Virus record (IMG/VR): IMGVR_UViG_648861009_000005 | Strand: one strand, 5' to 3' | DNA length: 49,397 nt | Source: a virus | Taxonomy: Duplodnaviria; Heunggongvirae; Uroviricota; Caudoviricetes | In this document: positions 1 through 49,397 of the stretch, one piece after another | Layout: each line of letters begins with the position of its first letter | Numbering within the stretch: position 1 is the stretch's first letter | Notes under the pieces: generated by a model | The model's database searches: none | Seen by the model: only the letters and a program-made list of their open reading frames with translations | Told to the model about the DNA's origin: nothing | Translations under genes and position numbers: made by a program

Positions 1-1119
1 TCAAATAACCAACTTAACCCATTCCTGACCTCGAGTATCGTTATAGCGATCGGTGGTTGCCTGGACTTTATGTCCTAGTAATGTTTTTGTATCGATACCC
101 TGTGCACGGTACAGCCGTTCTGATAGAGAGCGTTGTTCATGAAATGTTGGCGGAGTTTTTCCTGCTGGTGGAATTATCCCAGCCAGATCCCGTGCTTTGG
201 CAAAGTAGTCGCTCAGGTTGTCTTTACTCATCGGCTTCGGTTGTTTCTGGTGCCGACTATGGATTAGATATGGACTTAATATTCTGTCTCGGCACCCATC
301 AATAACTTCTTTTAACGTTATCCCAATGGCATCACAGCGTAGTGTAAGCGGTAACGCCAGACGCATTCCGGTTTTTCCCTGGGTGATATGCAAGTGTTCG
401 TTCCACACATCTGAAAAACGCATGTGGCAAATGTCATCACGGCGCTGACCAGTAACAATCGCAAGAAGCATTGCGTTACGGATAAAGTGTTTTTCAGGCG
501 TTGCATTGTAAATTTTTTGCCAGTCTTCCATGGTGAGCCTGGCTCTGGTTACTTTAGGGATCGGTTTACGGGTAGCCTCCGGAGGATTCCATCCAGGAGG
601 AACTTCCCCTGCATGCTGTGCTTCTTTATAAATATCAACCCATAATCCACGATTTACTCTCGCTGTGCTGACCATGTCTTTATCCAGCCACTCATCCAGT
701 ATTAATGCAAAGTCTCTTACTTCCAGTTCTTTCAATGGGTGGTTTCCCAGACGGGAAACCAGGTATGCAGCCATTCGAGTTTTTTCTTTGTGAGTTGTAG
801 CTGCAATATCTCCATTTTTCAGTCGCGTGTCCTGTATTTTCAGATATCGATCAACCCATGCCTTTAATCTGATACCCCGACGTTTTGTTGCTGACGGACT
901 TTCATCAATTTTGCGCATGAAATATTCAGCTTCTGCTGCAGCTATTCGCTGATTGGCTGTGGAAGCGATTTTTTCTGCCTTACCTTTGTCTGTTCCGAGT
1001 CCGTGAAATTTTCCAGTCACAGGATTTTTATACTGGTAGTAAACTCTGCCAGTTCTGCGATCAAACTTTTCGTAAAGACCGGCTACGTCAGTGCTGTTTT
1101 TTCGTGGCCTCGGTGACAT
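1..1119 (-). CDS. int: Phage integrase, tyrosine recombinase
   Basis: 372-aa ORF; C-terminal LGHKVQATTDRY motif typical of the tyrosine-recombinase active site; sits at the prophage end and overlaps xis. Confidence 0.9.
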   Translation of the reverse strand: MSPRPRKNSTDVAGLYEKFDRRTGRVYYQYKNPVTGKFHGLGTDKGKAEKIASTANQRIAAAEAEYFMRKIDESPSATKRRGIRLKAWVDRYLKIQDTRLKNGDIAATTHKEKTRMAAYLVSRLGNHPLKELEVRDFALILDEWLDKDMVSTARVNRGLWVDIYKEAQHAGEVPPGWNPPEATRKPIPKVTRARLTMEDWQKIYNATPEKHFIRNAMLLAIVTGQRRDDICHMRFSDVWNEHLHITQGKTGMRLALPLTLRCDAIGITLKEVIDGCRDRILSPYLIHSRHQKQPKPMSKDNLSDYFAKARDLAGIIPPAGKTPPTFHEQRSLSERLYRAQGIDTKTLLGHKVQATTDRYNDTRGQEWVKLVI

Positions 1120-1357
1120 GAGTTAAAATCTCCTTCAGTGCATCATCATCGCCAGTATGAATTTCCGGCGCAATTCCCGTTTCACCAGGCCCAACAAATA
1201 CTGCTCGGCGATCTATCAGCCAACGCCCACGAATTTTTTGTGGTCTTGGAACGATGTATCCTAGTTTTCCGTATTTCACCAGGGTAGTGTTTGTTATTGG
1301 GAGACTGAACCGTTTTGGTTTCCACTCGTCGAGCGTTATCAGGTACTGTTCGCTCAT
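1088..1357 (-). CDS. xis: Putative excisionase
   Basis: Small basic protein directly upstream of int, overlapping it by 32 nt; GGAG RBS before the ATG at 1357 (the GTG at 1366 is the alternative start). Confidence 0.5.
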   Translation of the reverse strand: MSEQYLITLDEWKPKRFSLPITNTTLVKYGKLGYIVPRPQKIRGRWLIDRRAVFVGPGETGIAPEIHTGDDDALKEILTHVTEATKKQH

Positions 1358-1418
1358 GGCTATCACTCCGGAACGCGCCAGTTGCAGAATATCAACGACA
1401 ACTGGCGACGGTTGAACA

Positions 1419-4340
1419 TTAAAAATCAGCCTGACTCGGGATCAGTTTTTGCCAGATAACTGAAACGTATTTTGCCTGGTAACGGGCGTCATCAAGTGCA
1501 TTATGGCGCTCACCTTCGAATGGAATAGCCGTTCTGGCATCGAAGTCTATGGCTTTCCCCAGCTCAACGATTGTGCGTACATCGCGATCGTTGTAGTAAC
1601 GCCACGGGCAGGGGATCCCCTGCCGTTCGTATGAACGGCGCAAAATCGTGTTGTCGAAGTTGGCTCCATTTCCCCAGACCTGAACAAAAATTCGCCGGAG
1701 TTTTCGTCGATAAATTCCCGCAATTGTAACAGTGCATCATCTAACGGGATTTCATCGGTCATAATGGCAGATTGCGCTTCGCGNNNNNNNNNNNNNNNNN
1801 NNNNNNNNNNNNNNNNNNNNNNNNNNNNNNNNNNNNNNNNNNNNNNNNNNNNNNNNNNNNNNNNNNNNNNNNNNNNNNNNNNNNNNNNNNNNNNNNNNNN
1901 NNNNNNNNNNNNNNNNNNNNNNNNNNNNNNNNNNNNNNNNNNNNNNNNNNNNNNNNNNNNNNNNNNNNNNNNNNNNNNNNNNNNNNNNNNNNNNNNNNNN
2001 NNNNNNNNNCTATGGNGTTTCCCCCAGCTCAACGATTGTGCGTACATCGCGATCGTTGTAGTAACGCCACGGGCAGGGGATCCCCTGCCGTTCGTATGAA
2101 CGGCGCAAAATCGTGTTGTCGAAGTTGGCTCCATTTCCCCAGACCTGAACAAAAAATTCGCCGGAGTTTTCGTCGATAAATTCCCGCAATTGTAACAGTG
2201 CATCATCTAACGGGATTTCATCGGTCATAATGGCAGATTGCGCTTCGCGTGATTGCTTAAGCCACCATTTAATGGTGTCCCGATCAATGACTCCGCCAGC
2301 AGTTTCCAGATCGATAGTCTTACTAAATTCCGGTCCCATATCTCCGGTTTGCGGATCGAAAAATATTGCACCTATTGAGATAATCGGGGCATCTGGATTT
2401 TTTCCCATGGTTTCAAGGTCGATCATTAGATGGTCACACGTCCCGCTGGTGGATGTGCCTTTATGATGACCGTTCACCTTAACTGAGTGATCTGTCGCCT
2501 CGCCAGTTTCACTATCGCTATCGTGATGCTGATTGCCGCCAGGGTTCTCCTTGTGTGGATGTTCAGTGCCTTCCATTTCCTCCGGATCATTTTCCTGAAC
2601 TTCAACCTGATTCTCTTCATTGAATGTTTCCTGGTATGTTGCGTCGCCCATCACCGCGCCACAATCAGGGCAGTTGCCGCCGCCGGTCTGACCGCAGGCG
2701 GTGCAGATCTTTTCCGGTTCCTGTTGCACTACTGGTTCAGGTTGTTTCGTTTCTGGCTCGTTTTGTAACGCATTTGGGCTGTTTTGTTCCGCTTTCTGGC
2801 CGTTCTGTTCCGTTTCTTGCTGGTTCTGGTTCACAGAATCGCGGGTTTCCATCCCCTTGACCCATTTCGGATCATTCGGGTCGCTAATCCCTGCAACAAA
2901 TTCTCCGCGAGAGGCCGCAAGCAACTTATCGGCGTCAGGCTGGCTGATATTGGCTGCCTGCATAATTTTGTTTACTTCGTCAGCGGTAACTTTTACCTGA
3001 TTAACCGGATCTATCTGTGCCTGAGTATCCAGCGATTGCGTGTCCTGGCGATGTTCAGTTGTATTCGGCTCCATTGCTTCAGTCGTTGCCTGTTCATCTG
3101 CCATTGCGTCAGACGGTTGTGATTTTTCCTCATTATTTTTTTCTTCTTCTGTTTCGCGTTCAGCAGCCAGTTCGCGGTTAACTTCTTCCAGGATATCTTT
3201 TTCCGGTGTATGTCGTGCAGCAGCGAGAGTTTCCTCGGTAGGGTTCTCGTGATCAGTTTCCGTCAAATAGGCGTTGATATACCCCTGAAGGCGTCCCGGG
3301 TAGTGATAAAATTCAGGGTGTGCGCTTCGGATAAGTGCAAAAATAGCGGCGCGGGAATAATCCAGGATACCCGGGATTGCGCGAAGTGCTGCGGACCATT
3401 CTTTGAACGGACTTTCTTTCTTCCGGACGACTTCTTTTGCGCGACGATAAACGCTGCCCGGAATTTCATAAATATTAAAATCCATCGGAAGTGTGGCCGC
3501 TGCAATCTCCACATCCAGCGTATCGAAGGTGTGTACTAAATTCGGATTGCGATCGGTTTTGTTCCCTCCACCGGCATTAGCACCGGAAGCCGTGCGGGTG
3601 ATGCGTGAAACACGATTTCCTTTCATCCACTCTTTTGTCAGCAGACCGCGATCGGTGTAGTCAGCGCCCAGGTATGCTTCGAAAAAAGCAGTCATCAGTC
3701 CCAGGTCTGAATTACCAGGATTAGGGAAAACTTTGTCCGTGTCACGAACCAGTTTGTGGAGATCGCGAATTTCCAGCGGTTCGAGTTGCGCTGCTTTATT
3801 TGAGATGGCCAGCGCGGTAACGGCGGGAAGTTTTTCATCCTGTGCGTTATGTAATGTGCGCAGTTCGTCCCGCGAAACGTGTGTGATCGGTTTTTCGCTG
3901 CCGTGCTGTGCCAGCCATCGAACAGGCAGAATCTGACCTGAAACCGGCAGGAGCATGTTCTCCTCAATCTCAGCCATGTTTTCGCCGTTGACGTTGGTAT
4001 TGTCAGTGCTGGCTGGTTTATCCTGAACAGAGGGCGAGGGCGCGATAAGTACCATTGTGATACCATCTTCACCGCCCTTTTCGTATCGGTTGCAGAATTC
4101 GGTATCAAACACGCCTTCCGGAGGAAGGTCATTCACAACGGGTAAATGGACGCGAACAGGTTTTTTAAAATCCTCTTTGTCAAATCCGGCATCGTCCATT
4201 GCGACAACACCGCGTGATATTGCAACCGATAATTTTTTTGCTGTGCGCCAGTAAAAACCGCCTTTAATTCCAAGACGTTTTCTGATTTTGTCATTTTTGG
4301 CTTCGTAATATAGTGCAATTTCTTCTTTATCAGTGCTCAT
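1419..4340 (-). CDS. RecE-like exonuclease (exodeoxyribonuclease VIII-type N-terminal region) with C-terminal DEDD-type 3'-5' exonuclease domain; interrupted by a scaffold gap
   Basis: 776-aa ORF plus a duplicated C-terminal piece; N-terminal motifs (PVVNDLP, NVNGENMAEIEENMLLP, LTKEWMKGNRVS, TASGANAGGGN) resemble RecE as recalled; C-terminus HLMIDLETMG..WGNGANFD is a DnaQ-like exonuclease motif; central acidic/Gln-rich linker with a CxxC...CxxC motif. Confidence 0.7.
1784..2009. other. Assembly gap (226 N) with duplicated flanks; also a single N at 2016
   Basis: N-run; 1547-1783 is nearly identical to 2016-2252 (one A-run indel). Confidence 0.9.
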
Positions 4341-4417
4341 TGATAAACCTCATTACAGATTTAAGGGTGAACAAATCCCTGCCATTGCTGGCATATAAAA
4401 ATGAAACCGGATATTAA

Positions 4418-4621
4418 TTACGGTGCTGTTTTAAGCCCCGCCGGGATTTCGTTATTGTCCATGTGAATAACTTTATCGACCGGATAACAGTTGCCGGGAA
4501 TTTTCTGTTCCGCTGCGGCAGCCATGCATTCTTTCATTGAGTTGTACATGCCGGTGATTGCATCAAGCGACTCACCAGTATTGAGATGTACAGTCAGAAT
4601 GAGTACGAATAATGTGTTCAT
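4418..4621 (-). CDS. Small membrane protein, possibly YdfD-like
   Basis: 67 aa with hydrophobic N-terminus (MNTLFVLILTV); GGAGAG RBS; start overlaps the dicB-like stop (ATGA); position matches the Qin dicB-ydfD arrangement. Confidence 0.45.
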   Translation of the reverse strand: MNTLFVLILTVHLNTGESLDAITGMYNSMKECMAAAAEQKIPGNCYPVDKVIHMDNNEIPAGLKTAP

Positions 4622-4806
4622 CGCCACTCTCCGAAAATACCGAGTTTAAGAAGGGCAATTCTGGAGAGTATGGAATTGTCATTCAGCAGGTAGGGTTCAT
4701 ATTTTCTCATATTGATTGCATCCTCGGTGAAATCCCTGTTACTGAGCAGAACACCAATATTAAAGCACCCGTCAGACGTATTAACGTTTGGTAGTGACGT
4801 TTCCAT
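4618..4806 (-). CDS. dicB: Cell-division inhibitor DicB-like protein
   Basis: 62 aa; LPNVNTS.GCF.IGV..SN..FTEDAIN.RK pattern matches K-12 DicB as recalled; GAGGA RBS. Confidence 0.7.
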   Translation of the reverse strand: METSLPNVNTSDGCFNIGVLLSNRDFTEDAINMRKYEPYLLNDNSILSRIALLKLGIFGEWR

Positions 4807-4816
4807 TATCGCGTCC

Positions 4817-5374
4817 TCAACAATGAATTTTTAGCAATTGCTCCACAGTCATATTTTTAATTGCGCTCCGGTTTACAAGAGTCCATCCTTGTTTCTCCAG
4901 ATAAAACCGGAAGGTATCCAGGGTGCAGACCATTGCGCCGTCAGGAACGGTTTCAGTGAATTTGATATTGCCGTGTTCGTCGAGACGGATAACCAGGGTG
5001 CGTCCGTCCCCGTGAATCATTTTGTCGGGAGACGGGGCGTTATTCTGGCGCAGTTCTTCCTCCATGCGATCGAACTCAGCGATGTAGGCTTCTTTGAAAG
5101 TTGCGGCTTTTTTACCTGTGAACCCCATCACCAGGAAAACGAAGCCGTTTTTGGTGATTTGGTACATGGGGCGTTTTTCGCCTTTGGCGTCGGTGTAGGT
5201 AACGGGCGTAAAATTGCGCTCGTTAAAATCTTCAGAGCATTCTAGCGTTTCAATTTTGCGCAGAACGTCCTTGTGCATTTTGCGGAAGAACTCTGCAACC
5301 GCAACAGACGTAGTGACAGCGCGACCATTTTCGATGGTTACGTCAGGGTGAGAAAGGGTAGGGATAGTAGCCAT
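4817..5374 (-). CDS. rha: Rha-family phage regulatory protein
   Basis: N-terminus IENGRAVTTSVAVAEFFRKMHKDVLRKIETL is typical of the Phage_pRha domain; AAGAGG RBS before the ATG at 5374; the ORF is open in frame up to 5671 but that extension contains a terminator hairpin. Confidence 0.65.
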   Translation of the reverse strand: MATIPTLSHPDVTIENGRAVTTSVAVAEFFRKMHKDVLRKIETLECSEDFNERNFTPVTYTDAKGEKRPMYQITKNGFVFLVMGFTGKKAATFKEAYIAEFDRMEEELRQNNAPSPDKMIHGDGRTLVIRLDEHGNIKFTETVPDGAMVCTLDTFRFYLEKQGWTLVNRSAIKNMTVEQLLKIHC

Positions 5375-5540
5375 AATGGCAGCCTCTTGGTTGAGTATTA
5401 ATAACTCACCACCAAGGTTTTCCACGACCATAAGGGTGGTGAGGCGTACAGGGGTGGAAATACCGGTCAACCAAGAATCCGGCCAGCCTTGCAGCTGCCC
5501 TGCACGCCCCACCATAATCTGAATGTGGCTGTGCTTGACG

Positions 5541-5563
5541 CATAAAAAAACCGCCTGAGCGCG
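5541..5563 (-). terminator. Putative intrinsic terminator
   Basis: On the minus strand, hairpin accgc-gctcag-gcggt followed by T7. Confidence 0.4.
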
Positions 5564-5850
5564 GTTATGCGCTTGATTGAATTCCGGGTTTCCACGCCCG
5601 GCACCCGTTTTATGAGGTGCAGGTGCACTATAATTCCACCCGTTCTGGTTTTCAATAGCTACATTCAACATTTTCTCTTACCTTTCATCACCGAAGTGAA
5701 CTTTGTTGATGCGGTGCCTGGTGCCTCCAGGTGACGTTAACCAGTTAACAATTAACGCCGGATACAGAGAATCCACCCATAACACTGTTTTTGGTTTTAA
5801 CTGTTCCGCGTGCGCTTAGCCGCATTCACCGCATCACAAAATTCACTTTA

Positions 5851-5903
5851 AAAAGGGTGGCAGAGCAGTCACGGAGTAGAACTGATGCCACCAAAGACTA
5901 CAC
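5851..5903 (-). ncRNA. dicF: DicF-like small RNA
   Basis: Minus-strand sequence UUUGGUGGCAUCAGUUCUACUCCGUGACUGCUCUGCCACCC + U5 matches K-12 DicF as recalled, with paired substitutions that preserve the terminator stem. Confidence 0.65.
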
Positions 5904-6201
5904 ATGGGTATTGTGGCGGGGCTGTCACTTAAGCGTATGGTCAACCTGACAACCCGGTGCATTTTCTGGAGCAATGGAGGAAACCCCAGCCATACTTACC
6001 GCCGCGCCATTTCGCGGATTGCCACAACCGGAAGCGCACGATCGAATTAAATTTAACGACGACCTATACAGAGAGACTAACTTCGCCGGGCGCTTTCGTG
6101 TTATGCCCTGACTTTTCAGGGATATATCCTTTTTAGTAAACTGTCAGTGCCGGATTCTTATCCGTGTCCGGCGCACGCACTCTACCTCACCTGTGAATAA
6201 A

Positions 6202-6588
6202 TTAATGATTAATTGATATTTTGTTGTTTGATTCAACTTTCCCATCGGATGTGTGATGCTTTAAATCACAGGAATTAATACTGCTCGCTGTAAAATGATT
6301 TTCAAGGGGAGCTATTCGAATCCCTTTCTTTTTCATTAACAAGCCAAATCCTTTATTAATGATGTCCATTAATTCCAGGAAGTATTTTTCATGTAAATCC
6401 TGGTTATCAGAGAGCTGCTTCTCTTCGTACAGACCGATAAAGGCACGACGCACGTTACCGGATATAGTATCGATGGTTTCTTTTTCTACGGTACTCAGGT
6501 CAAGAGTCGCCAGTTGAGAGCGAACCACATTCGATGCCATTTCCTGGAATGGTACTGGTAAATCTTTAAATTCCATCGTCAACCTCAT
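6202..6588 (-). CDS. Hypothetical protein (dicB-operon position, YdfB/YdfC region)
   Basis: 128-aa ORF; start overlaps the upstream stop (ATGA), suggesting translational coupling. Confidence 0.4.
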   Translation of the reverse strand: MRLTMEFKDLPVPFQEMASNVVRSQLATLDLSTVEKETIDTISGNVRRAFIGLYEEKQLSDNQDLHEKYFLELMDIINKGFGLLMKKKGIRIAPLENHFTASSINSCDLKHHTSDGKVESNNKISINH

Positions 6589-6740
6589 CAGTCAGTGTTT
6601 CTGGTTAACCAGCGACGCGCGCCAGCTTCAGTTTGAAACGTTTTGCTTCTGGTATACGTCATCGCGGTAAACGTGCCGTCCTGGTTGGGAAACACGCCGC
6701 ATACCAGAGATTCGTTGTTGCCAAGATCGATAGTATCCAT
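6588..6740 (-). CDS. Small protein, YdfA-like
   Basis: 50 aa (MDTIDLGNNESLV...); GAGG RBS; first gene downstream of the dicA-like repressor, as in Qin. Confidence 0.45.
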   Translation of the reverse strand: MDTIDLGNNESLVCGVFPNQDGTFTAMTYTRSKTFQTEAGARRWLTRNTD

Positions 6741-6946
6741 GCTGACCTCATTTCCCCTTAACGCCAGGGTAGCGGAACTGTTTGCTGAGAACACCGTGCG
6801 GTGTCTTGATGAGTAGAATTTAGAATAACCTAAGAATTATGGTCAAGCTTTTTGTGTAGAAAAACCTAAGCTTTTTGATGTAAAAAACACAAGCATTTGA
6901 AAGTTTGTGCTTTTTATTACAGAGAGTGGCGAAAAAAAAGGGAGGG

Positions 6947-7354
6947 TTATTTATTTGCGCTTCTTTTGCGAGCTTTGAGTAGTTCTTCAAAAAGTTTGTT
7001 GAAATTCTCAACTCGAGCACGCATCTCTGACAACAGAGCCTTTTGCTCTGACTCAGGCAGTGCGTCGAACAGTTGAAGCAACTCTTTTTGATCTTCTGTC
7101 AGATTAACTGGCTGATTATCTGGGATCGGTTCGCCTGGTTGCTTATCTTCATCTCCAAAAAGAAGCCAAGTCGGCGAGCACTGAAGCGCCTGGCTCAGTG
7201 CGAATAATCTCTTCCCCGCTGGCTGTGTTTCATCTCTTTCCCATTGAGAAATTGTTACGTGAGCCACTTTGACCAGCTTACCTAATGCGGCCTGAGACAG
7301 TTTTAATTTTTTACGCCTGTATAAGAGGCGAGCACCGAAGGTTTCGTTTTTCAT
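6947..7354 (-). CDS. dicA: DicA-like repressor (XRE-family HTH, cI analogue)
   Basis: 135 aa; strong resemblance to K-12 DicA as recalled (RYRRK.L...Q..L.K.....VSQWER, FALS..LQCSPTW.LFGDEDKQP, NFNKLFEELLKAR). Confidence 0.85.
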   Translation of the reverse strand: MKNETFGARLLYRRKKLKLSQAALGKLVKVAHVTISQWERDETQPAGKRLFALSQALQCSPTWLLFGDEDKQPGEPIPDNQPVNLTEDQKELLQLFDALPESEQKALLSEMRARVENFNKLFEELLKARKRSANK

Positions 7355-7430
7355 ATTAGGTAATTCTAATTTTTCTTGACTTAGGTTTCTCTACGATCTA
7401 GTTTCCTTAGGAAAATCTAAGGAGTTCGAT
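7355..7430. promoter_or_regulatory. Divergent promoter/operator region between dicA and dicC
   Basis: AT-rich spacer with repeated TTAGG...CTAA half-site-like motifs and a TTGACT -35-like hexamer. Confidence 0.45.
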
Positions 7431-7658
7431 ATGTTGAAAATTGATGCTATAGCGTTTTTTGGCAGCAAAACAAAGCTTGCCAATGCCGCAGGAGTTAGGC
7501 TGGCAAGCGTTGCTGCATGGGGGAAACTGGTTCCTGAAGGTCGCGCGATGCGTCTACAGGAGGCATCCGGCGGGGAACTTCAGTACGACCCCAAAGTTTA
7601 TGACGAATATCGTAAGGCAAAGCGGGCGGGGCGGTTGAACAATGAAAATCACCCCTGA
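7431..7658 (+). CDS. dicC: DicC-like Cro-type regulator
   Basis: 75 aa; near-identical to K-12 DicC as recalled (GRAMRLQEASGGELQYDPKVYDEYRK.KRAGRLNNENH); AAGGAG RBS. Confidence 0.8.
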   Translation: MLKIDAIAFFGSKTKLANAAGVRLASVAAWGKLVPEGRAMRLQEASGGELQYDPKVYDEYRKAKRAGRLNNENHP

Positions 7659-8193
7659 ACAGGTTTGTGAGGCTCTGGATGCCTGGGTATGTCGACCAGG
7701 AATGACACAGGAGCAAGCGACGATATTAATCACGGAAGCATTCTGGGCTCTGAAAGAACGCCCGAACATCGATGTTCAACGCGTCACGTTTAATGATGGC
7801 GAGGTTGATCAACGGGCGCTGGGCGTTAACCGGGTGAAGATATTCGAACGCTGGAAAGCTATCGACACCAGGGATAAGCGGAAAAAATTCACGGCGCTGA
7901 TTCCGGCAATTATGGAGGCTATCCGAATTAGTGATTTCAGGTTGTATCGTGAGATCAGTGATGGAAAAAGCATTACGTACATGATCGCCGGATTAAACAA
8001 AGAATATGGCGATGTGGTGGAGTCCGGGCTGCTTTTTGCGGATCCAGCTGTTGTGGAACGTGAGACTGACGAGCTTATAGAAAAAGCTATTGCTTTCAAG
8101 CATGCGTATCGTCAGCAATATCAATATTACTTTGCAGATAAACAAATGTCTGCCAGGGGTTTGTATGAGTATCGATGCACTACGATGGGCTAA
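7642..8193 (+). CDS. YdaT-like (CII-analogue) regulatory protein, tentative
   Basis: 183 aa immediately after the cro-like gene; the call rests on position and vague similarity only. Confidence 0.35.
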   Translation: MKITPEQVCEALDAWVCRPGMTQEQATILITEAFWALKERPNIDVQRVTFNDGEVDQRALGVNRVKIFERWKAIDTRDKRKKFTALIPAIMEAIRISDFRLYREISDGKSITYMIAGLNKEYGDVVESGLLFADPAVVERETDELIEKAIAFKHAYRQQYQYYFADKQMSARGLYEYRCTTMG

Positions 8194-9205
8194 AAAGGTG
8201 AAAACCGGCAGTTCATCCAGTAAGTCTGTATTGACCTGGCTTGCTGATATGTGCGGTGCCGATTTGTGTGCATACCCGTCTGTATCTGCACTGGCAGAAG
8301 TAACGGAACTGAACAAAAAGACTGTGCAGGACAGCTTACGACACCTGATGGAGATTGGGTTAATTGTTGATACCGGTGAGAGAAAAGGCAGAACAAAGCA
8401 AATTGTGGTGTACCGACTTATCGGTGTAGAAGAAAGTGTTGCCGAGCCTGAATACACCCAAAAACGGGAGTCTTTAAAGGTGGGTAAAATTGGTGCTGTT
8501 AATAAAAACAGTACCGAAAATGGTTATGTTTCAGCACAAAACAGACCCAAAAACGGAACTCTTAGCTGCATGGAAAATAACCAAAGACACCCAAATTTTC
8601 CATCAAAGACACCCAAAAACGGATCACGGAACCCAAAGGAACCCAAAGATCTAAACCCCACACATAACGCACGCGAGAGTGCTCCGACCAGTGAGCAGGA
8701 AGTTTTGTCGTTACAGGCAGCACCCCTTGTATTCCTGGATGGCCTGAGCGAACCCATCGGAAAATTTCCGATGACCGATAGCTGGTATCCGTCACGGGAT
8801 TTTCGACGACGGGCTGCGTTGTGGGGGATGGCTTTGCCGGAGACAGAATTTACACCTGCTGAACTTGCCGCCTTCCGGGACTACTGGGCAGCGGAGGGGA
8901 AAGTGTTTACGCAGATTCAGTGGGAGCAGAAATTCGCCCGTCACGTAAATCACGTCAGGGCGCAGGTTAAACCAGTCAGCAAGGGGGTAAACCATGCAGC
9001 AGCACCAGGTGGCACCGCATCACGGGCAGTTCAGGAAATTCGGGCAGCACGTGAGCAGTGGGAACGTGAAAACGGATTTATCAGCGACGGAAACGGTCTG
9101 GAAGCTGTGGGAACTCATGGGGGAGGTTTATTCGAACCGCTGGACCCAGAAGAACGGGGCCGCACCTTCGAAGCTCTGGATTGCACAGATTGGCGCGATG
9201 ACTGA
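8165..9205 (+). CDS. Replication initiator (O-like; N-terminal winged-helix, C-terminal DnaT-like region)
   Basis: Position upstream of the P-like gene; N-terminal wHTH-like segment SVSALAEVTELNKKTVQDSLRHLMEIGLI; the 3' end overlaps the P-like frame. Confidence 0.5.
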   Translation: MSIDALRWAKKVKTGSSSSKSVLTWLADMCGADLCAYPSVSALAEVTELNKKTVQDSLRHLMEIGLIVDTGERKGRTKQIVVYRLIGVEESVAEPEYTQKRESLKVGKIGAVNKNSTENGYVSAQNRPKNGTLSCMENNQRHPNFPSKTPKNGSRNPKEPKDLNPTHNARESAPTSEQEVLSLQAAPLVFLDGLSEPIGKFPMTDSWYPSRDFRRRAALWGMALPETEFTPAELAAFRDYWAAEGKVFTQIQWEQKFARHVNHVRAQVKPVSKGVNHAAAPGGTASRAVQEIRAAREQWERENGFISDGNGLEAVGTHGGGLFEPLDPEERGRTFEALDCTDWRDD

Positions 9206-9659
9206 GCAGCAAATCCGACAGGTCTGCCGCCAGTGCATGGACCGCTGCCGGGCGGGTGAAACATGGCCTCCGGACCTGGCTGAGTTTGTGGCGCTGATTT
9301 CAGAAAGCGGGGCCAATCCATTTGGCCTGACGGTGGATGCTGTGATGGAGGAGTACCGCCGCTGGCGTGATGAGTCCTGGCGATATGACGGAAGCGACAA
9401 ATATCCGTGGCCTCAGCCTGTGCTGTACCACATCTGCCTCGAAATGCGTACCAGAGGGATTGAGCGCCAGATGACGCAGGGTGAGTTAAAACGACTTGCA
9501 GAACGGCAACTGACGAAATGGGCAAAGCATGTTGGTAACGGGATGAGTGTTCCGCCAGTGCGACGACAACTGGAAGGGGCGAAACACCCGCAAGGGCCAA
9601 CGCCAATTGAACGGCTGAAACAGGAATACGAACGCCGGAAGGCAGCTGGTTTTATTTGA
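9117..9659 (+). CDS. P: Lambda P-like replication protein (helicase loader)
   Basis: C-terminal half aligns with lambda P as recalled (WPPDLAEFVALISE; YPWPQPVLYHIC; LTKWAKHVGNGMSVPP); start uncertain (8994, 9117 or 9198). Confidence 0.55.
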   Translation: MGEVYSNRWTQKNGAAPSKLWIAQIGAMTEQQIRQVCRQCMDRCRAGETWPPDLAEFVALISESGANPFGLTVDAVMEEYRRWRDESWRYDGSDKYPWPQPVLYHICLEMRTRGIERQMTQGELKRLAERQLTKWAKHVGNGMSVPPVRRQLEGAKHPQGPTPIERLKQEYERRKAAGFI

Positions 9660-9692
9660 ATCTGAGAAACGATTTTGTCGGAGGAAATTTTA

Positions 9693-10463
9693 ATGGAAAC
9701 CGTATTTGACGCACTGAAAGCAATGGGAAAAGCCACATCGGTAGAACTGGCCGCGCGACTTGATATCAGTCGTGAAGAGGTTCTCAACGAGCTGTGGGAA
9801 CTCAAAAGAAATGGCGTCGTTGATAAAACTGGTCACACCTGGTTTCTGGCTGGCGAAGGTGAATCCCGGGTAACCGAAGAGCGGCCAGTAAAATCTGAAG
9901 CACAGGATATGCTGACCGGGGAGGTCGAACAAAAAGTTACCGCAGACATGATGATTGAGTTTATCGGTCAGGATGGTGCTAAAACGTGTGAGGAACTGGC
10001 GGGTAAGTTCGGCGTCAGTACTCGCAAGGTTGCCTCCACGCTGGCGGTGGTAACCGCAACGGGGCGGCTGGCACGCGTTAATCAGAACGGTAAATTTCGT
10101 TACTGCATGCCGGGCGATAATTTACCAGCAGAGCCGAAAGCCGCGCTGGTAACGGAAAGTGATGGTAAGGCCTTTCCTCAGCCAGCAGGTGCTGCGTTAC
10201 CAGTCCGGGAAGCCGCAACACAGGAAGAAATTAAAACAGAAACTGTGGCGGACATTGTGCAGCCGTTGCCATCGTTTACCGAAACGCAAGCAGATGAGCT
10301 GATTTTTCCGTCCCTTCGCAGGGCAAACCTGGCGCTGCGCAGGGCGAAAAGTGATGTTCAGAAGTGGGAGCGAGTCTGCGCCGCGCTGCGGGAGCTGAAC
10401 AAGCACCGGGATATTGTTCGACAGATTAGTGATTCTTCCCGCCGTGTTGTATCGGAAAAGTGA
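9693..10463 (+). CDS. Hypothetical protein with two winged-helix-like segments
   Basis: GGAGG RBS; two HTH-like stretches ([28 protein letters not shown] and [24 protein letters not shown]). Confidence 0.4.
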
Positions 10464-10478
10464 TTGCCGGAGGCGCTT

Positions 10479-10871
10479 ATGGCAAAAGTATTTACACCAG
10501 AAGAGCGGGAAGAAGTGAAGGCGCGCATTGTGGAATTCGTGCGCCTGAGCGGACGAGAAACTTTTCGACAACTGGCAGATAAAACGGGTGTCAGTAAGAC
10601 CGCTATTCGTCGTTTATCTGGTGCGCTTGCGGCCAGTGGTGATGTCTGGCTCTCTGGTTGCGGGGTATTTCCATCAGAGCAGGCGTATCGCGTATGGCGT
10701 AAGACACCGGAGAAGGCTGCTGACCCGACACTGATTCGAAAGTTACCTGACGGAGAAATACGTCGTTACAACAGACGGCAGAACATAATTTGTCGTGAGT
10801 GCCGCCAGAGCGAAGTCATGCAGCGTGTGCTGGCGTTCTATCGGGGAAACTTTCAGGAGGTGATGGAGTGA
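10479..10871 (+). CDS. Hypothetical protein, probably DNA-binding
   Basis: GGAGG RBS; HTH-like LADKTGVSKTAIRRL. Confidence 0.4.
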   Translation: MAKVFTPEEREEVKARIVEFVRLSGRETFRQLADKTGVSKTAIRRLSGALAASGDVWLSGCGVFPSEQAYRVWRKTPEKAADPTLIRKLPDGEIRRYNRRQNIICRECRQSEVMQRVLAFYRGNFQEVME

Positions 10872-11164
10872 GGGTGAGAGTTTATATTGCCGGTCCAATG
10901 ACGGGATATGAAAATTTCAACCGTGAGGCGTTTCACAAGGCGGAAGAGGAACTGAAACGGGAAGGGCATACCGTCTTAAACCCGGCAGTACTTCCGGACG
11001 GGCTGACACAGCCGCACTACATGGATATTTGCATGGCAATGATTCGTTGTGTGGATGCGATTTACATGCTGAATGGCTGGCAGCGGTCAGCGGGCGCTAA
11101 GGCAGAGCTGGCACTGGCGGAGAAACTGGGGCATGCGGTGATTTATCAGGAGGTGGCTCAATGA
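10868..11164 (+). CDS. DUF4406-like protein (nucleoside 2-deoxyribosyltransferase-like fold)
   Basis: VYIAGPMTGYENFNREAF...WQRSAGAKAEL pattern; AGGAGG RBS 8 nt before the GTG start. Confidence 0.45.
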   Translation: MRVRVYIAGPMTGYENFNREAFHKAEEELKREGHTVLNPAVLPDGLTQPHYMDICMAMIRCVDAIYMLNGWQRSAGAKAELALAEKLGHAVIYQEVAQ

Positions 11165-11622
11165 GAGAGGTTAACTATGAGGCGCTTCGTGAGGCAGCAC
11201 AAAACTATCAGTCGACGCTGGCGTGGTATCAGGCTATCCCGGACAGCCCAAATGCTGAACGGGATTGTGATGCGGCTCTTGCTGCGTTTAAGCGTCACAT
11301 CCGTCATCGGGAAGCGGATATTATCGCTGATTTGCTGGATGGACTGGAAGAAGCAAAATCACAACTCAACGAGCAGCGTGAGTATTACGAAGGCGTTATC
11401 TCTGATGGGAGTAAGCGTATTGCTGAACTGGAAGCGCGGGAAGTTCAATTACCGACTCGCTACGACCTTCGATATGGACATCCGATAAATGCAGATGAGC
11501 GACATGTCATGATACCTAAAGAAAATGGCAGTTGGCTTTACCTGATTGACCTAGAACACGCATTACGCGTCGCTGGCATTCGCATCAAAGGAGAGGAGCA
11601 TGGAAATAAAACCAGAGGATGA
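11161..11622 (+). CDS. Hypothetical protein
   Basis: ORF with overlapping start/stop coupling in a nin-like block. Confidence 0.4.
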   Translation: MREVNYEALREAAQNYQSTLAWYQAIPDSPNAERDCDAALAAFKRHIRHREADIIADLLDGLEEAKSQLNEQREYYEGVISDGSKRIAELEAREVQLPTRYDLRYGHPINADERHVMIPKENGSWLYLIDLEHALRVAGIRIKGEEHGNKTRG

Positions 11623-11956
11623 GTTAAGCAATATCGTTTTATTTCCGGTAAAAGAGGATGACCCTCGTAATCAGGTTAATTTTCTTTATGAGTCATCGGA
11701 AAGACCATATTGTCATCACGCCTCTGTTCGGGTTGACGAAAAAGAGCGTCAGGTCCGCTGTAAAATCTGCGGTGCAGTTGTGGAGCCGTTTGACTGGATG
11801 CTCTCTGTGGCGAAAAGAGAAACCAGACTGGCAGATGATGTAAGGCTATTGCGCCAGGAGGAACAGGAAAGGCGGAAAAATATAGAAAAGTTAATTCAGA
11901 TTGAGCGTAACGCGAAAGCGCGGATATGCAGGGCGACAAAATCCAGAACTGAATAA
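11600..11956 (+). CDS. Hypothetical Zn-ribbon protein
   Basis: CHH...CKIC motif; GAGAGGAG RBS. Confidence 0.4.
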   Translation: MEIKPEDELSNIVLFPVKEDDPRNQVNFLYESSERPYCHHASVRVDEKERQVRCKICGAVVEPFDWMLSVAKRETRLADDVRLLRQEEQERRKNIEKLIQIERNAKARICRATKSRTE

Positions 11957-12051
11957 TTAAATTTAGCACTGTTAAAAATTTTATCCTTAACCGGAGGGAT
12001 TTCTGCACCCTCAGAACATCAGGAGGCCGCCCGAAAGGGCGGTAATGAAAA

Positions 12052-12459
12052 ATGACTGAATTAACAAAAGAGCAATTAATCGAAGAAGCCAAATTAAAAA
12101 TAGCGATTGCGAAATGCCACACGAATTCAGGGATGGCACGGGTAGAGGGTGAGTTATTCAAAATTGCACTGGCATCGCTAGAAGCGGAACCGATAGCGTG
12201 GAAATGCGGCGAAAACATAATCCTGTTTAATCCTGACACAGTTGAAGCATACGCAAAACGTGCGGAGATATCACCTAAACCACTATTCGCAGCTCCACCT
12301 GTGCCGGTTGTGTCTGAAGAACTGGTTAAAGCCGTGCGCTTCTATGAAAAGGTTAAGCGTGAAAATCCGCCAGTCGAAACCGGAGCATGGAAAGACGCTG
12401 TTGACTGGGTGCTCAAAGAGGCCTGCCAGGTTGTAAACACTGGCATCAAAGGAGACTGA
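12052..12459 (+). CDS. Hypothetical protein sharing a domain with the 12823 gene
   Basis: Shares the ..EP(I/V)A(W/Y)....AAPPVPVVSEE motif with the ORF at 12823-13809. Confidence 0.4.
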   Translation: MTELTKEQLIEEAKLKIAIAKCHTNSGMARVEGELFKIALASLEAEPIAWKCGENIILFNPDTVEAYAKRAEISPKPLFAAPPVPVVSEELVKAVRFYEKVKRENPPVETGAWKDAVDWVLKEACQVVNTGIKGD

Positions 12460-12460
12460 T

Positions 12461-12826
12461 ATGGCACTGACGAAAAAACAACGTGCAGAATTGCGCATGA
12501 AGTTTGGCGGTCGCTGTGCTTATTGCGGCTGTGAACTTGGCGAAAAGTGGCATGCAGACCATGTAAAACCGGTCATTCGTTTTAATGGAAATATGCTTCA
12601 CCAGGAACGTGACGATATATCCAACATGGTTCCGGCATGCCACCCATGCAATCTGCACAAGCATTGCAGTAGCCTGGAAGACTATCGGCGAATTATCAGT
12701 GATGGTCGTCGTGAATTCCTTGCGTCCGGGAAAGGCAAAGCGCTGGTTCGTATGGGATTGGTTGAAATGAAATCTGACCCGGTTGTGTTCTGGTTTGAAA
12801 AATATCAAGAAGGGGCTACAGCATGA
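12461..12826 (+). CDS. HNH endonuclease
   Basis: CAYCG...HADH...CHPCNLHK motif; AAAGGAG RBS. Confidence 0.75.
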   Translation: MALTKKQRAELRMKFGGRCAYCGCELGEKWHADHVKPVIRFNGNMLHQERDDISNMVPACHPCNLHKHCSSLEDYRRIISDGRREFLASGKGKALVRMGLVEMKSDPVVFWFEKYQEGATA

Positions 12827-13809
12827 CCACTATTACCAATAAGAAACAGTATCCCAGCGAGCAATATCTTAATGAGCTTATCACCAACATAGAGTTTGCT
12901 GCAAGGGCACCAGTTGAAGTCGTGAGCGCAATGGCAGCAGAGCTACAGAAGCGGCGCGAAGCTGATAGCGCAGAACCAGTTGCTTATATTTTCAAACATC
13001 CGGCCGGGAAATTATTCTGGGCTTTAACGGATGAAAGCAATAAAGAGCAAGCGGACGTTATTCCTGTTTATGCCGCCCCTCCAGTGCCAGTAGTATCTGA
13101 AGAAAAACCAATGCCTAACCCTCTTAAAATGTACGCGGTCGATGATGTTGCCGCTATTGCAGAGGTGAGAGGCTGGAATGCCTACCGCGCCGCCATGCTT
13201 CAGAGTCAGGGGGAAGGCAACCCTCATGTAACCCCGGCTCGCCTGCCTGGTGGTTTCACCATTGAGGATGCGAAGGTGTTACATGAAGACCTTGTACGTA
13301 GCCACATAAGCCAGGCTTTAAGTGGCGAAAAGATGAAAAAGAAAGATCGCGATGCTGATTTGCGCTGGATTCATGGCGTAATAGTTCAGGCCGCGTGGTT
13401 TGTAAAGGCATCACTGGAGCAGAATGCACTATCGGGCAACTCTCCGGTAATTCCTGGTGAGGTGTTGTCCGCAATCCGGGAGGTTGCCAGGATTCGCGCC
13501 GATTTCGATGATTTTGACGGTGACAGGCGAGGTATCGGTGATTGTCTGGATGAGGCCGAGCAAGAGCTTATCGTTACCATTAACAAATATGCCAGTCAGT
13601 TGGCAGTAGAGCCGGTAGTACCTGATGACGTTCTGGAACAGACAGTAGCGTCGCCAGCGCTAGGTAACCAGGTTAGCGAATTAACAATGTGGGTTAAACG
13701 ACTGGTCAGTCAACTGAAAAAAGCTCAGCCGGACTGCAAATTACCGGAGAAGGCGATGGATTACCTGAAACGAAATGGACTGATAAGCGTGGAGGATGTT
13801 TTACGATGA
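12823..13809 (+). CDS. Hypothetical protein (328 aa)
   Basis: Long ORF coupled to the HNH gene; N-terminal domain paralogous to the 12052 ORF. Confidence 0.45.
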   Translation: MTTITNKKQYPSEQYLNELITNIEFAARAPVEVVSAMAAELQKRREADSAEPVAYIFKHPAGKLFWALTDESNKEQADVIPVYAAPPVPVVSEEKPMPNPLKMYAVDDVAAIAEVRGWNAYRAAMLQSQGEGNPHVTPARLPGGFTIEDAKVLHEDLVRSHISQALSGEKMKKKDRDADLRWIHGVIVQAAWFVKASLEQNALSGNSPVIPGEVLSAIREVARIRADFDDFDGDRRGIGDCLDEAEQELIVTINKYASQLAVEPVVPDDVLEQTVASPALGNQVSELTMWVKRLVSQLKKAQPDCKLPEKAMDYLKRNGLISVEDVLR

Positions 13810-13929
13810 ATATTTAGACTAAAGAGTTTGTAACGCTATGTAAGTGATTTTTTCTGGTTTAGATATTTATATGTCCGGCCAAATTGAGGTGTGTTTAAAT
13901 GTTATTGCACATTGATTGTAGGGGGAATA

Positions 13930-14109
13930 ATGAAAAACGCATTGCAGTTTTTGTTTGTTGCGTTCTGGTTGTTCGCATCATGTATGCCCATCATCTTCAC
14001 AGCAAGGTATATGGAAAAAATTGATGTTTTGATATTAATGTTTGGACATATAAATGCCCTTTTTTTAGGGGTGTTCATGGCGGTCATGTGCATTGAATAC
14101 TGGCGGTAA
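13930..14109 (+). CDS. Small hydrophobic membrane protein
   Basis: 59 aa with two predicted TM segments; GGGGGAA RBS; AT-rich. Confidence 0.35.
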   Translation: MKNALQFLFVAFWLFASCMPIIFTARYMEKIDVLILMFGHINALFLGVFMAVMCIEYWR

Positions 14110-14367
14110 ATACAGCGAACGCCATTGGTTTAGTTGGATATTTACTGTGCCGGACAAAAACGGTTTGCGGGGAAATCTTAGTTAAGTAGAATAACTGCGG
14201 GTGCTTGAGGCTATCTGTCTCAGGCATGAACACCAAAAGGCAGATAGAGAAAAGCCCCAGTTAACATTACGCGTCCTGCAAGACGCTTAACATTAATCTG
14301 AGGCCATATCTATGCGACACATAGAGATTAGCCTCTTACGGACCGAAAGGTCAAGGAGAAGCAGGCT

Positions 14368-14523
14368 ATGAAGCAGCAAAAGGCGATGTTAATCGCCCTG
14401 ATCGTCATCTGTTTAACCGTCATAGTGACGGCACTGGTAACGAGGAAAGACCTCTGCGAGGTACGAATCCGAACCGGCCAGACGGAGGTCGCTGTCTTCA
14501 CAGCTTACGAACCTGAGGAGTAA
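14368..14523 (+). CDS. hok: Hok/Gef-family type I toxin
   Basis: 51 aa MKQQKAMLIALIVICLTVIVTALVTRKDLCEVRIRTGQTEVAVFTAYEPEE, the canonical Hok/Gef sequence; not in the ORF track because it is below the size cutoff. Confidence 0.85.
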   Translation: MKQQKAMLIALIVICLTVIVTALVTRKDLCEVRIRTGQTEVAVFTAYEPEE

Positions 14524-14591
14524 GAGACCAGGCGAGGGAGAAATCCCTCGCCACCTCTGATGTGGCAGGCATCCTCAACGCACCCGCACTT

Positions 14592-14619
14592 AACCCGCTT
14601 CGGCGGGTTTTTGTTTTTA
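14592..14619 (+). terminator. Intrinsic terminator downstream of hok
   Basis: Hairpin aacccgc-ttcg-gcgggtt followed by a T-run. Confidence 0.55.
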
Positions 14620-14639
14620 TTTTCAACGCATTTGAAGTT

Positions 14640-15033
14640 NNNNNNNNNNNNNNNNNNNNNNNNNNNNNNNNNNNNNNNNNNNNNNNNNNNNNNNNNNNNN
14701 NNNNNNNNNNNNNNNNNNNNNNNNNNNNNNNNNNNNNNNNNNNNNNNNNNNNNNNNNNNNNNNNNNNNNNNNNNNNNNNNNNNNNNNNNNNNNNNNNNNN
14801 NNNNNNNNNNNNNNNNNNNNNNNNNNNNNNNNNNNNNNNNNNNNNNNNNNNNNNNNNNNNNNNNNNNNNNNNNNNNNNNNNNNNNNNNNNNNNNNNNNNN
14901 NNNNNNNNNNNNNNNNNNNNNNNNNNNNNNNNNNNNNNNNNNNNNNNNNNNNNNNNNNNNNNNNNNNNNNNNNNNNNNNNNNNNNNNNNNNNNNNNNNNN
15001 NNNNNNNNNNNNNNNNNNNNNNNNNNNNNNNNN
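14640..15033. other. Assembly gap (394 N) with duplicated flanks
   Basis: 14466-14639 repeats at 15034-15207 (one T difference). Confidence 0.9.
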
Positions 15034-15306
15034 AATCCGAACCGGCCAGACGGAGGTCGCTGTCTTCACAGCTTACGAACCTGAGGAGTAAGAGACCAGG
15101 CGAGGGAGAAATCCCTCGCCACCTCTGATGTGGCAGGCATCCTCAACGCACCCGCACTTAACCCGCTTCGGCGGGTTTTTGTTTTATTTTCAACGCATTT
15201 GAAGTTCTGGACGGTGCCGGAATAGAATCAAAAATACTTAAGTAGCGCGCAGGGATAAGAGGGATGGTCCCTTAAAGGGGAGAGCTAATTATCCGGAAGG
15301 ATTCTG

Positions 15307-15558
15307 ATGATGAACATCGAAGAACTGCGTAAAATTTTTTGTGAAGATGGCCTCTATGCTGTGTGCGTTGAAAATGGAAATATTGTTAGCCATTACCGCA
15401 TTGTGTGTTTGCAAAAAAATGGGGCTGCGTTAATTAATTTTGTGGATGCCCGAGTGACGGACGGATTTATCTTGCACGACGGTGAGTTTGTCACTTCATT
15501 ACAGGCATTGAAAGAGATCGGAATAAAAGCTGGCTTTTCTGCTTTTTCAGAAGAATAA
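15307..15558 (+). CDS. Hypothetical protein (83 aa), possibly Rem-like
   Basis: Size and position next to hok and DUF968 match Qin rem; tentative. Confidence 0.4.
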   Translation: MMNIEELRKIFCEDGLYAVCVENGNIVSHYRIVCLQKNGAALINFVDARVTDGFILHDGEFVTSLQALKEIGIKAGFSAFSEE

Positions 15559-15624
15559 ACTCATCTACAATCTTGCGCGGGGCTGAACTCCCGCTGAGTA
15601 ACACCGTGCCACCGGAGAAAACCG

Positions 15625-15903
15625 ATGGCACGCAACGCAAAATATTACAATCATGATAATTCGACCGTTCTTGCCCACACGCACGAGCGGTATTCTCATG
15701 CATTTAAGTCAGACTGGTACCAGCATCCCCCATGCACTGAAGAACAGGCCGAGTGGCTAATTCAGTGCTACCGCAGACACGGATACGAGATTAAGAAAGC
15801 CCTCAGCCTCGATTATCGTCACTGGATAATCTCCGTCAGGCTCCCTTACTCCGAACGGCCACCGCGTCCGTCCCGCACATTCCAGCAACGCATCTGGAGG
15901 TAA
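15625..15903 (+). CDS. Hypothetical protein
   Basis: 92-aa ORF with GGAGAAA RBS. Confidence 0.4.
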   Translation: MARNAKYYNHDNSTVLAHTHERYSHAFKSDWYQHPPCTEEQAEWLIQCYRRHGYEIKKALSLDYRHWIISVRLPYSERPPRPSRTFQQRIWR

Positions 15904-15904
15904 C

Positions 15905-16963
15905 GTGCGGGTATTACTTCGACCTGTTCTGGTACCGGAACTTGGGCTGGTGGTGCTAAAACCGGGCCGTGAATCCATGCCGGTATTCCACAATACCCGG
16001 GTACTGGTGGAGCCGGAACCGAAAAGCATGCGTAATCTGTCGTCCGGGGTCGTTCCTGCCGTTCGCCAGCCGCTGGCGGAGGATAAATCATTACTGCCAT
16101 TTTTCAGCGACGAACGAGTGATTCGTGCTGCTGGTGGCGCTGGCGCATTGTCTGACTGGTTACTGCGCCATGTTAAATCCTGCCAGTGGCCACACGGCGA
16201 TTATCACCACAGTGAAACCGTCATTCACCGTTATGGTACCGGCGCAATGGTGTTGTGCTGGCACTGCGACAACCAGCTGCGCGACCAGACCTCCGAATCA
16301 CTCGGGCAACTTGCTCACCAAAACCTGTCTGCATGGATGATTGACGTCATACGCCATGCAATGAATGGCTCGCAGGAACGGGAATTATCGCTGGCTGAAT
16401 TATCCTGGTGGGCGGTCCGCAATCAGGTGGCGGACGCGCTACCGGAAGCGGTATTACGTCGTTCGCTGGGGTTGCGTGCGGAAAAAATCCGCTCAATGTA
16501 CCGTGAAAGCGACATCGTACCGGGAGAGCAGACCGCCACCAGCATACTGAAACAGCGCACAAAAAATCTTGCGCCGCTGCCTCACGCCCACCAGCAACAG
16601 AACCCACCACAGGAAAAGACGGTGGTCAGCATTGCCGTTGATCCGGAATCTCCGGCTCAGTATCTCCAGCGCCAGAAACCACAACGGGAAGAGATGCCTG
16701 TATACACGCGCTGGGTAAAAACGCAGAAATGCATGACGTGTGGCAATCAGGCAGATGATCCGCATCACATCATTGGTCATGGACTGGGAGGGATGGGAAC
16801 AAAGGCTGACGATTTGTTTGTTATTCCGCTGTGTCGTAAATGCCATAACGAACTACACGCCGGGGTAAAAGATTTTGAAGAAAAACACGGTAGTCAGTTG
16901 TTGTTGCTGATTCGTTTTTTAATGCACGCGAGAAATTCGGGTGTTCTGAAGTGGAAAGCATAA
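15905..16963 (+). CDS. DUF968/YdfU-like protein with C-terminal HNH-like motif
   Basis: C-terminal CMTCG...DPHHIIGHG...CRKCHNELH; located upstream of rusA-Q as in lambdoid prophages. Confidence 0.6.
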   Translation: MRVLLRPVLVPELGLVVLKPGRESMPVFHNTRVLVEPEPKSMRNLSSGVVPAVRQPLAEDKSLLPFFSDERVIRAAGGAGALSDWLLRHVKSCQWPHGDYHHSETVIHRYGTGAMVLCWHCDNQLRDQTSESLGQLAHQNLSAWMIDVIRHAMNGSQERELSLAELSWWAVRNQVADALPEAVLRRSLGLRAEKIRSMYRESDIVPGEQTATSILKQRTKNLAPLPHAHQQQNPPQEKTVVSIAVDPESPAQYLQRQKPQREEMPVYTRWVKTQKCMTCGNQADDPHHIIGHGLGGMGTKADDLFVIPLCRKCHNELHAGVKDFEEKHGSQLLLLIRFLMHARNSGVLKWKA

Positions 16964-17332
16964 ATGACCGAACGCATAGAATTTGTTTTGCCTTACTCGC
17001 CGACGGTGAACACTTACTGGCGACGCCGTGGCAGCACATATTTTGTATCAAAAGCCGGGGAGCGTTATCGCCGGGCAGTGGCGCTTATTGTTCGCCAGCA
17101 GCGACTGAAATTAAGCCTGTCCGGACGGCTGGCAATAAAAATTATTGCAGAGCCACCGGATAAGCGTCGTCGTGACCTGGACAATATTCTGAAAGCACCA
17201 CTGGATGCGCTGACGCACGCGGGGTTGTTAATGGACGATGAGCAGTTTGATGAAATCAATATTGTACGTGGCCAGCCAGTATCTGGTGGACGGCTGGAGA
17301 TAAGAATTACAGAGGTGGGTGTGCATGAATAA
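16964..17332 (+). CDS. rusA: RusA Holliday-junction resolvase
   Basis: 122 aa; PDKRRRDLDNILKAPLDALT and GGRLEIRITE match E. coli RusA as recalled. Confidence 0.85.
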   Translation: MTERIEFVLPYSPTVNTYWRRRGSTYFVSKAGERYRRAVALIVRQQRLKLSLSGRLAIKIIAEPPDKRRRDLDNILKAPLDALTHAGLLMDDEQFDEINIVRGQPVSGGRLEIRITEVGVHE

Positions 17333-18014
17333 CCAGTATTTACAGTTTGTTCGTGAGCAACTCATGATTGCCACTGCAGATCTCAGTGGGTCGACAAAAT
17401 GCCAGCTGGAAGCCTGGCAGGAAAATGCCCTGTTCGATACAGGGCGTTACAGACGCAAAAAAATTCGTTACCGCGATGAGGTAACCGGAAAAATGATCAC
17501 GCGGGATAATCCCCCGATCCAGGGTAAACAATCACTGGCGAAAGGCTCATCAATTGCGCTGGTCAGTCCTGTTGAGTTTGCAACATCATCGTGGCGGCGT
17601 GCTGTTCTGGAACTGGAAGAACATCAGAAGGCGTGGTTGTTGTGGTGTTATGGCGGAAACATTTGCTGGGAGCATCAGATCGCGATAACGCAGTGGGGGT
17701 GGAGTGAATTTAAAACTCAGTCCGGCTCCAGAAAAATTGCAGTGAAAACGCTGGAGCGTGTGAAGAAGTTGATCTGGCTGGCGGCACAGGATGTCAGAGG
17801 ATGGGTTACCGGGTGTGAGGTCTACCAGAGACAGGAGCTTGCCAGACTGTGTGGAGTTAAGCCTGATAACTGGAGCCATAATTATGCGAACTACTGGCGT
17901 GAGATGTGCGATATTTTTAAGCGCCTCGATAGAGAATCCTTGATTTGCTCCGTGAAAATAAGAGCGCAACAAAAAGCGACCTTTTCACGACGAGATATTG
18001 CAAAAGTCAATTAA
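17325..18014 (+). CDS. Q: Late-gene antitermination protein Q
   Basis: Position directly upstream of the lysis cassette and a terminator; lambdoid Q-family size; start overlaps the rusA stop. Confidence 0.75.
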   Translation: MNNQYLQFVREQLMIATADLSGSTKCQLEAWQENALFDTGRYRRKKIRYRDEVTGKMITRDNPPIQGKQSLAKGSSIALVSPVEFATSSWRRAVLELEEHQKAWLLWCYGGNICWEHQIAITQWGWSEFKTQSGSRKIAVKTLERVKKLIWLAAQDVRGWVTGCEVYQRQELARLCGVKPDNWSHNYANYWREMCDIFKRLDRESLICSVKIRAQQKATFSRRDIAKVN

Positions 18015-18080
18015 ATCGCGTATGTTTCGTATAAATCTGATATTTTGCCGATTTTGTACGTGATGGCAAAGTAAGAAAAA
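18015..18080 (+). promoter_or_regulatory. Putative late promoter (PR'-like) and Q-utilisation region
   Basis: TATAAAT -10-like element at about 18038-18044, between the Q stop and the terminator. Confidence 0.3.
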
Positions 18081-18103
18081 ACCACCGCCAGGTGGTTTTT
18101 TTT
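18081..18103 (+). terminator. tR'-like intrinsic terminator
   Basis: Hairpin accacc-gcca-ggtggt followed by T8. Confidence 0.6.
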
Positions 18104-18226
18104 ATGTCCGAAAATCGCGTCAGTACAGTAAACGCGCTGGTGGTTGCGAATACGGGTCTTTCAGCTTGCCGGCTTTTTCGACAAGAGTTATTGGTATGTC
18201 ACGTTAACCGGAAAAGGGAAAAAGAC

Positions 18227-18424
18227 ATGCTAAAACAGCAGGATATGACAGAAGCCGCCAGAGTGGTGTTTAATGAATTAAGCGTTACCGACCCGGCGAC
18301 AGTCAGGGAGATTGCACAGAATACTTACCTTTCACGCGAACGCTGCCAGTTAATACTGACCCAGCTTGTTATGGCGGGTCTGGCAGACTATCAGTTTGGT
18401 TGTTACAGACACCTTCAGTCCTGA
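18227..18424 (+). CDS. Hypothetical small protein
   Basis: 65-aa ORF with AAGGGA RBS. Confidence 0.35.
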   Translation: MLKQQDMTEAARVVFNELSVTDPATVREIAQNTYLSRERCQLILTQLVMAGLADYQFGCYRHLQS

Positions 18425-18738
18425 AGGCTTTTTTATTTGTGGTAAATGGGCGGCTGGTGGGTGTGGTGGTTGTTGCTTTCCCGTTGCTGAAAAAGAAAAC
18501 GCCAGACTGTTAGCCGGGTATCAGTTAGCGGGAGAAATTTTTTAAATACTTCACAATTCAGGCGGTTGACTGTTGTCTGGTTTGCGGGGAGTTTGTTAAA
18601 AGAAACTGGCATGGTGAATCCCCCTGTGCGGAGGGGCAATCAGCGAGTAGGTATATGGGATAATCGCGGATTCAGGTGCTGGTACTGAATTCACCGGGAG
18701 GCACCCGGCACCATGCAATGGCACATAGCGCCACTCTC

Positions 18739-18775
18739 CAGCCCCTCTCCGGAGGGGCTGTTTATATTGATTTTG
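18739..18775 (+). terminator. Intrinsic terminator
   Basis: Perfect 9-bp stem cagcccctc-tccg-gaggggctg followed by a T-rich tract. Confidence 0.5.
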
Positions 18776-18794
18776 TCAGATGTGAGTAAACTCC

Positions 18795-19130
18795 TTATGG
18801 ACTTTGTTGTTTTAGCCCATAAGGACATATTTGCAGAGTGCAACGGTTATTAAAGCATTCATTCAATACGTTATCTGTATTTGTAGGGCATTCCTGGCTG
18901 TTTTTGATTAAATTCCAGAATGTTTTATTGAATGGTACTACGTTGTAAATGGTTACAGGTAGCACTTTGTTATTGAGCATGATACCTGTGTGAGTCAGTG
19001 TAAATATACTTTCAGGAGGTAAGAAAGCATCCGATTGATACCAGATTATTAATTTTATTTTACTCCATATGACTGAAAAAGATATTCCGCATGATGGCTG
19101 GATAACTGTATCAATCACAATCCACTTCAT
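18795..19130 (-). CDS. Hypothetical protein, AT-rich moron on the opposite strand
   Basis: 111-aa ORF with AAGGAA RBS in a low-GC island between Q and the holin; no recognisable domain. Confidence 0.35.
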
Positions 19131-19390
19131 TTAGTTTCCTTGTTTATGCCTTGCTGGTGATGTTCTGAAAAGTATAAATGATATTTTTGATTGTAAACCA
19201 TAGAGCAGAATTATTTTTCTGATGTTGTTTATTGTTTATTTAAATGCAGGGTGGTTTATATCTCGTCTTGTAGTTTATCCATGCATATCTGCTTGATGAT
19301 GAGGTTTTTATTTAAGGTATGGTTTTGTGTTTTTTCTGTATTACATGTCAGGTATTTTAAAGAATCATTTTTCAGATGGTGGAAAGAACC

Positions 19391-19579
19391 ATGGCATTTA
19401 AACACTATGATGTTGTCAGGGCGGCGTCGCCGTCAGATCTTGCGGAAAAGCTGACACATAAACTGAAAGAGGGCTGGCAGCCGTTTGGTAGTCCGGTGGC
19501 CATAACCCCTTATACCCTGATGCAGGCGATTGCAGCAGAAGGTGATGTGGTGGTCAGTGGTGCAACTGAGCCGGAGTGA
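19391..19579 (+). CDS. Hypothetical small protein upstream of the holin
   Basis: 62-aa ORF (MAFKHYDVVRAASPSDLAEKL...). Confidence 0.35.
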   Translation: MAFKHYDVVRAASPSDLAEKLTHKLKEGWQPFGSPVAITPYTLMQAIAAEGDVVVSGATEPE

Positions 19580-19886
19580 TACTACGTCATCGTACTGGCC
19601 CGGCATTCCAGGCCATAAAAGACGGTCTGGCAGTGGGACTAAATGCACTGACGCTGACGGATATTACCAAAAATGCAACGTATGGCGTTGAGATAGAAAG
19701 TCTGGTGCTGGAGATAAATGCACCGGCATCATCATAAAAAGTGAGCCAGTCAAATGGAAGGTATCGTTAAACTCACCGGTAGTGTCAGTGGGTCGTCTGA
19801 GACGCCTGCATGAGTTATCAGAGCCATCAGTACTTAACTGGTGGCTTTTTTATTGTTGTCAGCTTCCGGATAACGGGAGACGGGGT

Positions 19887-20102
19887 ATGTACCAGATGGA
19901 AAAAATCACAACAGGTGTGTCATACACCACGTCAGCGGTGGGAACGGGCTACTGGTTCCTGCAGTTGCTGGACAGGGTTTCCCCGTCTCAGTGGGCGGCA
20001 ATAGGCGTGCTGGGGAGTCTGCTGTTTGGGCTGCTGACATATCTGACTAACCTGTATTTCAAAATCAAAGAGGACCGGCGTAAGGCGGCGCGGGGAGAGT
20101 AA
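19887..20102 (+). CDS. S: Class II holin, phage 21 S-like pinholin with dual start
   Basis: 71 aa; [22 protein letters not shown]...[21 protein letters not shown] matches S21; Met1 and Met4 dual-start motif. Confidence 0.85.
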
Positions 20103-20106
20103 AGTG

Positions 20107-20997
20107 ATGAATAAAAAATATGAACTGGTTGTTAAGGGGATAAATAATTACGGGGATAAGGTTACTGTTACTGTGAAGTCGGAAGGTGACGGGCAAGCGT
20201 CGCTGTTGTTGCCAGATGTGGCGATTAGTCTTGACCGTACTGAAGGTGCCACGCTGGAGTTTTACGAAGCTGAGGCGAAAAAGCAGGCGAAGCAGTTTTT
20301 CATGGATGTTGCTGCCGGGTTATGTGAATGGAACGAACCGTTGCCGGAAAAGCGCCCCGTAATTTTAGAGGCGCAGGATGTGTTGATAACCTACAAAGGA
20401 AAGCTACCGGGAAGAATTACTTGTTCTCTGAAGATGCCGCCGTCAACACTGCGGTCAGAAAAAGATGATGTTGAATCACGTATTGAAAAACTGGAGAGCT
20501 ACGTCGTTGAGCTGAATAAGAAATGGTCGATATTGGTGCCTTCTGGCGATGAAAAGCAGTTTGCTGCGTTTGACGATTATTGTCGGAAAGTGATGAGCAG
20601 AAATCTCGCAGAGTGTTTCAGTATTCATAATGATAATTTCAGTGACCCGGAATGGGAGTGTAACCGGCCATCCTTTGTTGTATCCGGTGATGCTGGGAAA
20701 ATAACCATCTCAGAAAATGGGAAAGTAACACCTCCATCGCACCAGCACAGTGAGGAGCTCATTGAATTTGCCATTGATTACCTGAAGAACAATAAAAAGC
20801 AGGGGCTGATGAAGCGCGTTGGCCGTTGCATGGGATATCTTCAGGTAGCCGCTGAGATTGAAGCGCTGGCCAGTGGTGCTGATAAGGATGCAATTGTGCG
20901 GGAGGCTCTTCTTCGTGATTTTAATACTCCACCCTTTAAAAAAGGGCCGGCTTACTGGCTTCATCCGGGGCTGACTTATCTTAAAGTGCGTATTTAG
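20107..20997 (+). CDS. Hypothetical soluble protein (296 aa) inserted between holin and endolysin
   Basis: Clean ORF with no TM or signal peptide and no motif I recognise; lower GC than its neighbours. Confidence 0.5.
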   Translation: MNKKYELVVKGINNYGDKVTVTVKSEGDGQASLLLPDVAISLDRTEGATLEFYEAEAKKQAKQFFMDVAAGLCEWNEPLPEKRPVILEAQDVLITYKGKLPGRITCSLKMPPSTLRSEKDDVESRIEKLESYVVELNKKWSILVPSGDEKQFAAFDDYCRKVMSRNLAECFSIHNDNFSDPEWECNRPSFVVSGDAGKITISENGKVTPPSHQHSEELIEFAIDYLKNNKKQGLMKRVGRCMGYLQVAAEIEALASGADKDAIVREALLRDFNTPPFKKGPAYWLHPGLTYLKVRI

Positions 20998-21033
20998 TGG
21001 GCCAGGGACAGCGGCTGAATATTTAATATATCC

Positions 21034-21567
21034 ATGAACACCAAAATCAAATACGGCCTGTCGGCTGCCGTTCTGGCGCTGATTGCCGCTGGTGCGCCTG
21101 CGCCTGACATTCTCGACCAGTTTCTGGATGAAAAGGAAGGCAACCACACCACGGCATACCGTGATGGTGCAGGTATCTGGACCATCTGCCGTGGTGCCAT
21201 CATGGTGGATGGCAAACCTGTCGTTCCGGGCATGAAGTTGTCGAAGGAAAAATGCGACCAGGTTAACGCCATTGAGCGTGATAAAGCGCTGGCGTGGGTG
21301 GAGAAAAACATCAGAGTGCCGCTGACCGAACCCCAGAAAGCGGGGATCGCGTCATTCTGTCCGTACAACATTGGTCCCGGTAAGTGTTTCCCGTCGACGT
21401 TTTACAGACGAATTAATGCTGGTGATCGAAAAGGTGCCTGCGAAGCGATTCGCTGGTGGATTAAGGACGGTGGCAGAGACTGCCGTATTCGTTCAAACAA
21501 CTGTTACGGTCAGGTATCCCGTCGTGACCAGGAGAGCGCGCTGGCGTGCTGGGGTATCGACAGATAA
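21034..21567 (+). CDS. R: SAR endolysin (GH24 lysozyme with signal-anchor-release N-terminus)
   Basis: N-terminal weakly hydrophobic SAR segment GLSAAVLALIAAGA; E..D..T catalytic spacing (EGNHTTAYRDGAGIWTICRG). Confidence 0.85.
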   Translation: MNTKIKYGLSAAVLALIAAGAPAPDILDQFLDEKEGNHTTAYRDGAGIWTICRGAIMVDGKPVVPGMKLSKEKCDQVNAIERDKALAWVEKNIRVPLTEPQKAGIASFCPYNIGPGKCFPSTFYRRINAGDRKGACEAIRWWIKDGGRDCRIRSNNCYGQVSRRDQESALACWGIDR

Positions 21568-21723
21568 GCAGAATATTTTGCTGAAAAATGAGGAATGGCC
21601 ACGCGGGCGGATAACACGAAATCCTGCGAACTGGCGAAACGTAAGTGAATAAAAGTAAAAACCCCGTTTGTTGGCACCAAGCGAGGTTTTGTGTTTCTGA
21701 CCTTGAGTAAGGCAAGGGAGAAC

Positions 21724-21906
21724 ATGGCGAAGTGTAAACGAATTCTGTTGAGGTTGACTATGAAAAATGGCCTTGAACTGAAAGCGCCTGTAACTGATGA
21801 CATCAGCAGAGCACTGGCTTTTGCCATTAAGTGGGTGGCGGTCGGTGTTGCTGTGTCCCCGATGCTGTATGGGCTGGCAAAACTGGTCATTGCGTTGAAA
21901 TCGTGA
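21724..21906 (+). CDS. Small protein with C-terminal TM segment
   Basis: 60 aa; AGGGAGA RBS; hydrophobic tail [22 protein letters not shown]. Confidence 0.3.
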
Positions 21907-21920
21907 AGGGAGGATTAAGC

Positions 21921-22052
21921 ATGTCAGACAAACTCATAACGCTGGCGAAGATCCTCTGTGTAATTGTCGGCATTTCATTTTCACTAATGCTGGTTGCTCT
22001 TTTTCTTTCCATGGCCTGGATGATGTTGTCTTCGTCGGGGTTGCTGGGGTGA
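21921..22052 (+). CDS. Small single-pass membrane protein
   Basis: 43 aa; strong GAAGGGAGGA RBS; stop overlaps the Rz start. Confidence 0.4.
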
Positions 22053-22522
22053 ACATAAACCGAATGCTTTCCGCGTTTATCGTTATTCTGCTGGTGGCCT
22101 GTGGTGCGCTGTGGATGGCAACAGACCATTACCGTGATAACGCGATTACCTACAAAGCGCAGCGCGATAACAAAGCCAGTGAACTGAAGCTGGCGAACGC
22201 AACCATTACTGATATGCAGGTGCGCCAGCGCGATGTTGCTGCGCTCGATGCAAAATACTCGAGGGAATTAGCCGATGCGAGAGCTGAAAATGAAACTCTT
22301 CGCGCTGACGTTGCCGCTGGTCGTAAGCGCCTGCGGATCAACGCCACCTGTCCAGGCTCCGTGCGTGAAGCCCCCACCACCTCCGGCGTGGATAATGCAA
22401 CCGGCCCCCAACTGGCAGACACCGTTACACGGGATTATTTCACCCTCAGAGAGCGGCTGATGACGATGCACAAGCAACTGGAAGGGGCACAGGACTATAT
22501 CCGCACTCAGTGCCTGAAATAA
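22049..22522 (+). CDS. Rz: Rz i-spanin
   Basis: [14 protein letters not shown]...[33 protein letters not shown] matches lambda Rz. Confidence 0.85.
22275..22460 (+). CDS. Rz1: Rz1 o-spanin lipoprotein, embedded in Rz in the +1 frame
   Basis: [10 protein letters not shown] lipobox; [26 protein letters not shown] matches lambda Rz1. Confidence 0.8.
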
Positions 22523-22832
22523 GTTTTGTTGATGCGCCGTATCGTCGCTATATTCCCTCATTAACAGAGACCGCAGCCCGACAGGGAGACTCCTCTGCGC
22601 GAGTGTGCGGGGATAATTAAAAACGATGCACACCGGGTTTTTACCGCGTTAATGATTCGCGGGTTTATCCCGGTGCGATGGTGGAAGAAACAGGAAGCTG
22701 TATTACAGAAAGTGCTACTACTGTATCCCGATGCGATGTATGTAATGTGAGTCAGATAATGGCACAGGATGTGGTGATGTGGCAGTCTGGAACACAGGAT
22801 ATATTGTCAGAATAAGACCCGTAGGAATAAAA

Positions 22833-23159
22833 ATGAAAAGACGCCTTTTACTACTTTTTCTGTTATCTGTCCTGGCAGTGGGATGCTCGCAGCAAAAAGC
22901 TGATGAGCCCCGGCAATTAGTGACGGTGTATCCACGATATCCGGAATATGCTGCAGCAAATTATATCAAGGGGCTGGTTGAGGTTAAGTTCGATATTGGT
23001 GCTGATGGGACTGTGACACGGATCGTTTTTCTCCGCTCAGAGCCTCATAATTTGTTTCGTGATGAAGTGGTGAAGGCCATGGCGAAATGGCGATTTGAAA
23101 AGAATCGCCCCTGTCAGGGAGTGAAGAGACAATTTATCTTTACGCCGTCACGTCCTTGA
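22833..23159 (+). CDS. Lipoprotein with TonB C-terminal-like domain
   Basis: Signal peptide with LAVGC lipobox; PRYPEYAAANYIKGLVEVKFDIGADGTVTRIVFLRSEP...AMAKWRFE fits the TonB_C pattern. Confidence 0.55.
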   Translation: MKRRLLLLFLLSVLAVGCSQQKADEPRQLVTVYPRYPEYAAANYIKGLVEVKFDIGADGTVTRIVFLRSEPHNLFRDEVVKAMAKWRFEKNRPCQGVKRQFIFTPSRP

Positions 23160-23905
23160 TGCTTCCAGGTAGAGAGGGGCTGGACGCAGGAGAAAAATGA
23201 AAGAGCCAGCGGTTATATTTTTGTCATGGCTGACGAGGAATGATGGAAGAAGGCGTTGTATGCCACACAACGCCTCACTGTTCATTTCTTCTTTTTCTCT
23301 GGTGGAACCCGATGAATAAGAGTTGCACTGGTTTCCGATGAGATGGCGATATACTCGGGCAAAGTATGCTGGCAGTTTTCCAACTGGTCAAAAATACCTG
23401 CTCTCGTCTGTTGCAATGCCTGCAGCATGCGGCGGCAATGCGCCTTGCTTTTACTAACCATCTTTCCTTCCTCTATCAGTCGCTGCGTGAACTCATCATG
23501 TAATACCAGGTAAATGCGGATGTTATCGGTTTTGGCTACGCAGCATAGTACAAAACGGACAGGTGCATCCCGGGACGGGGGAGGCGTCACATGTCCCTGT
23601 GATGGTTGTTCCGGGTAATGCACTGTGTGGGGCATAAAAATGTCCGATAATTTTACTTTCTACCGCAGTTAGTTGATTCGTTGGTCCTGGTAGCACATTG
23701 GGCGAGGATTTAAATGCCAGGCAACTGAAGGATGATGTTGCAAGGGAGATAGCGAGAATATTTCTGATTTTCATTTGATGATGCCTCTGTGTGAAATGAC
23801 GGTAAACGACGCACTTGTGCCGGCACATAATAGCAAGCACCATAATAGATCAGATTCGATTCTTGCTGTAAGTGATAATTATTCTCGTTTTCGGGTCCTT
23901 TCCGT

Positions 23906-24090
23906 CGATCCAACAGGTTACGGGGCGGCGACCTCGCGGGTTTTCGCTATTTATGAAAATTTTCCGGGAACCATGTCCGGTTTCTCTTCAAGTTAACTAT
24001 ATGAAAAATAAAAAAAGAGGTCTTCTGTGAACCGGACATGCACAAAAAATAGACATGTAAGCCGGACATGACCGGTTTTGTTGTGATTGT
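23906..24090. other. cos site: cosN cohesive-end sequence GGGCGGCGACCT (23923-23934) plus cosB-like terminase-binding repeats
   Basis: CGATCCAACAGGTTACG|GGGCGGCGACCTCGCGGGTTTTCGCTATTTATGAAAATTTTCCGG matches the lambda cos region as recalled; three AACCGGACATG-type repeats (one inverted) and an A/T-rich IHF-like tract follow. Confidence 0.8.
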
Positions 24091-24117
24091 GAAGTGAGAG
24101 TTTTTGCGAGGTGAGGA

Positions 24118-24627
24118 GTGGCTACGCAGACTGAAGTTGCCAGGCATTTAAGTCTGACCGATCGCCAGCTTCGCAGATTGCAGAAATTGCCGGGTGCCCC
24201 GATATCGAATAAGCGAGGGCAACTGGATCTGGATGCCTGGCGCGATTTTTACATATCGTATCTGAGAAGAAGTAAAAACGATGTGCCTGATGGCGATAGC
24301 GAAGACGACTATGAGGAGAAATTGCTTATTGCCAGATGGGAACTGACAGCAGAACAGGCTGTTACACAGCAGTTAAAAAATGAGGTGTCAAAAGGAAAAC
24401 TTATTGATACCGGGTTCTGTATTTTTGCCCTCAGCAAGCTGGCAATGGCGTTATCCAGTACGCTTGATTCCATCCCTTTATCCATGCAGCGACAGTTTCC
24501 TGATTTAACACCGCGCCATCTTGACCATCTGAAAACCCTTATTGCGAAGGGGGCAAATCAGTGTGCGCGGGCGGGGGATAAATTACCGGATTTACTCGAT
24601 GAATATATCAGAGCAACAACTGAATAA
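24118..24627 (+). CDS. nu1: Terminase small subunit (Nu1-like)
   Basis: GTG start with GAGGAG RBS; C-terminal LPLSMQRQFPDL..RHLDHLK matches lambda Nu1. Confidence 0.8.
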   Translation: MATQTEVARHLSLTDRQLRRLQKLPGAPISNKRGQLDLDAWRDFYISYLRRSKNDVPDGDSEDDYEEKLLIARWELTAEQAVTQQLKNEVSKGKLIDTGFCIFALSKLAMALSSTLDSIPLSMQRQFPDLTPRHLDHLKTLIAKGANQCARAGDKLPDLLDEYIRATTE

Positions 24628-26527
24628 TATGATGAGTGCTGTCACAACAGCATTACAGCCCCTGATAAGGGCATTGCCGGTGACGCCAGTTGAATGGGCT
24701 GATCAAAATTATTATCTGCCTAAAGAATCTTCATATGGTGAGGGAGAATGGAAAACGCTGCCGTTCCAGATCGCCATCATGAACAGCATGGGGAATGATC
24801 AGATCCGGACTGTTAATCTGATTAAATCTGCCCGTGTTGGCTATACAAAGATGTTGCTGGGGGTGGTCGGGTATTTTATTGAGCATAAATCCCGAAACAG
24901 TCTGCTTTTTCAGCCCACGGATTCTGCCGCTGAAGATTTTATGAAGTCTCACGTGGAGGCGACGATTCGGGATGTGCCATGTCTGAAAGACCTTTTTCCA
25001 TGGCTGGGGCGTAAACATCGTGACAATACCCTCACGCTGAAACGCTTTTCATCGGGTGTGGGTTTCTGGTGCCTGGGCGGCGCTGCCGCCAAAAACTACC
25101 GTGAAAAATCCGTGGACGTGGTCTGCTATGACGAACTTTCCTCGTTCGAACCGGATGTCGAAAAAGAGGGTTCGCCAACCCTGCTTGGGGATAAACGTAT
25201 TGAGGGCTCTGTATGGCCCAAATCCATTCGCGGCTCGACGCCTAAAATCAAAGGCACCTGCCAGATCGAAAAAGCGGCCAACGAGTCGGCGCATTTCATG
25301 CGTTTTTATGTGCCCTGCCCACACTGTGGGGAGGAGCAGTATCTGAAATTTGGCGATGAATCCACGCCTTTTGGCCTTAAATGGGAGAAGGACAGCCCCG
25401 AAAGCGTTTTCTACCTCTGTGAACATCATGGCTGCGTGATCCATCAGTCTGAGCTTGACCAGAGCAACGGGCGGTGGATCTGTGAAAACACGGGGATGTG
25501 GACCCGTGACGGTCTGACGTTTTTCAGCGCCGCGGATAATGAAATTCCGCCGCCGCGCTCCATCACGTTCCATATCTGGACAGCGTACAGTCCGTTCACC
25601 ACCTGGGTACAGATAGTCTATGACTGGCTGGATGCACTGAAAGATCCCAACGGCCTGAAAACCTTTGTGAACACCACGCTGGGCGAGACCTGGGAAGAGG
25701 CCGTGGGCGAAAAACTCGATCACCAGGTGCTGATGGATAAGGTTGTGCGTTACACGGCGGCGGTGCCTGCCCGGGTGGTTTATCTGACGGCGGGCATTGA
25801 CTCGCAGCGAAACCGTTTTGAGATGTATGTCTGGGGATGGGCACCGGGAGAGGAAGCTTTTCTGGTGGATAAAATCATCATTATGGGGCGTCCTGATGAG
25901 GAAGAGACGCTGTTACGTGTGGATGCGGCGATCAACAAAAAATACCGCCATGCGGATGGCACCGAAATGACCATTTCCCGTGTCTGCTGGGACACCGGGG
26001 GGATCGATGGTGAAATCGTCTACCAGAGGTCAAAAAAACACGGTGTTTTCCGTGTGCTGCCGGTAAAAGGCGCGTCTGTCTATGGCAAGCCGGTGATCAC
26101 CATGCCGAAAACCCGCAATCAGCGGGGCGTTTATCTGTGTGAAGTGGGGACGGACACCGCAAAAGAAATTCTCTATGCCCGTATGAAAGCCGAGCCCACG
26201 CCTGCGGATGAAGCCACGTCGTATGCCATCCGTTTTCCTGATGATCCGGAGATTTTTTCGCAGACAGAGGCGCAGCAACTGGTCGCGGAAGAGCTTGTGG
26301 AGAAGTGGGAAAAAGGAAAGATGCGTCTGCTGTGGGATAACAAAAAGCGGCGTAACGAAGCGCTGGACTGCCTGGTGTATGCCTACGCGGCATTACGTGT
26401 GTCCGTGCAACGCTGGCAGCTTGATCTGGCTGTACTGGCAAAATCCCGGGAAGAAGAGACGACCCGGCCAACCCTTAAAGAACTGGCAGCGAAGCTGTCC
26501 GGAGGAGTGAATGGTTACAGTCGCTGA
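24599..26527 (+). CDS. A: Terminase large subunit (gpA-like)
   Basis: Extensive identity to lambda A along its length (WADQNYYLPKES, FMRFYVPCPHCGEEQYLKFGD, Walker-type and nuclease regions). Confidence 0.95.
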   Translation: MNISEQQLNNMMSAVTTALQPLIRALPVTPVEWADQNYYLPKESSYGEGEWKTLPFQIAIMNSMGNDQIRTVNLIKSARVGYTKMLLGVVGYFIEHKSRNSLLFQPTDSAAEDFMKSHVEATIRDVPCLKDLFPWLGRKHRDNTLTLKRFSSGVGFWCLGGAAAKNYREKSVDVVCYDELSSFEPDVEKEGSPTLLGDKRIEGSVWPKSIRGSTPKIKGTCQIEKAANESAHFMRFYVPCPHCGEEQYLKFGDESTPFGLKWEKDSPESVFYLCEHHGCVIHQSELDQSNGRWICENTGMWTRDGLTFFSAADNEIPPPRSITFHIWTAYSPFTTWVQIVYDWLDALKDPNGLKTFVNTTLGETWEEAVGEKLDHQVLMDKVVRYTAAVPARVVYLTAGIDSQRNRFEMYVWGWAPGEEAFLVDKIIIMGRPDEEETLLRVDAAINKKYRHADGTEMTISRVCWDTGGIDGEIVYQRSKKHGVFRVLPVKGASVYGKPVITMPKTRNQRGVYLCEVGTDTAKEILYARMKAEPTPADEATSYAIRFPDDPEIFSQTEAQQLVAEELVEKWEKGKMRLLWDNKKRRNEALDCLVYAYAALRVSVQRWQLDLAVLAKSREEETTRPTLKELAAKLSGGVNGYSR

Positions 26528-26717
26528 ACTGCAGGCGCTGCGTCAGGCGCGCCTTGATTTATTAACCGGTAAACGGGTGGTGTCTGTCCAGAAAGATGGA
26601 CGAAGAATTGAATATACGGCGGCCTCTCTGGATGAGCTTAACCGTGCGATCAATGATGCTGAGTTGGTACTGGGGACAACCCGCCGTCGCCGTCGTCCGC
26701 TGGGAGTGAGGTTATGA
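26511..26717 (+). CDS. W: Head-tail joining protein W
   Basis: LLTGKRVVSVQKDGRRIEYTAAS matches lambda W. Confidence 0.85.
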   Translation: MVTVAELQALRQARLDLLTGKRVVSVQKDGRRIEYTAASLDELNRAINDAELVLGTTRRRRRPLGVRL

Positions 26718-28306
26718 AACGAACGCCTGTCCTGATTGATGTGAACGGCGTTCCGCTTCGGGAGAGCCTCAGCTACAACGGGGGCGGCGCAGGATTTGGC
26801 GGGCAAATGGCGGAGTGGTTGCCACCGGCGCAGAGTGCCGATGCGGCCCTGCTGCCCGCGTTGCGTCTGGGGAATGCCCGGGCAGATGATCTGGTGCGCA
26901 ATAACGGGATAGCGGCCAATGCGGTGGCCCTGCATAAGGATCACATTGTCGGGCATATGTTTCTTATCAGCTACCGCCCGAACTGGCGCTGGTTGGGGAT
27001 GCGGGAGACCGCGACAAAAAGTTTTGTCGATGAGGTGGAGGCGGCCTGGTCAGAATACGCAGAAGGGGTGTTTGGCGAGATCGACGTGGAAGGGAAACGC
27101 ACGTTTACAGAATTTATTCGTGAAGGTGTGGGCGTTCATGCGTTTAACGGCGAAATCTTTGTGCAGCCGGTCTGGGATCCGGAGAGCACGCAACTGTTTC
27201 GTACGCGTTTTAAAGCCGTGAGTCCGAAACGGGTGGACACGCCAGGACATGGTATCGGGAACCGTTTTCTGCGGGCCGGGGTGGAGGTCGATCGATATGG
27301 TCGTGCCGTTGCGTACCATATCTGTGAGGATGATTTTCCGTTCTCCGGGAGTGGACGATGGGAACGGATCCCGCGTGAACTTCCCACCGGGCGTCCGGCC
27401 ATGCTGCATATTTTCGAGCCGGTGGAGGACGGGCAGACCCGTGGGGCTAATCAGTTTTACAGCGTTATGGAACGGCTGAAGATGCTCGATTCCCTGCAGG
27501 CAACACAGCTTCAGTCGGCCATAGTGAAGGCGATGTATGCAGCGACGATTGAAAGTGACCTTGATACCGAAAAGGCCTTTGAATATATCGCCGGTGCGCC
27601 GCAGGGGCAGAAGGATAATCCGCTTATTAATATTCTGGATAAGTTCTCCACCTGGTATGACACGAATAGCGTGACGCTGGGCGGTGTCAAAATTCCGCAC
27701 CTTTTCCCCGGTGATGATCTGAAACTTCAGACCGCGCAGGATTCAGACAATGGATTTTCGGCGCTTGAACAGGCGCTGCTGCGGTATATCGCCGCCGGTC
27801 TTGGCGTTTCCTACGAACAGTTGTCCCGTGATTACTCGAAGGTCAGTTATTCAAGTGCCCGCGCATCCGCCAATGAGTCGTGGCGCTATTTTATGGGGCG
27901 GCGAAAATTTATTGCGTCCCGGCTGGCCACGCAGATGTTTTCCTGCTGGCTGGAAGAGGCACTTCTTCGGGGGATTATTCGTCCGCCACGGGCACGTTTT
28001 GATTTTTATCAGGCGCGATCAGCCTGGTCACGGGCTGAGTGGATTGGAGCCGGAAGAATGGCCATTGACGGGCTCAAGGAGGTTCAGGAATCAGTGATGC
28101 GCATTGAGGCCGGACTGAGCACGTATGAGAAAGAGCTGGCGCTGATGGGCGAGGATTATCAGGACATTTTCCGCCAGCAGGTCAGGGAATCTGCAGAGCG
28201 GGAAAAAGCCGGACTCTCACGTCCGGTGTGGATAGCGCAGGCGTATCAGCAGCAGATAGCGGAGAGTCGCAGGCCGGAAGAGGAGACAACACCACGTGAG
28301 ACGTAA
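26714..28306 (+). CDS. B: Portal protein (gpB)
   Basis: Size and similarity to lambda B. Confidence 0.9.
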   Translation: MKRTPVLIDVNGVPLRESLSYNGGGAGFGGQMAEWLPPAQSADAALLPALRLGNARADDLVRNNGIAANAVALHKDHIVGHMFLISYRPNWRWLGMRETATKSFVDEVEAAWSEYAEGVFGEIDVEGKRTFTEFIREGVGVHAFNGEIFVQPVWDPESTQLFRTRFKAVSPKRVDTPGHGIGNRFLRAGVEVDRYGRAVAYHICEDDFPFSGSGRWERIPRELPTGRPAMLHIFEPVEDGQTRGANQFYSVMERLKMLDSLQATQLQSAIVKAMYAATIESDLDTEKAFEYIAGAPQGQKDNPLINILDKFSTWYDTNSVTLGGVKIPHLFPGDDLKLQTAQDSDNGFSALEQALLRYIAAGLGVSYEQLSRDYSKVSYSSARASANESWRYFMGRRKFIASRLATQMFSCWLEEALLRGIIRPPRARFDFYQARSAWSRAEWIGAGRMAIDGLKEVQESVMRIEAGLSTYEKELALMGEDYQDIFRQQVRESAEREKAGLSRPVWIAQAYQQQIAESRRPEEETTPRET

Positions 28307-29744
28307 TCTTTCACACATTATTGCCGCAGCATTCAATGAACCGCTGCTTCTGGAGCCCGCCTATGCGCGGGTTTTCTTTTGCGCGCTCGGGCGCGAGATA
28401 GGGGCAGCAAGTCTTTCGGTACCACAACAACAGGTACAGCTTGATGCTCCCGGAATGCTGGCTGAAACGGACGAGTACATGGCCGGAGGTAAACGACCGG
28501 CCCGTGTTTACCGGGTGGTGAACGGTATTGCTGTACTGCCGGTGACCGGCACGCTGGTGCACCGGCTGGGCGGTATGCGGCCATTTTCCGGAATGACAGG
28601 CTATGACGGCATTGTCGCCTGTCTTCAGCAGGCAATGGCGGATAGCCAGGTGCGGGGCGTACTGCTGGACATTGACAGTCCGGGCGGGCAGGCCGCCGGC
28701 GCGTTTGACTGCGCTGACATGATTTACCGCCTCCGTCAGCAGAAGCCGGTCTGGGCACTGTGCAATGACACTGCCTGTTCTGCAGCCATGCTGCTGGCGT
28801 CGGCCTGCTCCCGACGGCTGGTTACCCAGACATCCCGTATCGGCTCCATTGGCGTGATGATGAGCCATGTCAGCTATGCCGGTCATCTGGCGCAGGCCGG
28901 TGTGGATATCACGCTGATTTATGCCGGGGCGCACAAGGTGGATGGCAATCAGTTTGAAGCGTTGCCGGCAGAGGTTCGCCAGGACATGCAGCAGCGGATT
29001 GATGCGGCGCACCGGATGTTTGCCGAAAAAGTGGCGATGTATACCGGGTTGTCTGTGGATGCGGTCACGGGAACAGAGGCCGCCGTTTTTGAAGGTCAGT
29101 CCGGCATTGAGGCCGGGCTGGCGGATGAATTAATCAATGCGTCGGATGCCATCAGTGTGATGGCCACGGCGCTGAACAGTAATGTCAGAGGAGGCACTAT
29201 GCCGCAATTAACTGCAACGGAAGCCGCCGTGCAGGAGAACCAGCGAGTGATGGGGATCCTGACATGCCAGGAAGCGAAAGGACGTGAACAGCTTGCCACG
29301 ATGCTGGCAGGGCAACAGGGCATGAGCGTTGAACAGGCCCGGGCGATTCTGGCCGCGGCGGCACCGCAGCAGCCGGTGGCATCCGCGCAGAGTGAAGCCG
29401 ATCGCATTATGGCGTGTGAAGAAGCGAACGGTCGTGAACAACTGGCGGCTGCACCACTGGCGGATGCCGGGCCCTCACTTCGTGATCAGATCATGGCCCT
29501 GGATGAGGCAAAAGGGGCAGAAGCGCAGGCTGAAAAACTGGCGGCCTGCCCGGGAATGACCGTGGAGAACGCCCGGGCTGTGCTGGCTGCGGGATCAGGT
29601 AAGGCCGAACCGGTCTCTGCATCCACAACCGCCCTGTTTGAACATTTCATGGCGAATCATTCACCGGCAGCGGTGCGGGGTGGCGTGTCACAGACGTCAG
29701 CAGACGGTGATGCGGACGTGAAAATGCTCATGGCCATGCCATGA
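28296..29744 (+). CDS. C: Prohead protease / minor capsid protein C (S49 ClpP-like), with in-frame nested scaffold (Nu3-like) region
   Basis: Similarity to lambda C (AFNEPL.LEPAYARVFFCAL, VNGIAVLPV.GTLV, SIGVMM.H). Confidence 0.9.
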   Translation: MRRNLSHIIAAAFNEPLLLEPAYARVFFCALGREIGAASLSVPQQQVQLDAPGMLAETDEYMAGGKRPARVYRVVNGIAVLPVTGTLVHRLGGMRPFSGMTGYDGIVACLQQAMADSQVRGVLLDIDSPGGQAAGAFDCADMIYRLRQQKPVWALCNDTACSAAMLLASACSRRLVTQTSRIGSIGVMMSHVSYAGHLAQAGVDITLIYAGAHKVDGNQFEALPAEVRQDMQQRIDAAHRMFAEKVAMYTGLSVDAVTGTEAAVFEGQSGIEAGLADELINASDAISVMATALNSNVRGGTMPQLTATEAAVQENQRVMGILTCQEAKGREQLATMLAGQQGMSVEQARAILAAAAPQQPVASAQSEADRIMACEEANGREQLAAAPLADAGPSLRDQIMALDEAKGAEAQAEKLAACPGMTVENARAVLAAGSGKAEPVSASTTALFEHFMANHSPAAVRGGVSQTSADGDADVKMLMAMP

Positions 29745-29780
29745 AGTCAGTGCTGACCATCAATATGAGGTTTTAACAAA

Positions 29781-30128
29781 ATGGTGACGAAAACCATCAC
29801 TGAACAGCGTGCGGAAGTACGTATTTTTGCCGGTAATGATCCGGCTCATACCGCCACAGGCAGCAGCGGGATTTCTTCCGCAACACCGGCTCTGACGCCC
29901 CTGATGCTGGATGAAGCCACCGGGAAACTGGTGGTCTGGGATGGACAGAAAGCCGGTAGTGCGGTTGGCATACTGGTACTGCCGCTTGAAGGCACAGAGA
30001 CAGCGCTGACGTATTACAAGTCGGGAACCTTTGCGACGGAGGCAATCCACTGGCCTGAAAGTGTGGATGAACACAAAAAGGCAAATGCCTTTGCCGGCAC
30101 AGCCCTGAGTCACGCGGCTCTGCCGTAA
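29781..30128 (+). CDS. D: Head decoration protein D
   Basis: DPAHTAT..GG.S...PA.TPLMLD and YKSGTF...WPE matches lambda D. Confidence 0.9.
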   Translation: MVTKTITEQRAEVRIFAGNDPAHTATGSSGISSATPALTPLMLDEATGKLVVWDGQKAGSAVGILVLPLEGTETALTYYKSGTFATEAIHWPESVDEHKKANAFAGTALSHAALP

Positions 30129-30185
30129 CACGTTATCAGGCCACCATGGTGGCCTGACTGATTTCTGAATGAAAGGAACTGATTT

Positions 30186-31214
30186 ATGGGATTGTTTACG
30201 ACCCGCCAGTTACTCGGTTATACCGAACAAAAAGTTAAATTCCGTGCGCTATTTCTGGAGCTGTTTTTCCGCCGTACGGTGAATTTCCACACCGAAGAGG
30301 TGATGCTGGACAAAATTACCGGAAAAACGCCGGTGGCGGCCTATGTCTCCCCGATCGTTGAAGGAAAAGTGCTGCGCCATCGTGGTGGTGAAACCCGCGT
30401 GTTGCGTCCGGGCTACGTCAAGCCGAAACACGAATTTAATTACCAGCAGGCGGTTGAGCGCCTTCCTGGTGAAGATCCATCTCAACTGAATGATCCGGCT
30501 TACCGCCGTCTGCGTATCATTACCGATAACCTCAAACAGGAAGAGCACGCCATTGTCCAGGTGGAAGAAATGCAGGCGGTAAATGCTGTGTTGTATGGCA
30601 AATACACCATGGAAGGAGACCAGTTCGAGAAAATTGAGGTCGATTTTGGCAGGTCGACGAAGAATAACATCACTCAGGGTAGTGGTAAGGAGTGGTCAAA
30701 ACAGGATCGTGACACGTTCGATCCTACACATGATATTGACCTCTACTGCGACCAGGCCAGCGGTCTTGTGAATATTGCCATTATGGACGGTACCGGCTGG
30801 CGTCTTCTGAATGGTTTTAAGCTGTTCCGCGAAAAACTGGATACCCGTCGCGGTTCAAATTCTCAACTCGAAACGGCAGTGAAAGATCTGGGCGCAGTGG
30901 TGTCCTTCAAGGGGTATTACGGCGATCTGGCCATTGTGGTGGCGAAAACGTCTTATATAGCAGAAGACGGTATCGAAAAACGTTATCTTCCAGATGGCAT
31001 GCTGGTTCTGGGGAATACTGCTGCAGATGGGATCCGTTGTTACGGTGCCATTCAGGATGCTCAGGCGTTGTCCGAAGGTGTGGTGGCCTCTTCCCGTTAT
31101 CCGAAACACTGGCTGACGGTAGGGGATCCCGCCCGTGAATTTACCATGACGCAGTCCGCGCCGCTGATGGTGTTGCCGGACCCGGATGAGTTTGTGGTGG
31201 TACAGGTGAAATAA
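30186..31214 (+). CDS. E: Major capsid protein E
   Basis: High similarity to lambda E over the full length. Confidence 0.95.
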   Translation: MGLFTTRQLLGYTEQKVKFRALFLELFFRRTVNFHTEEVMLDKITGKTPVAAYVSPIVEGKVLRHRGGETRVLRPGYVKPKHEFNYQQAVERLPGEDPSQLNDPAYRRLRIITDNLKQEEHAIVQVEEMQAVNAVLYGKYTMEGDQFEKIEVDFGRSTKNNITQGSGKEWSKQDRDTFDPTHDIDLYCDQASGLVNIAIMDGTGWRLLNGFKLFREKLDTRRGSNSQLETAVKDLGAVVSFKGYYGDLAIVVAKTSYIAEDGIEKRYLPDGMLVLGNTAADGIRCYGAIQDAQALSEGVVASSRYPKHWLTVGDPAREFTMTQSAPLMVLPDPDEFVVVQVK

Positions 31215-31265
31215 TCCGTGAGCGGGGGCGAAATGCCCCCGTGTCTTTTTTCACAGGGGGCTGAT

Positions 31266-31640
31266 ATGGCAACGAAAGAGCAAAATCTGAAACGGCTTGA
31301 TGAACTGGCCCTGATTCTGGGGCGTGAGCCGGATATATCCGGGAGTGCCGCAGAGATAGCGCAGCGGGTGGCAGAATGGGAAGAGGAAATGCAGTCATCC
31401 GGCGATGATGTACAGGTTATGAATATGGATATCCGGGAGCGGGAAACCGCGGCTCATGATGTTCGTGAGGAAACATCCGGCGCGTTAACGCGCATCAGAG
31501 TTCTGACCTGCCTCCATCTCTGTGGCGTTGATGGTGAAACGGGGGAATCCGTTGAGCTTGCGGATGTTGGTCGGGTGATTCTGATTATGTCCTCAGATGC
31601 AAAAACACACGTTGATGGTGGAATGGCTGTTTATGCGTGA
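31266..31640 (+). CDS. FI: DNA-packaging protein FI
   Basis: Position between E and FII; AGGGGG RBS; loose similarity to lambda FI. Confidence 0.65.
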   Translation: MATKEQNLKRLDELALILGREPDISGSAAEIAQRVAEWEEEMQSSGDDVQVMNMDIRERETAAHDVREETSGALTRIRVLTCLHLCGVDGETGESVELADVGRVILIMSSDAKTHVDGGMAVYA

Positions 31641-31986
31641 TTTTCAGAATGCCTTTGATGCCGCCCTTGCCGGGGTGGACAGTACGATTGTTGAAGTGAT
31701 GGGGATCCGTGCGCAGTTCACCTCCGGAGCACAACGTGGCGGCGAAGTTCAGGGGGTTTTTGACGATCCGGAGTCGCTGGGTTTTGCCGGTGGCGGGGTC
31801 CGTATTGAAGGAAGCAGCCCGTCATTATTTGTGCGGACGGATACGGTGCGTGCCGTGCGGCGTGGTGACACGCTGACCATTAACGGCGAGATGTTCTGGG
31901 TGGATCGTGTTTCTCCGGATGACGGGGGAAGCTGTTATCTCTGGCTCAACCGTGGGCAACCACCCGCTGTTAACCGGCGACGATAA
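31633..31986 (+). CDS. FII: Head-tail connector FII
   Basis: RGVFDDPE...G.GVR.EGSSPSLFVRTD.VR..RRGDTLTI....FWVDRVSPDDGGSC.LWL.RG.PPAVNRRR matches lambda FII. Confidence 0.85.
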   Translation: MRDFQNAFDAALAGVDSTIVEVMGIRAQFTSGAQRGGEVQGVFDDPESLGFAGGGVRIEGSSPSLFVRTDTVRAVRRGDTLTINGEMFWVDRVSPDDGGSCYLWLNRGQPPAVNRRR

Positions 31987-32001
31987 ACGCAGGGGGAAAT
32001 T

Positions 32002-32535
32002 ATGGCGATAAAAGGGCTTGATCAGGCGATTGATAATCTGAGCCGGGTTCGTAAAAACGCCATTCCGGCGGCTTCAGCAATGACGATTAACCGCGTGGCC
32101 ACAACGGCGATTAATCAGTCTTCATCACAGGTTGCCCGGGAGACAAAGGTACGCCGGAAACTGGTTAAGGAACGGTCCAGACTGAAACGGGCGACGGTCA
32201 GAAATCCGAACGCAAAAATTATCGTTAACCGCGGTGATCTTCCAGTGATTAAGCTGGGGATCAGGATGCTGGGCCGTCGTCCGAACAGCATACTTAAAGC
32301 CGGTCAGCATCGGTATCAGCGGGCATTCATTCAGCGATTAAAAAACGGTCGCTGGCATGTCATGCAGCGTGTGGCCGGGAAAAACCGTTACCCTATTGAT
32401 GTGGTGAAAATCCCGATGGCGGCCCCACTGAAACAGGCGTTTGATGAGAATGTTGACCGTATCCGGCGTGAACGCCTGCCCGGAGAACTGGCATCCGCGC
32501 TGAAACAACAACTGAGGATTGCGATAAAACGATGA
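32002..32535 (+). CDS. Z: Minor tail protein Z
   Basis: Similarity to lambda Z. Confidence 0.9.
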   Translation: MAIKGLDQAIDNLSRVRKNAIPAASAMTINRVATTAINQSSSQVARETKVRRKLVKERSRLKRATVRNPNAKIIVNRGDLPVIKLGIRMLGRRPNSILKAGQHRYQRAFIQRLKNGRWHVMQRVAGKNRYPIDVVKIPMAAPLKQAFDENVDRIRRERLPGELASALKQQLRIAIKR

Positions 32536-32927
32536 AACACACTGATATCCGTGCTGCAGTGCTGGATGCACTCGAGCAGCATGAACACGGGGCGACGCTG
32601 TTTGATGGTCGCCCCGTTGTTTTTGACGAAGAGGATTTTCCTGCGATCGCGGTTTATCTGACGGATGCAGAGTATACCGGTGAAGAGCTGGATGCAGATA
32701 CCTGGCGGGCCACACTGCATATTGAGGTGTTTTTACCGGCACAGGTACCGGATTCAGAGCTTGATCAGTGGATGGAAAGCCGGATTTATCCGGCGATGAC
32801 TGCGATCCCGGCACTGGCAGGACTGATTACCACGATGGTTACGCAGGGCTATGAGTATCGTCGTGATGACGATATGGCGTTATGGAGCTCTGCGGATCTG
32901 ACTTATTCCATTACATACGAGATGTGA
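32532..32927 (+). CDS. U: Tail terminator protein U
   Basis: Similarity to lambda U. Confidence 0.9.
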
Positions 32928-32934
32928 GGACGAT

Positions 32935-33684
32935 ATGGCAACACCAAATCCCCTGGAGCCGGTAAAAGGTGCCGGTACCACTCTGTGGGTTTACAACGGC
33001 AAGGGTGATGCTTATGCAAACCCGTTGTCAGACGCTGACTGGCAGCGACTGGCTAAGGTGAAGGATCTGACGCCGGGCGAGATGACGGCAGAATCCTACG
33101 ATGATAACTACCTGGATGATGAAGACGCAGACTGGACCGCGACCGGGCAGGGGCAGAAATCTGCAGGTGATACCAGTTTTACGCTGGCCTGGAAACCGGG
33201 AGAGGAAGGTCAGAAAGGGCTTATAGGCTGGTTTGAAAGCGGCGATGTCCGGGCCTATAAAATCCGTTTTCCGAATGGCACGGTGGATGTGTTTCGTGGC
33301 TGGGTCAGCAGTATCGGTAAGGCCGTGACGGCGAAAGAAGTGATCACCCGCACGGTGAAAGTCACTAACGTGGGTAAACCTTCTGTAGCGGAAGAACGCA
33401 GCAAAATTACGCCGGTCAGTGCGATTAAGGTGACGCCGACATCCGGTACGGTGGCAAAAGGGAAAACAACCACCCTGACCGTTACTGTGGAACCGGAAAA
33501 TGCAACGGATAAGACATTCAGGGCGATTTCCGCCGATCCATCAAAAGCCACCATTAGCGTGAAAGATATGACGATTACTGTGACGGGGGTTAAGGATGGA
33601 AAAGTCAGCATCCCTGTGATTTCCGGTAATGGTCAGTTTGCTGCGGTGGCTGAAATTACCGTTAATAATGTGCCGGGTAGCTAA
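32935..33684 (+). CDS. V: Major tail tube protein V with C-terminal Ig-like domain
   Basis: Similarity to lambda V. Confidence 0.9.
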
Positions 33685-33702
33685 AGAGCTGAGAGATAAG
33701 CG

Positions 33703-34134
33703 ATGTTCCTGAAAACAGAACAATTTGAATATAACGGTGTATCCGTCACGCTTTCTGAGCTGTCTGCGCTGCAGCGTATTGAGCATCTTGCCCTCCTGAA
33801 ACGGCGGGCAGAAGAGGCTGAAGCCAGCGGCAACCTGCAGGTGAGTGTGGAAGATCTTGTCAGAACCGGCGCGTTTCTGGTGGCGATGTCCCTGTGGCAT
33901 AACCATCCACAGAAAACGCAGTCACCGTCAATGAATGAGGCCGTGATGAAGATAGAGCAGGAAGTGCTCACCACCTGGCCTGCTGATGCCATTGCCCGGG
34001 CGGAAGACGTGGTGTTGCGTCTGTCCGGGATGATCGAAGCTGTTCGTCCGGATACTGATATTACTGAAGTGGCGAAAAATAACACGCTGACTGATGATGA
34101 TTTTTCTGCGGGAAAGTCTTCGACGGTGAGCTGA
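33703..34134 (+). CDS. G: Tail assembly chaperone G
   Basis: Similarity to lambda G; slippery GGGAAAG at 34110-34116 near the 3' end. Confidence 0.85.
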   Translation: MFLKTEQFEYNGVSVTLSELSALQRIEHLALLKRRAEEAEASGNLQVSVEDLVRTGAFLVAMSLWHNHPQKTQSPSMNEAVMKIEQEVLTTWPADAIARAEDVVLRLSGMIEAVRPDTDITEVAKNNTLTDDDFSAGKSSTVS

Positions 34135-34574
34135 ACTTTGCCCTCAGACTGGCGCGTGAGATGGGGAGACCCGACTGGCGCGCCATGCTTGCCGGGATGA
34201 CATCCACCGAATATGCCGACTGGCACCGTTTTTACCGCACGCATTATTTTCAGGATACCCAGCTGGATATGCATTTTTCCGGGCTGACGTACGCTGTACT
34301 CAGCCTGTTTTTTTGCGATCCGGATATGCATCCCTCTGATTTCAGTCTGCTTGTCCCCCGGCATGAGGAAGAGCAGGTGGAGAGGCCGGATGAGGACAAA
34401 ATGCTGATGCAGAAAGCGGCAGGACTTGCCGGAGGCGTCCGGTTCGGTGGGGACGGAGGGGGCGATATTTTATCGTCTGCGGATGTGGCGGATGTCATGG
34501 TGGATGATGCCGCATTAATGATGGCTTCAGCGGGGATTCCGGGAGGTGTGAGATATGTCCCAGCCGGTTGGTGA
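33703..34574 (+). CDS. T: Tail assembly chaperone G-T fusion via programmed -1 frameshift
   Basis: The -1 frame downstream of GGGAAAG encodes a lambda T-like sequence (MGRPDWRAMLAGM.STEYADWHRFY.THYF); the ORF-track start at 34161 is not a real initiation codon. Confidence 0.7.
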
Positions 34575-37530
34575 TCTTGTTATTGACCTGAGTCTGGATG
34601 CGGTCCGTTTCGATGAGCAGATGAGCCGGGTAAGGCGTCATTTTTCAGGTCTGGATACTGACGCCAGAAAAACCGCAACTGTCGTTGAGCAGGGGCTGAG
34701 CCACCAGGCGCTGGCTGCACAAAAAGCAGGGATTTCCGTCGGGCAGTATAAAGCGGCCATGCGAACCCTGCCCGCACAGTTTACGGATATCGCCACGCAG
34801 CTTGCCGGTGGTCAGAATCCCTGGCTGATCCTGCTGCAACAGGGCGGTCAGGTGAAGGACTCCTTCGGCGGGATGATCCCCATGTTCAGGGGGCTTGCCG
34901 GTGCGATCACCCTGCCGATGGTCGGGGTCACCTCGCTGGCGGTGGCGACAGGTGCGCTGGTGTACGCCTGGTACCAGGGAGATTCCACGCTTTCAGCGTT
35001 TAATAAAACCCTGGTTCTTTCCGGTAATCAGTCCGGACTGACTGCCGATCGCATGCTGACGCTCTCCAGAGCCGGACAGGCCGCAGGGCTGACGTTTAAC
35101 CAGGCGAGTGAGTCACTGGCAGCCATGGTGAATGCCGGTGTGCGTGGTGGTGAACAGTTTGATGCCATCAACCAGAGTGTCGCGCGTTTTGCTTCTGCAT
35201 CCGGTGTGGAGGTGGACAAGGTTGCAGAGGCTTTCGGAAAACTGACCACTGACCCGACGTCGGGGCTGATTGCGATGGCGAAGCAGTTCCATAACGTGAC
35301 GGCGGAGCAGATTGCGTATGTTGCTCAGTTGCAGCGTTCCGGCGATGAAACCGGGGCATTGCAGGCGGCGAACGAGGCCGCAACGAAAGGGTTTGATGAC
35401 CAGACCCGCCGCCTGAAAGAGAACATGGGCACGCTGGAGACCTGGGCAGACAGGACAGCGCGGGCATTCAAATCCATGTGGGATGCGGTGCTGGATATTG
35501 GTCGTCCTGATACCGCGCAGGAGATGCTGATTAAGGCAGAGGCTGCGTTTAAGAAAGCAGACGACATCTGGAATCTGCGCAAGGATGATTATTTTGTTAA
35601 CGATGAAGCGCGGGCGCGTTACTGGGATGATCGTGAAAAGGCCCGTCTTGCGCTTGAAGCCGCCCGAAAGAAGGCTGAGCAGCAGACTCAACAGGACAAA
35701 AATGCGCAGCAGCAGAGCGATACCGAAGCGTCACGGCTGAAATATACCGAAGAGGCGCAGAAGGCTTACGAACGGCTGCAGACGCCGCTGGAGAAATATA
35801 CCGCCCGTCAGGAAGAACTGAACAAGGCACTGAAAGACGGGAAAATCCTGCAGGCGGATTACAACACGCTGATGGCGGCGGCGAAAAAGGATTATGAAGC
35901 GACGCTGAAAAAGCCGAAACAGTCCGGCGTGAAGGTGTCTGCGGGCGATCGTCAGGAAGACAGTGCTCATGCTGCCCTGCTGACGCTTCAGGCAGAACTC
36001 CGGACGCTGGAGAAGCATGCCGGAGCGAATGAGAAAATCAGCCAGCAGCGCCGGGATTTGTGGAAGGCGGAGAGTCAGTTCGCGGTACTGGAGGAGGCGG
36101 CGCAACGTCGCCAGCTGTCTGCACAGGAGAAATCCCTGCTGGCGCATAAAGANNNNNNNNNNNNNNNNNNNNNNNNNNNNNNNNNNNNNNNNNNNNNNNN
36201 NNNNNNNNNNNNNNNNNNNNNNNNNNNNNNNNNNNNNNNNNNNNNNNNNNNNNNNNNNNNNNNNNNNNNNNNNNNNNNNNNNNNNNNNNNNNNNNNNNNN
36301 NNNNNNNNNNNNNNNNNNNNNNNNNNNNNNNNNNNNNNNNNNNNNNNNNNNNNNNNNNNNNNNNNNNNNNNNNNNNNNNNNNATGCTGCCCTGCTGACGC
36401 TTCAGGCAGAACTCCGGACGCTGGAGAAGCATGCCGGAGCGAATGAGAAAATCAGCCAGCAGCGCCGGGATTTGTGGAAGGCGGAGAGTCAGTTCGCGGT
36501 ACTGGAGGAGGCGGCGCAACGTCGCCAGCTGTCTGCACAGGAGAAATCCCTGCTGGCGCATAAAGATGAGACGCTGGAGTACAAACGCCAGCTGGCTGCA
36601 CTTGGCGACAAGGTTACGTATCAGGAGCGCCTGAACGCGCTGGCGCAGCAGGCGGATAAATTCGCACAGCAGCAACGGGCAAAACGGGCCGCCATTGATG
36701 CGAAAAGCCGGGGGCTGACTGACCGGCAGGCAGAACGGGAAGCCACGGAACAGCGCCTGAAGGAACAGTATGGCGATAATCCGCTGGCGCTGAATAACGT
36801 CATGTCAGAGCAGAAAAAGACCTGGGCGGCTGAAGACCTGCTTCGCGGGAACTGGATGGCAGGCCTCAGGTCCGGCTGGAGTGAGTGGGAAGAGAGTGCC
36901 ACGGACAGTATGTCGCAGGTAAAAAGTGCTGCCACGCAGACCTTTGATGGTATTGCACAGAATATGGCGGCGATGCTGACCGGCAGTGAGCAGAACTGGC
37001 GCAGCTTCACCCGCTCCGTGCTGTCCATGATGACAGAAATTCTGCTGAAGCAGGCAATGGTGGGGATTGTCGGGAGTATCGGCAGCGCTATTGGCGGGGC
37101 TGTTGGTGGTGGCGCATCCGCGTCAGGCGGTACAGCCATTCAGGCAGCTGCGGCGAAATTCCATTTTGCGACCGGAGGATTTACGGGAACCGGCGGCAAA
37201 TATGAGCCAGCGGGGATTGTCCACCGCGGGGAGTTTGTCTTCACGAAGGAGGCAACCAGCCGGATTGGTGTCGGGAACCTGTACCGCCTGATGCGGGGCT
37301 ATGCGGAAGGGGGGTATGTGGGTGCTGCCGGAAGTCCGGCGCAGATGCGGCGGGCCGAAGGCATTAATTTTAATCAGAACAATCACGTGGTGATTCAGAA
37401 CGACGGTATCAACGGACAGGCCGGGCCGCAGCTGATGAAAGCGGTGTATGAGATGGCCCGTAAAGGTGCGCAGGATGAGCTCCGGCTGCAGTTGCGTGAT
37501 GGCGGTCTGTTATCGGGGAGCGGGCGATGA
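34555..37530 (+). CDS. H: Tape measure protein H (contains a scaffold gap and an artefactual duplication)
   Basis: Similarity to lambda H; the 991-codon ORF minus 230 N and the 184-nt duplication is close to the 853 aa I recall for lambda H. Confidence 0.9.
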   Translation: MSQPVGDLVIDLSLDAVRFDEQMSRVRRHFSGLDTDARKTATVVEQGLSHQALAAQKAGISVGQYKAAMRTLPAQFTDIATQLAGGQNPWLILLQQGGQVKDSFGGMIPMFRGLAGAITLPMVGVTSLAVATGALVYAWYQGDSTLSAFNKTLVLSGNQSGLTADRMLTLSRAGQAAGLTFNQASESLAAMVNAGVRGGEQFDAINQSVARFASASGVEVDKVAEAFGKLTTDPTSGLIAMAKQFHNVTAEQIAYVAQLQRSGDETGALQAANEAATKGFDDQTRRLKENMGTLETWADRTARAFKSMWDAVLDIGRPDTAQEMLIKAEAAFKKADDIWNLRKDDYFVNDEARARYWDDREKARLALEAARKKAEQQTQQDKNAQQQSDTEASRLKYTEEAQKAYERLQTPLEKYTARQEELNKALKDGKILQADYNTLMAAAKKDYEATLKKPKQSGVKVSAGDRQEDSAHAALLTLQAELRTLEKHAGANEKISQQRRDLWKAESQFAVLEEAAQRRQLSAQEKSLLAHKXXXXXXXXXXXXXXXXXXXXXXXXXXXXXXXXXXXXXXXXXXXXXXXXXXXXXXXXXXXXXXXXXXXXXXXXXXXXXXAALLTLQAELRTLEKHAGANEKISQQRRDLWKAESQFAVLEEAAQRRQLSAQEKSLLAHKDETLEYKRQLAALGDKVTYQERLNALAQQADKFAQQQRAKRAAIDAKSRGLTDRQAEREATEQRLKEQYGDNPLALNNVMSEQKKTWAAEDLLRGNWMAGLRSGWSEWEESATDSMSQVKSAATQTFDGIAQNMAAMLTGSEQNWRSFTRSVLSMMTEILLKQAMVGIVGSIGSAIGGAVGGGASASGGTAIQAAAAKFHFATGGFTGTGGKYEPAGIVHRGEFVFTKEATSRIGVGNLYRLMRGYAEGGYVGAAGSPAQMRRAEGINFNQNNHVVIQNDGINGQAGPQLMKAVYEMARKGAQDELRLQLRDGGLLSGSGR
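36153..36382. other. Assembly gap (230 N) with duplicated flanks
   Basis: 35969-36152 is identical to 36383-36566. Confidence 0.9.
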
Positions 37531-37856
37531 AAACATTTCGCTGGAAAGTGAAGCCGGATATGGAGGTGAACTCGCAGCCATCGGTGCGTGAAGTGCGTTT
37601 TGGTGACGGGTACTCACAGCGTATGGCGGCAGGGCTGAATGCTGACCTGAAAACATACAGGGTGACGCTTTCCGTGACCCGGGAGGAGGCCCGGCATCTG
37701 GAAGCGTTCCTGGCAGAGCACGGTGGCTGGAAGGCATTTTTGTGGAAGCCACCCTATGCATACCGGCAGATAAAGGTGATCTGTGCCGGGTGGTCTGCGC
37801 GGGTCGGGATGTTGCGCGTTGAGTTCAGCGCGGAGTTTAAGCAGGTGGTGAACTGA
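37527..37856 (+). CDS. M: Minor tail protein M
   Basis: Similarity to lambda M. Confidence 0.9.
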   Translation: MKTFRWKVKPDMEVNSQPSVREVRFGDGYSQRMAAGLNADLKTYRVTLSVTREEARHLEAFLAEHGGWKAFLWKPPYAYRQIKVICAGWSARVGMLRVEFSAEFKQVVN

Positions 37857-38554
37857 TGCAGGATATTCACGAAGAAAGTCTGAACGAGTCGGTTAAGTCA
37901 GAGCAGTCACCGCGGGTGGTACTCTGGGAAATCGACCTGACGGTGCAGGGCGGTGAGCGGTATTTTTTCTGCAATGAGCTGAATGAAAAAGGGGAGCCGG
38001 TGACCTGGCAGGGGCGTGAATATCAGGCGTACCCGATTGAGGGGAGTGGCTTTGAGATGAGCGGGAAGGGCAGCAGTGCCAGACCGTCGCTGACGGTGTC
38101 CAATCTGTTCGGTCTGGTCACCGGGATGGCGGAAGACCTGCAGAGTCTGGTGGGGGCCACGGTGGTCCGCCGCCGGGTGTATGCCCGTTTTCTGGATGCG
38201 GTGAATTTCGTTGCGGGCAATCCGGAGGCCGACCCGGAGCAGGAGCTGACGGACCGGTGGGTGGTGGAGCAGATGTCAGCGCTGACAGCCATGACGGCCT
38301 CGTTTGTGCTGGCCACACCGACCGAGACGGACGGGGCGCTGTTTCCCGGTCGTATCATGCTGGCGAACACCTGTATGTGGACCTACCGCTCTGATGAGTG
38401 TGGTTACACGGGCGGGGCTGTGGCGGATGAGTTCGATAAACCCACCACGGATATCCGTAAGGACAGATGCAGCAAGTGCATGCGCGGGTGTGAACTGCGC
38501 AGGAATGTCGGCAATTTTGGCGGTTTCCTTTCCATTAATAAACTTTCGCAGTAA
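37856..38554 (+). CDS. L: Minor tail protein L
   Basis: Similarity to lambda L, including the C-terminal Cys cluster. Confidence 0.9.
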   Translation: MQDIHEESLNESVKSEQSPRVVLWEIDLTVQGGERYFFCNELNEKGEPVTWQGREYQAYPIEGSGFEMSGKGSSARPSLTVSNLFGLVTGMAEDLQSLVGATVVRRRVYARFLDAVNFVAGNPEADPEQELTDRWVVEQMSALTAMTASFVLATPTETDGALFPGRIMLANTCMWTYRSDECGYTGGAVADEFDKPTTDIRKDRCSKCMRGCELRRNVGNFGGFLSINKLSQ

Positions 38555-38564
38555 ATCCCGGTTT

Positions 38565-39308
38565 ATGACACAGACTGAATCAGCGATTCTGGCACATGCC
38601 CGGCGGTGTGCGCCTGCGGAGTCGTGCGGCTTCGTGATAAGCACGCCGGAGGGGGAGTGGTATATCCCTTGTGTGAATATTTCCGCGGAGCCGGAGGCGT
38701 ATTTTCGTATCGCACCGGAAGACTGGCTGCGGGCAGAGATGCAGGGGGAGATTGTGGCACTGGTCCACAGTCATCCCGGTGGGCTGCCCTGGCTGAGCGA
38801 GGCTGACCGGCGGCTGCAGATAAAAAGCGCACTGCCCTGGTGGCTGGTCTGCCGGGGTGACATTCACAAATTCCGCTGTGTGCCACATCTGACGGGACGG
38901 CGCTTTGAGCACGGGGTGACGGACTGTTACACGCTGTTCCGGGATGCTTATCATCTGGCGGGGACTGAAATGCCGGATTTTCATCGCGAGGATGACTGGT
39001 GGCGCAACGGCCAGAACCTTTACCTGGACAATATGGCGGTCACCGGCTTTTACCGGGTGCCCCTGTCCTCTGCACAGGCGGGCGATATTCTGCTGTGCTG
39101 CTTTGGTGCTTCGGTACCGAACCATGCCGCCATTTACTGCGGTAACGGTGAGCTGCTTCACCATCTGCCTGAACAACTGAGTAAACGGGAGAGGTATTCC
39201 GAAAAATGGCAACGACGAACGCATTCTGTCTGGCGTCACCGCCACTGGCACGCATCTGCCTTCACGGGGATTTACAACGATTTGGCCGCCGCCTCAGCCT
39301 GTATGTGA
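38565..39308 (+). CDS. K: Tail assembly protein K (JAB/MPN plus NlpC/P60 domains)
   Basis: Similarity to lambda K (ESCGFV, HSHP motifs). Confidence 0.9.
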   Translation: MTQTESAILAHARRCAPAESCGFVISTPEGEWYIPCVNISAEPEAYFRIAPEDWLRAEMQGEIVALVHSHPGGLPWLSEADRRLQIKSALPWWLVCRGDIHKFRCVPHLTGRRFEHGVTDCYTLFRDAYHLAGTEMPDFHREDDWWRNGQNLYLDNMAVTGFYRVPLSSAQAGDILLCCFGASVPNHAAIYCGNGELLHHLPEQLSKRERYSEKWQRRTHSVWRHRHWHASAFTGIYNDLAAASACM

Positions 39309-39886
39309 ACACGGCAGCGGAAGCCATTCGCGCCCTGTCGATGCAGATGCCGGGCTTTCGCCGTCAGATGAACGAAGGCTGGTACCAGATACGTATTGCC
39401 GGTGATGACACGGCACCGGAGGCGGTGTACGCCCGTCTTCACGAACAGCTGGGTGAGGGAACGGTCATCCACATTGTGCCGCGACTGGCCGGGGCCGGAA
39501 AGGGTGGACTGCAGATTGTGCTGGGGGCGGCAGCCATCGTGGGCTCTTTCTTCACGGCCGGTGCCTCGATGGCGTTATGGGGTACAGCCCTGAGTGCCGG
39601 CGGTTTTTCTGCCACCACAATGCTGTTTTCACTGGGTGCCAGCATGATACTGGGCGGTGTGGCCCAGATGCTGGCCCCGAAGGCAAAAACACCGGATTAC
39701 CGCGCAACGGATAACGGCAGACAGAACACGTACTTTTCCTCGCTGGATAACATGATTGCCCAGGGGAACCCGATGCCGGTGCCTTACGGGGAAATGCTGG
39801 TTGGCTCCCGCCGTATATCCCAGGACATCAGCACCCGTGATGAAGGCGGGGGCGGAAAGGTCGTGGTTATCGGGCGGCAGGGGTAA
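39206..39886 (+). CDS. I: Tail assembly protein I
   Basis: Similarity to lambda I (ARICL.GDLQRFGRR, NTYFSSLDNM.AQGN). Confidence 0.9.
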   Translation: MATTNAFCLASPPLARICLHGDLQRFGRRLSLYVNTAAEAIRALSMQMPGFRRQMNEGWYQIRIAGDDTAPEAVYARLHEQLGEGTVIHIVPRLAGAGKGGLQIVLGAAAIVGSFFTAGASMALWGTALSAGGFSATTMLFSLGASMILGGVAQMLAPKAKTPDYRATDNGRQNTYFSSLDNMIAQGNPMPVPYGEMLVGSRRISQDISTRDEGGGGKVVVIGRQG

Positions 39887-39893
39887 AAAGAAT

Positions 39894-39931
39894 AAAAAAA
39901 TCCCGCAGTGATCGCGGACAGGAACTGCGGG
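39894..39931 (-). terminator. Possible minus-strand terminator in the I-J spacer
   Basis: 7-bp stem cccgcag...ctgcggg followed on the minus strand by T7; large loop, so weak. Confidence 0.3.
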
Positions 39932-40099
39932 AGAGTTACGAAGATTAAGTGTAAGGAATTATTCTTATATCACGACAAAAAAATTAACGCAGAGAAATTA
40001 TACGCGCCACAGTCAGTTTGTGAAAATGTGAAGATATTCAGAATTTTTATGCCATTACCGGTTTTAACCAACAGGATTATCGGTGGGCATGAAAGAAAA

Positions 40100-40132
40100 C
40101 CCCGGTATCTGCTGATACCGGGGTTTCTCTTT
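40100..40132 (+). terminator. Strong hairpin / intrinsic terminator (bidirectional) in the I-J spacer
   Basis: 10-bp stem ccccggtatc-tgct-gataccgggg followed by TTTCTCTTT; A-rich on the 5' side. Confidence 0.5.
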
Positions 40133-40229
40133 AGCATGGCAGAAATGTGTTTCATGCTTTTCGGGCGAAGGATATCCGACTTCTGTACGGAATGGCAAGT
40201 GGCGGTTAATTTATTCAGGGGAAGGCTGT

Positions 40230-43200
40230 ATGGGAAAAGGTGGCGGTAAGGCACACACGCCTCGTGAGGCGAAGGATAATCTCAAATCCACGCAGATGAT
40301 GAGCGTGATTGATGCGATTGGTGAGGGACCGATAGAAGGTCCGGTGAAGGGACTGCAGAGTATCCTGGTGAACAAAACCCCGCTGACGGACACGGACGGT
40401 AATCCCGTGATACACGGTGTGACGGCGGTCTGGCGCGCCGGGGAGCAGGAGCAGACACCACCGGAAGGCTTTGAGTCCTCCGGTGCTGAAACCGGACTGG
40501 GCGTGGAAGTGACGAAGGCAAAACCGGTGACGCGCACCATTACGTCCGCGAACATTGACCGCCTGCGGGTTACCTTCGGGGTGCAGTCACTGGTGCAGAC
40601 CACGTCAAAGGGCGACCGTAATCCTTCCTCTGTCCGGATTCTGATTCAGTTACAGCGTAATGGCCGCTGGGTGACGGAAAAGGATGTCACCATTAACGGC
40701 AAGACCACCTCGCAGTTCCTGGCCTCGGTGATTCTGGATAATCTGCCTCCCCGGCCCTTTAACATCCGGATGGTCAGGGAGACGGCGGACAGCACCACGG
40801 ACCAGCTGCAGAATAAGACGCTGTGGTCGTCATACACCGAAATCATCGATGTGAAACAGTGCTACCCGAACACGGCCATTGTGGGGCTGCAGGTGGATGC
40901 GGAGCAGTTCGGCGGCCAGCAGATGACGGTGAACTACCATATCCGCGGTCGCATCATCCAGGTGCCGTCAAACTATGACCCGGAAAAACGCACGTACAGT
41001 GGTATCTGGGACGGCAGTCTGAAACCGGCATACAGCAACAACCCGGCCTGGTGCCTGTGGGACATGCTGACTCACCCGCGCTACGGCATGGGAAAACGTC
41101 TGGGGGCGGCGGATGTGGACAAGTGGGCGCTGTATGCCATCGGGCAGTACTGCGACCAGACGGTCCCGGATGGTTTCGGGGGGACCGAGCCGCGGATGAC
41201 CTTTAATGCGTACCTGGCACAACAGCGTAAGGCGTGGGACGTTCTCAGTGATTTCTGCTCTGCGATGCGCTGTATGCCGGTATGGAACGGCCAGACGCTG
41301 ACGTTCGTTCAGGACCGTCCGTCGGATGTGGTGTGGCCGTACACCAACAGCGATGTGGTGGTGGATGATAACGGCGTGGGTTTCCGCTACAGCTTCAGTG
41401 CCCTGAAGGACCGGCACACGGCAGTGGAGGTGAATTACACCGACCCGCAGAACGGCTGGCAGACCTCCACGGAACTGGTGGAAGACCCGGAAGCCATACT
41501 GCGCTACGGACGCAACCTGCTGAAGATGGACGCGTTCGGCTGTACCAGCCGCGGTCAGGCCCACCGTGCCGGGCTGTGGGTGATAAAGACCGAACTGCTG
41601 GAAACGCAGACGGTGGATTTCACGCTCGGGTCACAGGGGCTGCGTCACACACCCGGTGACATCATTGAAATCTGTGATAACGACTATGCCGGGACCATGA
41701 CCGGCGGACGTGTCCTGTCCATCGATGCCGCCAGCCGTACCCTGACGCTGGACCGGGAGGTGACACTGCCGGAGACCGGCACGGCCACTGTTAATCTGAT
41801 TAACGGCAGCGGTAAGCCGGCGAGCGTGGCCATCACCGCACACCCCGCGCCTGACCGGATACAGGTCAGCACCCTGCCGGATGGTGTGGAGACATACGGT
41901 GTGTGGGGACTCTCCCTGCCGTCACTGCGTCGTCGCCTGTTCCGCTGTGTCTCCATCCGGGAAAACACGGACGGCACCTTTGCCATCACGGCGGTGCAGC
42001 ACGTACCTGAAAAAGAAGCCATCGTGGATAACGGGGCCCGCTTTGAGCCGCAGTCAGACACCCTGAACAGCGTTATCCCACCGGCAGTGCAGCACCTGAC
42101 GGTGGAGGTGAGCGCAGCTGACGGCCAGTATCTGGCGCAGGCTAAATGGGACACGCCGCGGGTGGTGAAGGGCGTGCGCTTCAGTCTGCGCCTGACCAGT
42201 GGTAAGGGAACGGATGCCAGACTGGTGACCACCGCCATCACCGCAGACACGGAGCACCGTTTCAGCGGCCTGCCACTGGGGGAATACACCCTGACGGTGC
42301 GGGCCATTAACAGCTACGGCCAGCAGGGCGAACCTGCGACCACCACCTTCCGGATTGCCGCACCGGCAGCACCGTCGCGGATTGAGCTGACGCCGGGGTA
42401 TTTTCAGATAACGGCGGTCCCGCGTCTTGCGGTGTATGACCCGACGGTACAGTTTGAATTCTGGTTCTCAGAAAAACGCATCACGAACACGGCACAGGTG
42501 GAAAAATCTGCCCGTTATCTGGGGACCGGCAGTCAGTGGACTGTCCAGGGGAGCCGGATTAAGCCGGGGACGGATTTCTGGTTTTACGTGCGAAGCGTCA
42601 ACCTGGTGGGAAAATCTGCTTTTGTGGAAGCCAGCGGGCAGCCCAGCAATGATGGTGAAGGGTATCTGGAAATTTTCCGGGGGCTGATAGATGAGACGCT
42701 TCTGGGCCAGGCACTGAAAGAGCGCATTGATGCTTCAGCGCTGCGTACGGAGGTCACGCAACTGGAAGAAGACATCCGTCAGCGGATGGACACGGATATC
42801 GCAGAAGTGACCCGGAAAATCGGGAAGGCGGAAAACAGCCTCACGCAGCTGGTTGCGAAAAAGAATGAGGACCAGACACTGGCCATCGCGCAGGTGAGCC
42901 AGAAAGTGGACCGGGTGAGCAGTGAAATCTCACAGACTGTCAGCCAGGGGCAGTCAGAAAACGCCCGACAGATAGCACAGGTCCGCCAGTACGTGGATAA
43001 AAAAGGGAGTGAAATTACCTCGACCACGGATAAAAAGCTGGGTGACCAGGCCGTGACCATACAGCAAATCCAGCGGGTTCAGTCAGACACGCGCAATGAG
43101 CTGAATGCCATGTATATGCTGAAGGTGCAGAAAACAAAAAACGGTATTCCCTATGTGGCCGGGATTGGTGCGGGGATTGAGGATGTTGATGGTCAGACGC

Positions 43201-43922
43201 TGAGCAGTATTCTGCTGCAGGCGGACCGTATCGCGATGATTACCCCGGAGAATGGCAACACCACGCCGCTGTTTGTGGCGCAGGGGAATCAGCTGTTCAT
43301 GAACGACGTGTTCCTGAAGCGACTGTTTGCGGTGAGCATCACGTCATCCGGCAATCCTCCTACGTTTTCCCTGACGCCGGATGGCAGGCTGACAGCCCGC
43401 AATGCGGATATCAGTGGAGCCATCACGGCGAATACCGGCACGCTCAATAATGTCACCATTAACGAGAACTGTGTCATCAGAGGGAAACTGTCTGCAAACC
43501 AGATTGAAGGCGATCTCGTTAAAACAGTGGGTAAGGCTTTCCCCCGTGACTCCCGTGCACCGGAGCGTTGGCCATCAGGAACCATTACCGTCAGGGTTTA
43601 TGACGATCAGCCGTTTAACCGGCAGATTGTTATTCCGGCGGTGGCTTTCAGCGGTGCCAGACATGAGCGGGAGAACAGCGATACTTATTCGTCATGCCGC
43701 CTGATAGTACGGAAAAACGGTGCTGAAATTTATAACCGTACCGCGCTGGATAATACGCTGATTTACAGTGGTGTTATTGATATGCCTGCTGGTCGCGGCC
43801 ACATGACGCTGGAGTTTTCTGTATCAGCATGGTGGGTAAATGGCTGGTATCCCACAGCAAGTATCAGCGATTTGCTGGTTGTTGTGATGAAGAAAGCCAC
43901 TGCAGGCATCACGATTAGCTGA
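40230..43922 (+). CDS. J: Tail tip / host-specificity protein J
   Basis: N-terminus nearly identical to lambda J ([22 protein letters not shown]...); 1230 aa with a divergent C-terminal receptor-binding region. Confidence 0.95.
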
Positions 43923-43989
43923 ATTTTATAACCCCAATACGGGCGCCAGAAATGGCGCCTTTTTTATTGCAGAAAAGCGAGAGGTAATT

Positions 43990-44589
43990 ATGCGTAAAGT
44001 TTGTGCAGCCATTTTGTCCGCAGCCATCTGTCTGTCCGTATCCGGTGCGCCTGCATGGGCGTCTGAACATCAGCCCACACTGAGCGCGGGGTATCTTCAT
44101 GCCCGTACGAACGCTCCCGGCAGCGATAATCTGAACGGGATTAACGTGAAATACCGTTATGAGTTTACGGACGCGCTGGGGCTGATTACGTCCTTCAGTT
44201 ATGCCAATGCTGAGGATGAGCAAAAAACGCACTACAGCGATACCCGCTGGCATGAAGATTCCGTGCGTAACCGCTGGTTCAGCGTGATGGCGGGGCCGTC
44301 TGTACGCGTGAATGAATGGTTCAGCGCGTATGCGATGGTGGGTGTGGCTTACAGCCGTGTGTCGACTTTCTCCGGGGATTATCTCCGCGTAACTGACAAC
44401 AAGGGGAAAACGCACGATGTGCTGACCGGAAGTGATGACGGTCGCCACAGCAACACGTCTCTGGCGTGGGGGGCTGGCGTGCAGTTTAACCCGACCGAAT
44501 CCGTAACCATTGACCTTGCTTATGAAGGTTCCGGTAGTGGCGACTGGCGAACGGATGCATTTATTGTTGGTATCGGATACCGTTTCTGA
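43990..44589 (+). CDS. lom: Outer-membrane protein Lom (Ail/Lom family)
   Basis: Signal peptide; GINVKYRYE, SVMAGP, AYAMVGVA, YEGSGSGDWRTD.FIVG.GY.F match lambda Lom. Confidence 0.9.
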   Translation: MRKVCAAILSAAICLSVSGAPAWASEHQPTLSAGYLHARTNAPGSDNLNGINVKYRYEFTDALGLITSFSYANAEDEQKTHYSDTRWHEDSVRNRWFSVMAGPSVRVNEWFSAYAMVGVAYSRVSTFSGDYLRVTDNKGKTHDVLTGSDDGRHSNTSLAWGAGVQFNPTESVTIDLAYEGSGSGDWRTDAFIVGIGYRF

Positions 44590-44740
44590 CAACAGACGCC
44601 GATTTATCTTCTGTAAATATTGTTATGATACGCAGGTTCATCCACCTTATGGGGTGAACTGCGTTTGAGGAAACGTAAAGTTACACTGTCCTGAAGCCCG
44701 TGGCGTCACTGCTGCGGGCTTTTTTTATTGGTGGAAAAGT

Positions 44741-47700
44741 ATGACAGTAAAAATTTCTGGCGTGCTTAAAGATGGCACAGGAAAACCAGTACAGAACTGC
44801 ACCATTGTGCTGAAGGCCAGACGAACCAGCAGCACGGTGGTGGTGAACACGGTGGCCTCTGAAAATCCGGATGAAGCCGGACGTTACAGCATGGATGTTG
44901 AGCATGGCCAGTACAGCGTCACCCTGCTGGTTGAAGGTTTTCCGCCTTCACATGCCGGGACCATTACCGTCTATGAAGGTTCCAGACCAGGTACGCTGAA
45001 TGATTTTCTCGGTGCCATGACGGAGGATGATGTCCGACCGGAGGCACTGCGCCGCTTTGAGCAGATGGTGGAAGAGGTGTCACGTAACGCCTCCGCGGTT
45101 GCACAGAATACGGCAGCCGCGAAAAAATCAGCCAGCGATGCCAGTGCATCAGCCAGCGAGGCGGCAACTCATGCAACCGATGCTGCAGCCTCAGCACGTG
45201 CCGCCAGCACGTCAGCCGGACAGGCCGCGTCGTCGGCTCAGTCAGCGTCTTCCAGCGCAGGAACGGCATCGACAAAGGCCCGTGAAGCAGCAAAAAGTGC
45301 TGCTGCTGCAGAGTCATCAAAAAGCGCGGCAGCTACCAGCGCCAGTGCCGCGAAAACGTCAGAAACGAATGCCGCAGCATCACAAAAATCGGCAGCCACT
45401 TCTGCATCCACAGCGACCATGAAGGCGTCAGAAGCTGCCACCTCGGCACGGGGTGCGGCGGCCTCAAAAGAGGCAGCGAAATCTTCAGAAACGAATGCAT
45501 CATCAAGTGCCAGTAGTGCAGCTTCCTCGGCAACGGCGGCAGGAAATTCCGCGAAGGCGGCAAAAACGTCCGAGACGAACGCTAAGTCTTCTGAAACAGC
45601 AGCGGGACAGAGCGCCTCAGCTGCGGCAGGTTCAAAAACAGCGGCTGCATTATCTGCCAGTGCCGCGTCAACAAGTGCCGGGCAGGCCTCAGCCAGTGCC
45701 ACCGCCGCCGGAAAATCGGCAGAAAGCGCCGCATCATCCGCTTCAACAGCCACAACGAAGGCTGGCAAAGCCACTGAGCAAGCCACTGCAGCAGCGAGGT
45801 CTGCTTCTGCAGCAAAAACCTCTGAAACAAATGCAAAGACTTCAGCAGACAATGCTGCTTCCTCTAAGGCGGCAGCCGCATCGTCAGCCAGTTCAGCGGC
45901 GTCATCGGCATCATCTGCGTCTGCTTCAAAAGATGAGGCGACCAGACAAGCGTCAGCAGCGAAAGGTAGTGCCACGACAGCAACAACGAAAGCATCAGAG
46001 GCGGCAGGCAGTGCGACGGCTGCATCTCAGAGCAAAGTTGCTGCTGAATCCGCGGCAACGCGCGCCGAGACAGCAGCAAAACGGGCAGAGGATATTGCAT
46101 CCGCCGTGGCGCTGGAGGATGCGAGCACGACGAAAAAGGGGATAGTACAGCTCAGCAGTGCAACAAACAGCACCAGTGAAAAGCTGGCGGCAACGCCAAA
46201 GGCAGTTAAAACTGTTAAAGATAGTTCAGTTCAAAAAACTGGCGACACAATGGGAGGGCAGTTAAAAATCAGCACGATAAATGCTCTTCGAATATTCAAC
46301 CAAGCCTTTGGCCTTATTTTTAGGCGTTCCGAAGATCATCTTCATCTTATTCCGACTAATGAAGGGGAGGGGGAAAATGGAGACATCGGTTCATTAAGAC
46401 CATTCTCTATAAACTTAAGATCAGGGTTGGTGTCCATCGGTAATGGACTAAAAGTTGGTGGTAGTGTTACTGGTAATTTGACCGGAAACGCAGATACTGC
46501 GACCAAGATCAAGACAGCACGTAAGATTGGGGGCGTGGCATTTGATGGATCGGCAGATATCAACTTGCCTGGAGTCAACGCTACCGGTAATCAAAACACT
46601 ACAGGTAATGCTGCGACCGCCACGAAACTTCAGGCAGCCAGAACGATTAACGGTGTGTCATTTGATGGTAGTGCAAATATCACATTGACCCCTTCAAATA
46701 TTGGGGCATTGGCATTAACTGGAGGGACTCTTTCAGGTGGTTTAACTGCTGCTGGTGAGGTTATTTCAAGGTCAGCAAATGGTCTGCGTATTGCCTATGG
46801 CAACTATGGATTCTTTATCCGAAATGATGGATCAAACACATATTTTATGTTGACAGATTCGGGTAACAGTCTTGGTACGCACAATAGCTTAAGGCCGTTT
46901 ATAATTAGTAACCATACTGGCAATGTTACAATTGCAACTAAATTAAACGCGAGTGGTGGTATCACTGGATCTTTATCGGGTAATGCAAGCACAGCAACCA
47001 AATTGCAAACTGCAAGGACAATTAACGGCGTAAAATTTGACGGCTCGGCAAATATTGAAGCGTTTCCGCCAGGTGTTCCGCTGCCGTGGCCATCAGATAC
47101 ACCACCTGCAGGTTATGCGATCATGCAGGGGCAGACGTTTGATAAGGCAGCATATCCGAAACTGGCTATTGCCTATCCTTCAGGTGTTATTCCAGATATG
47201 CGCGGCTGGACAATCAAGGGCAAACCCGCCAGTGGCCGGGCCGTATTGTCTCAGGAACAGGACGGCATAAAATCGCACACCCACAGCGCCAGCGCATCCA
47301 GTACGGATTTGGGGACGAAAACCACATCGTCGTTTGATTACGGCACTAAATCCACGAATAACACCGGGGCGCATACGCACAGTCTGAGTGGCTCTACGGG
47401 GTCTGCCGGTGTTCATACTCATGGTAATGGTATTCGTTGGCCAGGAGGCGGCGGTTCTGCGTTAGCATTTTATGATGGCGGTGGGTTCACTTATGTCCAG
47501 AATTCACAGTATCAAGTAAGCCCGGAGACTTCTTCCTATAGATCGTATTATCAACGTATTCAGACACAGTCAGCAGGTGCTCATACCCACTCGCTGTCTG
47601 GTACTGCAGCAAGTTCTGGCGCACATGCACATACTGTAGGTATTGGTGCGCATACGCACTCCGTTGCGATTGGTTCACATGGACACACCATCACCGTTAA

Positions 47701-47767
47701 CGCTGCGGGTAACGCGGAAAACACCGTCAAAAACATCGCATTTAACTATATTGTGAGGCTTGCATAA
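44741..47767 (+). CDS. stf: Side tail fibre protein Stf
   Basis: N-terminus near-identical to lambda Stf ([20 protein letters not shown]); Ala/Ser-rich repeats; His-rich C-terminal repeats ending [18 protein letters not shown]. Confidence 0.9.
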
Positions 47768-48351
47768 TGGCATTCAGAATGAGTGAACAAGCACGGACCA
47801 TAAAAATTTATAATCTGCTGGCCGGAACTAATGAATTTATTGGTGAAGGTGACGCATATATTCCGCCTCATACAGGTCTGCCAGCAAACAGTACCGATAT
47901 TGCACCACCAGATATTCCTGCTGGCTTTGTGGCTGTTTTCAACAGTGATGAGGCATCGTGGCATCTCGTTGAAGACCATCGGGGGAAAACGGTTTATGAC
48001 GTAGCGTCAGGGGACGAGTTATTTATTTCTGAACTCGGTCCGTTACCGGAAAATGTTACCTGGTTATCGCCGGAAGGGGAGTTTCAGAAGTGGAACGGCA
48101 CAGCCTGGGTGAAGGATACGGAAGCAGAAAAACTGTTCCGGATCCGGGAGGCGGAAGAAACAAAAAACAACCTGATGCAGGTAGCCAGTGAGCATATTGC
48201 GCCGCTTCAGGATGCTGCAGATCTGGAAATTGCAACGGAGGAAGAAACCTCATTGCTGGAAGCCTGGAAAAAGTATCGGGTGTTGCTGAACCGTGTTGAT
48301 ACATCAACTGCACCTGATATTGAGTGGCCTACGAACCCTGTCAGGGAGTAA
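47767..48351 (+). CDS. tfa: Tail fibre assembly protein Tfa
   Basis: Size and position match lambda Tfa; start overlaps the stf stop. Confidence 0.85.
48190..48351 (+). repeat. Direct repeat, copy 1 (tfa 3' end); copy 2 at 49235-49397
   Basis: About 160 bp with roughly 88% nucleotide identity flanking the methyltransferase gene. Confidence 0.8.
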
Positions 48352-48405
48352 TCATTGGGATTATGCCGCAGCACGTCTTAAGCAAGAACGTGCTGCGGTT
48401 GGATG

Positions 48406-49074
48406 CTATTTTTTCCCTGAAGCGGAAAACATTACTACAGTACCTTGAACCTTGGTTTTAACATTCTCGAAATGCTCTGAGAGTATATGTGTTAAGCCTT
48501 CTTCGGAATCTTTTGTGTTTGAAAAGATGCCTTTCTGATTGTAAATGCGCATCAGTTTTTGACCGAAGCTATTGTGCACAACTCCATCGCCAAGAATTGT
48601 GGCTCCGTATAGAGTTCCATCGTCAGTTAAGGCCTGCGCCGCATTGCGTATTACACAGCTTTTTGTAGATATATTTCCAGGCAGGCAGTGAAGAAGGTAA
48701 AACATGGAAATGGAATCAAATTGACCATGTAACGCCGCGGGATAAGGTTCAAAAACATCATGGCTAATTTTATGTTTAATTTTTGATTCCCCAGCCCTTG
48801 TAGATGCCGCGTTCAGGCTAGCTTCGTTCAAATCCATTAAAGATATCAGACTACTCTCAGGTACGTGAGTAAGGTAAAACCCAGTTCCAACACCAATATC
48901 CAGATGGTTGTTACCTACATGTTCCAGAAAGTGTGGAAGAAGGTGTTCCTTTGTAGGACATCCCCATGCAAGCCGATTTGATACTCCCAAAACCCACCAG
49001 TCATAAAGCTTTAGGGTAAGTGGTGTGTAAATTTTAGCCCCATCATCTGTGTTTTTTTTCATTGATTTCACCAT
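48406..49074 (-). CDS. Class I SAM-dependent methyltransferase (substrate unknown)
   Basis: LDIGVGTG glycine-rich motif I; low-GC gene on the opposite strand; the ATG at 49062 with GGTGA RBS may be the true start. Confidence 0.6.
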   Translation of the reverse strand: MVKSMKKNTDDGAKIYTPLTLKLYDWWVLGVSNRLAWGCPTKEHLLPHFLEHVGNNHLDIGVGTGFYLTHVPESSLISLMDLNEASLNAASTRAGESKIKHKISHDVFEPYPAALHGQFDSISMFYLLHCLPGNISTKSCVIRNAAQALTDDGTLYGATILGDGVVHNSFGQKLMRIYNQKGIFSNTKDSEEGLTHILSEHFENVKTKVQGTVVMFSASGKK

Positions 49075-49130
49075 GTTATAGTTTTATTTGTGAATTAAAT
49101 CAATTATGGCGATGAATTACAAGGGGTTAA

Positions 49131-49397
49131 ATGCTGCCGCAGCATAGCGATATTGAAATAGCCTGGTATGCTTCGATACAGCAGGAGCCGAATGACTGGA
49201 AGACCGTCACCACACAGTTCCACATCCAGGAATTCAGTGAGTATATTGCGCCACTGCAGGATGCTGTAGATCTGGAAATCGCAACGGCGGAAGAAAGATC
49301 GTTGCTGGAGGCATGGAATAAATATCGGGTATTGTTGAATCGTGTTGATACATCAACTGCACCTGATATTGAGTGGCCGACTTCACCTGCAGAGTAA
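49131..49397 (+). CDS. Tfa-like tail fibre assembly protein (short, C-terminal domain only)
   Basis: 88 aa; C-terminal 55 aa about 85% identical to the Tfa C-terminus ([41 protein letters not shown]). Confidence 0.6.

What the first reader, a model, noticed from the sequence alone, without database searches (positions are those of the whole stretch)
5851..5903. DicF-like sRNA with paired substitutions in the terminator stem
The minus strand carries a sequence matching the E. coli K-12 Qin DicF sRNA as I recall it. The 3' two-thirds is conserved, and the differences in the terminator stem (GGCGG/CCGCC to GGUGG/CCACC) are paired, which preserves the hairpin and argues for a functional RNA. The 5' dozen nucleotides differ, which could change target range. 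DicF is known to repress ftsZ among other targets.
Basis: partly seen in the sequence, partly recalled or inferred. Interest (0 to 1): 0.5.

Follow-up and report, generated by a model that had tools for sequence, protein, structure and literature searches.

The report
Shortened DicF small-RNA allele in prophage
This is a genuine copy of the well-known prophage small RNA DicF, which blocks cell division by silencing ftsZ. It is a minority allele that keeps the hairpin and the ftsZ-pairing loop but lacks the 5' stretch the K-12 version uses to silence xylR, so it is an ordinary find with one modest twist.

Summary
Rfam's DicF model (RF00039) matches window 5855-5906 (-) over its full length at 61.1 bits (gathering score 48; K-12 dicF scores 76.7).

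Against K-12 Qin dicF, the terminator stem carries one true compensatory change (C-G to U-A) and one U·G to C-G change. Predicted stability is unchanged (-15.8 vs -15.9 kcal/mol). A U·G intermediate allele exists in other phage contigs.

The "different 5' dozen nucleotides" are best explained as a 15-nt indel. It removes K-12 DicF nt 1-13 and the reported RNase E processing site, and places precursor sequence next to the hairpin.

Predicted pairing through the central and 3' region is kept:
- ftsZ: -15.6 vs -16.9 kcal/mol
- pykA: -21.4 vs -22.3
- manX: -28.1 vs -32.2

The experimentally defined 5'-end pairing with xylR is lost (-6.1 vs -15.8).

The locus sits in the canonical place: DicA-like repressor, ydfA-like gene, dicF, dicB, in an E. 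coli lambdoid prophage. An isrK/C4/Rha cassette is inserted before dicB.

The allele occurs in 208 of 5426 complete E. coli genomes, against 3971 for the K-12 type.

Verdict: a known family, a real member and an uncharacterised allele. Expression, the mature 5' end and the targets are untested. Interest is low to moderate.

The parts
5855..5906 (-). DicF-family small RNA gene (Rfam RF00039 match, model positions 1-52)
   Evidence: 61.1 bits against a gathering score of 48, E 4.6e-11, full-length match. K-12 dicF scores 76.7 bits with the same model.
5886..5892 (-). 5' arm of the outer terminator stem, GGUGGCA. U5890 and C5887 differ from K-12 (C and U).
   Evidence: Alignment to K-12, Rfam structure line, MFE fold, pair counts.
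5856..5862 (-). 3' arm of the outer terminator stem, UGCCACC. A5858 differs from K-12 (G) and pairs with U5890.
   Evidence: Column pair 18/50 shows CG 14, UA 4, UG 1 and C·A 1 among 20 distinct alleles.
5866..5884 (-). Inner 4-bp helix (CAGU/ACUG) and 11-nt loop UCUACUCCGUG. The loop carries the CUCC anti-Shine-Dalgarno core that pairs with the ftsZ and pykA ribosome binding sites. C5879 is U in K-12.
   Evidence: Rfam structure. The core UACUCCGU and both arms of the inner helix are invariant in all 20 alleles. Duplex energies: ftsZ -15.6 vs -16.9, pykA -21.4 vs -22.3 kcal/mol. Target regions are from PMC5069750, sections 8 and 10.
5850..5854 (-). U5 tail of the intrinsic terminator, the expected Hfq-binding 3' end
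   Evidence: Read directly from the sequence. Identical to K-12. The role is inferred from published DicF biogenesis (PMC9438474).
5893..5906 (-). Single-stranded 5' segment CAUGUGUAGUCUUU. The first 11 nt are homologous to K-12 precursor sequence upstream of mature DicF. The 15-nt indel junction lies between 5896 and 5895. The UUU next to the hairpin is invariant.
   Evidence: Global alignment. Allele table. xylR duplex -6.1 vs -15.8 kcal/mol.
5907..6201 (-). Untranslated leader between the upstream ORF and dicF. It is largely conserved with the K-12 ydfC-dicF spacer and is predicted to be structured. It is the presumed precursor from which DicF is cut.
   Evidence: Alignment A1. Fold with z -2.25. 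No promoter-like site on this strand in the interval.
6947..7354 (-). DicA/CI-like helix-turn-helix repressor gene at the head of the operon side
   Evidence: ORF list. PGAP annotation of a 100% identical E. coli locus. Colinear with K-12 dicA.
6817..6846 (-). Promoter-like site (TTGACC-18-TAAATT) between the repressor gene and the ydfA-like gene. Candidate operon promoter.
   Evidence: Consensus scan only. Function is inferred.
6588..6740 (-). ydfA-like DUF1391 gene
   Evidence: PGAP annotation of the identical locus L001, 6661-6813, mapped onto the window.
6202..6576 (-). Hypothetical gene in the position of K-12 ydfB/ydfC
   Evidence: PGAP annotation of L001, 6825-7199. ORF list.
5702..5849 (-). 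dicF-dicB spacer, about 98% identical to K-12. It gives a sub-threshold STnc100-like structured match. The outer helix begins about 19 nt after DicF, where the RNase III-generated 72-nt end is reported.
   Evidence: (38 and 34.4 bits against a gathering score of 47). The 72-nt species is described in PMC9438474.
4618..4806 (-). dicB (cell division inhibitor), downstream gene of the same operon
   Evidence: ORF translation. PGAP annotation. The K-12 sequence upstream of dicB resumes at about 4835.

Best explanation
This is a DicF-family, Hfq-type small RNA carried in the early-left (dicBF) operon of an E. coli lambdoid prophage.

By homology with K-12 DicF, the operon is transcribed when the DicA-like repressor is relieved. 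Part of the transcripts end at the GGUGGCA...UGCCACC-U5 hairpin, and an endonuclease trims the 5' side.

The exposed loop and 3' half (UACUCCGUGACUGCUCUGCC) pair with the ribosome binding sites of ftsZ and pykA and with the manX coding region. That blocks translation and, for ftsZ, cell division.

This allele differs from the K-12 prototype by a 15-nt indel. The indel removes the 5' single-stranded seed (nt 1-13) and the reported RNase E cleavage site. I therefore predict that it has lost xylR regulation and has a different, unknown mature 5' end.

Shown here: family membership, structure, context, complementarity, allele frequency. Inferred: transcription, processing, Hfq binding and actual regulation.
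For: - Covariance-model match above Rfam's curated threshold over the full model.
- Hairpin retained with equal stability. All stem changes keep pairing: one pair changed on both sides, one wobble-to-Watson-Crick change, and a natural U·G intermediate in L181, L185 and L205.
- Colinear with K-12 dicA-ydfA-...-dicF-spacer-dicB.
- The loop core UACUCCGU and the UUU before the hairpin are invariant in all 20 distinct alleles.
- Predicted duplexes with ftsZ, pykA and manX are retained: -15.6 vs -16.9, -21.4 vs -22.3 and -28.1 vs -32.2 kcal/mol. The xylR duplex collapses, -6.1 vs -15.8.
- Published mutational mapping places ftsZ, pykA and manX pairing in the central and 3' part and xylR pairing at the 5' end (PMC5069750, sections 8-10; PMC5861419).
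- The allele is maintained in 208 complete E. coli genomes and in mosaic prophage contexts.
Against: - There are no expression data for this allele.
- The whole region is very similar to K-12 (the spacer is about 98% identical), so conservation of the loop does not by itself show selection on the RNA.
- The compensatory pair is one event.
- The K-12 RNase E site is absent and no canonical replacement is evident, so a stable processed RNA may not form, or may have almost no 5' tail.
- The energies come from simple duplex and cofold calculations without Hfq or full accessibility modelling.
- The Rfam score is 15.6 bits below K-12.
Confidence: 0.72

Rival explanations
1. The element works here only as an intra-operon intrinsic terminator or attenuator in front of dicB. 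With the 5' processing site deleted, no stable trans-acting RNA accumulates, and the allele is a decayed DicF.
For: The hairpin plus U-tail is all that selection demonstrably keeps. The 15-nt indel removes the K-12 5' end and the cleavage site. The allele is about 20-fold rarer than the K-12 type. Flanking sequence is just as conserved as the loop.
Against: The loop and 3' seed are unchanged apart from one U-to-C change that also occurs in K-12-type alleles. The allele persists at 99% identity or more in 153 genomes and in several different prophage backgrounds. The terminated 3' end and U-tail needed for Hfq binding are intact. RNase E needs only an accessible single-stranded AU-rich segment, and the precursor fold leaves GUAGUCUUU unpaired.
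Confidence: 0.18
2. The allele is a neofunctionalised DicF whose new 5' tail (CAUGUGUAGUC) is a seed for new targets. It would then be a paralogue with a distinct regulon, not a truncated DicF.
For: The 5' tail is single-stranded in the predicted fold. Its sequence is nearly constant within the allele class, with three point variants among about 45 contigs. It has an 11-pair match (-13.4 kcal/mol) to manX codons 9-12.
Against: The tail aligns with K-12 precursor sequence, so it was juxtaposed by an indel and did not evolve as a seed. The manX match is of a size expected by chance when several targets are tried (my rough estimate). No complementary site above chance occurs in the 49-kb window. 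A genome-wide target search could not be run. The mature 5' end may lie downstream of this tail.
Confidence: 0.1

Closest known systems
DicF of the E. coli K-12 Qin cryptic prophage (b1574, 53 nt; Rfam RF00039)
   Same: Same Rfam family, hairpin architecture, U-tail and UUU before the hairpin. The loop and 3' seed are identical except for one nucleotide. Same operon position between the ydfABC-type genes and dicB, downstream of a DicA-like repressor. The leader and the dicF-dicB spacer are near-identical.
   Different: A 15-nt indel removes nt 1-13 (the xylR-pairing 5' seed) and the reported RNase E site. Stem pair C-G becomes U-A and U·G becomes C-G. Loop U becomes C. An isrK/C4/Rha cassette lies between the spacer and dicB. 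ydfB and ydfC are replaced by one unrelated ORF.
The multiple DicF copies of EHEC O157:H7 prophages (four copies; activate pchA, repress stx2A; Melson and Kendall 2019, as summarised in PMC7873438 and PMC9438474)
   Same: Prophage-borne DicF copies in varied lambdoid backgrounds of one species, in parts of the dicBF locus.
   Different: In an O157:H7 genome, all four places match the K-12-type 93-nt probe. The allele studied here is a different sequence class. Its probe found no full-length match in the O157:H7 rows listed. Pairing to pchA could not be checked, because the primary paper is not held.
Intra-operonic and 3'UTR-derived Hfq small RNAs made by termination plus RNase E trimming (SroC, CpxQ, SdhX; review PMC9438474)
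   Same: Biogenesis logic: a terminator hairpin supplies the 3' end and Hfq site, a nuclease sets the 5' end, and seed variability lies outside a short conserved core.
   Different: Those RNAs are core-genome encoded and unrelated in sequence. Here the processing site itself is polymorphic between alleles.

Membership tests
Rfam RF00039 DicF RNA | Covariance-model score at or above the curated gathering score (48 bits), over the whole model | tested here: met
   61.1 bits, model 1-52 of 52, E 4.6e-11. K-12 reference 76.7 bits.
Rfam RF00039 DicF RNA | Terminator-like hairpin: 7-bp outer helix, 1-nt bulge, 4-bp inner helix, 11-nt loop, 3-nt bulge, followed by a U run | tested here: met
   No non-canonical pairs are flagged in the cmscan alignment. 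MFE -15.8 kcal/mol, z -3.0. 99.1% of cells are paired across 20 alleles. The U5 tail is at 5850-5854.
Rfam RF00039 DicF RNA | Central and 3' sequence complementary to the ftsZ ribosome binding site | tested here: met
   Duplex -15.6 kcal/mol against -16.9 for K-12. CUCCG pairs with the CGGAG Shine-Dalgarno region. This is computational only.
Rfam RF00039 DicF RNA | Location in the immunity-region (dicBF) operon of a lambdoid prophage, upstream of dicB and downstream of a DicA-like repressor | tested here: met
   PGAP annotation of an identical E. coli locus and colinearity with K-12 Qin.
Rfam RF00039 DicF RNA | Accumulates as a small, Hfq-dependent RNA that represses FtsZ synthesis and causes filamentation | not testable with these tools
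   Needs Northern blot or RNA-seq, Hfq co-immunoprecipitation and reporter assays.
K-12 prototype DicF allele (the 53-nt species with two seeds) | 5' single-stranded seed UUUCUGGUGACGU that pairs with xylR | tested here: not met
   The seed is absent because of the 15-nt indel. The xylR duplex is -6.1 against -15.8 kcal/mol. Seed mapping is from PMC5069750, section 9. This is a feature of the prototype allele, not of the Rfam family.
K-12 prototype DicF allele (the 53-nt species with two seeds) | RNase E processing site (…AUCAAU|UUUCUGG…) that sets the 5' end | tested here: not met
   The AU-rich site lies inside the deleted 15 nt. Whether another site is used cannot be read from the sequence.

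The most novel reading that the evidence does not exclude
This allele class is a natural separation-of-function DicF. It would keep regulation of cell division, pykA and manX but lose xylR control. Because the RNase E site is deleted, it would be made by a different processing route, possibly with a new 5' seed and new targets. E. coli strains would then differ in the DicF regulon according to which prophage allele they carry.
Probability: 0.3. Interest if true: 0.4.

Novelty: new member of a known kind. Interest (0 to 1): 0.25.

Why it matters
DicF is a textbook prophage small RNA, and most work uses the K-12 allele. A naturally occurring allele is carried by about 4% of complete E. coli genomes. 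It lacks the 5' seed and the processing site but keeps the ftsZ seed.

That makes it a ready-made natural test of two ideas. One is the two-seed model of DicF. The other is how the 5' ends of operon-derived small RNAs are set.

It also shows that "DicF present" in a genome does not imply the same regulon. Beyond that, the find is ordinary: the family, mechanism and context are all known.

Tried and rejected
- **Outgroup search.** I scanned one genome per bacterial species for the DicF core to find an outgroup and decide whether the 15 nt were inserted or deleted. Only Escherichia and Shigella hits were real, and the other 21 were chance matches. The direction of the indel stays open.
- **Covariation statistics.** On 20 distinct alleles only one pair changes on both sides. 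It comes from one lineage, so the shuffle counts (2 of 500) should not be read as a probability.
- **Whole-length duplex folding.** Folding DicF against the targets gave inflated, uninformative duplexes. I replaced it with cofold and seed-restricted duplexes.
- **Targets inside the window.** I looked for sites complementary to the new 5' tail. Nothing exceeded chance.
- **Terminator scan.** This is not evidence against it.
- **Literature search for the allele.** A full-text search for the allele's sequence found nothing. That covers only the open-access library.
- **Link to flanking modules.** I considered that the allele might be tied to the isrK/C4/Rha cassette or to the upstream 128-aa ORF. 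It is not: both alleles occur with and without each.

Full report
**What is there**

The minus strand of the window at 5855-5906 reads CAUGUGUAGUCUUUGGUGGCAUCAGUUCUACUCCGUGACUGCUCUGCCACCC, followed by UUUUU. A scan of the whole window against all Rfam families gives a full-length match to DicF (RF00039, model 1-52 of 52). The score is 61.1 bits against a gathering score of 48, with E 4.6e-11. The alignment shows no non-canonical pair in the model's two helices. The K-12 reference gene scores 76.7 bits with the same model.

**Comparison with K-12**

I fetched the Qin region of MG1655, where dicF is annotated at 1649382-1649434, and aligned it.

From the UUUGG before the hairpin to the last C, there are four differences:
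- C to U at the third stem position (window 5890).
- G to A at its pairing partner (5858). Together these turn C-G into U-A.
- U to C at 5887, which turns a U·G pair into C-G.
- U to C in the loop (5879).

Predicted stability is unchanged: -15.8 vs -15.9 kcal/mol. The window sequence folds better than all 200 shuffles.

**How much the paired substitution proves**

I collected DicF copies from IMG/VR phage contigs with two pattern scans and from one genome per species. These reduced to 20 distinct alleles. On the Rfam structure, 99.1% of cells are paired.

Only one pair changes on both sides: CG 14, UA 4, UG 1 and one C·A mismatch. All the U-A alleles belong to one sequence class, so this is one evolutionary event.

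Three contigs (L181, L185, L205) carry the U·G intermediate, GGUGG with GCCGCC. The path C-G to U·G to U-A therefore never needed an unpaired state.

My own rough estimate is that a second of four point changes lands on the partner of the first about one time in twenty. That is suggestive but not strong. A preserved hairpin is also what a mere terminator would show.

**The 5' end**

MAFFT placed a 14-nt gap upstream and left the 5' 12 nt as mismatches. An affine-gap global alignment prefers a different reading:
- K-12: CCC-TCTGTTATC[AATTTTCTGGTGACG]TTTGG
- window: CCCATGTGTAGTC[---------------]TTTGG

This scores -7 with 18 identities. The substitution reading scores -22 with 13 identities.

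On this reading, the window's 5' dozen nucleotides are homologous to K-12 precursor sequence just upstream of mature DicF. The 15 nt that are missing are DicF nt 1-13 plus the two preceding bases. That stretch includes the AU-rich site where RNase E is reported to set the 5' end (biogenesis as summarised in PMC9438474).

No outgroup exists to tell deletion from insertion. The DicF core occurs only in Escherichia and Shigella among 185,579 species representatives. The mature 5' end of this allele cannot be read from the sequence. In a fold of the leader plus DicF, only GUAGUCUUU is left unpaired between a structured leader and the hairpin.

**Context**

The 2-kb stretch around the element is 100% identical to many E. 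coli chromosomes. In one of them PGAP annotates, in order:
- a Cro-like gene on the other strand;
- a helix-turn-helix (DicA/CI-like) repressor;
- a DUF1391 (ydfA-like) gene;
- a hypothetical gene;
- then, downstream of the dicF position, a Rha-family regulator, dicB, a DUF1482 gene, exonuclease, excisionase and integrase.

K-12 is colinear through the leader, dicF and the dicF-dicB spacer, which is about 98% identical. Colinearity resumes about 30 nt before dicB. No promoter-like site lies between the upstream ORF and dicF. One lies between the repressor gene and the ydfA-like gene. This fits DicF being cut from the operon transcript, as in K-12.

PGAP annotates nothing over dicF for either allele. 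The lack of annotation is pipeline policy and does not indicate novelty.

**Targets**

Published mutational analysis shows:
- ftsZ pairs with the 3' region of DicF.
- pykA pairs with residues that a mutation also affecting ftsZ disrupts.
- xylR pairs with the 5' end (PMC5069750, sections 8-10).
- manX pairs with the 3' end, inside the manX coding region (PMC5861419).

Seed-restricted duplex energies against the MG1655 target sequences are given below.

| Target | DicF region | K-12 (kcal/mol) | Window allele (kcal/mol) |
|---|---|---|---|
| ftsZ | loop / 3' | -16.9 | -15.6 |
| pykA | loop / 3' | -22.3 | -21.4 |
| manX | 3' end | -32.2 | -28.1 |
| xylR | 5' end | -15.8 (11 contiguous pairs) | -6.1 |

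With intramolecular structure allowed, the xylR interaction gain falls from -15.0 to -4.6 kcal/mol.

The prediction is that ftsZ, pykA and manX control is kept and xylR control is lost. These are calculations, not measurements.

**Frequency and distribution**

A 90-nt probe spanning the allele finds it at 80% coverage or more in 208 of 5426 complete E. coli genomes. In 153 of them identity is 99% or more. All places are on chromosomes. The equivalent K-12 probe finds 3971 genomes and 7042 places.

In phage contigs, the allele occurs with and without the isrK/C4/Rha cassette and with and without the upstream 128-aa ORF. The K-12 type does the same. dicF alleles are therefore shuffled independently of their neighbours. 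A full-text search for the allele's sequence found no paper, within the limits of the open-access library.

**Mechanism, with its status**

Shown: family membership, hairpin, context, complementarity.

Inferred from the K-12 and EHEC literature: transcription from the repressor-controlled operon, termination at the hairpin, 5' trimming, Hfq binding to the U-tail, and occlusion of the ftsZ and pykA ribosome binding sites by the CUCC-containing loop. The expected result is filamentation when the RNA accumulates.

The main rival is that, without its processing site, this allele is only an attenuator in front of dicB. A less likely rival is that the juxtaposed 5' tail is a new seed. The only support is an 11-pair match to manX codons 9-12 (-13.4 kcal/mol). 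A match of that size is expected by chance when several targets are tried, and nothing complementary above chance occurs in the window.

**Verdict**

It belongs to a known family and has a known mechanism and context. It represents an uncharacterised minority allele that lacks the prototype's 5' seed and processing site. That makes it a useful natural variant for testing the two-seed model, but it would not surprise a specialist. Interest 0.25.

Noticed in passing
window 4826-5701 (-): isrK 5544-5620, C4 antisense RNA 5432-5519, Rha ORF 4817 to about 5373: An approximately 875-bp cassette sits exactly between the dicF-dicB spacer and dicB. It carries isrK (69.2 bits), a P1-type C4 antisense RNA (78 bits), a weak a1/b1 target-site match and a Rha-family antirepressor gene. 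K-12 Qin is colinear on both sides, and AAA(A/G)TTCA occurs at both junctions. The cassette has its own promoter-like site (TTGAAA-17-TATAGT, 5655-5627). PGAP's 284-aa Rha call (4817-5671) runs through both RNAs. The gene probably starts at the ATG at 5373, which follows AAGAGG. Both DicF alleles occur with and without the cassette.
   Followed up: partly
window 5702-5843 (-); also K-12 L002:2933-3142; full copy at window 18580-18769 (+): The dicF-dicB spacer gives a sub-threshold match to the STnc100 RNA family: 38 bits here and 34.4 bits in K-12, against a gathering score of 47. A full STnc100 (132.4 bits) lies elsewhere in the same prophage. The spacer's outer helix GAUGCGGUG/CACCGCAUC begins about 19 nt after DicF, where the RNase III-made 72-nt DicF end is reported. 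Across phage contigs the two arms vary almost entirely by C/U wobble switches, so there is no clear covariation.
   Followed up: partly
window 5702-5785 (-): RefSeq annotates a 28-codon 'DicB, missing C-terminus' pseudogene inside the non-coding dicF-dicB spacer of identical genomes. The sequence is the K-12 spacer, not dicB coding sequence. The call looks like an artefact of DicB homologues annotated with over-long N-termini.
   Followed up: no
window 5907-6060 (-): The leader upstream of dicF is strongly conserved with K-12, apart from one hairpin whose sequence is replaced but which still folds (GGCGGGG...CCCCGUU in K-12, CUGGGGU...GCUCCAG here). This hints at a structured precursor element.
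   Followed up: no
L181, L185, L205 and L089 (IMG/VR contigs): Natural intermediates of the stem change exist. Three contigs have GGUGG with GCCGCC (a U·G pair) on the window-type background. One K-12-type contig has GGCGG with GCCACC (a C·A mismatch).
   Followed up: yes
window 14199-14370 (+) and 48110-48308 (+): There is a sok antitoxin RNA (106.7 bits; a hok/sok module) and an IS009 RNA (225.2 bits) elsewhere in the window.
   Followed up: no
window 1784-2009, 2016, 14640-15033, 36153-36382: These are runs of N (masked sequence). The first interrupts the 3' end of the exonuclease ORF, whose translation contains an X.
   Followed up: no

Follow-up and report, generated by a model that had tools for sequence, protein, structure and literature searches.

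A known anti-adaptor gene, iraL, and an STnc100-family sRNA gene in the Q-to-holin interval of a lambdoid prophage

What is encoded by the AT-rich DNA between the antiterminator gene Q and the holin gene of this prophage, and is it independently expressed cargo or decaying DNA? The window, by which we mean the whole stretch of 49,397 nucleotides that was analyzed, is a complete lambdoid prophage flanked by potC and potB and colinear with that of E. coli 7/2. An earlier note, made from the letters without database searches, had described here a tR'-like terminator, a small ORF, a GC-rich structured segment and an AT-rich stretch with a gene on the opposite strand, and had read the latter as accessory cargo. 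We consider it very probable that this region, between Q and the holin gene of a lambdoid prophage at potB/potC, is an already known module of lysogenic conversion with two self-contained genes, iraL and STnc100. Both genes, as well as the decayed nanS-p gene beside them, have been described previously, and nothing in the region is new: a 2014 paper already gives iraL, the target of its product, the promoter and the location in the prophage, and STnc100 is a curated Rfam family.

In the mechanism that we propose, iraL would be transcribed on the minus strand from its own sigma-70-type promoter, independent of phage late transcription, and its product would bind the adaptor RssB and block delivery of RpoS to ClpXP, such that the lysogen would keep more RpoS in exponential growth. 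The STnc100-family sRNA would be made from the plus strand, with promoter-like elements and a terminator of its own. The iraL gene itself would be a moron gained as an AT-rich cassette and, once the prophage is induced, Q-modified polymerase starting at pR' would pass the three plus-strand terminators without stopping and continue antisense through iraL.

Layout and composition of the interval

The borders of the cargo interval were assigned with Pfam. On the left is the late-gene antiterminator Q (17319–18014, plus strand, 231 aa; PF06323 Phage_antiter_Q, E=2.2e-82), labeled ‘bacteriophage antitermination protein Q’ in RefSeq, and on the right is a class II holin of the phage 21 S type (19887–20102, plus strand; PF04971, E=7e-33). 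Directly 3' of Q, a terminator scan places the tR'-like intrinsic terminator at 18076–18107 (plus strand), an 11-bp hairpin between an A-run and a T-run; given these flanks, the predicted hairpin can be bidirectional. Rfam hits to STnc370, Phe_leader and isrK at 18021–18145 score below gathering and were treated as terminator-driven noise. The small ORF is present at 18227–18424 (plus strand) and encodes a 65-aa winged-helix (TrmB-like) protein, with a score for PF01978 (TrmB) of 19.4 bits that falls under the 25.6 cut-off. It belongs to a separate module common to Stx2 phages and phiP27, and its counterparts in phiP27 and phiSTEC1575 are annotated as ‘TrmB family transcriptional regulator’.

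At the end of this ORF the scan finds a terminator-like hairpin (18412–18427) with a T-run, together spanning 18412–18437 (plus strand). A homology junction lies just 3' of this element, and near-identity with E. coli CFT073 begins only at ~18453–18460. The left end of the block in common with CFT073 is a remnant of a small DUF3927 gene (18453–18513, plus strand), the last 60 nt of which align with the 3' end of the CFT073 DUF3927 CDS C_RS29130; the DNA is then 99% identical to CFT073 from ~18460 to beyond 19900. Terminator-like sites are enriched around the interval (8 in 17900–20000 vs. 2.1±1.7 in shuffles). ARAGORN detects no tRNA genes across the window, unlike the situation in CFT073 and in other Q-S intervals.

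The GC profile bears out the AT-rich stretch, with 32.9% GC for the block at 18770–19390 vs. 50.6% for the whole window. Only ~2% of 621-nt windows are equally low in GC, and these fall at the integrase end (1312–1876) or on a masked N-run. The rightmost part of the block, which separates the iraL promoter from the esterase remnant, is an AT-rich spacer (19264–19390, no strand assigned, ~30% GC) for which a Rfam search gave no match. An extreme ‘GC’ minimum at 14608 was discarded as an artefact of the masked run, which comprises 394 N (14640–15033) and lies inside an apparent tandem duplication of a hok/sok module (14465–14639, repeated at 15034–15206). Elsewhere in the window, Rfam hits above threshold are C4 antisense RNA, isrK and DicF near dicB (5432–5906, minus strand), sok next to hokD (14199–14370), and IS009 (48110–48308), which overlaps the 3' end of the tail-fibre assembly region and a SAM methyltransferase gene.

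Identity and expression of the minus-strand gene

Based on sequence identity, the minus-strand gene is iraL, an already characterized prophage gene (18795–19130, 111 aa), encoding an RssB anti-adaptor of the IraM/IraL/RssC family. The opposite-strand gene was correctly read as having its own ribosome binding site (SD AAGGA at 19137–19141, 6 nt upstream of the ATG). Its product is identical at 111 of 111 residues to CFT073 IraL (WP_000871291.1), and is the same RefSeq protein as the 111-aa ORF product in CFT073, E2348/69 and strain 7/2, where it is labeled an IraM-family anti-adapter. The NCBIfam model NF007393 (anti-adapter protein IraM; cut-off 121 bits) matches at 162 bits, with residues 1–110 placed on profile positions 1–113 of 114. 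A Pfam scan of the protein returns no match, which is presumably why the gene had looked domain-less; the statement that it has ‘no recognisable domain’ does not hold, and the case is an example of a Pfam-negative protein that should not be equated with one lacking any recognizable domain.

In a gap-free alignment of 107 residues, IraL and K-12 IraM share 62% identity, and phmmer against the Protein Data Bank recovers 8TWD chain A (the IraM core) with E=9e-32 over residues 1–78. Entry 8TWD is the crystal structure of IraM with RssB, in which the IraM core is a PmrD-like beta-barrel comprising residues 1–78. When the alignment is compared with the published list of IraM residues that contact RssB (clusters I–III), 10 of 13 are identical in IraL, including all of cluster I (I4, I6, W22, K26, I42); the changes from IraM to IraL are T13S, H63N and I64V.

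IraL (c1429) was described in the ‘potB island’ of CFT073 by Hryckowian et al. 2014 (PMC4045071). Deletion of iraL lowers RpoS in log phase in both CFT073 and Shigella sonnei and halves the RpoS half-life, from ~5 to ~2.5 min (PMC4045071). IraL copurifies with RssB, and two-hybrid analysis shows binding to the RssB N-terminal domain (PMC4045071). Transcription of iraL from its own promoter in the lysogen, RssB binding by its product, the block on RpoS delivery to ClpXP and the rise in exponential-phase RpoS are experimental results for the identical CFT073 protein, and the RpoS effect was also shown with S. sonnei iraL (PMC4045071). The value of the annotation is that it marks a lysogen in which exponential-phase RpoS is probably raised by a prophage gene.

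The 5' end of iraL was mapped in CFT073 by 5' RACE (ACATCACCAGCAAGGCATAAACAAGGAAACCA; PMC4045071). This sequence occurs on the minus strand of the window from 19163, with one mismatch in the 32 nt quoted, and a transcription start site (TSS) at 19163 gives a leader of 33 nt. Placing the published RACE sequence on the window in this way defines the 5' UTR and promoter, from +33 to −100, at 19131–19263 (minus strand). The hexamers were assigned by inference from the sequence as a candidate −10 (TATACT, 19171–19176) and a −35-like element (TTTACA, 19192–19197), with a short spacer of 15 nt between them. The −100 to +33 region is 97.7% identical to that of CFT073 (130/133), with SNPs at 19133, 19164 and 19191 (+31, −1 and −28, respectively), and promoter identity was at least 96% among all iraL strains in the published survey (PMC4045071). 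In that study, iraL had its own sigma-70-type promoter, and DNA from −100 through the coding region was enough to raise RpoS in K-12 (PMC4045071). For the identical CFT073 gene, the RACE start and the promoter support the view of the earlier note that this is independently expressed accessory cargo.

Expression of iraL is also seen in transcriptome data. RNA-seq of CFT073 shows increased iraL mRNA on a shift from 23 to 37 C and in a fur mutant, and iraL is present in EPEC RNA-seq and RIL-seq, with low expression (baseMean ~12). No Fur box match of at least 12/19 was found in 19100–19400; therefore, the increase in the fur mutant is probably indirect. Neither a terminator scan nor folding located a canonical minus-strand terminator after iraL: the iraL stop codon lies within a 12-bp hairpin (18783–18826, minus strand) that is followed only by GUUUACU, a weak U tract.

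Given that IraM belongs to the same protein family, the gene could instead be a functional orthologue of K-12 IraM, responding to Mg2+ starvation through PhoP/PhoQ and not an exponential-phase anti-adaptor. A PhoP-box-like direct repeat, TGTTTATTGTTTATTTA, at 19226–19242 (11/12; 63–79 nt upstream of the iraL TSS) would fit such control; it is identical in CFT073, and no other site in the window scores 11/12 or better. However, the repeat is not significant, as 91 of 2000 local shuffles (4.6%) match as well and 40% of whole-window shuffles reach a PhoP-box match at one mismatch. Furthermore, BLAST aligns only the coding part of iraM with iraL (71%), the upstream DNA of iraM being without similarity, and iraL is active in log phase in LB and binds RssB in a mode that differs from that of IraM (PMC4045071). 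We regard PhoP/PhoQ-induced IraM orthology as improbable, and favor the assignment of the gene as iraL, acting in exponential phase.

STnc100, the cassette and possible regulatory links

The GC-rich structured segment to the left of iraL corresponds to an STnc100-family sRNA gene with its intrinsic terminator (18580–18769, plus strand; Rfam RF02076). The match covers the full model (1–206) with 132.4 bits and E=4e-30, for a gathering score of 47, and the minimum free energy fold reproduces a multi-stem structure and the terminator. The perfect 9-bp stem seen earlier is the STnc100 terminator (18739–18760; 7 GC pairs, 4-nt loop, T-rich tail); the earlier note had the segment right and missed its identity. 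A simple promoter scan gave nothing on the plus strand for STnc100. Two blocks located 5' of GCATGGTG, TTGTCTGG and TTTGTTAAAA (18573–18609), are invariant across four STnc100 copies, with spacers that vary, and the resemblance of the two blocks to a −35 and an extended −10 suggests a candidate promoter. The STnc100 relative PasD2 has its mapped start at GCATGGTG; from this and the invariant blocks we infer that the STnc100 start is likely near 18609, ~29 nt inside the Rfam model.

EHEC EDL933 has 11 copies of the STnc100 family, whose members are transcribed there (one of them Northern-verified); members overlap the Hfq-bound EcOnc27 downstream of stx2B, and members are considered relatives of PasD. 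We rejected identity of the window copy with PasD1 or PasD2, since the only match is to the PasD2 5' end (42 nt, 79%) and PasD1 and PasD2 are located in other E2348/69 prophages. The PasA/PasC sRNAs of E2348/69, which lie between esterase and holin, are absent from the stretch between the esterase remnant and the holin here, with no blastn match in the window and only 64% identity in a forced alignment.

The borders of the AT-rich block were placed by comparison with phages. In phage JLK-2012, which lacks iraL, STnc100 occurs with an intact yjhS/nanS-p esterase gene of 1.85 kb; window positions 18447–18725 and 19398–19610 align to this phage, with 673 bp in between in the window vs. 172 bp in the phage. 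A copy of STnc100 in phage 640R1 has the terminator in common and diverges just 3' of it. Together, these comparisons bound the cassette at ~18770 on the left and, on the right, at the start codon of the esterase gene (19391). By alignment, the AT-rich block of ~620 bp is a discrete iraL cassette, an indel relative to JLK-2012; the comparison with a related phage and the location in the same interval as stx agree with the moron-site cargo proposed in the earlier note, which had delimited the region correctly. The features expected of a moron that are found here are the promoter mapped by RACE in CFT073, 33% vs. 51% GC, and absence from JLK-2012; a clear minus-strand terminator is not among them.

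To the right of the cassette is an internally deleted nanS-p/yjhS sialate O-acetylesterase gene (19391–19737, plus strand), recognized by PF08410 (DUF1737, E=4e-17) and the JLK-2012 alignment. A DUF1737 ORF at 19391–19579 represents the esterase 5' end and a 53-aa ORF at 19576–19737 the 3' end. The 5' end of JLK-2012 yjhS aligns with window 19398–19610 and its 3' end plus the holin with 19595–20105, the two alignments overlapping by 16 nt (19595–19610); this split indicates that ~1.49 kb of the esterase gene is missing. Many genomes have an intact esterase after iraL, including E2348/69 PP5. The retained 3' end contains, at 19697–19727, GATAGAAAGTCTGGTGCTGGAGATAAATGCA, which is the PasA target site listed for E2348C_1246 in the EPEC RIL-seq motif tables. 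Beyond the holin, a 297-aa ORF (20104–20997) has an N-terminal DUF1327 (YdfR-like) domain; the equivalent region of strain 7/2 is annotated in RefSeq as a truncated YdfR pseudogene, so the ORF is possibly a fusion or insertion.

A match to the iraL gene and its upstream region is present in 1446 of the 5426 complete E. coli genomes, with an identity of ≥95% in almost every case, and only 4 of 50,697 phage records contain the iraL region. STnc100 is adjacent in 1431 of the 1446 iraL genomes. A sialate esterase, intact or decayed, usually adjoins the pair, and the deleted-esterase arrangement extends through to the holin in 726 genomes. The joint occurrence of STnc100 and iraL in roughly one in four complete E. 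coli genomes adds modestly, at a descriptive level, to what is known. With respect to selection, a 94%-identical iraL allele has an intact ORF and a dN/dS of 0.41, while dN/dS for iraL vs. iraM is 0.19.

Foreign AT-rich DNA is commonly silenced, and the block might accordingly be viewed as a silent, decaying remnant, an H-NS-silenced pseudogene without a role in the lysogen. Its neighbors are degraded (the DUF3927 3' remnant and the internally deleted esterase gene) and the EPEC read counts are low. Nevertheless, the ORF is uninterrupted and its product is the same as a protein of demonstrated activity, dN/dS is below 1, the cassette is conserved at ≥95% in ~1400 genomes, and iraL transcription has been mapped and is regulated. 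We consider a remnant extremely unlikely; published RACE, RNA-seq and protein results on the identical allele contradict the absence of expression and the degeneracy that the earlier note had named as refuting its proposal. A conserved cassette with an active iraL is our preferred reading.

The arrangement also raises the possibility of regulatory input on iraL. The genes iraL and STnc100 are convergent and 25 nt apart, and iraL transcripts may extend antisense into STnc100, as there is no canonical minus-strand terminator before the STnc100 terminator; fragments of iraL in EPEC RIL-seq reach the position equivalent to window 18764. The same data contain 11 iraL-Spot 42 chimeras (p=2e-5). The sequence GAGGTAAGA occurs once in the window, inside iraL at 19016–19024 (codons 36–39, minus strand), so that nine consecutive nt of the mRNA are perfectly complementary to Spot 42 nt 11–19. 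One could argue from these data, and from the adjacency of the genes in nearly all iraL genomes, that the convergent genes iraL and STnc100 work as a functional pair, each transcript modulating the other, with Spot 42 adding a post-transcriptional input on iraL. On the other hand, the linkage is explicable by common descent of a single cassette, STnc100 occurs in many more genomes than the pair does (a match in 2860 vs. only 1431), and the duplex energy of the whole Spot 42 and iraL molecules is no better than that of shuffles, 34% of which are as good, which leaves the local 9-mer and the published RIL-seq chimeras as the lead on Spot 42. A functional pair of this kind seems to us rather unlikely, and the link between STnc100 and iraL may be purely positional.

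It is similarly doubtful that iraL, rather than being a plain constitutive moron, is wired into host and phage regulation in three hitherto undescribed ways, by Spot 42 pairing, STnc100 convergence and Q-dependent antisense silencing. If this were true, Spot 42 pairing at codons 36–39 would link IraL, and through it the stability of RpoS, to catabolite status, the convergent STnc100 terminator would allow the sRNA and the iraL mRNA to affect each other, and Q-antiterminated late transcription would silence iraL by antisense collision on induction. We found no functional test of iraL-Spot 42 pairing in the literature searched.

Comparison with known systems

The closest known system is CFT073 IraL, which is the same protein at the same potB/potC site with the same mapped TSS sequence. 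The flanks in CFT073 are also as in the window (99% DNA identity), with STnc100 on one side and the truncated DUF1737/esterase gene on the other. The two prophages differ to the left of the shared block, where that of CFT073 carries a different type of Q together with an IS200, three tRNAs and a complete DUF3927 gene, whereas the window has the 231-aa Q, tR', the TrmB-like ORF and only the DUF3927 remnant.

IraM (YcgW) of K-12, which is PhoP-induced, has the same RssB target, and its four C-terminal cysteines are conserved in IraL, which has four extra C-terminal residues. The K-12 iraM gene is at a different locus, next to e14, with upstream DNA unrelated to that of iraL. IraL is reported to bind the RssB N-terminal domain only and to act in log phase, while IraM acts under Mg2+ starvation. 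RssC of Salmonella is a member of the same family, reported in Salmonella only, and rssC has ~49% identity with iraL by ClustalW (PMC4045071).

The stx genes and other Q-S morons occupy the same hypervariable interval and, like iraL, are self-contained and of atypical composition in a lambdoid prophage. They differ in orientation and control: stx is co-oriented with late transcription and largely dependent on it, whereas iraL is on the opposite strand with its own promoter. The order of genes is also different, with stx2 upstream of STnc100 in Stx2 phages and iraL downstream of STnc100 in the window. Finally, PasD1/PasD2 and EcOnc27 of EPEC and EHEC prophages are found at the same Q-to-holin place, upstream of a sialate esterase gene, whereas the window STnc100 has iraL rather than the esterase as its next gene and is not preceded by stx2.

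What the first reader, a model, noticed from the sequence alone, without database searches (positions are those of the whole stretch)
22833..23159. Lipoprotein with a TonB C-terminal-like domain at the bor position
Downstream of Rz/Rz1, where lambda carries the bor moron, there is a gene for a 108-aa lipoprotein (lipobox LAVGC) whose mature part fits the TonB_C pattern (PRYPEYA...G.VEVKFDIGADGTV...WRFE). A periplasm-exposed TonB-C mimic could compete with host TonB for TonB-box receptors such as FhuA or BtuB, and so exclude TonB-dependent phages or colicins. That would be a mechanism distinct from Cor/Llp-type receptor blocking.
Basis: partly seen in the sequence, partly recalled or inferred. 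Interest (0 to 1): 0.6.

Follow-up and report, generated by a model that had tools for sequence, protein, structure and literature searches.

The report
Prophage lipoprotein made of TonB's C-terminal domain
A lambdoid prophage gene, also in phage 21 and about 30% of complete E. coli genomes, encodes a predicted outer-membrane lipoprotein that is just the receptor-binding end of TonB without its motor; it may jam TonB-dependent entry of rival phages and colicins, but no one has tested this.

Summary
Window 22833-23159 (+) encodes a 108-aa protein with a signal peptide and lipobox (LAVG|C18, Ser at +2). After a 7-residue linker comes a complete TonB C-terminal domain:
- Pfam TonB_C E=7e-13.
- Gapless 38% identity to E. 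coli TonB 151-235.
- AF2 model pLDDT 88, TM 0.91 and rmsd 1.0-1.5 Å to TonB CTD, including the BtuB- and FhuA-bound forms.

It has no TonB membrane anchor and no Pro-rich rod.

The gene is real and constrained: dN/dS is 0.12 between two phage clades. It is already annotated, as "TonB C-terminal domain protein" in phage 21 and "TonB family protein" in 1617 of 5426 complete E. coli genomes. I found no functional study.

It does not replace bor. In 46 of 80 related phage loci bor and this gene sit side by side; this window has simply lost bor. The gene always lies between the lysis cassette and the terminase genes, co-oriented with the late operon, and I found no promoter of its own.

The TonB-decoy idea is plausible, because periplasmic TonB fragments are dominant-negative, but it is unproven. 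Arguments against are the likely iron-uptake cost and the non-phage chromosomal homologues in Klebsiella, Raoultella, Serratia and Erwinia.

The parts
22823..22826 (+). Shine-Dalgarno AGGA, 6 nt upstream of the ATG
   Evidence: Sequence read; phage 21 annotates an RBS at the equivalent position.
22833..23159 (+). CDS for the 108-aa TonB_C lipoprotein (stop codon included)
   Evidence: ORF. 100% identical to phage 21 CPT_21_73 and UTI89 WP_000830178.1. dN/dS 0.12 against the 72% clade.
22833..22886 (+). Lipoprotein signal peptide (aa 1-17) and lipobox Cys18 (LAVG|C); Ser19 at +2
   Evidence: Pattern match. Lipobox Cys invariant in the 13 short homologues aligned in A3; no Asp at +2 in the lipobox-bearing members scored.
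22887..22907 (+). Short linker (aa 19-25, SQQKADE) between the lipidated Cys and the folded domain
   Evidence: P26 aligns with TonB P153; AF2 pLDDT rises above 85 from about residue 26.
22908..23144 (+). TonB C-terminal domain (aa 26-104, equivalent to E. coli TonB 153-231), including the beta3 edge strand (aa 94-103)
   Evidence: Pfam and NCBIfam, PDB phmmer, AF2 plus Foldseek.
22533..23922 (+). 1.39-kb block 98.7% identical to the right end of phage 21 up to cos; carries the gene
   Evidence: blastn; the phage 21 record ends (cos) at the base equivalent to window 23922.
22533..22640 (-). Relic of the bor upstream/promoter region (bor itself absent)
   Evidence: Conserved in 432 phage records. 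HK630 annotates a minus-strand promoter under the match, upstream of bor. No bor in the window.
22049..22522 (+). Rz i-spanin, with Rz1 o-spanin embedded at 22275-22460 (context: end of the lysis cassette)
   Evidence: ORFs; 84% nt identity to phage 21 Rz.
24118..24627 (+). Nu1 small terminase (context: start of the head genes, just past cos)
   Evidence: Pfam Phage_Nu1 E=1e-18.

Best explanation
The gene makes an outer-membrane lipoprotein that consists only of the Ton-box-binding C-terminal domain of TonB. A roughly 7-residue linker tethers the domain to the inner leaflet of the outer membrane. It lacks the membrane anchor and the Pro-rich rod that couple real TonB to ExbB/ExbD.

The most likely mechanism is a motor-less decoy. 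Its exposed beta3 edge strand pairs, by beta-augmentation, with Ton boxes of ligand-loaded TonB-dependent transporters (FhuA, BtuB, FepA, Cir and others). It may also pair with the Ton boxes of incoming TonB-dependent colicins. Either way it would compete with host TonB and lower TonB-dependent uptake. The expected benefit is protection of the infected or lysogenic cell from TonB-dependent rivals: T1/phi80-type and FhuA-using lambdoid phages, and group B colicins and microcins.

Shown here: the architecture, the fold, purifying selection, the conserved genomic position, and the prevalence.

Inferred: outer-membrane localisation (from the +2 rule), Ton-box binding, competition with TonB, and the biological pay-off. 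The timing of expression is also inferred: certainly possible from the Q-antiterminated late transcript, but unknown in lysogens.
For: - Complete TonB CTD by profile and fold, superposing on TonB as bound to BtuB (2gsk_B, rmsd 1.0) and FhuA (2grx_C, rmsd 0.9).
- The gapless alignment keeps Y163-P164 and aromatic residues at all six conserved aromatic positions (Y163, F180, F202, W213, F230 identical; Y215 is Phe here), G186, and a beta3 strand (FIF for ILF). The significance of these residues is from my own knowledge of TonB genetics.
- Ton-box recognition is mainly backbone beta-augmentation (PMC6699858), so it tolerates side-chain divergence. In the FhuA and BtuB complexes the TonB CTD lies against the barrel rim, which is compatible with a short outer-membrane tether.
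- A lipobox with a non-Asp +2 residue recurs among the short homologues that have a lipobox.
- Precedent: periplasmic TonB 33-239, 103-239 and 122-239 abolish TonB activity (bioRxiv 10.1101/2020.01.05.895219).
- dN/dS 0.12. Present in 1617 of 5426 complete E. coli genomes. Same slot in three divergent versions at 100%, 72% and 41% identity.
Against: - No experiment exists, and ten literature searches found no study.
- No sigma-70-like promoter lies upstream on the + strand. The only element conserved between clades in the divergent upstream stretch is a lone GATAAT hexamer with no -35. Expression in lysogens is therefore unproven.
- A general TonB block would starve the host of iron and B12, yet the gene sits in 30% of E. 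coli genomes, including UTI89 and ATCC 25922.
- TonB R158, Q160 and R166, implicated in Ton-box or receptor contacts (my recollection of the 2006 complex papers and suppressor genetics), are T31, Y33 and Y39 here.
- Homologues at 37-49% identity in Klebsiella, Raoultella, Serratia and Erwinia are not in phage contexts, so the family's function need not be anti-phage.
- PADLOC has no match.
Confidence: 0.4

Rival explanations
1. The TonB_C fold has been repurposed as an envelope or virulence lipoprotein that does not target Ton boxes. It might bind peptidoglycan, Lpp or OmpA, or act in serum or host resistance like its neighbours Bor/Iss and Lom.
For: - It shares the variable region with bor/iss in more than half of the loci.
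- Chromosomal homologues sit among envelope and stress genes, such as a glycine-zipper lipoprotein and a CsbD/DUF883 protein, not in phages.
- TonB cross-links to Lpp in vivo (figure legend quoted).
- The receptor-contact side chains R158, Q160 and R166 are not kept.
Against: - The parts of the domain kept best are those shared with real TonB, including the beta3 strand.
- No partner gene is conserved across the chromosomal contexts.
- The gene is co-oriented with the late operon, unlike bor, which has its own opposite-strand promoter.
Confidence: 0.2
2. It is a late lytic-cycle function rather than a lysogenic-conversion gene. Made with the lysis proteins from pR', it would shut down TonB-dependent traffic or uncouple TonB-receptor bridges in the dying cell. 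Possible benefits are blocking late superinfection or colicin killing before burst, or easing envelope disruption.
For: - It always lies directly after the lysis cassette, co-oriented, in the E. coli clades and in Klebsiella phage ST13-OXA48phi12.4.
- No promoter of its own and no intervening strong terminator were found.
- PHROG 1267, which is essentially this family, is filed under lysis.
Against: - The Rz-to-cos slot is a generic site for accessory genes in lambdoid phages (bor is there too).
- Rz and Rz1 are already complete.
- Non-phage chromosomal homologues have no lysis neighbours.
- The PHROG label looks like annotation by position, not evidence.
Confidence: 0.2
3. It is a functionless captured fragment of tonB ('partial tonB-like protein'), carried along passively.
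For: Older annotations call it 'partial' or 'TonB fragment'.
Against: - dN/dS is 0.12 with dS about 1.5 between clades.
- It has gained a signal peptide and lipobox, conserved across the short lipoprotein homologues aligned in A3.
- It is only 38% identical to E. coli TonB and groups with a distinct short-lipoprotein subfamily.
- 1612 of the 1617 carrier genomes hold at least 80% of the gene.
Confidence: 0.03

Closest known systems
E. coli TonB C-terminal domain (residues ~150-239; PDB 1u07, 2gsk, 2grx)
   Same: Same fold (TM 0.91, rmsd 1.0-1.5 Å). 38% identity without gaps. YP motif, conserved aromatic positions, G186 and the beta3 edge strand are kept.
   Different: No N-terminal transmembrane anchor and no Pro-rich spacer, so it cannot couple to ExbB/ExbD. 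It is lipid-anchored instead, and predicted at the outer membrane rather than the inner. It ends four residues earlier. R158, Q160 and R166 are replaced.
Engineered periplasmic TonB fragments (33-239, 103-239, 122-239) that are dominant-negative
   Same: A TonB periplasmic domain delivered without its energy-coupling anchor; such fragments abolish ferrichrome transport. This is the nearest functional analogue.
   Different: Those fragments are soluble, longer, over-expressed and artificial, and may act on ExbD. This protein is a natural, minimal (equivalent to 151-235), membrane-tethered version whose activity is untested.
T5 Llp and phi80/N15 Cor superinfection-exclusion proteins
   Same: Small phage-encoded envelope proteins proposed or shown to disable a TonB-dependent transporter (FhuA) so that rival phages cannot enter (Cor: PMC11436027; Llp: my own knowledge).
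   Different: No sequence relationship: TonB_C was the only Pfam family found. Llp and Cor are specific to FhuA, whereas a Ton-box decoy would be generic for TonB-dependent transporters and would act on energisation rather than on the receptor surface.
Orphan short TonB_C lipoproteins of Enterobacterales chromosomes (Klebsiella, Raoultella, Serratia, Erwinia)
   Same: Same length (~107-133 aa), a lipobox with a non-Asp +2 residue, 37-49% identity, and they group with the phage proteins apart from true TonBs.
   Different: They lie in non-phage contexts that vary between genera, and they are also uncharacterised.
Bor/Iss lipoprotein
   Same: An outer-membrane lipoprotein accessory gene in the same Rz-to-cos region of lambdoid phages.
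   Different: No homology. Bor is on the opposite strand with its own promoter, and the two often occur together.

Membership tests
TonB_C domain (Pfam PF03544 / TIGR01352) | Profile score above the curated threshold | tested here: met
   49.2 bits against 24.6; 47.4 against 27.1.
TonB_C domain (Pfam PF03544 / TIGR01352) | TonB CTD fold (three-stranded sheet packed on helices) | tested here: met
   AF2 pLDDT 88. Foldseek top 11 hits are all TonB or FusB CTDs, TM 0.91, rmsd 1.0-1.5 Å.
TonB_C domain (Pfam PF03544 / TIGR01352) | Conserved YP motif, aromatic positions and the beta3 strand used for Ton-box pairing | tested here: met
   Y36-P37, F53, G59, F75, W86, F88 and F103 align with Y163-P164, F180, G186, F202, W213, Y215 and F230. 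Strand 94-103 is predicted.
TonB_C domain (Pfam PF03544 / TIGR01352) | Actual binding of a Ton box | not testable with these tools
Bona fide TonB energy transducer (NCBIfam equivalogs NF008080-84) | Equivalog score cut-off | tested here: not met
   Best 69 bits against cut-offs of 265-448; only the C-terminal ~85 profile positions match.
Bona fide TonB energy transducer (NCBIfam equivalogs NF008080-84) | Uncleaved N-terminal transmembrane anchor that couples to ExbB/ExbD, and a Pro-rich periplasmic spacer | tested here: not met
   The N-terminus is a lipoprotein signal peptide. Only 7 residues separate Cys18 from the domain.
Bacterial outer-membrane lipoprotein | Lipobox with invariant Cys after a basic n-region and hydrophobic core | tested here: met
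   MKRR-L5..V16-LAVG|C18. Cys invariant across the 13 short homologues aligned in A3.
Bacterial outer-membrane lipoprotein | No Lol-avoidance signal (no Asp at +2), so sorted to the outer membrane | tested here: met
   Ser19 here; S, T or A at +2 in the other lipobox-bearing members where the pattern found the true lipobox. The rule itself is established knowledge; localisation was not measured.
Bacterial outer-membrane lipoprotein | Acylation and outer-membrane fractionation | not testable with these tools
   Requires globomycin or palmitate labelling and membrane fractionation.
Spanins (PHROG 1267 is labelled 'Rz-like spanin') | o-spanin: short Pro-rich lipoprotein without a globular domain, with its gene embedded in or abutting the i-spanin gene; u-spanin: lipoprotein with a C-terminal transmembrane segment | tested here: not met
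   A typical Rz1 is already embedded in Rz at 22275-22460. This gene lies 310 bp downstream, folds as a globular TonB_C and has no C-terminal hydrophobic segment. The PHROG label appears to be positional.
Llp / Cor receptor-blocking exclusion proteins | Sequence homology to Llp or Cor | tested here: not met
   The Pfam scan at E<=1 returned only TonB_C.
Llp / Cor receptor-blocking exclusion proteins | Confers resistance to phages that use a TonB-dependent receptor | not testable with these tools
   Needs plating assays.
Known anti-phage defence systems (PADLOC-DB) | Match to any defence-protein model | tested here: not met
   0 families at E<=1.
Bor/Iss | Sequence homology | tested here: not met
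   tblastn of phage 21 Bor against the window gave no hit better than E=2.4.

The most novel reading that the evidence does not exclude
A natural, phage-borne 'TonB decoy'. The motor-less TonB C-terminal domain, tethered to the inner face of the outer membrane, captures exposed Ton boxes of many transporters and of incoming colicins. One 108-aa protein would thereby give broad exclusion of TonB-dependent phages, colicins and microcins. This would be a new exclusion mechanism that targets energy coupling rather than a receptor surface. It would already be present in about 30% of sequenced E. coli, including phage 21, UTI89 and O157 Stx1 prophages, with chromosomal relatives in other Enterobacterales.
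Probability: 0.3. Interest if true: 0.75.

Novelty: new variant of a known kind. Interest (0 to 1): 0.55.

Why it matters
If the decoy mechanism holds, three things follow.
- It would add a generic, energy-coupling-level mode of superinfection and bacteriocin exclusion to the receptor-specific Llp and Cor examples.
- It could explain strain-to-strain differences in sensitivity to TonB-dependent phages, colicins, microcins and siderophore-conjugated antibiotics in a large share of E. coli isolates.
- It would provide a minimal natural inhibitor of TonB-receptor coupling, which is being pursued as an antibacterial target.

It would also raise a trade-off question: how a host tolerates a TonB inhibitor while still depending on siderophores.

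If the mechanism is wrong, the protein is still an uncharacterised, strongly conserved envelope protein of classic phage 21, and a cheap genetic target.

Tried and rejected
- **Fur regulation, as for host tonB.** There is no Fur box within 3 mismatches anywhere in the window. Upstream of the gene the best match is 11/19. The window's best match, 15/19 at 23874-23892, abuts cosQ in AT-rich DNA about 700 bp downstream, and I treat it as probably chance.
- **Own promoter or terminator.** No + strand sigma-70-like site lies upstream and no terminator lies just downstream. Aligning the two clades' upstream regions showed that the well-conserved part is a relic of the bor promoter region, not a promoter for this gene.
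- **Structured RNA in the conserved upstream block.** Rfam gave nothing at E<=1.
- **First AF2 run.** With 7 near-identical sequences the model was poor (pLDDT 55). Rerunning with 26 diverse homologues gave pLDDT 88.
- **Link to the carrier phage's own receptor.** The J C-terminus of this phage is 52% identical to lambda J and differs from that of other carriers (65% to PhiR47_2). No coupling between J type and this gene is evident.
- **Phage context for distant homologues.** tblastn of lysis and terminase proteins against the Klebsiella, Raoultella, Serratia and Erwinia loci found none. Their neighbours are chromosomal genes.
- **Upstream 45-aa ORF (22678-22815, annotated in phage 21).** Indels of 17 and 4 nt in the other clade break its frame, so it is probably not a gene.
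- **Viral structure library (BFVD).** No TonB_C-like match at E<=0.001.
- **Literature.** Ten searches found no functional study. I could not retrieve the original 2001 paper on periplasmic TonB fragments and cite it only through a later preprint.
- **First genome scan.** The 13-sequence alignment was too divergent to give search patterns; a 6-sequence alignment worked.

Full report
**1. The observation**

The ORF is exactly as described: ATG at 22833, stop at 23157-23159, 108 aa. An AGGA Shine-Dalgarno lies at 22823-22826. The product begins MKRRLLLLFLLSVLAVG|CSQQKADEP. That is a basic n-region, a 12-residue hydrophobic core, and a lipobox fitting the standard pattern, with Cys18 followed by Ser. 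Rz (22049-22522) with an embedded, typical Rz1 lipoprotein (22275-22460) lies immediately upstream. The Nu1 small terminase (24118-24627, Pfam Phage_Nu1 E=1e-18) lies downstream.

**2. Is it a TonB C-terminal domain?**

Yes, by every test available.
- Pfam TonB_C scores 49.2 bits against a 24.6-bit cut-off (E=7.3e-13, residues 33-99).
- NCBIfam TIGR01352 tonB_Cterm scores 47.4 bits against 27.1. The full-length TonB equivalog models match only through their last ~85 positions and fall far below their cut-offs (69 bits against 265-448).
- Against PDB sequences the best hits are E. coli TonB CTD chains (1u07 E=1.4e-14, 2gsk_B, 2grx_C). The alignment is gapless, with protein residue i aligned to TonB residue i+127. 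Identity to TonB 151-235 is 32/85.
- A first AlphaFold run on seven near-identical sequences was poor (pLDDT 55). With 26 diverse homologues it reached pLDDT 88, above 95 across residues 30-100.
- Foldseek against the PDB returned only TonB-family CTDs at the top. These were 1u07 (TM 0.91, rmsd 1.5 Å), TonB bound to BtuB (2gsk_B, rmsd 1.0) and TonB bound to FhuA (2grx_C, rmsd 0.9). TolA domain III followed far behind.

The alignment keeps the YP motif (Y36-P37 for Y163-P164) and G186. It also keeps the aromatic positions: F53, F75, W86, F88 and F103 for F180, F202, W213, Y215 and F230. The beta3 strand is retained (residues 94-103 in the model). TonB R158, Q160 and R166 are T31, Y33 and Y39. 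The functional meaning of these TonB residues is from my own knowledge of the literature and was not tested here.

**3. What it is not**

It is not a TonB. The N-terminus is a cleavable lipoprotein signal, not the ExbB/ExbD-coupling transmembrane anchor. Only seven residues (SQQKADE) separate the lipidated Cys from P26, which aligns with TonB P153, so there is no Pro-rich rod.

It is not a spanin, although PHROG 1267 is labelled 'Rz-like spanin' and matches it end to end (E=5e-43). Rz and Rz1 are already complete, the gene sits 310 bp further on, and the protein is globular with no C-terminal membrane segment.

It has no similarity to Bor, no hit in PADLOC, and no other Pfam family.

**4. Is it a real, selected gene?**

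Two clades exist in E. coli phages. The window allele is 100% identical in phage 21, ev017, Perceval and three PhiR phages. A 72%-identical allele occurs in Stx1a phages, JLK-2012 and Lys8385Vzw.

Between the clades dN=0.18 and dS=1.46, so dN/dS is 0.12. The signal peptide, the lipobox Cys and most of the domain are invariant between them.

The gene occurs in 1617 of 5426 complete E. coli genomes. Of these, 1202 are at 99% nucleotide identity or higher, including UTI89 and ATCC 25922, and 392 are at 60-80%. All but one of the 1787 places found are on chromosomes. RefSeq calls it 'TonB family protein' (WP_000830178.1, WP_000828070.1). The phage 21 record calls it 'TonB C-terminal domain protein'. 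Older records say 'partial tonB-like membrane protein encoded within prophage CP-933N'. The domain assignment itself is therefore already in the databases.

**5. Genomic setting**

Window 22533-23922 is 98.7% identical to the right end of phage 21 up to cos.

In phage 21, UTI89 and PhiR47_2 the order is Rz, then bor/iss on the minus strand, then the TonB_C gene, then cos and Nu1. In the window bor is absent, and the homology starts 11 bp after the Rz stop. The first ~110 bp of the block (22533-22640) are conserved in 432 phage records. They correspond to the region where HK630 annotates the leftward promoter upstream of bor. So the window keeps a relic of the bor promoter region but has lost bor.

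Among 80 IMG/VR loci, 46 have Rz-bor-TonB_C and about 31 have Rz-TonB_C. In every locus with flanks the gene is co-oriented with the lysis and terminase genes.

The 72% clade sits between Rz and an HNH/terminase module. A 41%-identical gene in Klebsiella phage ST13-OXA48phi12.4 also directly follows the lysis cassette.

'At the bor position' is therefore true only in the loose sense of the same variable slot. The two genes are independent and often coexist.

**6. Expression**

No sigma-70-like promoter was found on the + strand upstream. No terminator-like site lies between the lysis genes and this gene or just after it. There is no credible Fur box upstream.

In the stretch upstream that diverges between clades, the only conserved promoter-like element is a GATAAT hexamer (22755-22760) without a matching -35.

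The sequence therefore supports transcription as part of the Q-antiterminated late transcript. That inference rests on lambdoid operon organisation. Whether the gene is expressed in lysogens is unknown, and that matters for any exclusion role in a lysogen.

**7. Wider family**

An exhaustive HMMER search of 1.84 billion representatives gave 2795 hits at E<=1e-3, mostly ordinary or multi-domain TonB_C proteins. Among them was a set of ~105-130-aa proteins at 35-46% identity, many with lipoboxes.

A genome scan found such genes at 37-49% identity in Klebsiella, Raoultella, Serratia and Erwinia. None has lysis or terminase genes nearby. Their neighbours are:
- lacZ/lacI, a glycine-zipper lipoprotein and an alpha/beta hydrolase in Klebsiella and Raoultella;
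- ycgN and dsbB in Serratia;
- arabinose genes in Erwinia.

In a simple identity clustering, the phage proteins group with these short lipoproteins and apart from enterobacterial TonB CTDs. None of the members scored with a lipobox has Asp at +2. By the established Lol-avoidance rule this predicts outer-membrane sorting.

BFVD, the viral structure library, has no significant match to the model.

**8. Mechanism**

TonB CTD recognises transporters chiefly by parallel beta-augmentation between its last long strand and the Ton box, through backbone hydrogen bonds. In the FhuA and BtuB complexes the domain sits against the barrel. Isolated CTD can bind transporters tightly in vitro (PMC6699858).

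TonB periplasmic fragments exported without their anchor (33-239, 103-239, 122-239) abolish TonB-dependent transport. The original authors attributed this to competition at the transporters. A later preprint reproduced the inhibition and showed that the fragment also blocks the PMF-dependent ExbD-TonB contact (10.1101/2020.01.05.895219).

The phage protein is in effect a natural minimal version of such a fragment. It is placed by its lipid anchor and 7-residue linker where Ton boxes emerge, and away from ExbD.

My best explanation, at confidence about 0.4, is a motor-less Ton-box decoy that lowers TonB-dependent entry of rival phages and group B colicins or microcins. The ecological rationale is that many wild lambdoid phages are FhuA-dependent; that point is from my own knowledge.

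The steps from 'has the fold' to 'binds Ton boxes', 'competes with TonB' and 'excludes phages or colicins' are all inferred.

**9. Evidence against, and rivals**

A broad TonB block should be costly in iron-limited niches, yet the gene is common, including in uropathogens. That fits either weak or conditional expression, late-only expression, or a different target.

The non-phage chromosomal homologues show that the family is not intrinsically an anti-phage device.

The rivals are:
- a repurposed envelope or virulence lipoprotein that binds peptidoglycan, Lpp or OmpA, about 0.2;
- a late lytic-cycle function tied to the lysis cassette, about 0.2;
- a dead tonB fragment, about 0.03, effectively excluded by dN/dS and the acquired lipoprotein signal.

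**10. Novelty and verdict**

The gene and its domain are already annotated, so the bare observation is not new. Ten searches of the held library found no functional work. The only mention found was a 'putative TonB-like protein' in a 2011 comparative-genomics paper (PMC3155842).

The architecture is a lipid-anchored, CTD-only TonB paralogue in a conserved late-operon slot of lambdoid phages. I rate it a new variant of a known kind.

The decoy hypothesis is specific and cheap to test, and it concerns a gene of classic phage 21 that is present in roughly 30% of E. coli genomes. Interest: 0.55.

Noticed in passing
window 22523-22640: bor is missing from this phage, but about 110 bp of the region that lies upstream of bor in lambda-like phages (HK630 annotates a minus-strand promoter there) remain, starting 11 bp after the Rz stop. 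The segment is conserved in 432 phage records.
   Followed up: yes
window 23874-23892 (- strand): The best Fur-box-like match in the whole 49-kb window (15/19 to GATAATGATAATCATTATC) lies next to cosQ/cos (about 23893-23922), roughly 700 bp downstream of the TonB_C gene. It is probably chance in AT-rich cos DNA, but it sits oddly close to a TonB-related gene.
   Followed up: partly
PHROG phrog_1267 (matched by window 22833-23156): This PHROG is labelled 'Rz-like spanin' in the lysis category, yet it matches the TonB_C lipoprotein end to end (E=5e-43). The label looks like a positional or lipoprotein-based misannotation that will spread to phage genomes.
   Followed up: partly
L008-L012, L014, L015 (Klebsiella, Raoultella, Erwinia, Serratia chromosomes): Uncharacterised ~107-133-aa TonB_C-only lipoproteins (37-49% identity) sit in non-phage chromosomal contexts that differ between genera. 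In Klebsiella and Raoultella they are next to a glycine-zipper lipoprotein; in one Klebsiella locus (L010) they are next to a DUF1440 membrane protein, a family also present in the Klebsiella phage that carries a homologue.
   Followed up: partly
L007 (NZ_SJEX01000172.1, 'Modestobacter excelsi', 418-bp contig): A 418-bp contig in an actinobacterial assembly encodes residues 1-67 of this E. coli prophage protein at 100% identity. This is almost certainly contamination of that assembly.
   Followed up: no
window 20104-20997 (+): A 297-aa DUF1327 protein (Pfam E=1e-40) is inserted between the holin-like gene (about 19782-20102) and the signal-anchored endolysin (21034-21567). O157 prophages have a YdfR-family gene in the same slot.
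   Followed up: no
window 23282-23635 (- strand): A 117-aa minus-strand ORF between the TonB_C gene and cos is annotated as a hypothetical protein in PhiR47_2, whereas phage 21 annotates small + strand ORFs there. It has no Pfam hit. The 72% clade has a YlcI/YnfO-family gene on the minus strand at the same relative position.
   Followed up: no
window 22678-22815 (+): The 45-aa ORF annotated in phage 21 (CPT_21_72) just upstream of the TonB_C gene is broken by 17-nt and 4-nt indels in the other clade. It is probably not coding.
   Followed up: partly
window 43990-44589 (+) and 48406-49074 (-): Other accessory genes in the same prophage are a Lom/Ail outer-membrane protein (Pfam E=3e-125) after J, and a minus-strand SAM methyltransferase after the tail-fibre assembly gene.
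   Followed up: no
model m6766e304a36f against BFVD: The viral predicted-structure library has no significant match to this TonB_C model (best E=0.12), so the fold looks essentially unrepresented among catalogued viral proteins.
   Followed up: no
P0036, P0043, P0047 and others: Many of the better-scoring distant hits are 350-900-aa proteins with 3-5 tandem TonB_C-like stretches. This multi-domain architecture was not examined further.
   Followed up: no

Follow-up and report, generated by a model that had tools for sequence, protein, structure and literature searches.

How does a methyltransferase gene of low GC content come to lie between a complete tail fibre assembly gene and a second, shortened version of it, and what might the enzyme do? 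The question is raised by the last genes of a caudoviricete sequence of 49,397 nucleotides (IMG/VR record IMGVR_UViG_648861009_000005), the whole of which is referred to here as the window. A preliminary description had placed a low-GC, minus-strand gene with the motif LDIGVGTG between the two tfa genes, and coordinates, Pfam matches and GC content all agree with that placement. The arrangement begins with the side tail fibre gene stf (44741-47767, plus strand, 1008 aa; phage_tail_N, Gp34_trimer, Collar and Phage_fiber matches), which forms the context of the cassette, lies outside it, and is named prophage tail fiber N-terminal domain protein in RefSeq. It is followed by the complete tfa (47767-48351, plus strand, 194 aa; Caudo_TAP, E = 1.9e-44; phrog_105, E = 9e-101), whose product shares 94% amino-acid identity with lambda orf-194. 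The methyltransferase gene occupies 48406-49074 on the minus strand, and a short tfaX-like ORF 49131-49397 on the plus strand.

An intact ybcY allele with a predicted promoter of its own

The methyltransferase ORF encodes 222 residues, with LDIGVGTG at residues 58-65, and has a GC content of 41.1% as compared with 50.6% for the whole window. It scores above the Pfam gathering thresholds of Methyltransf_12, _23, _25 and _11, and its match to phrog_2132 (E = 4e-157, residues 5-222 against profile positions 1-218) places it in the YbcY family of class I SAM-dependent methyltransferases. At the nucleotide level the gene shares 99.0% identity with the ybcY pseudogene of K-12, and phage PhiR26_1 carries its own copy annotated as YbcY. 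The gene is an intact allele of ybcY of the K-12 DLP12 prophage. Its true start codon is probably the ATG at 49062 (M5), giving a protein of 218 aa, since each of the 42 aligned homologues starts at M5, as does the PHROG profile, and the predicted -10 hexamer directly abuts the annotated ATG.

The spacer upstream of the gene has a GC content of 26.8% and contains a sigma-70-type promoter motif, TTGATT-17-TATAAC (49075-49103, minus strand), which has a single exact match in the window and none in shuffles. In K-12, the ybcY/tfaX spacer holds the same motif, which an RpoD SELEX-chip study recorded as bound by RNA polymerase holoenzyme, with an H-NS site noted in the spacer (PMC3946193). As this promoter evidence from K-12 concerns a pseudogene and an H-NS-bound spacer, the methyltransferase gene may be largely silent. 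On the other side of the gene, just past the tfa stop, lies a hairpin (48365-48399) with folding energies of -30.7 kcal/mol on the plus and -25.4 kcal/mol on the minus strand (z = -3.5 and -3.8). The plus-strand T-run that follows it overlaps the final methyltransferase codons. The hairpin is also conserved 3' of tfa in lambda, the homology to which stops at about 48400. A simple terminator scan did not call this hairpin; from its fold and conservation we consider it likely to terminate the late operon and to insulate the two convergent genes from each other. With its position behind the tail-fibre genes, absence from lambda, deviant GC content, own predicted promoter and flanking hairpin, the gene has the hallmarks of a phage moron.

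The feature is real but ordinary, as the same layout is already annotated as tfaD-ybcY-tfaX (b0561-b0563) in DLP12 of K-12, upstream of appY and ompT. The genes agree in order and strand, the divergent spacer has the TTGATT-17-TATAAC motif in both, and the N-terminal sequence of tfaX is shared. In K-12, however, ybcY is a frameshifted pseudogene, tfaD is truncated at its 5' end and tfaX has a stop at codon 61, whereas methyltransferase and tfa are intact in the window and the short ORF encodes 88 aa. Moreover, K-12 runs on into appY and ompT, whereas the window passes, through a crossover at 49341-49342 that is described below, into the right arm and attR of a potB-site phage. The literature mentions ybcY and tfaX in tables or as context; we found no functional study, which may be owed to K-12 having a pseudogene only.

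A small-molecule or lipid methyltransferase rather than a DNA methyltransferase

The preliminary description offered two roles for the enzyme, an orphan modification enzyme that protects phage DNA or a small-molecule methyltransferase. The protein shows the features of class I (Rossmann-fold) methyltransferases, i.e. a motif I GxGxG after an acidic residue, an acidic residue ending strand 2 and a seven-stranded sheet. Its AlphaFold model (pLDDT 90.6) adopts a Rossmann methyltransferase fold and consists of one Rossmann domain and a helical lid. Orphan Dam- or Dcm-like methyltransferases are common in temperate phages, and the presence of the SAM-binding motif I is compatible with such an enzyme, which would protect the phage DNA from host restriction. 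Yet none of the DNA-methyltransferase Pfam families, among them the N6_Mtase, N6_N4_Mtase, MethyltransfD12 and Dam profiles, matched the protein at E <= 0.01. The motif IV (D/N/S)PP(Y/F/W) of N6-adenine and N4-cytosine enzymes is absent from the protein, as is the PCQ of C5-cytosine enzymes, and PF00145 gave no match. A lone ENV is found at residue 203, outside the C5-cytosine motif context. Neither a target-recognition domain nor an RNA-binding or extra domain is present in the model of the 218-aa protein, and DNA methyltransferases are missing from the best 50-60 fold matches of the predicted structure.

The homologues, too, stand alone without a restriction partner, and the sole PADLOC match, to mad2, is marginal (E = 0.009, 12.9 bits) and attributable to the generic methyltransferase core; a reading as a defence system was rejected on that account. 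With profiles, motifs and fold all against it, we rejected the DNA-methyltransferase reading as well and consider an orphan enzyme of this kind very improbable. The partner gene that had been suspected past the window edge does not exist there: the downstream sequence holds a non-coding remainder of the phage right arm, about 250 bp with attR, and then the host gene potB.

The alternative put forward for the enzyme, a small-molecule class, is borne out by profiles and fold. Among PDB sequence and profile matches JHAMT comes first (profile E = 6e-6), followed by UbiG and ToxA, all of which are carboxyl or O-methyltransferases with small-molecule substrates. More generally, the sequence and fold neighbours are all small-molecule or lipid methyltransferases, and none is specific. 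JHAMT (7ec0), PmtA (8ys9), PfPMT (3uj7), DhpI (3ou2), Coq5 (4obw) and UbiG (4kdr) share 12-21% identity with the protein, and the likeness to bacterial PmtA 8ys9 is at the level of the fold only (TM 0.61-0.64, 15-18% identity). The NCBIfam models for PmtA (NF045882, 15.7 bits against a cut-off of 390), RquA (16.9 against 175) and CpaM (18.0 against 180) score more than tenfold below their cut-offs. Because identities are low, scores are flat and these models are so far from being reached, no substrate can be transferred from any of these enzymes. A stretch of the membrane-span type was not seen, the highest 19-residue Kyte-Doolittle mean being 0.95. Judged by profiles and predicted fold, the enzyme is a soluble, single-domain class I methyltransferase of the small-molecule or lipid type. 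Methylation of a macromolecule (tRNA, rRNA or protein), which might for example tune translation in the lysogen, appears unlikely, as the best sequence-level matches act on small molecules, the protein has no RNA-binding or extra domain and it did not reach any NCBIfam RNA-methyltransferase model.

The second tfa gene as a chimeric relic

The tfa 3' ends had been described as a direct repeat of about 88% identity, which our alignments confirm. The best ungapped local alignment pairs 48186-48329 with 49235-49378, both on the plus strand (128 of 144 positions identical, 88.9%), and a repeat scan gave 158 nt at 87% identity (48175-48332 and 49224-49381, spacing 1049). This repeat is due to homology and not to chance. 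A passage of PMC9608196, citing North et al. 2019, describes Tfa as composed of a variable N-terminal fibre-binding domain and a conserved C-terminal helical domain; the left repeat copy encodes this C-terminal domain, and the right copy is the tfa 3' relic within 49131-49397.

The short ORF itself (88 aa; phrog_2341 match) aligns with positions 75-131 of the 131 of Caudo_TAP only. Over its N-terminal 33 residues it is similar to phrog_3893, a family other than Tfa (residues 3-37, E = 4e-5), and the ORF as a whole does not qualify as a Tfa. The 5' part (49131-49234, plus strand) is thus not derived from tfa, as judged by this likeness. By tblastn it is 48.6% identical to a sequence of Klebsiella phage Kp4882-3, where the counterpart ORF encodes 79 aa and has a different C-terminus; its matches in phage DNA are confined to carriers of the cassette. 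RefSeq treats the short ORF as a pseudogene missing its N-terminus, and nonsense mutations, frameshifts or rearrangements have cut tfaX alleles elsewhere down to 32-101 aa. H192 and H195, considered as instances of a full-length tfa with the relic 5' part, turned out to be deletion derivatives of DLP12-like remnants and were rejected. The second "tfa" is a decaying, non-functional relic in which some 33 codons from the start of an unrelated small phage ORF are fused to the last ~55 codons of a tfa. The original right joint of the cassette is an illegitimate fusion of that small ORF to a tfa 3' end.

One could instead imagine a role in the virion, with the tail fibre or Tfa as the substrate of the enzyme and the short ORF as a working second chaperone. 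The methyltransferase does adjoin stf and tfa, and the short ORF, which is preceded by a good Shine-Dalgarno sequence (AAGGGG, 4 nt, ATG), retains the conserved Tfa C-terminal domain. However, it lacks the fibre-binding N-terminal domain and is variously truncated in other alleles, while the methyltransferase gene lies on the opposite strand, past the late-operon hairpin and behind its own promoter. The gene is, furthermore, absent from lambda in spite of the 94% identical Tfa, and present behind the unrelated fibres of phage 2G7b. A virion role is therefore extremely improbable.

A partial second tfa 3' of stf and tfa is also known from the invertible Mu G, P1 C and e14 P segments (Gin/Cin/Pin), and the relative PhiR68_2 has a pin gene in the same interval. 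In contrast to these systems, the second copy in the window is in direct orientation and comes without an alternative fibre C-terminus. Inverted repeats were not found in 44600-49397, and inspection of the ORFs listed for the terminal 5 kb revealed no evident invertase-like gene. Since inverted repeats are missing and the relic lies on the tfa strand, we rejected the reading as an invertible segment.

A crossover within the tfa 3' segment

Capture of the methyltransferase gene by recombination between tfa copies had been proposed in the preliminary description. When the relic is compared with its relatives, 16 consecutive informative sites (49226-49340) match the PhiR26_1-type tfaX, whereas the 13 that follow (49343-49377) agree with the terminal, full-length tfa in the potB prophage of E2348/69. 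From 49341 to 49397 the agreement with the latter prophage is complete (57/57), and in the flank beyond the window it amounts to 233 of 237 positions. This pattern of sites identifies a clean homologous-recombination crossover at 49341-49342, at which a tfaX of the cassette type gives way to the terminal tfa of a phage that integrates at potB. Prophages at the potB site occur in 918 genomes. It follows that recombination in the conserved tfa 3' segment would have placed the cassette in the present prophage. As to the direction of exchange, an E2348-like phage may have acquired the cassette, or a deletion between the repeats may have given rise to the E2348-like layout.

The proposed capture thus holds for the exchange at 49341-49342. 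It does not hold for the repeats as marks of the original insertion, because on the left the homology to lambda passes the tfa stop and the hairpin and extends to about 48400, and on the right the joint is an illegitimate fusion with an unrelated small ORF.

Distribution of the cassette in E. coli and its phages

Of 5426 complete E. coli genomes, 3832 (~71%) carry the methyltransferase. A genome may have as many as 4 copies, the best of which reaches 98% identity or more in nearly every E. coli record. The complete unit of repeat, methyltransferase and repeat is found, at the 80% level or above, in 3424 complete genomes. Among phages, 14 lambdoid coliphage records contain the cassette, whereas lambda lacks it at the homologous position. 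In PhiR26_1, PhiR29, PhiR30_1, 2G7b, ev243, Turner, Kati and PhiR68_2 the methyltransferase shares 98-99% amino-acid identity with that of the window and again precedes the tfaX relic, both lying in the stretch from the tail-fibre genes to the attachment site. Methyltransferase and relic travel together in E. coli lambdoid phages, usually with appY or a hydrolase gene and then ompT next to them. In these coliphages the cassette leads to an alpha/beta hydrolase gene or appY and then to ompT, whereas in the window it is the last phage gene before attR. The upstream side varies as well: the cassette follows pin and ynaE in PhiR68_2, and in 2G7b it stands behind a different, non-lambda fibre set together with a 39-codon tfa 3' remnant.

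The slot between the repeats also holds pin/ynaE (in PhiR68_2) or catalase/ferritin genes in relatives, and O157:H7 likewise has other cargo there. On these comparisons, the interval is a general cargo slot. Phage Ayreon, a candidate for the ancestral empty site, was rejected; it has an internal deletion of the methyltransferase instead.

Could the gene be a functionless hitch-hiker, i.e. a silenced passenger that decays while linked to selected neighbours such as ompT? The frameshift in the K-12 copy and the internal deletion in Ayreon would fit, as would the H-NS site in the spacer and the clear decay of the adjoining tfaX. Also, dN/dS within E. coli is not clearly low (~0.45, from a handful of substitutions at low diversity, too few to reveal purifying selection). 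On the other hand, 10 of 13 full-length E. coli-type copies that we extracted are uninterrupted, the other three having the K-12-type 2-bp deletion, and in the RefSeq annotation of 39 sampled E. coli genomes the methyltransferase is nearly always an ordinary coding gene. ATCC 25922 is one strain with an intact allele. The gene was retained in the window despite the loss of ompT from the cassette, and 55 columns, the SAM-binding motifs included, are invariant among 43 homologues across genera and mobile elements. Taken together, the hitch-hiker is a rather improbable explanation.

The YbcY family beyond E. coli

In many Proteobacteria, homologues that share 50-68% identity occur as stand-alone accessory genes, on chromosomes or plasmids. 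A parallel as cargo is a putative SAM-dependent methyltransferase beside rmpA on virulence plasmids of Klebsiella pneumoniae (pK2044 BAH65943.1; pRJA166b), which is about 65% identical over the full length. Like the window gene it is monocistronic cargo on a mobile element; it differs in being plasmid-borne and without tfa context. This Klebsiella gene is known only as a marker associated with liver-abscess strains (PMC5126061). Clustering of the ORFs within 3.5 kb at 91 homologue loci revealed no neighbour family that recurs across genera, synteny at these loci being confined to within genera. As no neighbour family is shared between genera, a pathway cannot be inferred. The linkage to tfa is limited to the E. 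coli-type copies.

According to the preliminary description, classification as a housekeeping enzyme with no prophage-specific distribution would have spoken against its proposal. The outcome cuts both ways: the protein does not belong to the known housekeeping enzymes, and within E. coli the gene is strictly prophage-linked, whereas the wider family is not prophage-specific.

Discussion

The explanation that we favour, with a probability of roughly 0.78, combines an intact ybcY moron of the small-molecule or lipid type, which is not concerned with DNA modification, a tfaX relic and a crossover in the tfa 3' segment. In this scenario ybcY sits past the hairpin of the late tail operon and is transcribed in the opposite direction from its own AT-rich sigma-70 promoter, its product presumably being made in the lysogen and not serving the virion. 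YbcY would methylate a cytoplasmic metabolite or a lipid head-group to the benefit of the host. The cassette would have joined the potB-integrating phage by homologous recombination within the tfa 3' segment at 49341-49342, and the crossover would have swapped the ompT-side cargo for the tfa tail and right arm of the potB-site phage. The direct repeat would then be the footprint of modular exchange, a recombination scar.

A broader and more tentative idea, which we think has a small chance of being right, is that the YbcY family represents a widespread, so far unrecognised lysogenic-conversion or virulence-plasmid function with a small-molecule or lipid substrate. The enzyme might then alter a host metabolite or a membrane head-group, or detoxify a compound derived from the gut or from competitors. 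It would have been captured repeatedly, by lambdoid phages, at the rmpA locus of hypervirulent Klebsiella plasmids and in Salmonella and Citrobacter islands, and its function would be held under H-NS control until needed.

As a genomic feature the locus carries little weight, for annotations of the same cassette exist for K-12 and thousands of E. coli genomes. As a case of recombination it is unusually clean: the conserved tfa 3' end can be seen, at the resolution of single bases, as a homologous crossover site by which cargo moves from one lambdoid phage to another. Few uncharacterised prophage cargo enzymes of E. coli are as prevalent as YbcY, which also has a relative next to rmpA on the plasmids of hypervirulent Klebsiella. 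A function found for YbcY in a wild strain would hold for very many genomes.

A ybcY-tfaX cassette at the tail end of the prophage

The final 5 kb of the window represent the tail end of a lambdoid prophage, with lom (43990-44589), stf (44741-47767) and tfa (47767-48351) on the plus strand, followed by a methyltransferase ORF on the minus strand (48406-49074) and a short plus-strand tfa-like ORF (49131-49397), the stop codon of which coincides with the window edge. The GC contents of the methyltransferase gene and its upstream spacer are 41.1% and 26.8%, respectively, compared with 50.6% for the window. ORF, Pfam and GC analyses thus confirmed every particular of the preliminary description of a low-GC, minus-strand methyltransferase gene between a complete tfa and a short tfa-like gene. 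The direct repeat of about 160 bp and 88% identity noted between the tfa 3' ends was likewise recovered, both by a repeat search (158 nt, 87%), which found no inverted repeats, and in the best ungapped alignment (48186-48329 versus 49235-49378; 128 of 144 positions identical, 88.9%). Within stf, five diverged copies of a 33-nt unit (45116-45841) encode an Ala/Ser-rich repeat region, and short repeats in the C-terminal part (47366-47659) encode G-A-H-T-H.

The 1.7-kb stretch 47700-49397 occurs with 100% identity in numerous E. coli chromosomes, ATCC 25922 among them, and the cryptic prophage DLP12 of K-12 has the same layout: tfaD, ybcY (a pseudogene) and tfaX, then appY and ompT. Phage PhiR26_1 carries its own copy of the methyltransferase, annotated as YbcY. 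The methyltransferase matches phrog_2132 (E 4e-157) and the short ORF phrog_2341, which are dedicated PHROGs families of unknown function. The feature is a previously annotated ybcY-tfaX cargo cassette of E. coli lambdoid prophages, adjoining a recombination scar, and its genome architecture is fully explained.

The methyltransferase is found in 3832 of 5426 complete E. coli genomes, in up to four copies per genome, and in 14 lambdoid coliphage records; nearly all E. coli records have a best copy of 98% identity or more. In 3424 genomes, 80% or more of the repeat-methyltransferase-repeat unit is present. Escherichia albertii NBRC 107761 harbors a phage-type copy with 100% identity and, on a separate contig, a second paralogue with 64% identity. 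Cassette copies (98.6-99.8%) in records labelled as a Bacillus thuringiensis CT-43 plasmid, a 'Bacillus sp.' MAG and a Planococcaceae MAG (HM037272.1 (H114), L021 and L029) most likely reflect E. coli contamination or mis-binning.

While the methyltransferase and the tfa-like ORF are constant across carriers, the left neighbour changes. It is a full tfa in the window, PhiR26_1 and DLP12. In 2G7b it is a tfa remnant of 39 codons that follows a different fibre set. Minus-strand genes occupy this place in PhiR68_2 (pin, for a Pin-type serine recombinase, and the YnaE-like ynaE; L016:2354-3527) and in O157:H7 (genes for a manganese catalase, two ferritin-like proteins and a general stress protein; L099:2331-4544). 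Therefore, the tfa-methyltransferase interval is a general cargo slot. Phage Ayreon (L017:3493-3842) retains the tfa 3' remnant, the hairpin following tfa, ~35 nt from the 3' end of the methyltransferase gene, and the 5' part of tfaX; the equivalent of ~48440-49105 is missing, which is an internal deletion of the methyltransferase.

A crossover within the tfa 3' segment

In most carriers the right side of the cassette consists of appY or a hydrolase gene, then ompT, but this window differs. The ATCC 25922 prophage is inserted between potB and potC and has its integrase at the opposite end. In uninterrupted genomes potB and potC overlap. The stop codon of the tfa-like ORF is followed by ~250 bp of a non-coding phage right arm (L001:9699-9947, an ATCC 25922 locus), after which universal potB homology begins; the arm, present in 918 of the 5426 genomes, supplies the last ~18 nt of potB. 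Consequently, the partner gene suspected beyond 49397 is missing from the ATCC 25922 flank, where inspection revealed only the non-coding arm and then potB.

EPEC E2348/69 has a prophage at the same potB site; its last gene, a full-length tfa, precedes the same 232-bp arm. When informative sites are compared one by one, 16 consecutive sites (49226-49340) match the PhiR26_1-type tfaX and the next 13 (49343-49377) match the E2348/69 tfa. Positions 49341-49397 agree with E2348/69 at 57/57, and the flank past the window at 233/237. This clean switch is a homologous crossover, located at 49341-49342 within the conserved 3' segment of tfa, that joined the cassette to a potB-site phage. Recombination between tfa copies, previously proposed as the route of methyltransferase capture, hence stands in this modified form. 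The two repeat copies, which differ by 11%, are different alleles and not a recent in-situ duplication. The cassette may have entered an E2348-like phage, and E2348-like layouts may also arise via deletion between the repeats.

The short tfa-like ORF matches Caudo_TAP only with its last ~57 residues (HMM positions 75-131). In Tfa proteins a C-terminal helical domain is conserved whereas a variable N-terminal domain binds the fibre (PMC9608196, citing North et al. 2019); the matching part is this conserved helical domain. The first ~33 residues (49131-49234) are instead similar to the N-terminal part of phrog_3893, an unrelated family of 79-aa phage ORFs of unknown function, an intact example of which is found in Klebsiella phage Kp4882-3 (L107:2504-2743). 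There it lies upstream of an ORF that resembles, by eye, a UmuD/S24-type peptidase. Since its 5' third is not of tfa origin, the ORF annotated as tfaX is a gene fusion. Nonsense mutations, frameshifts and different tails give rise to alleles of 32, 61, 66, 82, 88, 89 or 101 aa, and RefSeq labels the ORF a pseudogene. It is a decaying fusion relic; with only the C-terminal domain, length decay across alleles and the pseudogene label, a role as a second chaperone was rejected.

A small-molecule or lipid methyltransferase with a putative promoter of its own

The enzyme is a class I SAM-dependent methyltransferase (LDIGVGTG at residues 58-65) that clears the Pfam gathering scores of Methyltransf_12, _23, _25 and _11. 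It had been considered either an orphan DNA-modification enzyme or a small-molecule methyltransferase. The former is ruled out, because the Pfam profile search yielded no DNA-methyltransferase family and the sequence lacks (D/N/S)PP(Y/F/W) and PCQ motifs. The latter class gained support from PDB sequence and profile searches, which retrieved juvenile-hormone acid methyltransferase (JHAMT; profile E 6e-6), UbiG and ToxA, and from fold neighbours. An AlphaFold model (43 sequences, pLDDT 90.6) predicts one Rossmann domain with an N-terminal helical lid, and Foldseek matched it to bacterial PmtA, JHAMT, phosphoethanolamine methyltransferases, SgvM and NodS; a BFVD fold search added nothing specific. 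NCBIfam matches to CpaM, RquA and PmtA are sub-threshold (16-18 bits versus cut-offs of 175-390), and no hydrophobic stretch of the membrane-span type was detected (highest 19-residue Kyte-Doolittle mean 0.95). The enzyme clearly belongs to the small-molecule or lipid type, an RNA substrate being less likely.

A putative promoter, TTGATT-17-TATAAC (49103-49075, minus strand), directly abuts the annotated ATG at 49074 with its -10 hexamer. For the K-12 ybcY/tfaX spacer, an RpoD holoenzyme SELEX-chip study lists the same motif and marks an H-NS site (PMC3946193). As a transcript from this promoter would begin within the first four annotated codons, and all 42 aligned homologues (42/42) and the PHROG profile start at the fifth, the real start is most likely ATG 49062 (218 aa); the 222-aa database annotation is probably four residues too long.

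A strong hairpin at 48365-48399 (-30.7 kcal/mol, z -3.5) separates the convergent tfa and methyltransferase genes. The same hairpin lies 3' of tfa in lambda, and lambda homology stops at ~48400, exactly at the methyltransferase gene end. A 45-aa RefSeq 'hypothetical protein' (WP_001309429.1; 48324-48461, equal to L001:8625-8762) covers the tfa stop, the hairpin and the opposite-strand methyltransferase 3' end, and is probably a spurious call. With foreign composition, a position just past the late-operon hairpin, opposite orientation and a predicted promoter of its own, the methyltransferase has the anatomy of a moron, and we infer expression in the lysogen. In the best-supported mechanism YbcY would be produced in the lysogen under H-NS control and would methylate a small molecule or lipid.

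Recurrent accessory cargo in a wider family

Homologues with 50-68% identity occur in Enterobacter, Citrobacter, Klebsiella, Salmonella, Yersinia (including Y. pestis), Erwinia, Pantoea, Proteus, Photorhabdus, Pasteurellaceae, the Pseudomonas syringae group, Xanthomonadales and Oxalobacteraceae; a collection with one genome per species contained 527 loci. The homologues examined in Enterobacter, Salmonella and Yersinia are chromosomal and monocistronic and lie in non-phage surroundings, and when the neighbours in 91 loci were clustered, none proved to be conserved across genera. In Proteus spp. (L085, L071, L072, L086, L090 and L091) the homologue is flanked by a conserved ORF pair (408 aa and 213 aa) that looks, from sequence, PAPS-reductase-like and ParB-like. 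Such an IbrA/IbrB-like pair would point to an island context. Over 600 Klebsiella plasmids encode a homologue, which adjoins rmpA on hypervirulence plasmids; there it has been described only as a marker gene linked to liver-abscess strains (PMC5126061). Variants with 79-90% identity (Citrobacter, Salmonella) reside in island-like contexts near DinI, PerC and transposase genes. As tfa linkage is limited to E. coli-type copies, the family represents recurrent accessory cargo, one lineage of which entered the coliphage pool. What remains of value at the locus is that an unstudied enzyme is very highly prevalent and that the crossover is textbook-clean.
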